This document shows, one piece after another, positions 1-32,000 of a DNA stretch of 32,000 nt (within the stretch, counting starts at the first letter, position 1; the number at the start of each line of letters is the position of its first letter). The DNA comes from an uncultured Poribacteria bacterium (lineage in GTDB: Bacteria > Poribacteria > WGA-4E > WGA-3G). The stretch spans positions 3,340,536 to 3,372,535 of the forward strand of contig CATQHZ020000001.1 in NCBI GenBank assembly GCA_958296135.2, in the 5' to 3' direction. The position numbers and the translations under genes are program-made. The notes under the pieces were generated by a model that worked only from the letters and a program-made list of their open reading frames with translations, was not told the DNA's origin and did no database searches.

Positions 1-16
1 CAAGGAGCATCATAAC

Positions 17-1009
17 ATGCACACATTCCGACATCATTGGATTTCTATAACACTTCTTCTCGCCTGTCTCGCGATCGGGGTAACAGAAACTCCCGCCGCT
101 GTGAAGATTGGCCTCATTTACGATGTCCGCGGCCGTGGAGATCTCTCCTTTAACGATGCCGCCTACGCTGGTGCGAAAAAAGCCGCTGATGAATTTAATC
201 TTAAACTCACAGAGGTGAACCCCGGTCAGAGCACCGACACCGAATTAGCACTCCGCCGGCTTGCGAAACTCAAATATGAGATTATCATCGGCGTTGGGTT
301 TCGGTTCCGCGACCCGATTCACCGCGTGGCGGGTGAGTTTCCGAGCGTCAAATTCGCGCTAATCGACGAGGTAGTCCCTATGCCGAACGTCGCCTCGCTC
401 ACCTATCGCGCCCAGGAAGGCACGTTCCTGGCTGGTGTTATCGCCGCGCTCAAAACAGAGACGAACCGCATCGGTTTTATCGGCGGGATGAAAATCCCGC
501 TGTTGGAAGCGTTTGAGATTGGCTTCGATGCCGGGCGGCAGGCAGCCAACCCCGATGTCCAGCTGCTCGTTGACTATGTCGGTGTCACACCACAAGCCTT
601 CGATGATCCTGCGAAAGGGAAGGAGTTGGCAATTGCGCAGTATAACAAAGGCGCGGATGTCATCATCGCGGCAGCCGGTGCGAGTGGGTTGGGCATCCTC
701 GAAGCGGCGAAGTCACTGAAAAAATGGATTATCTGGGTGGATTCAAACGGCAACCATCTTGCCCCTGGGCTCGTCCTCACCAGCATCATCAAAGGGGTAG
801 AAATCTCTGTCTATGAGACGATAAAAAGCGTTCACGAGGGCACTTTCACCGGTGGGCAAAAGGATTATGGACTGAAAGAAGATGGCGTGGAATACACAGT
901 GGATGACGACAACCGCGCACTGCTCTCGGACGACATTTTGGAACAAGTTGAGGCGTTTAAGGCGAAAATTATCGCTGGCGAAATCGTCGTCCCCTACAAA
1001 AGGGAATAG
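17..1009 (+). CDS. BMP-family (Med/PnrA-like) ABC-transporter substrate-binding lipoprotein
   Basis: 330-aa ORF with AAGGAG (2-7) 9 nt upstream of the ATG. N-terminal signal peptide has a lipobox-like LLAC. KIGLIYDVRGRGDLSFND and the rest of the protein fit the basic-membrane-protein/nucleoside-binding family. It is followed by the matching double-NBD ATPase type. Confidence 0.85.
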   Translation: MHTFRHHWISITLLLACLAIGVTETPAAVKIGLIYDVRGRGDLSFNDAAYAGAKKAADEFNLKLTEVNPGQSTDTELALRRLAKLKYEIIIGVGFRFRDPIHRVAGEFPSVKFALIDEVVPMPNVASLTYRAQEGTFLAGVIAALKTETNRIGFIGGMKIPLLEAFEIGFDAGRQAANPDVQLLVDYVGVTPQAFDDPAKGKELAIAQYNKGADVIIAAAGASGLGILEAAKSLKKWIIWVDSNGNHLAPGLVLTSIIKGVEISVYETIKSVHEGTFTGGQKDYGLKEDGVEYTVDDDNRALLSDDILEQVEAFKAKIIAGEIVVPYKRE

Positions 1010-1117
1010 AAAATACCGACGCGGCGAGAGTGTCAGGGTGGATTTCTATATCAGCCTGTTACCTCCAAGGGCGACAGGCGGATACGGACATTCGCCACTA
1101 CGAGCACAGCACGGAAA

Positions 1118-2812
1118 ATGACACACAAACCCATCATAGAAATGCGCGGCATCAGCAAACGGTTTGGACAGGTGCAGGCGAACGCCGCCGTGGATTTCAC
1201 GCTACGCCGCGGGGAAATCCACGCCATCGTCGGAGAAAACGGGGCCGGCAAATCTACGTTGATGAAGATTCTCTACGGACTTTATCAACCGGATGCAGGC
1301 GAGCTCGCCGTTAATGGACACCGCGTGGATATTTCTTCCACTCGGCGAGCGATGCGCCTCGGCTTAGGGATGATACAGCAGCACTTCACGCTCATCCCTG
1401 TCTTCACCGCGCTGCAGAACATTATCCTCGCGAAAGAGCCCCGCAAATTCAGAGCCTTCCTCAATTACCAGAAGGCGGAAGCGGAAGTAATGGCTCTCGC
1501 CGCGCAACTCGGATTTCAGGTGCCTTTGAATACACCGATTGAATCTCTGCCGATTGGCGCGCAACAGCACACCGAAATCTTGAAGGCACTCTACCATGGC
1601 GCGGAAATCCTTATCATGGATGAGCCCACAGCAGTGCTAGCACCGCAAGAGATTGAGGGCCTCTTTCGTTGTATGCACGGCCTCAGACAGGAAGGGAAAA
1701 GCCTCGTCATCATCACGCACAAACTTGACGAGGTAATGGCGATAGCCGATACCGTCACGGTGATGCGGCGCGGAAAGACGGTGGCATCTTTGCCGACTGC
1801 CAAAACTGATGCTACACAGCTAGCGGAACTGATGCTCGGTGAGCCTGTCGCACGTCATAACGTGGCAGGAGGCCCCCAGGCGGGGGGCCGTCGTGAACCG
1901 ACTGCTTCTCATGCCGTAGGGCGAGGGCCCGTCCCGCACCAGGCACCCCTGCTCCGCTTGGAAAACGTCACTGTGCAGGAACAGCAGAAACATAAGTCTT
2001 CACAACTTGAAGACAGGCTGCTAAGGCAACTCAAAGCGTTACGTAGGGCGAGGGCCTGTCCCTCGCCAGGCCAAACAACCGCTAGGGACAACAAAAACGC
2101 AACCGGGCGGGCACTCCTACAAGGAATCACCCTTGAGGTGCATCGGGGCGAAATCGTCGGGATAGCGGGTGTCGAAGGGAATGGACAGACTGAACTTGTT
2201 GAGGCATTGACTGGGCTCCGCCAGATTCACGGCGGCACCCTCACCTTAAACGGGGAGGCGATGCGTGAAGACCCGGCCCTGCTCCGCGAGAAAGGGGTGG
2301 CGCACCTGCCAGCTGATAGGCACCGCCACGGCATCAGCCTCAATGACCGGCTCGACGAAAATTTCATCATCGGACGGCATAGAAAAAAGCAATTCAGCCG
2401 CTACGGCCTGCTGCAACACAAATCTATCCAACGCTTCGCGGCGAACGCGCTGGCGAAATATGACATCCGCGTAGGAGATATTGCGCAGCCGATTCGGACG
2501 CTCTCCGGGGGCAATCAGCAAAAGGTAGTCGTCGCGCGGGAATTGGCAGGCGGTAGACCGGCTCCGGAACTCATCATCGCCGCGCATCCGACGCGCGGGT
2601 TAGATATCCATGCAGCAAGATTTGTCCACACACGCCTCTTTCAAGCACGCAACAGCGGTAAAGCCATTCTCCTCGTTTCCTCTGAGTTGGAAGAACTGCT
2701 TCACCTCAGTGACAGAATCGCTGTGATGTTCAACGGACAAATCGCCGGAATTGTCAAACCAGAAGAGACAGACATGTCAGAACTCGGCGCGTTGATGCTC
2801 GGATTGAGCTGA
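1118..2812 (+). CDS. ABC transporter ATP-binding protein with two fused nucleotide-binding domains (BMP/sugar-nucleoside type), carrying two extra in-frame segments
   Basis: 564-aa ORF. NBD1 has GENGAGKST (Walker A) and LIMDEPTAVL (Walker B). NBD2 has GVEGNGQTE, LSGGNQQKVVVAREL (signature) and IIAAHPTRGLD. The extra segments at about nt 1868-1943 and 1985-2100 contain REP-type repeats. Confidence 0.9.
   Translation: MTHKPIIEMRGISKRFGQVQANAAVDFTLRRGEIHAIVGENGAGKSTLMKILYGLYQPDAGELAVNGHRVDISSTRRAMRLGLGMIQQHFTLIPVFTALQNIILAKEPRKFRAFLNYQKAEAEVMALAAQLGFQVPLNTPIESLPIGAQQHTEILKALYHGAEILIMDEPTAVLAPQEIEGLFRCMHGLRQEGKSLVIITHKLDEVMAIADTVTVMRRGKTVASLPTAKTDATQLAELMLGEPVARHNVAGGPQAGGRREPTASHAVGRGPVPHQAPLLRLENVTVQEQQKHKSSQLEDRLLRQLKALRRARACPSPGQTTARDNKNATGRALLQGITLEVHRGEIVGIAGVEGNGQTELVEALTGLRQIHGGTLTLNGEAMREDPALLREKGVAHLPADRHRHGISLNDRLDENFIIGRHRKKQFSRYGLLQHKSIQRFAANALAKYDIRVGDIAQPIRTLSGGNQQKVVVARELAGGRPAPELIIAAHPTRGLDIHAARFVHTRLFQARNSGKAILLVSSELEELLHLSDRIAVMFNGQIAGIVKPEETDMSELGALMLGLS
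1916..1940 (+). repeat. REP-type repeat (degenerate right arm) inside the ABC ATPase CDS
   Basis: GTAGGGCGAGGGCCCGTCCCGCACC. Same head and left arm as the intergenic copies, with the right arm carrying 2 substitutions. It translates in-frame as VGRGPVPHQ. Confidence 0.7.
2043..2067 (+). repeat. REP-type repeat (perfect 8-bp stem) inside the ABC ATPase CDS
   Basis: GTAGGGCGAGGGCCTGTCCCTCGCC. Stem is GGCGAGGG (2047-2054) with CCCTCGCC (2060-2067). This is the canonical form of the family seen in intergenic spacers. Confidence 0.8.
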
Positions 2813-2864
2813 GCGAGTCCCAGTAGGAAAGACCTCCGTTACGCCTATCCTATAGGAGATCAAA

Positions 2865-3695
2865 ATGATTATTGATTCACACACGCATGCCTGGCCCCGG
2901 TGGCCCTATCAACCGCCTGTTCCCGACGATGAGAGCCGGGGCAGGGTCGAACAACTCCTCCACGAAATGGATTTGCACAATGTCGACCGGGCAGTGCTTA
3001 TCTGCGCGCGTATTGATAGGAATGCCGATAACAACGATTATGTCGCGCAGTGTGTCAAACGCTATCCGGAACGGCTCATCCAGTTTGCCGATGTCGATTG
3101 CTCTTGGACAGAAACGTATCACACGCCGGGTGCAGCGGAGCGGCTCAAAATTGCCGCCCAGACTTACTCGCTTAAAGGCTACACGCATTATCTCAGAGGC
3201 GATGACGATGGAAGTTGGTTCTTTTCAGAGGAAGGACAACGCTTCTTTCAGACGACAGCAGACCTCGGTTTGATTGCCAGCATCGCAATGGGCGGCCATC
3301 AGCACGCGCCTTTGCAAAAACTGGCGGCTCAGTTTCCGACTATCCCCTTCCTGTGCCATCACATGGCGGGCACACGGGTAGGTGAAGCCGCGCAATTCAA
3401 ACAGGTGCTCGCCGCCGCGAAGGTGCCGAATATCTACGTGAAGATGTCGGGATTCGCCTACGTTTCACAGGTTTCGTGGGATTATCCGTATTCGGATACA
3501 CACGAGATTGTCCGCGCGCTCTATGAACATTTCGGCCCAGGCCGGCTCTGTTGGGGTTCAGATTATCCGGTGGTGCGTTCGTTCATGACATATCAACACG
3601 CGCTGGAGGCGTTTCGCACGCATTGCACGTTCATTCCGGAGGCAGACAAGGCGCAGATCTTGGGCGGCACGCTTCAGGGATTGCTGCGCGAATAA
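2865..3695 (+). CDS. Amidohydrolase-2 family metal-dependent hydrolase (TIM barrel)
   Basis: 276-aa ORF with a GGAG-containing RBS upstream. N-terminal IIDSHTHAW (HxH metal motif) and C-terminal CWGSDYPV (Asp) are typical of PF04909-type amidohydrolases. Confidence 0.75.
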   Translation: MIIDSHTHAWPRWPYQPPVPDDESRGRVEQLLHEMDLHNVDRAVLICARIDRNADNNDYVAQCVKRYPERLIQFADVDCSWTETYHTPGAAERLKIAAQTYSLKGYTHYLRGDDDGSWFFSEEGQRFFQTTADLGLIASIAMGGHQHAPLQKLAAQFPTIPFLCHHMAGTRVGEAAQFKQVLAAAKVPNIYVKMSGFAYVSQVSWDYPYSDTHEIVRALYEHFGPGRLCWGSDYPVVRSFMTYQHALEAFRTHCTFIPEADKAQILGGTLQGLLRE

Positions 3696-3726
3696 GCCGC
3701 GCCTATTTTCCTTCTGCAAATAAAGT

Positions 3727-3957
3727 TCAAATGAAACTCTTGATTAATGCGCCAATCGCGACTAGCATAGCTGCGGCGGCAATCCATTCCGCGCGACGCG
3801 CGCGGGCACCGATAGCCGCTTTCTCGCGTCCTTCCAACTTGCCGCGAATAAAGTCGACATCGCGTACCACGCTGAGAATATGCGTTTGCATCGCCTCCAA
3901 GCGCGCGTTTGTCTCCTGTCGCAGGGATTCAATGGCTTGCAATATCTGCTCAGTCAC
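3727..3957 (-). CDS. Small tail-anchored coiled-coil protein (hypothetical; XhlA-like architecture)
   Basis: 76-aa ORF with a GTG start preceded by GGAGGA at 7 nt. It has its own consensus-like promoter. The N-terminus is a heptad-like helix and the C-terminus is a hydrophobic segment (WIAAAAMLVAIGALIKSFI). Confidence 0.5.
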   Translation of the reverse strand: MTEQILQAIESLRQETNARLEAMQTHILSVVRDVDFIRGKLEGREKAAIGARARRAEWIAAAAMLVAIGALIKSFI

Positions 3958-4017
3958 GGTTAATCCTCCGTTGGTAGTTAGGGCAAGGTTTAAGGGCTCG
4001 CGCTATCGGTATCAATT

Positions 4018-4046
4018 ATTATACACGATTTCATTGCGATTGTCAC
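4018..4046 (-). promoter_or_regulatory. Sigma70-type promoter for the 3727-3957 gene
   Basis: On the minus strand: GTGACA (4046-4041), 17-nt spacer, TATAAT (4023-4018). Confidence 0.45.
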
Positions 4047-4076
4047 ACTTTTTTGCGGAAACTCTCAATTTTTCCC

Positions 4077-4105
4077 TTGTTTTTTTTATACAAAACGGGT
4101 ATAAT
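4077..4105 (+). promoter_or_regulatory. Sigma70-type promoter for the 4242-4895 gene
   Basis: TTGTTT (4077-4082), 17-nt spacer, TATAAT (4100-4105). Confidence 0.4.
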
Positions 4106-4152
4106 AAATTAGCAACGGACGCAACCCATCTTGCGTCACGTATTTAAGTACA

Positions 4153-4200
4153 GTAGGGCGAGGGCCCGGCGATAACGAATCGCCGAGGGTTCCCCTCGCC
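4153..4200 (+). repeat. Long composite REP variant (nested hairpins) in the 5' leader of the 4242 gene
   Basis: GTAG head. Outer stem is GGCGAGGG (4157-4164) with CCCTCGCC (4193-4200). Inner stem is GGCGAT (4168-4173) with ATCGCC (4179-4184). A competing local hairpin pairs GAGGG (4185-4189) with CCCTC (4193-4197). It is near-identical to 7859-7910. Confidence 0.75.
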
Positions 4201-4241
4201 GTGTCCGATTAGAACTGTAAACTGCATAGGAGGAAAAACAG

Positions 4242-4895
4242 ATGAAAAAGGTTTTTGTTTGGACAACGCTCGCGCTTATTCTCACGGCAAGCGTAGCATT
4301 CGCAACGCAGCTCCCGAGCGTGCAAGGCGAATATATTGAGGCGCGCGCCGCAAGCGTCTACACCGGCGCATGCCACTTCGGCGCCGAATTTGTGGACGGT
4401 GGCAAAGAGGCGACTCTCGTCTGGCACATTCAGCGCGGGACCTGGAACGAAGTACCGCTGGAGGGCTTAACTGCTGTGGCCATCGTCACTGCCAAGAAGA
4501 ACTTGGCAATCGATACCGAAACCCGTAAGAGTGTGCTATACGTCAACACGGAAACTACGGCGGCACAGCGCACCGCACTCCGAGAGATGTTGGCGACAAC
4601 GCAGACAGAAGTCCTCGGCGACATCGTTGCTACGCAAACGGCACCGATTGCCTTTACCAAGAAAGGCACGCAATACGATGTCACAGTAGGCGAAGTCCTC
4701 GCGCTTTCAGTGAACCGCTATCCGTGCGCGGCATGCACGCAACCGCTTCAAATCTGGTATGAACCGCTGATGAACATTCAGAACGCCATCGTCGGCAAAT
4801 CGGAAGTCTATCGCTACAAAGACACGCATCTCCCCGTGACATGGCATCAAGGCGACGCGGTGAACAACGTCTTCGTCGGCGATTTCTCCATGTAA
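4242..4895 (+). CDS. Secreted hypothetical protein (signal peptide; possibly DUF1326-like, unverified)
   Basis: 217-aa ORF with AGGAGGA 7-8 nt upstream of the ATG. The N-terminus MKKVFVWTTLALILTASVAFA is a classical signal peptide. I recognise no catalytic motif. Confidence 0.7.
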   Translation: MKKVFVWTTLALILTASVAFATQLPSVQGEYIEARAASVYTGACHFGAEFVDGGKEATLVWHIQRGTWNEVPLEGLTAVAIVTAKKNLAIDTETRKSVLYVNTETTAAQRTALREMLATTQTEVLGDIVATQTAPIAFTKKGTQYDVTVGEVLALSVNRYPCAACTQPLQIWYEPLMNIQNAIVGKSEVYRYKDTHLPVTWHQGDAVNNVFVGDFSM

Positions 4896-4912
4896 CCGAG
4901 CCCAACGTTACG

Positions 4913-4939
4913 TTTGGCGAGGGCCTGGCCCTCGCCAAA
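4913..4939 (+). repeat. REP-type hairpin with extended 12-bp perfect stem, 18 nt after the stop codon (possible terminator, no T-tract)
   Basis: TTTGGCGAGGGC (4913-4924), CTG loop, GCCCTCGCCAAA (4928-4939). It has the same core as the REP family but lacks the GTAG head. Confidence 0.7.
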
Positions 4940-4963
4940 CAACAAACAACGCCGAAACGAACC

Positions 4964-4988
4964 GTAGGGCGGGGGCCTGTCCCCCGCC
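4964..4988 (+). repeat. REP-type repeat, stem variant GGCGGGGG/CCCCCGCC
   Basis: GTAGGGCGGGGGCCTGTCCCCCGCC. Relative to the canonical copy, an A>G change in the left arm is matched by T>C in the right arm. Confidence 0.8.
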
Positions 4989-5204
4989 AATATCACCTAA
5001 AAATACCCGACTTACATCTCCGCTCTCCACACCTAAATAACTTGCTAAATTTGTTACCTAATTCTCAATTCTTTCGTTAACATTTACTGAAACCTGCCAG
5101 AAGGAAAAGAACCATTCCGAATAAAAGAAGGCTAGGTCCTGAATGGCTAGCGTTTCGGTGATTGGCAGGTAAAAATTAATAAAATCTCAGAAAAGGCGGT
5201 CCCT

Positions 5205-5759
5205 ATGGACGAAACTGTTGAGGAATATCAGAAAGAACTCCTCTGGCGGACAGCGGCGGAGACCTTCTATCGTGTGGCGTATGCGGAGGGGCTTATCACC
5301 TCTGTGATCCGTGCTTGGCGGCCGATTGATAGCTTCATCAAAAGCATGGTGACGCTCACGACTATCGCCTCCGTAATGCTTGGATGGGCGGTGTGGGGCA
5401 CCCCGGTAGTTGAAGCCGCCGGCACCGACTTAGGGAAGATGATATGGCTGGCAGTGGCCGGCACCGCGGCATTCTTAAGCCTGTTACATGTCATCTTCAA
5501 AATCTCCGACCGGATGGAGGACCTGAGCCACAACGCGCAGTATTTCAAGAGCCTACGTCTCAATCTGGAACGGTTCATCTATGAGATGGAGATCGATCCG
5601 GATTTCCCACTCGAACAATTCAAAACCACGTTTGAGTTGTATCGGGAATGGCTGCTTGTCGGCTCGCAAATGTTGAAGGATGACCTCCTCCTCACGCGCA
5701 GACGGCGGCTGAAGGTTCAGAGAAAGTTGAATCAACAAATGGGAGACATGATTCTATGA
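5205..5759 (+). CDS. Hypothetical membrane protein with two closely spaced TM helices flanked by helical regions
   Basis: 184-aa ORF. Hydrophobic segments are MVTLTTIASVMLGWAVWG and MIWLAVAGTAAFLSLLHVIF. The C-terminus is helical and charged. Its stop overlaps the next ORF's start (ATGA at 5756-5759). Confidence 0.55.
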   Translation: MDETVEEYQKELLWRTAAETFYRVAYAEGLITSVIRAWRPIDSFIKSMVTLTTIASVMLGWAVWGTPVVEAAGTDLGKMIWLAVAGTAAFLSLLHVIFKISDRMEDLSHNAQYFKSLRLNLERFIYEMEIDPDFPLEQFKTTFELYREWLLVGSQMLKDDLLLTRRRRLKVQRKLNQQMGDMIL

Positions 5760-5989
5760 AAGAGCAACCTCTTGATATCCAGGCAGCCGTGCAGGAACAT
5801 TCGGTGGCACAGCGGCCTGTCCACGCGAGTTATGAGCCGCCAGACCCGGTGCCGCAGTTTCGGCCCCGGCCGAGGCTGCGGCAGGCTCCTGCTTCCACAC
5901 GGCGGTTATATCCTACACAGAGTGTGAATTTGGCGCAACAAGACCTCGGGCCACAGGAGGCACCTGAGCCATCACACCCTGAAGCGTAG
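5756..5989 (+). CDS. Possible small Pro/Gln-rich protein, translationally coupled to the 5205-5759 gene
   Basis: 77-aa ORF whose ATG overlaps the upstream TGA. The sequence is low-complexity and proline-rich with no recognisable domain. A comparably long ORF exists on the opposite strand, so coding status is uncertain. Confidence 0.3.
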   Translation: MKEQPLDIQAAVQEHSVAQRPVHASYEPPDPVPQFRPRPRLRQAPASTRRLYPTQSVNLAQQDLGPQEAPEPSHPEA

Positions 5990-5997
5990 CCGGCTCC

Positions 5998-6082
5998 TCT
6001 GTTGTTGCAGGAACCAACAGCACGTGGGCGAAAAAGGTTAGGGCAGAAGGAGACGTTATTATCTGCAATCATACGAAAAACT
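5998..6082 (+). repeat. Copy A of an approximately 85-nt intergenic repeat family
   Basis: It aligns ungapped with 20225-20309, at about 64 of 85 positions by hand. The 5' 16 nt (TCTGTTGTTGCAGGAA) are identical. The 3' part (GACGTTATT..CATACGAAAAA) is strongly conserved and the centre is variable. Confidence 0.7.
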
Positions 6083-6110
6083 CCTGAGCGCGAACACGCT
6101 CTATCGCGCT

Positions 6111-6127
6111 CGGGAGCTCGCTCCTAC
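6111..6127 (-). repeat. Variant GTAGG-headed palindromic repeat (GTAGGAGCGAGCTCCCG on the minus strand)
   Basis: It shares GTAGG + GCGAGCTC with 24538-24554. It lies about 28 nt from 85-nt repeat copy A, as the 24538 copy lies about 39 nt from copy C. Confidence 0.5.
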
Positions 6128-6149
6128 GCCCAAACCGGAAACAGAGCGT

Positions 6150-7568
6150 CTAATAGGGCCGGTCGCTCGTTGTCAACGCGCACCACCGCGAGGCGAACAG
6201 ATGGTTGAATAGCGCGTCCTGCGCCGCCGGCGTATGAATCTGCTTTAACGCCAGCGCAGCATGGAATCGGACATATCGGTTCTCGTCTTCCAACCGCTCA
6301 ACGAGGGTAGGAATTGCCGGTGCCGCGAGTTTCCCTAACTTTGTGAGCGCACGAGCGGCGTTGTCGCGAACCCAATAGAAATCATCACGTAATCCCGTTG
6401 TTAATACTTGCACCGCTTCCGTGAGTTCCGTTTCCGCTGCGACTTGCTGGCCGATGAGCCCTAAGCCTTCCATTGCGTGTCGCCGCACCCATTGACTGCT
6501 GTCTTGTGCGGCGCGCGTTAATGCAGGCACTGCCTCCTGCGCGGTTTTCCCCATATCCGCCAGCGCATACGCCGCGCTCGCCCGGACAGGCTCGGAATCG
6601 GCAGCAAGCGCGTCAATCAGCAGCGGCACCGCGGGAGTGCCCCTGATGCTCAACGCATACCCTGCATAATTGCAGACCGCGTCGGAAACGCTATACAACG
6701 CTTGTTTCAAGGCAGGCATTGCGGCATCGCCGCCCTGCCCCAAACGATAGGCGGCGTTCAAGCATGCGCGCTCGTCTTCGCTTGACAAGGTTTCAACCAG
6801 CGTCTCCACCTCAGCCGGCGACGCGCCGTTTGCAGTCCCGTTCGGTTTCCCATAATACCAATCCCAGAGTGATTCCCACATCGCAGGATGTTCCTCTGAA
6901 TCTGCGCAGCTGCCGAGGGATTTCCAATCTGAAGTCTGGCTATGCCACGCCGGCTCATTGTGCAAAGCCGGTTCGTCTAAGCGCGAAAAGAGGAACTTCA
7001 ACATATACCGCTTTTTGTCGCTCTGATTCGGCATCGCACGATGCCAGAGATCATAGTGGACAATCGTCACTGTACCGGCCTCACCACAGAGTGCGAGCTC
7101 GGGTTGCGCGTGCGCGCTCTCACCGGTATCGTAATACTGCGAACCGGGTAAAACGGCAGTCGGCCCCATGTCCTCCGTAACGTCCTGCGGATAATAGAAC
7201 GCCATCGTCCAGCGGCACCGGTGCCGGCGAATCTGCTCATCGCCTTCATAGGTATCCTTATGAAATACCTGTCCTTCGCTCCCTACTTGATTGTAGTGGC
7301 AGTATCGGTGCGGATGCATCACATAGTTGGGACCTAGGACTCCCTGCATCGCGCCGTGGACAACAGGATGCTCAAAGACTGCCTGAATTTCTGGGATGAG
7401 CGGGAGGACATTGTTGCCCAAATTGCCGGTCTGTGCGAACATCCGCTCCAGTTTGTCATAGATGTCCTCGTGAAAACTCGGCGGGAAATCAGCTTTCACC
7501 TTGACGTAGCCATTCATGATGAAATCCCGCATTGCCTGATCGGTAAGCTGCACTGCATTCGTATTCAT
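6150..7568 (-). CDS. Phytanoyl-CoA dioxygenase (PhyH) family Fe(II)/2-oxoglutarate oxygenase fused to C-terminal HEAT (PBS-lyase-like) repeats
   Basis: 472-aa ORF with AGGAGG upstream. The N-terminal half has FHKD (HxD) and a distal His in VHYDLWHRA. The C-terminal half has about 5 repeats of the type EPVRASAAYALADMG, SQWVRRHAMEGLGLIG, FYWVRDNAARALTKLG and NRYVRFHAALALKQI. Confidence 0.8.
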   Translation of the reverse strand: MNTNAVQLTDQAMRDFIMNGYVKVKADFPPSFHEDIYDKLERMFAQTGNLGNNVLPLIPEIQAVFEHPVVHGAMQGVLGPNYVMHPHRYCHYNQVGSEGQVFHKDTYEGDEQIRRHRCRWTMAFYYPQDVTEDMGPTAVLPGSQYYDTGESAHAQPELALCGEAGTVTIVHYDLWHRAMPNQSDKKRYMLKFLFSRLDEPALHNEPAWHSQTSDWKSLGSCADSEEHPAMWESLWDWYYGKPNGTANGASPAEVETLVETLSSEDERACLNAAYRLGQGGDAAMPALKQALYSVSDAVCNYAGYALSIRGTPAVPLLIDALAADSEPVRASAAYALADMGKTAQEAVPALTRAAQDSSQWVRRHAMEGLGLIGQQVAAETELTEAVQVLTTGLRDDFYWVRDNAARALTKLGKLAAPAIPTLVERLEDENRYVRFHAALALKQIHTPAAQDALFNHLFASRWCALTTSDRPY

Positions 7569-7600
7569 TTGACGCGTTCTCCTCCTATTTTCTTGTGGAA

Positions 7601-7629
7601 ATTATAGCAAACATTGCACGGAAAGTCAA
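7601..7629 (-). promoter_or_regulatory. Sigma70-type promoter for the PhyH-HEAT gene
   Basis: On the minus strand: TTGACT (7629-7624), 17-nt spacer, TATAAT (7606-7601). It lies about 30 nt upstream of the ATG at 7568. Confidence 0.55.
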
Positions 7630-7800
7630 GTTTTTGTATTGGCGCAAAGCGTTTGATAACGTCTTCCTCGTAATCACATCTCTCCGTAACTCCGCAGGGT
7701 TACGCCGCTTGAAAACGTGCCTGCGTCGCCTCGCGTAAGCGGGCCACCTTGTTGTTGCATGCTGTGCTCCTGCGGCTCAGTTTTTATCGGCTCAAAAAAT

Positions 7801-7829
7801 TTGCGTTAAATTTCCGATGCTGCTATACT
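7801..7829 (+). promoter_or_regulatory. Sigma70-type promoter for the gluconolactonase gene
   Basis: TTGCGT (7801-7806), 17-nt spacer, TATACT (7824-7829). Confidence 0.4.
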
Positions 7830-7858
7830 ATTTCATAACGAGAATCAACGCAACCCGC

Positions 7859-7910
7859 GTAGGGCGAGGGAAAACCCGGCGAGCGCGAATCGCCGAGGGT
7901 TCCCCTCGCC
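7859..7910 (+). repeat. Long composite REP variant in the 5' leader of the gluconolactonase gene
   Basis: GTAGGGCGAGGG-AAAA-CCCGGCGAGCGCGAATCGCCGAGGGTTCCCCTCGCC. Same architecture and orientation as 4153-4200. It ends 29 nt before the ATG at 7940. Confidence 0.75.
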
Positions 7911-7939
7911 ATCGTTCAATAAAAAAAGAGGAACATTGC

Positions 7940-8911
7940 ATGAACGCACCCGAAAGAAAGTGGGACGGAACCATCGTCCGCTATCCCGATCCGGCGATTG
8001 AGGTAATTGATGCCCGGTTTGCGACATACAAAATCGGCAATTCCGTTGTGGAAAGGCTGTGGACAGGCGCGCGCTGGTCTGAAGGCCCCGTCTGGTTCGG
8101 TGATGGAGGCTACCTGCTCTGGAGTGATATTCCCAACAATCGCATTCTGAAATGGGAAGAATCCACCGGTGAAGTGAGCGTCTATCGCCAGCCGTCTAAC
8201 TATAGCAACGGCCACACCCGCGACCGGCAGGGCAGACTTATCAGTTGCGAGCACGGCGCGCGGCGCGTCACGCGGACCGAATACGACGGCACCCTCACCG
8301 TGCTGATGGATAGTTTCAACGGAAAACCGCTGAATGCCCCGAACGACGTTGCTGTTCATACCGATGGGCATATCTGGTTCACCGACCCGGGCTACGGCAT
8401 TATGCTCAACTACGAGGGGCACAAGGCGGCGTTTGAACTGCCAACCTGCGTCTATCGCCTCAACCCTGATACCGGCGAGGTTACCGTCGTCACGGATGAA
8501 CTGGAGAAACCCAACGGGCTCTGCTTCTCACCCGACTACACGAAACTCTACCTCGTTGACACAGGTGTCACGCACAAAGAGGGAACACCGCGGCACCTCT
8601 TTGTCTATGATGTCGTCGACAACGCGCTGTTGGAAAATAAACGGGTTTTTTGCGATATGACACCCGGGCTCGCCGATGGCATCCGGTGTGATATTGACGG
8701 AAACCTGTGGGCGAGTGCCGGCTGGGTAGGCGATGGATATGACGGTGTGCATATCTTCGCGTCGGATGGAACGCTCATCGGCAAGATTCATCTGCCGGAA
8801 ATCTGCGCCAACCTCTGCTTCGGCGGCGTGAAACGGAACCGCCTGTTTATGACAGGCAGCCAGTCCCTCTACTCAGTCTACGTTGAAGCCCAAGGCGTGC
8901 CGCTTTTCTAA
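7940..8911 (+). CDS. SMP-30/gluconolactonase/LRE-family hydrolase
   Basis: I trimmed the start from the ORF-track 7817 to ATG 7940 (MNAPERKW). The first 41 codons of the long ORF are the translated REP and promoter. The family pattern EGPVWFGDGGYLLWSDIPNNRILKW...NAPNDVAVHTDGHIWFTDPGYG is present. Confidence 0.85.
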   Translation: MNAPERKWDGTIVRYPDPAIEVIDARFATYKIGNSVVERLWTGARWSEGPVWFGDGGYLLWSDIPNNRILKWEESTGEVSVYRQPSNYSNGHTRDRQGRLISCEHGARRVTRTEYDGTLTVLMDSFNGKPLNAPNDVAVHTDGHIWFTDPGYGIMLNYEGHKAAFELPTCVYRLNPDTGEVTVVTDELEKPNGLCFSPDYTKLYLVDTGVTHKEGTPRHLFVYDVVDNALLENKRVFCDMTPGLADGIRCDIDGNLWASAGWVGDGYDGVHIFASDGTLIGKIHLPEICANLCFGGVKRNRLFMTGSQSLYSVYVEAQGVPLF

Positions 8912-9044
8912 GACAGAAAAACAGAACCGCAAGAAACGTAGGCATCAACGATAGGCACGCCTATCAAGACAGGCGAGATGCCAAATTTAGCATCGAAAAC
9001 GTCGTCTTCGCCAACAACGAAGAGGGCTTACGCCGAGACACGTT

Positions 9045-9893
9045 ATGGCACCAACCCACACCTCCGAACGCCTTGCGAACAACGAAAAACTAGAATCCAT
9101 TGATTGTCCGACGTGCGAGCGCGATGACTCCGAACTACTCTTCCGGAAAGACTCGCTGTCAATCGTCGCATGCAAGGGGTGCGGTTTGCGGTATGTAAAT
9201 CCTCGCGTCCGCAGCCAGACCTTGGAGGAGAACTACGTTGAGGCCTACTATCCGCCTGAAAAAATTAACCGCATCCAGACTGACACGATGGAGTGGTTGC
9301 AAATGGCGGAACGGTTGGAGGAGTTGGAAAAACATCTCCCGACGCAGGGACGACTGCTGGATGTCGGGTGCGGGATTGGGACGTTCTTGCATCTTGCAGA
9401 CGAACGGGGATGGCAGCCGCACGGAATCGAGCCCTCAAAAAGCGGTGCCGCCTGCGCAAAGGAAACCTATCAACTAGACGTGCAGCGCGGAGAACTTTTC
9501 GATGCAAACTTTCCGACAGCGCATTTTGACGCAATCACTGCCTATCACGTGCTAGAGCATATCTCGGAATTGAACCCGTTCCTCGGCGAGCTGCGCCGAG
9601 TTTTGAAGCCGCAGACCGGGAAATTGGTTATCGAGGTGCCGAACGGGGGGAGTCTGCAGAGTCGTCTTCAGAACGCGGATTGGCCCTATGTTCACCCCCG
9701 CGACCATCTCTACTACTTCTCTGCACGCACCTTGCCGAAACTGCTGCGGAAACACGGCTTCCGAGACATCACCTTGGGTAGGCCGAAGCGTGTGAGCCCC
9801 AAAGAAGGCGCGAGGTTCGCACTCCGCGGCGCGACGACAGCAGTGCTCGTCCGCCTCCATTTAGGCACCGTCATCCGGGTGTATGCCAACTAA
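9045..9893 (+). CDS. Class I SAM-dependent methyltransferase with N-terminal Cys4 zinc-ribbon
   Basis: 282-aa ORF. CPTCER...CKGCGLRY is a zinc ribbon. LLDVGCGIGTFL is SAM motif I. The YHVLEHI motif is typical of Methyltransf_11/23-like proteins. Confidence 0.8.
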   Translation: MAPTHTSERLANNEKLESIDCPTCERDDSELLFRKDSLSIVACKGCGLRYVNPRVRSQTLEENYVEAYYPPEKINRIQTDTMEWLQMAERLEELEKHLPTQGRLLDVGCGIGTFLHLADERGWQPHGIEPSKSGAACAKETYQLDVQRGELFDANFPTAHFDAITAYHVLEHISELNPFLGELRRVLKPQTGKLVIEVPNGGSLQSRLQNADWPYVHPRDHLYYFSARTLPKLLRKHGFRDITLGRPKRVSPKEGARFALRGATTAVLVRLHLGTVIRVYAN

Positions 9894-9957
9894 TGCTGCT
9901 GGAGGACTACAGAACAAACCCCGTGGGCGCGGCTCACCACCGCGCATCAACGCGCGC

Positions 9958-10473
9958 CTACGGAGAAATTGAAAACGTTTGAATGACATCGTTCATGAGG
10001 CACCTGTTGGCGATGGTTTCAAGCAACGCCACGTTCAGCGCGCCGGTGAACCTATATTTCGAGCCCGTGCAGACCGCGTTGACACCCGTGATGCCCAAAT
10101 CTTTGACGCCTTTGACAGTGCTATCGCCGACAGCGTCAGTAACACCGGGTTTGAATTGCACCTCAATAGTCCAGTCCTCAGTTGAGGTAGTCCTTGAGTG
10201 CTCACTTCTACCAGAAGAATTCGGGACAGGAAGGGCTTTCCTACTAGAAAGACGCGCTGCAGTATATGTCTGCGTTATCGGATCGGCGAGCAGTTCTGTA
10301 CTAATTCTATCAACAGTTTGTGCGTCAAGCGCGCCATCAAGCCAGAAGAGCGTCGCCGTTCGCACCGAATCAACGCCGCGAATCCCGAGGTCTGCGATAT
10401 CCTCAAGGATGCCCTGTCCAACGGTGTCAGGGACTTCCGGTTTATAGTAAACTTCAATTTTCCAAGTTGTCAT
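9958..10473 (-). CDS. purS: Tandem-duplicated PurS-like protein (two PurS modules in one chain)
   Basis: 171-aa ORF with a GGAG RBS. Residues 4-75 (WKIEVYYKPEVPDTVGQG..DLGIRGVDSVRT..LLADPITQTY) and 101-169 (WTIEVQFKPGVTDAVGDS..DLGITGVNAVCT..CLMNDVIQTF) are mutually similar. Each fits the PurS beta-alpha-beta-beta-alpha-beta pattern. They are joined by a Ser/Thr-rich linker. Confidence 0.6.
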   Translation of the reverse strand: MTTWKIEVYYKPEVPDTVGQGILEDIADLGIRGVDSVRTATLFWLDGALDAQTVDRISTELLADPITQTYTAARLSSRKALPVPNSSGRSEHSRTTSTEDWTIEVQFKPGVTDAVGDSTVKGVKDLGITGVNAVCTGSKYRFTGALNVALLETIANRCLMNDVIQTFSISP

Positions 10474-10502
10474 ATTTTCTCCATAACCAAGGTGAAATCA
10501 CC

Positions 10503-11348
10503 ATGTCCGTTAACCGAACACATTACGCCAGACAAAAAATTTTAGTTTTCGGCGCGCATCCCGATGATTGCGACATGCAAGCGGGAGGTGTCGCCGCCCT
10601 ATATACCCAACAGGGACATTGCGTGAAATTTGTCTCTGTGACTAACGGCGATGCCGGCCATCATGAAATGGGTGGCGGCACCTTGGCGCGCCGCAGGGCC
10701 GCCGAAGCACAAGCCGCCGCCGCAACCATCGGCATTGAATATGAACTGTTTGATAACCACGATGGCGAACTCTTGCCGACGTTAGAGAACCGCTATCAAA
10801 TCATTCGCACCATTCGCGAGTTTCAGCCAGCGCTAATTATGACACACCGACCGAACGATTACCATCCAGACCATCGGTATACGTCGATGTTGGTGCAGGA
10901 CGCGGCGTATATGGTAACGGTGCCGAACATTTGCGCGCTCACGCCGCACCTACAGAAGAATCCAGTCATTGTTTACCTGAACGACAGGTTCTTGAAACCC
11001 TATCCGTTCACGCCGGATGTCGCTGTCGGCATTGATGCCGTGGTAGAGCAGAAAATCGACATGCTACATTGCCATACCTCGCAACTCTACGAATGGCTGC
11101 CCTACAATAGCGGGACTTTAGCCGATGTCCCCGCGGGGGAAACAGCACGACGCGCATGGCTAGCGCAGCGGTTACTGACTCGATTCCACAGCATCGCTGA
11201 AAAGCACCGCGCGCTATTAGTCTCCCTCTACGGAGAAAAAGTTGGAAATGAAATCCAATACGCCGAAGTGTTTGAGGGGTGCGAATACGGGTCTCCGCTC
11301 ACAGCAGAGAATATCCCAACGCTCTTCCCCTTTTTTTCTAACTCCTAA
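10503..11348 (+). CDS. PIG-L/LmbE-family N-acetylglucosaminyl deacetylase
   Basis: I trimmed the start to ATG 10503 (MSVNRTHYARQKILVFGAHPDDCDMQAGG) with AAGGTGA upstream. The AHPDD and HPDH zinc-binding motifs are present. The longer ORF-track start (10320) would overlap purS. Confidence 0.8.
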   Translation: MSVNRTHYARQKILVFGAHPDDCDMQAGGVAALYTQQGHCVKFVSVTNGDAGHHEMGGGTLARRRAAEAQAAAATIGIEYELFDNHDGELLPTLENRYQIIRTIREFQPALIMTHRPNDYHPDHRYTSMLVQDAAYMVTVPNICALTPHLQKNPVIVYLNDRFLKPYPFTPDVAVGIDAVVEQKIDMLHCHTSQLYEWLPYNSGTLADVPAGETARRAWLAQRLLTRFHSIAEKHRALLVSLYGEKVGNEIQYAEVFEGCEYGSPLTAENIPTLFPFFSNS

Positions 11349-11364
11349 CCCGGTAGGCCGGGCG

Positions 11365-11398
11365 GCGCGATTGCTTTTGCGACGCAACGCAATCGCGC
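11365..11398 (+). terminator. GC-rich hairpin 17 nt after the deacetylase stop (possible terminator; no T-tract)
   Basis: GCGCGATTGC (11365-11374) pairs with GCAATCGCGC (11389-11398), and an inner TTGC/GCAA extension is possible. It is preceded by GGTAGGCCGG (a GTAGG head). Confidence 0.35.
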
Positions 11399-11453
11399 AG
11401 ACTGAAGGCGTAACGGTTTGAAACCGCGCTCGCTACAGCAAGAAAGACAAAAA

Positions 11454-11714
11454 ATGCCAACAGAAGAAGCCAGTCCACGAACATTGATGGTCATCGTCTG
11501 CGTCATCGGTCTGATTTTTGCGATTGTGATGGTAATCCTCTTTTTCAACGCCGCCCCGGCGCGCTCAAACATAGAGGTGCACCAACAATCGACAGAGGAT
11601 GCCGCGTGTCTCAAATGCCATTTGAAAGGTGACGAAAAGTCCCCGACGATGCCGCACCTAGACCTCGGCAACTGCAACCTGTGCCACGGGCTATCAAAAG
11701 AGCCGCCGCGCTAA
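11454..11714 (+). CDS. Small membrane-anchored di-haem c-type cytochrome (doubled CXXCH motif)
   Basis: About 86 aa from ATG 11454 (the ORF-track TTG at 11418 is also possible). It has an N-terminal TM helix (LMVIVCVIGLIFAIVMVILFF). Two haem-binding motifs, CLKCH and CNLCH, lie within 30 residues. Confidence 0.55.
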   Translation: MPTEEASPRTLMVIVCVIGLIFAIVMVILFFNAAPARSNIEVHQQSTEDAACLKCHLKGDEKSPTMPHLDLGNCNLCHGLSKEPPR

Positions 11715-12596
11715 AACTGCTACCCACGTGATGTCATCTTCTGGCTCGCGCGCGACTTGCAGACACTCGAAACGGTGCGCCTCCAAAACGGATTTGACTT
11801 GGGCGAGCTCTGTCTCCAAAATGCCTGAGAAAATGACGTGCCCTTCGGGATGCAGGCGCGGCACGCAGTCCGGGATAATAGGGAGAATCACCTTCGTTAG
11901 GATATTTCCGACGATGAGATGATAGGTGCCTCGCTGCCCTTTGAGCCCATCACCTTGCAACAATTGCACCTGCGAATGGACACCGTTATTGCGAAAATTC
12001 GATTCAGCCACAGGTATCGCTGCCGCATCTAGTTCAATCGCATCGACATGTTTTGCCCCTAACTTCACGGCGGCGATGGTTAAGATGCCGGATCCGGTGC
12101 CAATATCGGCGACGCTGTAGGCGCGGTTTGCAACCGCGCATCCTTTTACCGCTCCCTCCAACAATTCAAGGGAGAGCCGCGTGGTTGGGTGGTAACCCGT
12201 GCCGAATGCCATTCCCGGGTCCAGTCGGATGAGGATGTCTGTCTCGGCAGGCGCGATGTCCTCCCACGTCGGTGCGATGAGCAACCGTTTTCCAACGCGC
12301 TGGGGCGGAAAGGCTGCCTTCCACGCTTCCTCCCAAGCCTCGGATGCCACCTGTTTTAAGGTAACCTGCGCTGGATGCGGTTCAATCCCCCACGTCGGCA
12401 GTTGTGCAAGAAAATCTCGCAACTTCTGAACCTTCGCGCCGACCCTGTCATCCAATGGATAGTAGGCGATGAGGCGGGTTGTCGCCGCAGCGTCATCCTT
12501 GAATTCAACGCCGAGCGCATTCAATTGAAATAGATAGTTAGCAACCGCTTCGGATGCCTCGTGGGAGGTAGTTACCGTCATTTGTGCCCAGTGCAT
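11694..12596 (-). CDS. prmA: Ribosomal protein L11 methyltransferase
   Basis: I trimmed the start to ATG 12596 (MHWAQMTVTTSHEASEAV), the typical PrmA N-terminus. The SAM motif VADIGTGSGILTIAA is present, and LIVGNIL is typical of PrmA. Confidence 0.85.
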   Translation of the reverse strand: MHWAQMTVTTSHEASEAVANYLFQLNALGVEFKDDAAATTRLIAYYPLDDRVGAKVQKLRDFLAQLPTWGIEPHPAQVTLKQVASEAWEEAWKAAFPPQRVGKRLLIAPTWEDIAPAETDILIRLDPGMAFGTGYHPTTRLSLELLEGAVKGCAVANRAYSVADIGTGSGILTIAAVKLGAKHVDAIELDAAAIPVAESNFRNNGVHSQVQLLQGDGLKGQRGTYHLIVGNILTKVILPIIPDCVPRLHPEGHVIFSGILETELAQVKSVLEAHRFECLQVAREPEDDITWVAVLARRLF

Positions 12597-12663
12597 ATTT
12601 TTCGGAGTAGCGCAAAGCGTTCGGCGAACATCTCTGGTGTAAGAACAGTGAACTTCCCAGGCC

Positions 12664-12682
12664 GACTTGACGTTGTCAAGTC
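12664..12682. promoter_or_regulatory. Perfect 19-bp palindrome GACTTGAC-GTT-GTCAAGTC upstream of prmA (candidate operator)
   Basis: 8-bp inverted arms with a 3-nt centre, lying in the 136-nt spacer between the methylase pseudogene stop and the prmA start. I found no acceptable -10 at promoter spacing on either strand. Confidence 0.3.
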
Positions 12683-12732
12683 TTGCATTTCTTTCTAACA
12701 TCGTGAAAATCTGTATCGCGCAGCCGCTGATA

Positions 12733-13706
12733 TTACCTTTTCTTTACGATGAGGAGTTCGTGAGCGTGCTTGACGTGCCCGGTGCCATTCTCAATCCGAT
12801 TCTTGCCAATGCGGGTTTCGCCCTGCCCTAAGGTATACTGCCATTCAACCTCAATGATTCGGAAATCGGCATACCAGCCTCGGATAGTCTTGCAATCGTT
12901 GTAGGAAAGGACGAAGCCGCCATTATGCGCGTGGAGCAAGTCGCGTAGCAGTTCATGCTTGAAGCCGTTATGGTGCACTGGGAAATTCCGTTGTGGATAA
13001 ATCCCCTTGAACATTTTCCCTTCATCAAGGTAGTAAGGCGGATCGCAGTAGAGGAATTCACCCGGATGCAGAGGAAGAGTTTCCTCAAAACTTCCGTGCC
13101 GCACAGATAAAAAAGGACACTGGAAATGACGTACCGTTTCCACCGCACGGGCATATTTCCCCGGCGACTCGTAAATCTTCGACATCCAGCCGAGGAAGCC
13201 GGGACCGTAGGAGAGATTGTGATTGAACCAATAATGCGCCCCCAATTCTAACGCATCCTCAATGCGGTTTTCGTCCTTCCAATGCGCTTTGAGTCTACGC
13301 TTAATCTCAGCGTATTGCGTCTTCGTGGGGGCCACCGTTCAAGTCTCTCCGCAAGTTGTTTACCTGACGTAAGTTGCACATGCCAATAGTTGACGAGGAT
13401 ATCAAAGATGTCGTAGGCTTGCACCCGTATACCGAGTTCTGCAGCGCAGGCAATCTCAACCGCGCCACCGCCCATAAACGGTGAAACTAGTGTCTCTAAG
13501 CCATCGGGCATTTGCTCCACGACATGCCCAACGCCAAGACTTTTCCCACCAGCATAACGCAGCGGCAGCCCTTTGTAACGCGCGTATTTATACCTTCCCC
13601 GGCTTCTCAGCGACTCTAAAAATAGCACTCTCAAAGAAGTGCCAAAAAAGTCCGGATAGATATCCTTTATCTGAGCAGGACTTGCGGAATAACGTATCAC
13701 GTGCAA
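12733..13706 (-). pseudogene. Dam-like (D12 class) N6-adenine DNA methyltransferase, split by a 1-nt frameshift in a C5 run
   Basis: The N-terminal ORF 13248-13706 has a TTG start with AAGGAG 8 nt upstream and carries LRYAGGKS and FMGGGAVE. The C-terminal ORF 12733-13335 carries the DPPY catalytic motif. The frames meet at TGGCCCCCACG (G5 on the plus strand, 13327-13331). One extra C would give a continuous ...ERWPPTKTQYAEIK... Confidence 0.75.
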
Positions 13707-13809
13707 TCTAATGCTCCTTTTTTTCTTCGCGCGTAGCGGACAGATGTAACGCTATAGACTCGGATTTGGTGCATCAAGACCGGGGGCTCTCCTACCTCAT
13801 CAGGCCTGT

Positions 13810-14937
13810 CTACGCAGTGCCTTCATCGGCTGAATCGTTGTGGCGAAAGAGTTTATCCCAAAAACCGCCATGCTCCGTTTGAGAAGCTTCACCGAGAGAC
13901 TCCGCAAACTCTTCTAACTTCTTGCGCTGCGTCTGGGTGAGGTGCCGGGGGGTTTCAATCTCGATGCTGACAACCAGGTCACCGGCAGCCGAGCGTTTGT
14001 AGTGCGGAACCCCTTTGCCGGGAATGCGCAACTGCGCGCCATACTGCGTGCCAGCCGGAATCCGCAACTCCTCGGTGCCATCAATCCCCTCCACCTTAAT
14101 CTTCCCACCGAGCGTCGCTTGGACGAAGGAAATGCGTGCGGAGGTAACCAGATCGTTTCGCTCGCGGCGGAAGCGTTCATGCGGGACGACATTGACAACC
14201 ACAAAAAGATCGCCCGGCGGCGCGCCGTTCGTGCCAGCCTCGCCTTCGCCCCGCAACTGATATTTGAAACCGGTCTCAACACCTTTGTCAATAGTCAACG
14301 GGATGTCACGCTTGACGCGGATGAGGCCCTGCCCATCACAAGCCTGACAAGGTTCCGTAATGATTTCGCCTTCGCCGCGGCAGCGGGGACAAGTGCGGGA
14401 CATGGTGAAAAACCCCTGCGATTGGGTTACCTGCCCTCTGCCGTAACATTCAGGACAGCTCTGAACGCGCGACCCTTTTTTTGCACCGCTCCCCTCACAC
14501 GTCGGGCAAGATTCAATTCGCGGCACCTCCAGAGTTACCTCTTTGCCATGGATGACATCTTCAAGCGTGACATCAAGGTTGTATTGCAAGCTGCGCCCGC
14601 GCTTCGGCGAACGATGCGACTCCCTGAAACCACCGAGCAGATCCCCGAAGACATCCCCGAAAATATCGTCAAGGTTGACACCAAAGCCCCCGTAATTGCC
14701 AACACTTCCTTCCATCCCGGCATGGCCGAACTGGTTGTAACGGCTCCGTTTTTCAGGATGGCTTAGCACCTCGTACGCCTCGGTGGCCTCCTTGAATTTC
14801 TCTTCAGCCTCTTTGTTCCCCGGATTCTTATCCGGGTGATATTTAATCGCGAGCTTCCGGTAAGCCTTTTTAACCTCGTTTCCATCAGCACTACGGCTGA
14901 CATCCAGAACCTCGTAATAGTCGCGTTTTTGCGTCAT
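13810..14937 (-). CDS. dnaJ: Molecular chaperone DnaJ
   Basis: 375 aa. It has the J-domain (DYYEVL...YHPDKN), a G/F-rich region, four CxxCxGxG zinc-finger motifs and a C-terminal substrate-binding domain. An AAGGTGA RBS lies upstream. Confidence 0.95.
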
Positions 14938-15121
14938 TAAAGTTCACCTTTTCTAAACATAGGTGAGGGACAGTGTCCTGCGCTGCAGGGGCACGTCTCT
15001 GGGGCAGACACCGAGTCGCGGTTTTCCTGAATCGATGCCCACTGTCCCGCAGAGATGCACGCGAAACAGCGGAACTACCCTCGTCCTAGTTTCGTGGGAA
15101 TTTCTCTCCTTTTTCACTTCA

Positions 15122-15146
15122 GGCGAAGGACAGGCCCTCGTCCTAC
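15122..15146 (-). repeat. REP-type repeat (reverse orientation, partly decayed stem) in the grpE-dnaJ spacer
   Basis: The plus strand reads GGCGAAGGACAGGCCCTCGTCCTAC, which is the reverse complement of GTAGGACGAGGGCCTGTCCTTCGCC. Confidence 0.65.
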
Positions 15147-15263
15147 GTCAAACCAGAACTGCAAGGATTTGACAACGTCAATGCGGCCTGATAAGACAAC
15201 CTCTCAGGATACTGGTAACTAAACAGTGCCCCGCGAACAACAAATTACGCTGCAGCGTCACTG

Positions 15264-15950
15264 CTAATCCGTTTCCGGAGCCTGCTCTGCATTCTCCGCT
15301 GGGCCCTGGGAGACGACGACTTGGGAAGCGCGAAGGACGCGAGTGTGCAACTGATACCCGCGCCGATATTCCTCAACCACTTTGCCTTCAGGAACCTCAT
15401 TCGATGGCACTGCAAGGATTGCTTGATGTTGGAGCGGGTCGAACGGTTGCCCAAGTGCCTCAATCGGCGTGAGCCCGTGGGCGTTGAGAGCATCCAGCAG
15501 CTGCTTTTGGACGAGCTGCACGCCTTCGCTGAAGTTAGCAAACTCCGTGTCGGTGTCGTTGGCACCGGTCTTTTCAGCGACGCTTTTTATCGCCGCCTCA
15601 AGGCTATCCAACACGGGGATAACCCCTTCCAACAGGGCTTCATTGGCGTACTGAAGTTTCCGAACCGTTTCGGCTTCCAACCGCTTTTTGGCGTTTTCTG
15701 CCTCGGCAGCGGTACGGAGGAGACGCTCGCGCTCTGCTTCATATTGTTCGCGCGCCGATGCTTCAACCGCCTCCAACTGCTCCCTATACTCCGATTGGAG
15801 AGCCTCAAGTTCTGCTACCACAGCTTCAAGCGTGCGTTCTTGCGGTGCTGCACAAGTCTCTTCTTGCGTTGTCTCCAGTTCGTCCTCACACGCCGGAGCC
15901 GCTGGTGTATCAACTACAATTTCTATGGGAACCTCTTTAACGTCAGACAT
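15264..15950 (-). CDS. grpE: Nucleotide exchange factor GrpE
   Basis: 228 aa with an AAGGAAG RBS. It has an acidic N-terminus, a long coiled coil (LRTAAEAENAKKRLE) and a C-terminal beta domain (GQPFDPLQHQAI...GYQLHTRVLRASQVVV). Confidence 0.9.
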   Translation of the reverse strand: MSDVKEVPIEIVVDTPAAPACEDELETTQEETCAAPQERTLEAVVAELEALQSEYREQLEAVEASAREQYEAERERLLRTAAEAENAKKRLEAETVRKLQYANEALLEGVIPVLDSLEAAIKSVAEKTGANDTDTEFANFSEGVQLVQKQLLDALNAHGLTPIEALGQPFDPLQHQAILAVPSNEVPEGKVVEEYRRGYQLHTRVLRASQVVVSQGPAENAEQAPETD

Positions 15951-16035
15951 TATTCTTCCTTTGTTGGGTTAGGTATCGGGCATGCGCGTGTTGAAAGCGC
16001 GCCGGTTGCCCCGTGACTACTGAGTTTGGTTCGCG

Positions 16036-16782
16036 TTAGCCATGAACAGCATCGGCGAACTGTTTCATCAGTTCAAACGAGCCATTTTCTTCAAGCACAT
16101 TGCCTGTGACGATGAAATCCGCCCCGGCGTTGACTTTTTTCTCGGCGAGCACTGGCGTGCGGATGCCGCCGCCGACAATCAATGGAATGTTGATGTACGC
16201 TTTCACTGCGGCAATCATCGCATCCGAGACAGCGTGCTTCGCGCCACTGCCAGCCTCCAAGTAGACGAGCTTCATACCGAGGTATTGGGCGGCTAACGCG
16301 TGCGGGCCCGCGATATCCGGCTTATTGCGCGGAATCGGCATCGTGCCACTCACGAATTCAACAGCAGTTCGGTTGCCGCCTTCAATCAACAAGTAGCCGG
16401 TGGGGATGGGTTCTAGCGCGTAGCGTTGAATCCACGGCGCGGCTTTCACCTGTTCCCCGATGAGATAGTTCGGGTTTCTGCCACTGATGAGGCTCATGTA
16501 GAGAATCGCATCGGCGTGTGCAGTGAGGTGCATTGAGTCCCCCGGGAAAAGCACGATAGGGAGGCGTGTCGCGTTTTTCAACGTTTCCGCAATCGGATGC
16601 AAGGCGGTTGTTAAAAAACTGCCGCCGAGCAGAATCGCATCTGCACCTGCCTGTTCAACGTCGCATGCAAGCCGGGCGCACGTCGCAACCTCACACTGCT
16701 CCGGATCGAGCAGGACAAGATAGCCAGCACGATGTCTATTCAGGACCTCGTGGAAGTGGTTCAGAACCCAATGTGAAGCCAA
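16036..16782 (-). CDS. Geranylgeranylglyceryl phosphate synthase family protein (GGGPS/PcrB TIM-barrel prenyltransferase)
   Basis: 248 aa with a TTG start and AAGGA upstream. Family landmarks are LLDPEQ, GADAILLGGS, LPIVLFPG, YLEAGSGA and PLIVGGGIRT...GADFIVTGNV. The YLEAGSG form resembles archaeal/Bacteroidetes-type GGGPS more than Bacillus PcrB (recalled from memory; needs an HMM or tree). Confidence 0.75.
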   Translation of the reverse strand: MASHWVLNHFHEVLNRHRAGYLVLLDPEQCEVATCARLACDVEQAGADAILLGGSFLTTALHPIAETLKNATRLPIVLFPGDSMHLTAHADAILYMSLISGRNPNYLIGEQVKAAPWIQRYALEPIPTGYLLIEGGNRTAVEFVSGTMPIPRNKPDIAGPHALAAQYLGMKLVYLEAGSGAKHAVSDAMIAAVKAYINIPLIVGGGIRTPVLAEKKVNAGADFIVTGNVLEENGSFELMKQFADAVHG

Positions 16783-16848
16783 ATGGAAACGTTCCTTCTC
16801 AATAAAGCGTTTACGGATTTGCGCGTGTTTCCCGCGCGTGTCCTAATT

Positions 16849-16877
16849 ATTTTACCACATTTATGCCCATTTGTCAA
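16849..16877 (-). promoter_or_regulatory. Near-consensus sigma70 promoter for the GGGPS-like gene
   Basis: On the minus strand: TTGACA (16877-16872, overlapping the upstream gene's TGA), 17-nt spacer, TAAAAT (16854-16849). The leader contains the direct repeat ACACGCGC twice. Confidence 0.55.
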
Positions 16878-18127
16878 ATTATTCGCCGCGCCAATTCGTA
16901 GAGCAAAACGCCTGCAGCGACACCGACATTGAGCGACGCTTGGCTTTGCCTTCTTCCCGCTGCTGTTAGCACGCCAGGTGCCATCGGGATACCTACCAAG
17001 TCCGTGCAACCTTCGCGTGCCTGCACAGAAATACCGGTATGTTCATTGCCCACGACAACAGCGGTAGGCGGTTCAAGTTCTAGCGTGTAGAGGGATTTCT
17101 CGGTGTGCGCAGTCGCGCCTAGCACAGTCCAACCCGCCTTTTGAAGTGCTTCAAGTGCAGGTGCGGTATCCGCCGAGAAAAAGAGGGGAAAGCGGCCCAC
17201 CGCGCCGCGCGCAGCACGAATGCAGTTTTTATGAAAAGGACTTGCGCCTTCGCCACACAGCAAAACAGCAGAAACTCCTGCCGCGTCCGCTGTCCGCAGC
17301 GTCATTCCTAAATTATCAGGATTCCCGATATTTTCGGCGATGAGCAGCGTGCAACTCGGACTAAAGTGAAAATTTAGTTCATTAGATGCTGCCAAAAACC
17401 GGCGATAGTTGAGATGCACCGAAGCCACTACCAGCGGCACAGGACGAGTTGTGGTAACCGAACCCATGATGCCATCGCTGACTTGGTAGTAGGCGAGATT
17501 CTCCGCATGCGCCCGCGTGAGAAGGCTTTTCCCTTCTGATGTCGCAAGGAAACCGGCAGTGTAGAGAATCGTTTCCACCGGCAATCCGTCTGCCACGGCG
17601 CGCGCAACGATGCGCGCCCCTTCTATCACAAATTGCTTGTGCGCAAGTTTGCCCTTTAAGGCGGTTAATTTCCGAAACTGTGAAGCGATTGCATCCTTGC
17701 GCCTCGAAATGGTTCGCCGTTCCGCCTTGTTCTCACTGCCCCGTTTGACACCCCGATAAAAGCACCCTGCATCGGTTTGGACAAATTCACCCACTAGCAC
17801 TTCCCTCAGCGCGTTGTCCATCCATGTCTCTGGGACATGAAACATGCCGATACTTTGCCGTGGATAAGCGAGCAGAAGTTCGCGCAACGCCCTTTCCGTT
17901 GTGGCGGTGATGGACACTTCGTAGTCAACCCTTTCATTTTCCGCGTCCGTTTCGTGTGTCGTGCCCGTTGGCCACATTAGCATCACACCATCGATTTTTT
18001 GCCATCCAGAAACACTCACCTCATAGGAGCAATCCCCTGAGCGCGATGCCTTAAAACGGGAAACTGCATCGGAAACCTCGGTGCCTTCTCTCTCCAAAAA
18101 AGCGATGATGTTTTCGTAGATGTCCAT
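16874..18127 (-). CDS. SpoU/TrmH-family RNA 2'-O-methyltransferase with an uncharacterised N-terminal domain of about 170 aa
   Basis: I trimmed the start to ATG 18127 (MDIYENII), 2 nt after the UbiA stop. The C-terminal half has an L30e-like substrate-binding module and SPOUT motifs (LLIAENIGNPDNLGMTLRTADAAG, VVVGNEHTGIS, SLNVGVAAGVLLYE). I do not recognise the N-terminal 170 aa. Confidence 0.75.
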   Translation of the reverse strand: MDIYENIIAFLEREGTEVSDAVSRFKASRSGDCSYEVSVSGWQKIDGVMLMWPTGTTHETDAENERVDYEVSITATTERALRELLLAYPRQSIGMFHVPETWMDNALREVLVGEFVQTDAGCFYRGVKRGSENKAERRTISRRKDAIASQFRKLTALKGKLAHKQFVIEGARIVARAVADGLPVETILYTAGFLATSEGKSLLTRAHAENLAYYQVSDGIMGSVTTTRPVPLVVASVHLNYRRFLAASNELNFHFSPSCTLLIAENIGNPDNLGMTLRTADAAGVSAVLLCGEGASPFHKNCIRAARGAVGRFPLFFSADTAPALEALQKAGWTVLGATAHTEKSLYTLELEPPTAVVVGNEHTGISVQAREGCTDLVGIPMAPGVLTAAGRRQSQASLNVGVAAGVLLYELARRII

Positions 18128-18129
18128 AA

Positions 18130-19005
18130 TTACCAAAACGTTCCGAGATAAATCGCCCCAAGCCCGATAAATATGTCCCACTTCATCCAGCGTTGAATGA
18201 AGGCGCAGTTTTCCTTAGCGGCATCTCTCCACAACCGAATGCCCAAGTAGAGGATAACCAGATCTACGCCGAGCACAACAACCACTAAATAGATGCCTGA
18301 ATACCACCCGAATAGGTACGGGATAGGACTCAACAAGATGACTACGGCTAAGCAGACTAACGCGATTTTCACGGCGAGTCGCGGGTTGAGAATCGCCAGC
18401 GTCTTAACACCGTTTTTCAAGTCGCCCTCCGTGTCCTCGAGGTCTTTCACAATTTCGCGCGGCAATGTGAACAAGAACGCGAACATTGCAGGAACAAGCG
18501 TGCCTGCCACCGATTCTATCGCTACGCCGCCGGCAATGAAGGTTAACCCTGTCAATCCGCTGACAACTAGATTGCCAATGAACGGCGTGCGTTTCAGCCA
18601 GAGCGCGTAGGTGAAAACGGCGATGGAGACGAGCATCGCGATGCCGAGTGCGTAAACGTTGATGCACGCGCCAAGCCCGATGCCAAGAGCGATGAGGCAT
18701 ATCGCAAAAATCAGCGCGGCGCGCCTGCGAATGCGCCCGGAAGGGAGCGGCCGCTGGGCCCTGTTGATGCAATCGATGTCGTAATCACAGTAATCGTTTA
18801 TCGCGTTTCCAGCGGAGAGCAAGACAAGTGCCGAGACAGAGACAAGCCAGATTCGGATATCAATGAGGTTCTCCCACCTGTCTGCGCTAGCAAACATGCC
18901 ACCGAGCCACGCGGAAACAAAAGCGATGACACCATTCAGTGGGCGCGCCAACTCAACATAATTTTTCGTCTGTCGCAATGCGTTCGATAAAGTAGATTGG
19001 TGCAA
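18130..19005 (-). CDS. UbiA-superfamily membrane prenyltransferase, DGGGP-synthase-like
   Basis: 291 aa, polytopic membrane protein. First Asp-rich motif is NAINDYCDYDIDCINRAQRPLPSGRI. Second is KDLEDTEGDLKNGVKTLA. A TTG start is the only start available before the conserved YVELARPLN. Confidence 0.75.
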   Translation of the reverse strand: MHQSTLSNALRQTKNYVELARPLNGVIAFVSAWLGGMFASADRWENLIDIRIWLVSVSALVLLSAGNAINDYCDYDIDCINRAQRPLPSGRIRRRAALIFAICLIALGIGLGACINVYALGIAMLVSIAVFTYALWLKRTPFIGNLVVSGLTGLTFIAGGVAIESVAGTLVPAMFAFLFTLPREIVKDLEDTEGDLKNGVKTLAILNPRLAVKIALVCLAVVILLSPIPYLFGWYSGIYLVVVVLGVDLVILYLGIRLWRDAAKENCAFIQRWMKWDIFIGLGAIYLGTFW

Positions 19006-19133
19006 TCACATGTTCCTGCGTAAACCGTCATTACGGTGCCGGTCAAACTGCCGATGCAGCTCGCCTCTCTTGAGAGGCGTAACGGTGTCAATGACTACGT
19101 TCTTGATGCTACGGACAGCTCCTCGCGCGCCGC

Positions 19134-20207
19134 TTAATCTTTGCCCTCCAACGCTCGGATTTTCGCCTCCAATTCCACCACTCGTTTCTGGAGTTTGGTA
19201 AATTCAGGGAGAAGTTCGGGCAATTTTCGGGTGGCGGCGTGGATGCGCAATTCTTGTTGATGAGGCCGCGCGGGAAACCCGGAGAGATGACTGCCGGGCG
19301 GCATATCCTTCGTCACCGCGGATTTCGCGTAAACGACACTGTCATCACCGAGGGTGAGATGCCCGGCCGCCCCTGCATGTCCCGCGATGTTCACCCGGTT
19401 ACCGATGATAGTGCTCCCCGCGATGCCGGCTTGCGCGGCGATGCAACAATCTTCTCCGATAACCACGTTATGCGCAATTTGCACGAGGTTGTCCAATTTC
19501 GTCCCGCGCTTGATGTGCGTCACCGCGAGCGTTGCCCTGTCAATGGTAGTATTCGCGCCGATCTCAACGTCGTCCTCAATGATAACCGTGCCGATCTGCG
19601 GGATTTTGTGGTGCAGCGGCGTGCTTTTCTCACGGCGTGTGCCGACCGGCGCGAAGCCGAACCCATCACTCCCTATGACCGCGCCGCAGTGAATAATCAC
19701 CCGGTCGCCGATAGTTACCTCCTCGCGGATGTTGACGTGAGGGTAAATTAACCCATCGGCTCCGATTTTGCTGCCTTCGCCGATATAGACGAACGGCTGG
19801 ATGACGGTACCCTCGCCGATTTCAACGTTGTCGCCGATGACAGCGAACGCTTGGATGGCGACGCGCTCTCCAAGTTTCACATTCTTCCCGATAATCGCTG
19901 TCTCATCAACACCGGGGAGGGCCCGATGGTTTTTGTCCCACGCGAACATCTCCAAGACCTGGACAAATGCCCAGTAGGGGTTCTCCACGCGGATAGTCGG
20001 CATTCCGTTGCTGGCGACATCGCGGCCGATGATAATCGCTGCCGCCTTCGTTGTCGCTATAGCGGCGAGATACTTCGGGTTCGCGACGAAGGTAATCTGC
20101 GTCGGACAGGCCTCTTTAATCCCCGAAACGCCGCTAATCTCAATCTCACCGTCTCCGGATAACTCGCCGCCCAACTCTTTACAAATTTGCTTGAGTTTGA
20201 TACGCAT
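19134..20207 (-). CDS. lpxD: UDP-3-O-(3-hydroxyacyl)glucosamine N-acyltransferase
   Basis: 357 aa. It has the N-terminal uridine-binding domain, long left-handed beta-helix hexapeptide repeats, and a C-terminal helix. It sits in the canonical position after skp. Confidence 0.9.
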   Translation of the reverse strand: MRIKLKQICKELGGELSGDGEIEISGVSGIKEACPTQITFVANPKYLAAIATTKAAAIIIGRDVASNGMPTIRVENPYWAFVQVLEMFAWDKNHRALPGVDETAIIGKNVKLGERVAIQAFAVIGDNVEIGEGTVIQPFVYIGEGSKIGADGLIYPHVNIREEVTIGDRVIIHCGAVIGSDGFGFAPVGTRREKSTPLHHKIPQIGTVIIEDDVEIGANTTIDRATLAVTHIKRGTKLDNLVQIAHNVVIGEDCCIAAQAGIAGSTIIGNRVNIAGHAGAAGHLTLGDDSVVYAKSAVTKDMPPGSHLSGFPARPHQQELRIHAATRKLPELLPEFTKLQKRVVELEAKIRALEGKD

Positions 20208-20224
20208 TTTTTTGAATCGCTTCT

Positions 20225-20309
20225 TCTGTTGTTGCAGGAATCCACAGCAATGAGTGGAAAAACGTCACTCGAAAAAGGGACGTTATTTTCTCCAACCATA
20301 CGAAAAATT
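20225..20309 (+). repeat. Copy B of the approximately 85-nt intergenic repeat family (skp-lpxD spacer)
   Basis: See 5998-6082. It contains the AACGTC/GACGTT hairpin flanked by A-run and T-run sequence. Confidence 0.7.
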
Positions 20310-20323
20310 CACCACGCACCGGG

Positions 20324-20869
20324 CTACTCGGTGTTTTCGTTTAACGAGCCTATCAACCGCTGTGTGAGATCGTGTTTTTCGTCCACATAAAGCACAACGA
20401 GCCCCTTTTCAAGGATAATGTCGTAGTCGTCCGCTTCACCGACTTCAATAATCCGGTCGCGGATCTCCTTGTAAATGGGTTCCATTAGTTCCTTCTCTTT
20501 GTTCAGCAGGCCCTGTTGGCTTTCCTGAGCCTTCCGCTGGTATTCCTGCTGTTTTCGGAGAATTTCCGCCTCCAGATCCGCTGTCTGCGCCTCCTCAACG
20601 AAGAGCTGCGTTTTCGCCTTTTTGTCTCGAAGGCTCCGGATTTCGTCCTCTAGCGCATTCAGGCTCTCCTCTAGGCGGCCCCCATACACTTGGAGGGTTC
20701 CAATAGCCGCCTTCGCTTTCTCATACCCCTCCAGCACCTTTTGCGTATTGACTACGCCGAGTTTAAAGGCCTCCTGGCCGATACTGCCAGAAATGAGGCA
20801 GAAAGAGGCGATTAAAACAATTAACATTGATAGGCGTGCTTTGGCAGCACGCGACCCAAGTGATTTCAT
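20324..20869 (-). CDS. skp: OmpH/Skp-family periplasmic chaperone
   Basis: I trimmed the start to ATG 20869 (MKSLGSRAAKARLSMLIVLIASFCLISG, a signal peptide) with AAGGAA upstream. The body is a long coiled coil. It sits between bamA and lpxD. Confidence 0.8.
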   Translation of the reverse strand: MKSLGSRAAKARLSMLIVLIASFCLISGSIGQEAFKLGVVNTQKVLEGYEKAKAAIGTLQVYGGRLEESLNALEDEIRSLRDKKAKTQLFVEEAQTADLEAEILRKQQEYQRKAQESQQGLLNKEKELMEPIYKEIRDRIIEVGEADDYDIILEKGLVVLYVDEKHDLTQRLIGSLNENTE

Positions 20870-21058
20870 TTTTTGTATTTCCTTTCGGTGACTCAGCTCC
20901 CTCCTGGGAGGGAACAGTTGTCGGGTTGAATCCTTCATCGTCGTTGACGATGACTACATTTTCGGTGCCAAAACTTAGCGAAGGCATCCCCCACGTCAGC
21001 GGATGCGCATGGCAAGTTTCCCCGCCAAGGCATCTCTATCAAACGCTCGGGGTCAAGC

Positions 21059-23536
21059 CTAAAAGCCGGGGCCCACTGTGAAATGGAATTTGCCGGCCGG
21101 TTCTCCCGTAATCCGATCCAAGCCGTAGCCCCAGCCGAGTCGCACGAGCATGCCGAGCATCGTAAAACGGGCCTCAGCACCGACTGAGCGTTTCAGGTTG
21201 ATTTCACGAAAGACGTTTGTCGTGCTCTCATCCCACACCTGTCCGATGTCAAAGAATAGTGCCGCCGTAAGTTGCGGGGAAACGGGAACGCGATATTCAA
21301 AGTTGGCGAAGAATACTTTATCTCCACCGTACGGGTTTAAACTATCGGGGTAAATCTCCCAATCCTCGTAGCCGCGAAGCGTATCCACACCACCGAGGAA
21401 GAAGCGTTCATAGAAGAGGAAATACGCGTCATTGCTTTTACTGCGCATGTAACCGGCACGGGCGTGCGCCGCAAAGACGTGATTCCACCACGGGCTGTAG
21501 AACCAACTAGTGTCCGCCGAGTATTTCTGGAACTGGTTGTCCGCACCCAAAATGCCGCCTGAATATTCATAAGAGAGCGTATTCAGAGAGCCGGCTGTCG
21601 GGTCAAACACCGAAGTGCGGTAATCGCGGGTGTCCCTGCCCACAGCGAACAGAATACTTCGCGTCGACCGGTCAACGATTTGTTCGTCCGGATTGTGTGC
21701 TTCAACCGCTTCGTTACGGAAGCGGACGGACAGGTCGATGTCTTGCGTAATCGGGTGCCCAAGCGTCACAGAAGCCCCTCTTCTGCCCCAAACATACCGG
21801 TCGTACGAGTATAAGCTCCCTGCGCGACGCAGTGCAGAACCGACTGTGCCGTAGTAGCGGCGGAAGCGGCGGTTATCGTAAAGCCGTGCGTTCAGCCGCG
21901 TCGGGGTACCTAAAATCCACGGCGTTCCGAAACTGAGCTCGGCAGTGTGATGGTCGCGGGTGCCGAGCTCGCCTTTGACATGCAAGCGGTAGGCGCGCCC
22001 TCGGAAATTATTTTGTCCAACTTCGGCCACGCCGAAGATGCCGCCTTCGCTACCGTAACCGCCCCCGAGGCTCAGCATGCCAGTGCGCGGTGTCTCCGCG
22101 ATGTTCACCCTGAGGTCCTTCCGATTTTCGTCGGCAGTATCGCTTGGGACAAAGTCAACGGCACGAATGAAGGAGCCCATTTGAAACAACCGTTGCCGCG
22201 CTTTCCGCAAGGATTTGACATCCAGCAACTCTTCGGATTTAATCTTCAACCAATCTAACTCGCGTTTGACGACGTGCTCCTTCGTTTTTTCCAACCCAGT
22301 AATCACGACTTTATTGATGATGATGATGTCCCCCTCGTTGATGTTCAGGGTGATGTTCACGACACCGTTCACTTCATCAAACACGGGAATTGGCACGACT
22401 TCCGAGAGTAGGTAGCCTTTGTCAAGATAAGCCTGCTGCAGTTTTCCGATGGATTCATCGAAAGTGCCGCGGTTGAAAATTTCGCCTTCCGCCGGGTCAA
22501 GCATCCGGCGAATCTTTTTTTCTGAGAAGACTGCCTTTGCACCGGACTCCACTTCAAGGGTATACGCGCCGATCACAAACTCGGGGCCTTCATCCACGGT
22601 GATGTCCAAAATCAGCCCGGTCTTGTCCTCCGTGAACCGCTTTTCATGTCCCAGGACTTTCACCTGTGCAAATCCCCGGTCTTGATAGTAGTTTCGGAGG
22701 TTGAGCGCTAAGTCTTCCTCTTCAAACAGCATCTGATCGAAGGGTTTGCCGGTGCGTGTCTTGAGCTGCTTTCGCAACTTGTTGACAGAAACGCGTTTAT
22801 TCCCAATGAAGTTAATCTCCTCAATCCTGACGCGAGGGCCCTCATTGATCTCAAAGGTGACCTGGATTGTTTTGGCTGCGCGGGTTTCTCCATCCGTAGG
22901 TTCCGCCTTGCTCTTTTCGTCCGGTTCAGTGTCGGTAACCTCCTCGGTGTTGAGGGGGCGGATGTGGGTTTGGATGCTCACCAAGTAGTAGCCCTTTTCG
23001 TGGTAGAGCTGCTTGAGCACGCGCTCGCTCTCCCACTGCCGCCGTTCGCTATAAATTTCGGCAGTCCGGAACGTCAACTTATCCTTGAGTTTGCCGGCAC
23101 TCAACTCTTCATTGCCGATAAAGTTGATGTCGCCAATCTTCGGGCTTTCAACCACGTTGTAGATAACCTCTAGCCCGCCATCCTTAATGGATTCCACCGC
23201 CACCGAGATGTCGGAGAAAAAGCCGGTATCCTTGTAGAGGCTCTCAATGTCCTTCGTGAGCAGTTCCTGAGAAATTTCCTGCCCGACGTGCGTCTGAATG
23301 AGCGTCCGCAACATCTCCTCAGACGTGGTGTGAACCCCCTTAAAGGAGACCTTTCTAACGACAAGCCTCTCGTCAACTGCGGATGGGGCGGGCTCTTCCG
23401 ATGCGACGGTAGGTTCCGGAGCGGCTTGCACTGCCTGTTCTTCGGCATACACCGTGCCAACGCTTAGCCCGGCGATGACGAAAAAGGATAGGCAAAGCGC
23501 AGTGATTTGGGTTAACATGTCTCTTCTTTCATCCAT
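21059..23536 (-). CDS. bamA: Outer-membrane protein assembly factor BamA
   Basis: 825 aa with GGAGGA 8 nt upstream. It has a signal peptide, repeated POTRA-like modules and a C-terminal beta-barrel ending in GKFHFTVGPGF (terminal aromatic residue). Confidence 0.9.
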   Translation of the reverse strand: MDERRDMLTQITALCLSFFVIAGLSVGTVYAEEQAVQAAPEPTVASEEPAPSAVDERLVVRKVSFKGVHTTSEEMLRTLIQTHVGQEISQELLTKDIESLYKDTGFFSDISVAVESIKDGGLEVIYNVVESPKIGDINFIGNEELSAGKLKDKLTFRTAEIYSERRQWESERVLKQLYHEKGYYLVSIQTHIRPLNTEEVTDTEPDEKSKAEPTDGETRAAKTIQVTFEINEGPRVRIEEINFIGNKRVSVNKLRKQLKTRTGKPFDQMLFEEEDLALNLRNYYQDRGFAQVKVLGHEKRFTEDKTGLILDITVDEGPEFVIGAYTLEVESGAKAVFSEKKIRRMLDPAEGEIFNRGTFDESIGKLQQAYLDKGYLLSEVVPIPVFDEVNGVVNITLNINEGDIIIINKVVITGLEKTKEHVVKRELDWLKIKSEELLDVKSLRKARQRLFQMGSFIRAVDFVPSDTADENRKDLRVNIAETPRTGMLSLGGGYGSEGGIFGVAEVGQNNFRGRAYRLHVKGELGTRDHHTAELSFGTPWILGTPTRLNARLYDNRRFRRYYGTVGSALRRAGSLYSYDRYVWGRRGASVTLGHPITQDIDLSVRFRNEAVEAHNPDEQIVDRSTRSILFAVGRDTRDYRTSVFDPTAGSLNTLSYEYSGGILGADNQFQKYSADTSWFYSPWWNHVFAAHARAGYMRSKSNDAYFLFYERFFLGGVDTLRGYEDWEIYPDSLNPYGGDKVFFANFEYRVPVSPQLTAALFFDIGQVWDESTTNVFREINLKRSVGAEARFTMLGMLVRLGWGYGLDRITGEPAGKFHFTVGPGF

Positions 23537-23587
23537 TTTCTTTCCTCCTATGCAGCGGTTTTCAGCGGCGGCGTTTTTGCATGGCGA

Positions 23588-23617
23588 GAGACAGTCAGAG
23601 ACAGTCAGAGACAGTCA
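23588..23617. repeat. Perfect 3x tandem 10-bp repeat (GAGACAGTCA) enclosed by REP-type arms GGCGAG / CTCGCC, in the bamA leader
   Basis: The plus strand reads GGCGAGA-GACAGTCAGA-GACAGTCAGA-GACAGTCA-CTCGCC. It lies 52-81 nt upstream of the bamA ATG. Confidence 0.8.
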
Positions 23618-23645
23618 CTCGCCGTGTGGTATAGTGGCAGCGCGC

Positions 23646-24518
23646 CTACACGTAAATCGGCGTTCCGGTGCTGTTCGCCAACTGCCGGAATGCAGCCATA
23701 AGTTTCTGTGTCACGGCTCCGGGCTGCCCATCTCCGATGACACGTCTGTCGATGTTGACAACAGGGATAACCTCGGCTGCCGTGCCGGTTAGGAAGCACT
23801 CGTCTGCAATGTAGAGCGCGTGCCGTGTAAAGATGCGTTCTTCTACCTGCATGCCCGCGTCGCGCGCCAATTCGATGACGCTGTTCCGCGTAACGCCTTC
23901 TAAAATGCCGATGTGGACAGGCGGCGTGACAAGCACCCCGTTTTTCACCCAAAAGATATTATCGCCGCTGCACTCCACGACATAGCCATCGGCGTTGAGC
24001 ATTAGCACCTCAACCGCCCCGGCTTGCTTCCCCTCAATTTTCGCCAAGATGTTATTGAGGTAGTTCAGCGACTTGATTCGGGGATTGATAGCTTCCGGAT
24101 AATTCCGTCGGATTGAGGTGGTTACGATATCCAACCCCTCTTCATAAAAATTTTGTGGATAGAGGGTGATCTTATCTGCAATAATAATGATAGTGGGGTT
24201 CGGGCACTTGTCCGGGTCTAACCCCAGATCGCCGACACCGCGGGTGACGATCAAACGAATATAAGCCTCATGGAGGTTATTTCGACGGAGTGTCTCCAGT
24301 ACCGTCTCCTTCATGGTTTCAATAGGAGTCGGAATCTGTAGCATAATGGATTTGGCAGAGTCGTAGAGTCGTTCGAGGTGTTCATCGAGTTTAAAGACGC
24401 GTCCGTTGTAGGAGCGGATGCCCTCAAAAACGCCGTCGCCGTAGAGCAACCCGTGGTCGAACACGGAAACTTTGGCTTCAGCCTGCGGTAAAAATTCTCC
24501 ATCGATATAAATCAACAT
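23646..24518 (-). CDS. ilvE: Class IV aminotransferase, branched-chain-amino-acid aminotransferase type
   Basis: I trimmed the start to ATG 24518 (MLIYIDGEFLPQAEAKVSVFDHGLLYGDGVFEGIRSY) with AAGGAAGGA immediately upstream. The EGVTRNSVIELA motif is present. D-amino-acid aminotransferase or PabC cannot be excluded by eye. Confidence 0.75.
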   Translation of the reverse strand: MLIYIDGEFLPQAEAKVSVFDHGLLYGDGVFEGIRSYNGRVFKLDEHLERLYDSAKSIMLQIPTPIETMKETVLETLRRNNLHEAYIRLIVTRGVGDLGLDPDKCPNPTIIIIADKITLYPQNFYEEGLDIVTTSIRRNYPEAINPRIKSLNYLNNILAKIEGKQAGAVEVLMLNADGYVVECSGDNIFWVKNGVLVTPPVHIGILEGVTRNSVIELARDAGMQVEERIFTRHALYIADECFLTGTAAEVIPVVNIDRRVIGDGQPGAVTQKLMAAFRQLANSTGTPIYV

Positions 24519-24537
24519 AAATCCTTCCTTCAAACCG

Positions 24538-24554
24538 GTAGGCGCGAGCTCGCG
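24538..24554 (+). repeat. Variant GTAGG-headed palindromic repeat (GTAGGCGCGAGCTCGCG)
   Basis: It contains the perfect 12-nt palindrome CGCGAGCTCGCG (24543-24554). It is related to 6111-6127. Confidence 0.55.
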
Positions 24555-24593
24555 AACACGCCGTCTACCTTCCTATTTATTCTGATGTTGAGC

Positions 24594-24650
24594 CTGATTG
24601 CAGAAAATAACGTCTCCTTTCCAGTGACGTTTTTCTACCACTTGCCAGCA
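24594..24650 (-). repeat. Copy C (partial, inverted) of the approximately 85-nt repeat family, overlapping the lolD stop
   Basis: Plus-strand CTGATTGCAGAAAATAACGTCTCCTTTCCAGTGACGTTTTTCTACCAC matches the reverse complement of copies A and B. The AACGTC/GACGTT hairpin is retained. The lolD stop codon (24635-24637) and its last codons lie inside the copy. Confidence 0.6.
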
Positions 24651-25393
24651 GTACTGATTTTTCCATCGACGAGGTGAACAGTTCTGTCAGCCCGCTCGGC
24701 GAGTTCCTTATTGTGTGTGACGATAACGAACGTCTGCCCGGCTTGCGCGTTCATAAGCCATAAAAGTTCTAACACCGCCTCGCTACTGCGCGAGTCCAGA
24801 TTGCCTGTCGGTTCATCAGCGAGGACAACTTGGGGTTGATTCATCAGCGCGCGTGCGATTGCGACACGCTGCCGTTCGCCGCCGGAGAGTTGGCTCGGGT
24901 AGTGTTCCTGCCGTTCGGAGAGTCCGACGTAGGCGAGCAACTCTTGCGCCCTCGTATAAACGCTGCGCGTATCGTAACATGAGGCAATCTCCTTCGCCTT
25001 GTCCGTATGTGGGTGTACCGAACTTTGTTGGGTAACTCCCCCGAGAATCGCGCTCATTGCAACGTTTTCAAGCGCGGTAAATTCCGGCAGCAGATGATGA
25101 AACTGAAAGACAAAGCCGATGTGCTCGTTCCGGAACCGGGCGAGTGCCTTATCGGGAAAAGTGAAGATGTCCTGTTCTTCGTAAAAGACAGTTCCTGCTG
25201 TCGGCCGGTCCAGCGCGCCGAGGATATGGAGGAGTGTGCTTTTGCCCACGCCGGATGCGCCGACGATGGCAAGCATCTCCGAAGGACGTACCATGAAATC
25301 CACGCCTTGCAGCACTGGAAGTTCTGCTTCGCCATCATAGTAGGATTTGTGTAAATCCTTAATGCGGATGAGTGCTTCTCGCGAGTGTGTCAC
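24635..25393 (-). CDS. lolD: Lipoprotein-releasing system ATP-binding protein (LolD/MacB-type ABC ATPase)
   Basis: 252 aa with a GTG start and GGGAGA upstream. Motifs are GASGVGKST, LSGGERQRVAIARAL and VLADEPTGNLD. It sits directly downstream of the FtsX-type permease. It contains an extra segment of about 20 aa before the signature motif. Confidence 0.85.
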   Translation of the reverse strand: MTHSREALIRIKDLHKSYYDGEAELPVLQGVDFMVRPSEMLAIVGASGVGKSTLLHILGALDRPTAGTVFYEEQDIFTFPDKALARFRNEHIGFVFQFHHLLPEFTALENVAMSAILGGVTQQSSVHPHTDKAKEIASCYDTRSVYTRAQELLAYVGLSERQEHYPSQLSGGERQRVAIARALMNQPQVVLADEPTGNLDSRSSEAVLELLWLMNAQAGQTFVIVTHNKELAERADRTVHLVDGKISTAGKW

Positions 25394-25419
25394 ACTGTCT
25401 CCCTATTTACGACTGACAC

Positions 25420-25444
25420 GGACAGGGACAGGCCCTGTCCCTAC
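25420..25444 (-). repeat. REP-type repeat with doubly compensated stem (GGACAGGG/CCCTGTCC) in the lolE-lolD spacer
   Basis: The plus strand reads GGACAGGGACAGGCCCTGTCCCTAC. It has a perfect 8-bp stem and a CTAC tail (GTAG on the minus strand). Confidence 0.75.
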
Positions 25445-25456
25445 CAGAAGAGCAAA

Positions 25457-26917
25457 TTATTCGTGTTGCAACGCCTCAACCGGATTCAGATTCGCCGCCT
25501 GCCATGCCGGGTAGAGCGTTGCCAGCCAGCAAATCAGGAACGATAGCGCGTTGATGAAACCGACAAAGAACCAATTCACCTTTATCGGCAACTGATTCAT
25601 CTGATAAATTTGGCTGAGCCCTAACTCCACCAGTGAAATCGGCTTGACGAAACAATAAAGCCCAAACCCTATTGAAACGAGCCAGAAGAGCCATAACGCC
25701 ATTTTAAAACCGCCCGGTCTCGGTGTAATCCGCCGCAACGCAATCAGCACTTGTAACAAAACAGGCATAGCGACGATGAGGGCCCACCACGGGGACGGCC
25801 GAAGACTGTTGGAACTGAGGAGCCAACAGAGCGTGAGTCCCAATCCTGTGCCGAGCAGTGTGCCAAGTATTCCGATAACGCTTCCCTGAATCATGAAGAT
25901 GCCCATAATGCTCCCACGTGAGGCACCGAGCGTGCGGAACGTGCCAACGTCCCTCGTCTTCTCCATGACAGTCATAATGAGCGTGCTTGCGATGTTAAAA
26001 GCCGCCACTAAAATAATGAGTGCTTCAATGACGACTGTGAGCGTCTTCTCTAACCGCAGTGCGGCGAAGAGGGGCGCGTGCACCTCCATCCACGTTCGCG
26101 CTATCGGGAGTCCCTCTAAAACAGAAAATTGCACCGTGTCCGTAATCCGTGGTGCCGCCTGAGGTGCCACTTCCGCGTCACGTAGCCGGACAAAGATGGC
26201 GTTGACACGATTGGCTCTGTTATACAATTTCTGCGCCGCCGCGATGTGAATAAACCCAAAGCTGTTGTCGTAAACCGCCAATTCCGATTCATACAACCCG
26301 ATGACGACGAAGTTGGAGAGATCTGGGATGAACGTATCTGGGTTTATCGGATGTTCCTGAAGTTCCACGACGAGCCGCAAGATATCGCCTTTGACGATAC
26401 CGAGCCGGTCTGCCAGGCGCGCGCCGAGCACGATGCCGCCGGTTACCGTATTATCGCTCAAGCGTTCTGCCTTTGCAATGAGAGGCGAATTCTGGAAGTC
26501 AACGGAGCCTGCCACAAATCGTGAGAAGCCTGTCACTATGTCTTCTTTCGCCGGTTCAATGCCTTTGATGTGAATCACGTCCTGAATTCTTTTGCTATGT
26601 TCAGGAAAAACGGCGACTTGTGAGTAAACCACCGGGGATGCGGCGACGACTTCGTCAAGTGCCTCAATTTGTGCAATGCGTTGTGTGTACCCTCCAAAAA
26701 AATCGCTACCGTGTAGCATCAACACGACGTGTGCCTCATTCGCGAGGAAGCGTTCCTTGAGGCCGTGCTCAACGCCGTTTAGAACGGCAATCGCCAGAAT
26801 CACGGTTGCCACACCGAGCGCGACACCGCCGATCGAGATGATACTGATGAGCGAGATAAAGGACTGCTTTCGCCGCGAACGAAGGTATCGCGAGGCGACA
26901 AACCATTCAAATTTCAT
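25457..26917 (-). CDS. LolC/LolE-family lipoprotein-releasing system permease (FtsX/MacB fold) with extra hydrophobic insert
   Basis: 486 aa. The N-terminus FVASRYLRSRRKQSFISLISIISIGGVALG is typical. It has a large periplasmic domain and a conserved C-terminus (LATLYPAWQAANLNPVEALQHE). About 40 extra residues with two hydrophobic segments lie between the last two canonical TMs. Confidence 0.85.
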   Translation of the reverse strand: MKFEWFVASRYLRSRRKQSFISLISIISIGGVALGVATVILAIAVLNGVEHGLKERFLANEAHVVLMLHGSDFFGGYTQRIAQIEALDEVVAASPVVYSQVAVFPEHSKRIQDVIHIKGIEPAKEDIVTGFSRFVAGSVDFQNSPLIAKAERLSDNTVTGGIVLGARLADRLGIVKGDILRLVVELQEHPINPDTFIPDLSNFVVIGLYESELAVYDNSFGFIHIAAAQKLYNRANRVNAIFVRLRDAEVAPQAAPRITDTVQFSVLEGLPIARTWMEVHAPLFAALRLEKTLTVVIEALIILVAAFNIASTLIMTVMEKTRDVGTFRTLGASRGSIMGIFMIQGSVIGILGTLLGTGLGLTLCWLLSSNSLRPSPWWALIVAMPVLLQVLIALRRITPRPGGFKMALWLFWLVSIGFGLYCFVKPISLVELGLSQIYQMNQLPIKVNWFFVGFINALSFLICWLATLYPAWQAANLNPVEALQHE

Positions 26918-26928
26918 ATTTTTTGGCG

Positions 26929-27726
26929 TTATCCCTCGATTTCCGCCCGGAGTCGCTCGAGTTCTGCTAAAGCCTGTTCAAGTTGGGCTTCGGCATCTTT
27001 GCGTGCGCGTGCCTCTTGCTGGGCTTGTGCCTCGGCATCTTTGCGTGCGCGTGCCTCTTGCTGGGCTTGTGCCTCGGCATCTTTGGCGCGCCCAAGGGCA
27101 TCTTCGGCGAGATTCACGGCTTCTACCGCACGCGCCTCTGCTTCTAGCGCGCGTTCACTTGGCGGCTGCAACCACCGCCGCGCCCGAGCATCGTAAAAGC
27201 GCAAACCTTCGGGACGCTCACCCAATTCCAACCCCAGAACCGCGGACTTCAACCGGCCATCCACAAACGGTATCTCTTCATACGTATCGCCGACGAGCCG
27301 ATACCCGATGAGCGGATGCTCAACGACACCATACGGAATGTAGAGATAATATTCTTGCACGCCGAGAAGAGACGCGTAAATCGCCTTCTTCCTACCCTGG
27401 TCCTGCCGATAGGTGCCGAGGCTGCCTACCTCCAACACAAAAGCCGGTGCGCGCCGTTCTTGCTCAATAACATAGAATCGCCGCTGTTTTTTCGAGACAC
27501 CGTGAACGACGAAGACATCCGGCGCGACCATCTTCATTTTGACACCATCTCGGTAGTAGACGAAAAGATTGCCCGAGACATAGACATTCGGCGCGGCCGA
27601 GAAGTGCTCTTTAAGCGTCTCAATGCAATCCACCATTAAGTCGCGATGCAAGTCAGTTTCAGCCATAGGCTTCCCATCCGATTCCGGATAGTCAAGGGTG
27701 GGTGCAGACTGGATTTTTCGCTGCAT
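26929..27726 (-). CDS. Uma2-family (DUF820) putative endonuclease with C-terminal Ala/Glu/Gln-rich coiled coil
   Basis: I trimmed the start to ATG 27726 (MQRKIQ), 6 nt after GGAGGGG. The family pattern YPESDGKPMAETDLHRDLM...PDVFVV...FVLEVGS...QEYYLY is present. Confidence 0.8.
   Translation of the reverse strand: MQRKIQSAPTLDYPESDGKPMAETDLHRDLMVDCIETLKEHFSAAPNVYVSGNLFVYYRDGVKMKMVAPDVFVVHGVSKKQRRFYVIEQERRAPAFVLEVGSLGTYRQDQGRKKAIYASLLGVQEYYLYIPYGVVEHPLIGYRLVGDTYEEIPFVDGRLKSAVLGLELGERPEGLRFYDARARRWLQPPSERALEAEARAVEAVNLAEDALGRAKDAEAQAQQEARARKDAEAQAQQEARARKDAEAQLEQALAELERLRAEIEG
26991..27084. repeat. Perfect 42-bp tandem duplication (2 full units plus 10 nt of a third) inside the Uma2 C-terminal coding region
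   Basis: Units 26991-27032 and 27033-27074 are identical base for base. They encode KDAEAQAQQEARAR twice. Confidence 0.9.
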
Positions 27727-27765
27727 TATTTCCCCTCCTAGCATTGTTCTACGCGCTTCCGACGC

Positions 27766-28320
27766 TCACGGGCGCGCACAAACAAAATCACGTTTGAGTA
27801 TACCATAGAGGATAGACGCTTCAAAAACGCCGCACCGTTTGACCTCTCTCGGAGAGTCCCTCTCATAACGCATCCCTATCTTCTGCATCACGCGTCCAGA
27901 AGCAGGATTCCGTTTGAAGTGGTAAGCGTAAATCCGATTGAGACAGAGCTCTTGAAACCCGTATGCGAGTATAGCACGCGCCGCTTCGGTGCAATAACCA
28001 CGGTTCCAATAAGGTTTTCCTACCCAATAGCCGAGTTCGCCGGTTCCGGGAGCGTCCTTAATCCCAAGTCCAATCGCGCCAATTAGAGTTCCCTCCTGTC
28101 GGCGTGTTATCGCGAAAGTTGCGCCTGCGCCCTTTTCAAACTGCTCGTGGCAGGAACTAATCCACTCTTCTGCCACACCATCTTCGTAAGGGTGCGGCAT
28201 GCTACACGTCATATCGGCGATGTCACGTTCCCCGGCGAGGCGTTGCACATCCGCCGCGTCCGCAAGCGTCAACGGACGTAGTGTGAGTCTATCGGTGTGG
28301 CGTGTCGGTTGCGTTTTCAT
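27766..28320 (-). CDS. GNAT-family N-acetyltransferase (RimJ/RimL-like, Acetyltransf_3 type)
   Basis: 184 aa. The N-terminus TDRLTLRPLTLADAADV and the core WVGKPYWNRGYCTEAARAILAYGF are typical. Its ATG (28320) abuts the lysS stop TAA (28323-28321). Confidence 0.8.
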   Translation of the reverse strand: MKTQPTRHTDRLTLRPLTLADAADVQRLAGERDIADMTCSMPHPYEDGVAEEWISSCHEQFEKGAGATFAITRRQEGTLIGAIGLGIKDAPGTGELGYWVGKPYWNRGYCTEAARAILAYGFQELCLNRIYAYHFKRNPASGRVMQKIGMRYERDSPREVKRCGVFEASILYGILKRDFVCARP

Positions 28321-29796
28321 TTAACTCTCCGGTCGCATCTGTGGAAACAGAATGACATCCCGAATGGAGTATTGGTTTGTGAGCAACATCGTGAGCCGGT
28401 CAATCCCGATGCCGAGGCCGCCGGTGGGTGGCATACCGTATTCCAAAGCGCGGAGGTAATCTTCGTCCAACATGAACGCCTCTTCGTCGCCATTCTCTAA
28501 CCGATTTGCCTGCTCAATGAAGCGTTGACGCTGATCGACCGGGTCATTTAGTTCGCTAAAGGCGTTGCCAACTTCCATGCCACTGATGAAAAATTCAAAG
28601 CGTTCCACGAATGCGGGATTATCGGGCTTTTTCTTCGCGAACGGAGATACCTCAATCGGGTAATCGGTGATGAACGTCGGCTGAATCAGTTTCGGTTCGA
28701 CGAACGCGTCGAAGAGCTCGGCAATGATTTCCCCCTTGGATTCATCACCGGCCAAAGCAACCCCGGCGTTGACAGCCTCCGAGTAAAGTGCATCGGCGGA
28801 CAGCGCCCCCGGGTCGAGGTTTTCGCTATGCTCCCGAATAGACTCTATCATAGTGAGTCTGCGCCAGGGCGGCGTGAAATCGATTTCATGCTCCTGATAG
28901 GGAATTTTGGTTGTGCCGTGGATGCGCGCCACCGTATTCGCGATGAGTGTCTCTGTCAACGCCATTATCTGGCGATAGTCGGCGTAAGCCTGATAGAGTT
29001 CCAGCATTGTAAATTCAGGGTTGTGGTCCCTGTCCATGCCTTCATTTCGGAAGTCGCGCGAGAATTCGTAAACCCTGTCAAACCCGCCGACGATGAGCCT
29101 TTTGAGATAGAGCTCGTTTGCGATGCGCAAATAGAGGGACTGCGCCAGCGTATGGTGATACGTCGTGAAAGGGCGCGCGCTTGCGCCACCGTAGATAGGT
29201 TGGAGCACCGGTGTCTCCACTTCAATAAAATTTTGCGCGTTGAGCATGTCCCGAATCGCTTGGACAATTTGTGTCCGCTTGATAAAGACGTTCTTTACCT
29301 CCGGGTTCATGATGAGATCGGCGTAACGTTGCCGATAGCGCGTCTGTTTGTCTTGCAAACCGTGCCATTTTTCGGGTAGGGGCCGGAGCGATTTGGAGAG
29401 CAGCTGCACCGCGTCAACGAGGACGGTGAGTTCCCCGGTGCGCGTCCGGAAAACCACGCCCTCAACCCCGATGATGTCGCCGACATCAAAGCGTCGATAA
29501 ATCAGATAAGGTTCCGCGCCGACTTTGTCGCGGCGGACGTAAATCTGGATGCGCCCCTCGCTGTCTTGTAGGTGCGCGAAGCTGCTTTTGCCGTGGTCGC
29601 GCTTCGTCATGATGCGGCCGGCGAGTCGGATGCGTTGCGTTTCGTCAGGTGTCTCTTGCGTCTCGGCGAAGTCTCGGTGAACCACCGATGTGGTGTGCGT
29701 CGGTTCGTATTTATGCGGATACGGCTCCACGCCGAATTCGCGAATCTCGTGCAATTTGTCGCGCCGCTGCTGAATTAGAGCCTTTGTTTCTTCCAA
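28321..29796 (-). CDS. lysS: Lysine--tRNA ligase, class II
   Basis: 491 aa with a TTG start and AGGAGGA 7-8 nt upstream. It has an OB-fold anticodon-binding N-domain and class II motifs (FRNEGMDRDHNPEFTMLE; GGLGIGIDRLTMLL). Confidence 0.95.
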   Translation of the reverse strand: MEETKALIQQRRDKLHEIREFGVEPYPHKYEPTHTTSVVHRDFAETQETPDETQRIRLAGRIMTKRDHGKSSFAHLQDSEGRIQIYVRRDKVGAEPYLIYRRFDVGDIIGVEGVVFRTRTGELTVLVDAVQLLSKSLRPLPEKWHGLQDKQTRYRQRYADLIMNPEVKNVFIKRTQIVQAIRDMLNAQNFIEVETPVLQPIYGGASARPFTTYHHTLAQSLYLRIANELYLKRLIVGGFDRVYEFSRDFRNEGMDRDHNPEFTMLELYQAYADYRQIMALTETLIANTVARIHGTTKIPYQEHEIDFTPPWRRLTMIESIREHSENLDPGALSADALYSEAVNAGVALAGDESKGEIIAELFDAFVEPKLIQPTFITDYPIEVSPFAKKKPDNPAFVERFEFFISGMEVGNAFSELNDPVDQRQRFIEQANRLENGDEEAFMLDEDYLRALEYGMPPTGGLGIGIDRLTMLLTNQYSIRDVILFPQMRPES

Positions 29797-29828
29797 CGGT
29801 TCTTCCTCCTTTCCTTTTGGCTGTTTTA

Positions 29829-29857
29829 ATTATACCTTAATTTTCGTGATAAGTCAA
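29829..29857 (-). promoter_or_regulatory. Near-consensus sigma70 promoter for lysS
   Basis: On the minus strand: TTGACT (29857-29852), 17-nt spacer, TATAAT (29834-29829). Confidence 0.55.
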
Positions 29858-29918
29858 CCGAAAAATTTGCGATGTCTGTTTTCACGGGCTGCGAGCGGTT
29901 TTTGGTTCTTCACGGCAC

Positions 29919-29946
29919 GGCGAGGAACAGGTTTCCCTCGCCCTAC
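29919..29946 (-). repeat. REP-type repeat between the prfB stop and the lysS promoter
   Basis: The plus strand reads GGCGAGGAACAGGTTTCCCTCGCCCTAC. It has a 7-bp stem, an enlarged loop and a CTAC tail. Confidence 0.7.
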
Positions 29947-29966
29947 GGTTCATCAAGGTTTTTCGG

Positions 29967-31071
29967 CTATTTCCGCTGTGCCTTCAACTTTAGGTACCCC
30001 TCAATGAAGGCATCTAATGCGCCATCCAACACCGCGTCAACATTGCCAGTCTCGATGTTTGTGCGCACATCCTTGACCCGCTGGTAGGGATGCAGGACAT
30101 AGGAGCGGATCTGGCTGCCGAAGTTAATATCGGGACGTTCGCTGCGCTGTTTGGCGAGTTCTGCATCGCGTTCTTCGCGATACCGTTCATAGAGCCGCGA
30201 ACGTAACAACTTCATCGCAATCTCCCGGTTCTTATGCTGTGAACGTTCATTTTGGCACTGCACGATAATCCCGGTAGGCTTGTGCATAATCCGAACGGCG
30301 GAATCGGTGACGTTGACGTGCTGTCCGCCTGCGCCGCTCGCGCGGTAGCAATCGATGCGAAGCTCTTCGGCTTGGATGTCCACCGCCACCGTGTCATCAA
30401 TCTCGGGCGTAACGTCAATCGCGGCGAAGGAGGTATGCCGGCGGTTGTTAAAATCAAACGGTGATAGCCGCACGAGCCGGTGGACTCCCGCTTCGGCTTG
30501 TAGATATCCGTAGGCGGCTGCGCCCGCAACGAGAATAGTCGCGCCTTTAATGCCCGCCTCATCGTCCGTCGTCACATCGACGATTTCGGTTTTATAGCCA
30601 CGCCTGTCGCACCACCGGAGATACATCCGCATAAGCATCTCAGCCCAATCTTGCGCGTCAATCCCGCCGGCCCCGGAGTGGATACTGAGAATGGCGTTAT
30701 TTTCGTCAAACTCGCCGGTGAGCAGTAAACGGAGTTCCATTTTCTCCAAACGGTTCGTCGCCGCCGCCAAGCCGCTGGAGAGTTCGGCGTGTAAGGTGGT
30801 ATCGTCTTCCTCAATGGCGAGTTCCAGCCAGGACGCTAATTCCTCAATCTCGCTGTTCAGTTTTTCATAGTCGGCGATTTCCTCTCGGAGGAAGGCGATG
30901 CGCTTGTTCACCTTTTGGACGCGTTGCGGGTTCTTCCAAAAATCAGGCGCGAGCGCGTCGTCTTCTAACCCCGCCAATTCATTCTGTTTTTCAGCCAGGT
31001 CAAAGATACCCTCGGAGTTCAAGCAACCGGGTGCGCATTTCTTCGACCTGGGTTTTAAGTTCTACAAGCAT
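29967..31071 (-). CDS. prfB: Peptide chain release factor 2, requiring programmed +1 frameshift: join(31071..31003, 31001..29967)
   Basis: The frame-0 leader is MLVELKTQVEEMRTRLLELRGYL, followed by an in-frame TGA (31002-31000). The +1 frame continues DLAEKQNELAGL... through the 351-aa ORF-track ORF, which carries the SPF-type region and the GGQ motif (SGAGGQHVN). The total is about 367 aa. Confidence 0.9.
30999..31014 (-). promoter_or_regulatory. prfB autoregulatory +1 frameshift site
   Basis: The minus strand reads CGA GGG TAT CTT TGA C. This is an SD-like GAGGG, then the slippery CTT, then the in-frame UGA followed by C. Layout is the same as the E. coli AGG GGG UAU CUU UGA C. Confidence 0.9.
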
Positions 31072-32000
31072 CTATTCTTTTCTCCCTTCGTAAATTTTCC
31101 ATGCGAGCCATCCGATGCAGAGCATCGCGCAAAGGATCGGAAACCAATCGCCGTAGCGCGTATAAAGCGTCTGCCCGCCTGCTGCCGTATCCCCATGGGC
31201 GAGAGGCACACGCGCAACGAGAACCTCTTGCGTAGCGTTCGGCGTAATCAGCGGCGTTAGCGTCCTGCCGAATTTATCAACGACACCTGACACTCCGCCG
31301 TTCGCGCAGCGGAACACAGCAATGCGATTCTCCACCGCGCGGAAAGGTGCCATAGCGAAATGCTGTTCCGGGAACGCTGTCCCGACAAACCAAGCGTCAT
31401 TCGTGAGGATGCCCATCACGCTCGCACCTTCCTTGACGAACTTGCGAAAGTGGTCTGGAAAAACAGACTCGAAGCAAATCGCAACGCCAATGTCAATTCC
31501 CTCGGTGCCGTTTCTTTTAACGTTTGACAGCGATAAAAGGTTTACTTTTTTTCCCGGCTCAAACGGTTCAAAGAGGATAAAGTTCGGGACAAAGTCAGGA
31601 ATAAACCTTGCTAAAGGCACATATTCCCCGAAAGGAACGAGGTGCATTTTGTCATATTGCCCGAGTGCTTCCGCTTGCGGTGATAGCAAAAAGACGCTGT
31701 TGTAAAGTTTCTTTGATTCATCACGATGGGTTGTCCCGATAAGGAACGGAACCCCGGTCTCTCGCAGCAGCCGCCTAAACCTGCCGTGGGAGGCTGGCCA
31801 CGCCCCTGTCACTACTTTCTCTCGCACCGCGGTTTCAGGCCACACAATGAGCTCGGGTGACACCGCGCTTGCTTGCTCTGTCAGCGTTATATAGCGGCGC
31901 AATATGGCCGGCACTTCATTACGGTTCCATTTCCGAAGTTGCGGAATGTTGCCGGGGACGAGCGCGACGTTTAAATCGTTTTGGCCTGGGGACGCGCTTT
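31072..32000 (-). CDS. lnt: Apolipoprotein N-acyltransferase, C-terminal part (5' end beyond the window)
   Basis: The reading frame stays open to the window edge. Translation upstream of the ORF-track start reads ...LNVALVPGNIPQLRKWNRNE, the conserved Lnt motif. It is followed by the CN-hydrolase domain (LIVWPETAV; CFESVFP) and a C-terminal TM. The stop TAG (31074-31072) abuts the prfB ATG. Confidence 0.85.
   Translation of the reverse strand, partial: SASPGQNDLNVALVPGNIPQLRKWNRNEVPAILRRYITLTEQASAVSPELIVWPETAVREKVVTGAWPASHGRFRRLLRETGVPFLIGTTHRDESKKLYNSVFLLSPQAEALGQYDKMHLVPFGEYVPLARFIPDFVPNFILFEPFEPGKKVNLLSLSNVKRNGTEGIDIGVAICFESVFPDHFRKFVKEGASVMGILTNDAWFVGTAFPEQHFAMAPFRAVENRIAVFRCANGGVSGVVDKFGRTLTPLITPNATQEVLVARVPLAHGDTAAGGQTLYTRYGDWFPILCAMLCIGWLAWKIYEGRKE

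Follow-up and report, generated by a model that had tools for sequence, protein, structure and literature searches.

A conserved gene pair of Poribacteria predicted to encode two prenyltransferases for isoprenoid glycerol ethers

Archaeal-type pairs in which geranylgeranylglyceryl phosphate synthase (GGGPS) is joined by digeranylgeranylglyceryl phosphate synthase (DGGGPS) are a known oddity of some bacteria, as in the FCB-type pairs, and with E. coli as the expression host, the GGGPS and DGGGPS homologues of Cloacimonetes supported archaeal-type lipid production (PMC7852524, PMC6431249). An earlier note on a 32-kb stretch of a Poribacteria chromosome, here called the window, described such a pair among genes for outer-membrane biogenesis. 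This raises the question of whether the two enzymes make isoprenoid glycerol ethers, and what their gene neighbourhood means. In the literature we found no earlier report of the GGGPS/DGGGPS pair in Poribacteria, and the phylum is missing from the phylum lists of PMC7852524, of PMC6431249 and of the supplement searched. Judged from sequence comparisons, the chromosome probably carries a conserved two-enzyme module for isoprenoid glycerol ethers, a reading to which we assign a probability of roughly 0.7.

The placement of a GGGPS-like and a UbiA-like gene within the bamA-skp-lpxD neighbourhood was recovered feature by feature from the open reading frames and Pfam. Read along the minus strand, the order is bamA (21059–23536; POTRA and Omp85, with 407.7 bits to the BamA model TIGR03303), skp (20324–20938; OmpH, 91.7 bits), lpxD (19134–20207; TIGR01853, 363.8 bits), a DGGGPS-like prenyltransferase gene of the UbiA superfamily (18130–19005; UbiA PF01040, 156.9 bits), a SpoU-methylase fusion gene (16874–18127; 417 aa, SpoU_methylase 101.9 bits) and the GGGPS gene of the PcrB/GGGPS family (16036–16782; 248 aa, PcrB PF01884, 160.9 bits), then grpE (15264–15950; Pfam GrpE), located 3' of GGGPS, and dnaJ (13810–14937; Pfam DnaJ) in its downstream context. 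The open reading frame call for the fusion gene spans 16874–18181; its ATG at 18127 comes two nucleotides (TT) after the TAA stop codon of UbiA (18132–18130), as had been described. The motifs LLDPEQ, YLEAGSGA, GGGIRT, NDYCDYDIDCINRAQRPLPSG and DTEGDLKNGVKTLAI were all found in the translations.

The GGGPS gene starts with TTG and has a GAAGGAA Shine-Dalgarno sequence. Its product scores above curated thresholds for both equivalog and subfamily, with 219.5 bits to TIGR01769 (cut-off 161.55) and 286.6 bits to NF003198 (cut-off 247), and matches the PDB entries 4mm1 at 2.7e-53 and 4jej at 1.2e-52. The Mg2+/diphosphate residues D26, E28 and S55 and the triad Y130/Y174/E176 are conserved and invariant across the phylum, and the phosphate-binding position is an Asn (N228) where Thr is usual in group II enzymes. 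The dN/dS of 0.08 relative to locus L006 (dS ~0.8–0.9) indicates that the gene is under purifying selection. Its HMM and PDB scores make the TIM-barrel protein a GGGPS of group II rather than a PcrB of the Bacillus type.

The UbiA protein is 291 aa long when read from the TTG at 19005 and 282 aa from a second in-frame TTG at 18978. Since 282 aa is the length of most of its homologues, the TTG at 18978 may be the true start rather than that at 19005; an AGGAA Shine-Dalgarno sequence is present at the 19005 TTG only, with none at 18978. The top three NCBIfam matches are DGGGPS-type models (220, 207 and 177 bits), the score lying below the NCBI curated cut-off in each case, and the only strong PDB match is the Methanocaldococcus DGGGPS (MjDGGGPS) 6m31 at 2e-38, compared with 4e-9 for ChlG. 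Residues N70, D74 and D78 correspond to Mj N62, D66 and D70, Y133 and K138 to Mj Y125 and K130, and D188, D191 and D195 to Mj D180, D183 and D187. These three catalytic motifs (eight residues) are invariant in 69/69 Poribacteria UbiA sequences, which are 53–82% identical overall; a Poribacteria homologue 47% identical to the protein is named DGGGPS at NCBI. With a dN/dS of 0.10 (dS ~0.8–0.9), the UbiA gene, too, is under purifying selection. On this evidence the protein belongs to the DGGGPS branch with all catalytic residues intact, though below the curated cut-offs.

The separate promoter that had been proposed for GGGPS was upheld by comparison with relatives. This predicted sigma-70-type element (16849–16877, minus strand; TTGACA, 17 nt, TGgTAAAAT, with TG ahead of the -10 box) agrees with the consensus at 11 of 12 positions, is the top-scoring site in 10.5 kb, and overlaps the stop codon of the SpoU gene with its -35 box. 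Of 86 related loci, 67 have the same element 5' of GGGPS, some of them with unrelated upstream genes, so that the site is not a chance match; it is absent from loci where genes for a ferredoxin and a geranylgeranyl reductase (GGR) directly precede GGGPS. The gene between the two prenyltransferases encodes an RlmB/TrmH-like SPOUT RNA 2'-O-methyltransferase with an L30e-like substrate-binding domain (SpoU_methylase at residues 280–428, MRM3-like_sub_bind at residues 168–245). Its score to the RlmB model TIGR00186 is 102 bits, below the cut-off of 160, and its extra N-terminal domain of ~150 aa matched nothing in PDB or Pfam. Two related loci lack the gene, L022, in which UbiA and GGGPS are direct neighbours, and L081, in which the order is UbiA-ferredoxin-GGR-GGGPS; it is probably a passenger.

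Linkage across the phylum was assessed in the 80 best-matching genome loci, all from Poribacteria. The order GGGPS-grpE-dnaJ-prmA is found in nearly all of these species loci, with grpE and dnaJ as the most constant neighbours of GGGPS and with hrcA inserted between GGGPS and grpE in the deepest lineages. UbiA lies no more than ~2.2 kb upstream of GGGPS in ~63 of the 80, and contiguous UbiA-GGR-GGGPS genes are present in five environmental relatives, UbiA-GGR being found on the short contig of a sixth. No GGGPS lies near the more distant UbiA homologues in any of ~30 loci that are 8 kb or longer. In ~15 species loci, GGGPS occurs with no UbiA within 10 kb, and in locus L088 a 33-aa open reading frame is all that remains at the expected UbiA position; some lineages may therefore be able to do without the second prenylation step.

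The linked reductase of the relatives matches the Thermoplasma DGGGPL reductase 3oz2 at 1e-73, is ~50% identical to GGRs of Methanosarcinales, and has a 4Fe-4S ferredoxin adjacent to or fused with it. The UbiA-GGGPS(-reductase) linkage in relatives strongly supports a pathway to isoprenoid glycerol ethers and, together with the HMM and PDB scores, bears out the identity that the earlier note had suggested for both prenyltransferases. In many relatives an in-frame TGA takes the place of the catalytic Cys codon of the reductase gene, and the enzyme is on that account a candidate selenoprotein. The window contains no gene for G1P dehydrogenase (G1PDH), the CDP-archaeol synthase CarS, GGPP synthase (GGPPS) or GGR. 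The host genome has no entry among the best 120 GGR homologues listed, down to 46% identity; the reductase is probably absent from this genome, which may thus lack chain saturation. In Poribacteria, a survey from 2016 found GpsA and GlpK and did not find EgsA/AraM (PMC5059525). The lack of a G1P-forming enzyme had been put forward as a ground for refuting the assignment, which is too strong.

In the pathway that we propose, GGGPS, a soluble TIM barrel, would attach the C20 geranylgeranyl chain of GGPP to glycerol phosphate, and the membrane-bound UbiA-family enzyme, as the DGGGPS orthologue, would attach another chain, yielding a DGGGP-like diether. What the enzymes take as substrates (C20 chains, and G1P or G3P) is an inference, as are the entry of the product into membranes and its abundance. 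The ancestral order in Poribacteria was probably lpxD, glycan enzymes with a second UbiA paralogue, DGGGPS, GGR with or without ferredoxin, and GGGPS. In the sponge-associated lineage of the window, the SPOUT RNA methyltransferase gene lies between the two prenyltransferase genes, the reductase has probably been lost from the locus, and GGGPS is probably transcribed from its own promoter, the bamA-skp-lpxD and grpE-dnaJ neighbourhoods being inherited synteny.

Several other readings of the locus were weighed. That the proteins are a PcrB-like heptaprenylglyceryl phosphate synthase and an unrelated prenyltransferase for quinones, haem or chlorophyll is hardly credible: PF01884 and PF01040 are broad families that contain such enzymes, and the UbiA protein is under the DGGGPS equivalog cut-offs, but GGGPS clears the GGGP equivalog model and reaches only 25 of the 260 bits that the heptaprenyl (HepGPS) model NF003197 demands, PcrB structures reach only 5e-4 (4naf) compared with 1e-53 for group II GGGPS, and the models for ChlG (84 bits), haem O synthase (CtaB; 68), UbiA (54) and MenA (24) fall far below the 177–220 bits of the DGGGPS-type models. 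The UbiA gene is, moreover, repeatedly contiguous with GGR and GGGPS, and this combination was rejected on the HMM and PDB scores. It was also suggested in the earlier note that placement beside bamA-skp-lpxD hints at coordinated envelope biosynthesis. In a reading of this kind, the ether-lipid genes would belong functionally to the operon for outer-membrane and LPS biogenesis, being co-transcribed and co-regulated with bamA-skp-lpxD, and the lipids would be made together with the outer membrane. The genes all run in one direction, lpxD and UbiA have stayed neighbours from the deepest Poribacteria lineages through to the window, and no conserved promoter was found upstream of UbiA, in the 128-nt gap to lpxD. 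However, GGGPS has a conserved promoter independent of the upstream genes, in relatives 1–3 kb of other genes separate lpxD from UbiA, among them one with a Schlafen/AlbA_2 domain (PF04326) and a fragment of IS630, and in ~15 species GGGPS has no UbiA or lpxD in its vicinity. Because the full syntenic row, ilvE-bamA-skp-lpxD-UbiA-SpoU-GGGPS-grpE-dnaJ-prmA, also holds unrelated housekeeping genes (ilvE, the SPOUT methylase, grpE, dnaJ and prmA), gene order alone says little. Co-regulation is decidedly unlikely, and the adjacency to bamA-skp-lpxD is old synteny, not evidence for it.

With a smaller yet real chance of being correct, the enzymes might be active in making a specialised, low-abundance isoprenoid glycerol ether instead of an archaeal-type bulk membrane phospholipid, possible products being a lipid that is G3P-based or a mono-ether, or one that anchors an envelope glycan. 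This is consistent with G1PDH and CarS being neither in the window nor reported for the phylum in 2016, with the documented promiscuity of GGGPS towards G3P (PMC7852524; PMC9385802), with the lpxD-DGGGPS interval of relatives, which holds a polysaccharide deacetylase, a second UbiA paralogue and a pyruvyl transferase, and with the retention of GGGPS without linked UbiA in some species. The product of Bacillus PcrB is likewise an ether lipid outside the membrane bulk (PMC9179154). Against the low-abundance reading speaks that the reductase linked to these genes belongs to the digeranylgeranylglycerophospholipid type and comes with a ferredoxin partner, as would be expected for full saturation; this fits archaeol-like diethers. 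Salvage or breakdown of lipids from co-resident sponge archaea, in place of synthesis, is very improbable; such reverse, catabolic use was raised as one possibility by Coleman et al. (2019) for FCB bacteria without G1PDH (PMC6431249), but reverse operation of these prenyltransferases has no precedent, the same cluster occurs in free-living relatives from non-sponge metagenomes, and the linkage to reductase and ferredoxin suggests biosynthesis.

Bacillus PcrB (group Ib) is alike in its family, PF01884, and in the kind of reaction, but is very distant in sequence, and the GGGPS of the window is not a group Ib member. The archaeal pathway comprises G1PDH, GGPPS, GGGPS, DGGGPS, CarS and GGR with ferredoxin, and the references used were Methanothermobacter 4mm1 (GGGPS group IIa), Methanocaldococcus 6m31 (DGGGPS) and Thermoplasma 3oz2 (GGR with ferredoxin). 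The GGGPS and DGGGPS catalytic residues are shared with this pathway, the UbiA protein being ~35–40% identical to MjDGGGPS and under the archaeal equivalog cut-offs, whereas the window is without G1PDH, CarS and GGPPS, has no GGR at the locus, and belongs to a diderm bacterium that has genes for lipid A and for BamA. The Bacteroidetes enzyme from Flavobacterium johnsoniae (4jej) gives 181.9 bits, compared with 184.1 for the archaeal enzyme, and is assigned to group IIb (Peterhoff et al., 2014, in the summary of PMC9385802). The position of the hexamer-forming anchor is aromatic in 4mm1 (W141) and alanine in its variant, 5nf1; there, the Poribacteria GGGPS has an aromatic F143, unlike the Flavobacterium enzyme, which has Arg. 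Since the Flavobacterium enzyme is reportedly a dimer, this residue predicts that the Poribacteria GGGPS would be a hexamer. Cloacimonetes are likewise diderm bacteria that combine the usual bacterial envelope genes with a DGGGPS-like UbiA enzyme and a GGGPS of group II, and in which G1PDH is not evident and the GGGPS and DGGGPS genes are co-localised; among bacteria such co-localisation seemed restricted to them in a search of FCB genomes only (Villanueva et al., 2020; PMC7852524). In contrast to Cloacimonetes, the pair in the window is split by the SPOUT methylase gene, with a separate promoter for GGGPS, and the cluster of its Poribacteria relatives adds ferredoxin and GGR.

On the minus strand, from about 23.5 kb to 11.7 kb of the window, a single co-directional gene row runs from bamA (23536-21059) through skp/OmpH (20938-20324), lpxD (20207-19134), a UbiA-family gene (19005-18130; PF01040), a SpoU-methylase fusion gene (open reading frame 18181 to 16874, with an ATG at 18127, 2 nt after the UbiA stop codon) and a PcrB/GGGPS-family gene (16782-16036; PF01884) to grpE (15950-15264), dnaJ (14937-13810), a D12-class adenine methylase gene split over two open reading frames (13706-12733) and prmA (12701-11694). 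The earlier note had described a geranylgeranylglyceryl phosphate synthase (GGGPS)-like gene and a digeranylgeranylglyceryl phosphate synthase (DGGGPS)-like gene in the bamA-skp-lpxD block, and this observation was borne out, with all of the quoted motifs found in the window. The remainder of the window holds ordinary housekeeping and transport genes. Pfam searches of the 32-kb window detected no G1P dehydrogenase (EgsA/AraM), CDP-archaeol synthase, polyprenyl (GGPP) synthase or geranylgeranyl reductase (GGR), and tRNA and Rfam scans detected no tRNA gene or Rfam family in it. Repeats around the genes were limited to short matches, probably due to chance.

The identity of the pair was assessed against an alternative reading, i.e., that a PcrB-like enzyme lies near an unrelated quinone or haem prenyltransferase. 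The TIM-barrel protein scored above the curated cut-offs of TIGR01769 (219.5 vs 161.55), NF003198 (286.6 vs 247) and TIGR01768 (175.6 vs 113.25), whereas the Archaeoglobus-type model TIGR04146 gave 41 bits. In the PDB, the group II structures 4mm1, 4jej, 6jo3 and 6nke were matched at 1e-53 to 1e-44, the best being those from Methanothermobacter (Mt; 4mm1, 2.7e-53) and Flavobacterium johnsoniae (Fj; 4jej, 1.2e-52), with Thermoplasma also strong; the group Ia Archaeoglobus structure gave no match at E ≤ 1e-3 in this search. A heptaprenylglyceryl phosphate synthase of the PcrB type was rejected, since the corresponding model NF003197 (HepGPS, PcrB) was matched at 25 bits against a cut-off of 260 and the PcrB structure 4naf at 5e-4. 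Structure-sequence alignments showed that the phosphate-binding Gly loops are kept, as are the Mg2+/diphosphate residues D26, E28 and S55 (aligned with Mt D25, E27 and S54) and the Tyr/Tyr/Glu triad Y130, Y174 and E176 (aligned with Fj Y134, Y178 and E180), which is thought to set stereospecificity and catalysis (PMC9385802). None of these six residues varies among 10 diverse Poribacteria sequences. Three positions deserve comment. In the beta-alpha-8 phosphate-binding loop the conserved group II Thr is missing (VTGN in the window, with N228; VTGT in Mt; IGT in Fj), and the deepest Poribacteria lineages keep Thr there (VTGT); because Thr and Asn, the group I residue, both occur in active enzymes, N228 is a variant and not a disqualifier. 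At the C20 chain-length limiter position in helix alpha-3' (Mt V86, Fj I90) the window has L86, invariant in the phylum, at a site that a review called ill-defined for group II (PMC9385802). The aromatic-anchor position, W141 in Mt 4mm1, is F143 in the window enzyme. Judged by its sequence, the TIM-barrel enzyme is a group II GGGPS homologue.

The second half of the alternative concerns the membrane prenyltransferase, which is a UbiA-family protein (PF01040, 156.9 vs cut-off 34.2) with several hydrophobic stretches along its length and an end-to-end alignment with the 9-TM DGGGPS of Methanocaldococcus (Mj). Its top three NCBIfam models are all of the DGGGPS type, namely NF009523 (220 bits vs cut-off 269), NF009521 (207 vs 296) and NF009522 (177 vs 353); it falls below each of these curated cut-offs, and the models appear to be tuned to archaeal sequences. 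Scores against the other subfamilies were 84 bits for chlorophyll synthase (ChlG), 68 for haem O synthase (CtaB), 54 for UbiA and 24 for MenA. The sole strong PDB match was the Methanocaldococcus DGGGPS (6m31, 2e-38), compared to 4e-9 for ChlG and 5e-5 for UbiA. Motif 1, N-x3-D-x3-D (N70, D74, D78), motif 2, Y-x5-K (Y133, K138), and motif 3, D-x2-D-x3-D (D188, D191, D195), correspond to Mj N62, D66 and D70, Y125 and K130, and D180, D183 and D187, eight residues whose importance in the Mj enzyme was established by mutagenesis. Across Poribacteria, 69 of 69 sequences keep all three motifs unchanged, at an overall identity of only 53-82%. Database names agree with this: a Poribacteria homologue 47% identical to the window protein carries the NCBI product name DGGGPS, close homologues carry the same name at JGI, and among the nearest representatives clustered at 50% identity the three named clusters out of 10 are all DGGGPS. 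An aromatic prenyltransferase of the Ubi-297 type was set aside, as the Ubi-297 paper places that enzyme in a UbiA group other than the DGGGPS-like group. On HMM and PDB scores, then, the protein is placed nearer to DGGGPS than to MenA, UbiA, CtaB or ChlG. The family-level reading of the pair as a GGGPS-family enzyme and a DGGGPS-like UbiA enzyme is thus supported by these scores and by the catalytic residues. Relative to L006, the nearest related locus, dN/dS was 0.08 for the GGGPS gene, 0.10 for the UbiA gene and 0.14 for the SpoU gene, each at a dS of about 0.8-0.9.

Of the SpoU fusion protein, the N-terminal ~150 aa (17678-18127, minus strand) are conserved in Poribacteria at 35-58% identity, and a 20-sequence profile of this domain found no detectable relative in Pfam or PDB. 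A single-sequence AlphaFold model of the fusion reached a pLDDT of 41 and was unusable.

We further analyzed the linkage of these genes in the best 80 loci of species-representative genomes, whose titles read Candidatus or uncultured Poribacteria, or in a few cases just "uncultured bacterium", so that this set has no reach across phyla. The order GGGPS-grpE-dnaJ-prmA was near universal, and bamA-skp-lpxD-(0-3 kb)-UbiA-SpoU-GGGPS was found in about 63 of the 80; unrelated genes lie upstream of GGGPS in about 15. In seven of the 80, a small 4Fe-4S ferredoxin gene and a GGR gene lie immediately upstream of GGGPS. The UbiA gene of the window is 1.35 kb from GGGPS, and in seven related loci (L022, L081, L093, L094, L096, L097 and L149) UbiA is contiguous with GGGPS or with GGR-GGGPS: it directly adjoins GGGPS in L022, L081 reads UbiA-ferredoxin-GGR-GGGPS, and L094 reads skp-lpxD-polysaccharide deacetylase-UbiA paralogue-pyruvyl transferase-unknown-DGGGPS-like-(ferredoxin-GGR fusion)-GGGPS. 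As L022 and L081 illustrate, SpoU is dispensable at the locus. A scan of metagenomes with a UbiA profile gave five loci with contiguous UbiA-GGR-GGGPS, their UbiA proteins 43-49% identical to that of the window and lpxD and bamA upstream in two of them, and a sixth, short contig with UbiA-GGR (UbiA 50% identical). More distant UbiA homologues lay in about 30 loci 8 kb or longer, none of which had GGGPS nearby. Of the contextual evidence, the repeated linkage of three to four archaeal-type lipid genes argues most strongly that the pair in the window belongs to one isoprenoid-ether pathway.

Some Poribacteria lineages show ongoing rearrangement or erosion of the module. In L088, from a 6.02-Mb genome, SpoU-GGGPS is kept with merely a 33-aa open reading frame in place of UbiA, and IS605/DDE transposase genes lie near the locus; in the same genome, ferredoxin-GGR is found about 340 kb from GGGPS, beside a PhyH gene (L086/L087). 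In many Poribacteria the interval from lpxD to the DGGGPS-like gene also holds additional genes, none of which is present in the window (L024, 6811-7788; L081, 5496-7449; L080, 1748-3786; L094, 5236-9818; L091, 1-1579). One encodes a second, divergent UbiA-family paralogue, with the motif NQIADRETD, a C-terminus RWYYxxRFGIRYP and a best NCBIfam match of only 54 bits, and in deeper lineages genes for a polysaccharide deacetylase and for a pyruvyl transferase are found as well. These additional genes may serve an envelope glycolipid route.

The GGR of the relatives matched the structure of the Thermoplasma digeranylgeranylglycerophospholipid reductase at 1e-73 and is about 50% identical to Methanosarcinales enzymes. 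No GGR from the genome of the window was found among the top 120 homologues listed, which extend to 46% identity; the result is no more than suggestive, as each cluster shows only its longest contig, and the genome is probably without GGR. In the relatives, the GGR frame contains one in-frame TGA (...EKRQEIGxPxR-TGA-AEGIGT) in nine of nine distinct sequences (L004, L044, L047, L080, L081, L083-L085 and L087, with L005 and L086 as identical copies); examples outside the window are L004, 7805-8998; L044, 8535-9731; L081, 8723-9916; and L087, 9806-10999. At the position of the TGA, full-length homologues from Poribacteria and Methanosarcinales have the Cys of PVRCAEG, and the Thermoplasma structure has that of PVRCGEG. 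A conserved SECIS-like hairpin of 7 bp, with a 3-nt loop beginning with G, follows 16 nt after the TGA, with 98% of cells paired, one compensatory change from C-G to A-U and two wobble changes; the comparison with Cys forms is ambiguous, because in one of the two Cys-form loci a weaker hairpin is folded at this place as well. Many database GGR entries are truncated to 283-346 aa, the outcome expected of gene callers that take the TGA for a stop codon. Poribacteria have been reported to have Sec-containing hydrogenases, and SelA and SelB to be enriched in sponge symbionts. A full-text literature search on selenocysteine and geranylgeranyl reductase returned no report of a selenocysteine-containing GGR. 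The GGR of the relatives is a candidate selenoprotein.

The proximity to bamA, skp and lpxD had suggested coordinated envelope biosynthesis. Upstream of GGGPS lies a promoter-like element, TTGACA-17-TGgTAAAAT (16877-16849, minus strand), which is the best match in 10.5 kb and whose -35 box overlaps the SpoU stop codon. A strict pattern finds it in 67 of 86 loci, with a few more having a TAGAAT -10 box, and it also occurs downstream of unrelated genes; it is absent from every locus with ferredoxin-GGR directly before GGGPS, and from a few others. Across related loci no conserved promoter was found upstream of UbiA. With its own promoter and none conserved for UbiA, GGGPS is therefore predicted to be transcribed alone or with grpE-dnaJ in this lineage; UbiA-SpoU would form a separate unit, possibly transcribed by read-through from lpxD. 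What is inserted between lpxD and UbiA differs among relatives, and position alone is conserved with the outer-membrane genes. The placement of GGGPS and UbiA next to these genes is an ancient synteny, and gene order alone is no proof of coordinated envelope synthesis, because ilvE, a SPOUT methylase gene and chaperone genes belong to the block as well. With a conserved promoter of its own for GGGPS and variable inserts between lpxD and UbiA, a coupling to outer-membrane biogenesis found no support beyond position.

Several further features were observed around these genes. GGGPS starts with TTG (16780-16782), as in nearly all sponge-type loci (L006-L085), and the UbiA gene of the window has a TTG start too; in deep lineages, where GGR precedes, the GGGPS start is ATG. 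Two short GC-rich hairpin copies (GCGCG, a loop of 7-9 nt, CGCGC) flank GGGPS, one in its 5' leader (16820-16838) and the other just past its stop codon (15983-16001), with no T-run after either. The grpE-dnaJ spacer (14938-15263) is unusually long at 326 nt, compared to about 30 nt in relatives such as L001, and holds an imperfect inverted repeat (14964-14989 / 15026-15051). The D12-class (Dam-like) adenine methyltransferase (12733-13706, minus strand) lies between dnaJ and prmA, which adjoin each other in relatives; its two overlapping open reading frames, in different frames, cover profile positions 1-74 and 85-252, so that it is either a frameshifted pseudogene or the product of a sequencing error. 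A few kb beyond prmA are a PIG-L/LmbE-family de-N-acetylase gene (10320-11348, plus strand) and a gene for a PhyH (phytanoyl-CoA dioxygenase family)-HEAT-repeat protein (6150-7568, minus strand). Genes of both families recur close to the block, or close to an unlinked GGR, in the relatives L001, L004 and L086; a tie to the chemistry of lipid head groups or isoprenoids would be purely speculative.

The most far-reaching reading, to which we give a probability of roughly 0.4, is that the genes of an archaeal-type diether pathway would be physically clustered in a second lineage of bacteria, the Poribacteria, which are abundant sponge symbionts with many genomes and lie outside the lineages listed to date. 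The cluster would ancestrally have read DGGGPS-(ferredoxin)-GGR-GGGPS, with the GGR a selenoprotein in many members, and isoprenoid diethers would lie beside lipid A and fatty-acid lipids in natural mixed membranes. The lineage of the window would have kept just the two ether-forming enzymes, and so may make unsaturated diethers. Whether a natural bacterium has archaeal-type ether lipids beside bacterial ones is a central question of the "lipid divide", and the evidence on it has so far come chiefly from genomes of uncultured Cloacimonetes and from expression in E. coli. Poribacteria would offer a practical second test case: dozens of chromosomes are closed, the organisms are abundant in sponges open to collection and fractionation, the gene cluster is conserved, with the saturating reductase and its ferredoxin as further members in relatives, and natural contrasts between lineages (with or without GGR, with or without linked DGGGPS) could be compared with lipid profiles.

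The members of the candidate phylum Poribacteria are known chiefly as sponge symbionts. A 2016 survey (PMC5059525) listed GpsA and GlpK for them and no EgsA/AraM, and a preprint on ether-lipid producers in sponges gave them only the bacterial alkyl-ether and plasmalogen pathways (elb, agps, ger), a debate to which the present pair adds an isoprenoid route. GGGPS/DGGGPS pairs have been documented in FCB-group bacteria and related candidate phyla, and the pair from Cloacimonetes supported the production of archaeal-type lipids in E. coli (PMC7852524, PMC6431249); neither these papers nor the supplement searched mention Poribacteria. Villanueva et al. (PMC7852524), who examined only FCB genomes, stated that bacterial co-localisation seems confined to Cloacimonetes. 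Relative to the known FCB pairs, what Poribacteria add is the clustering with GGR and ferredoxin, and many closed genomes.
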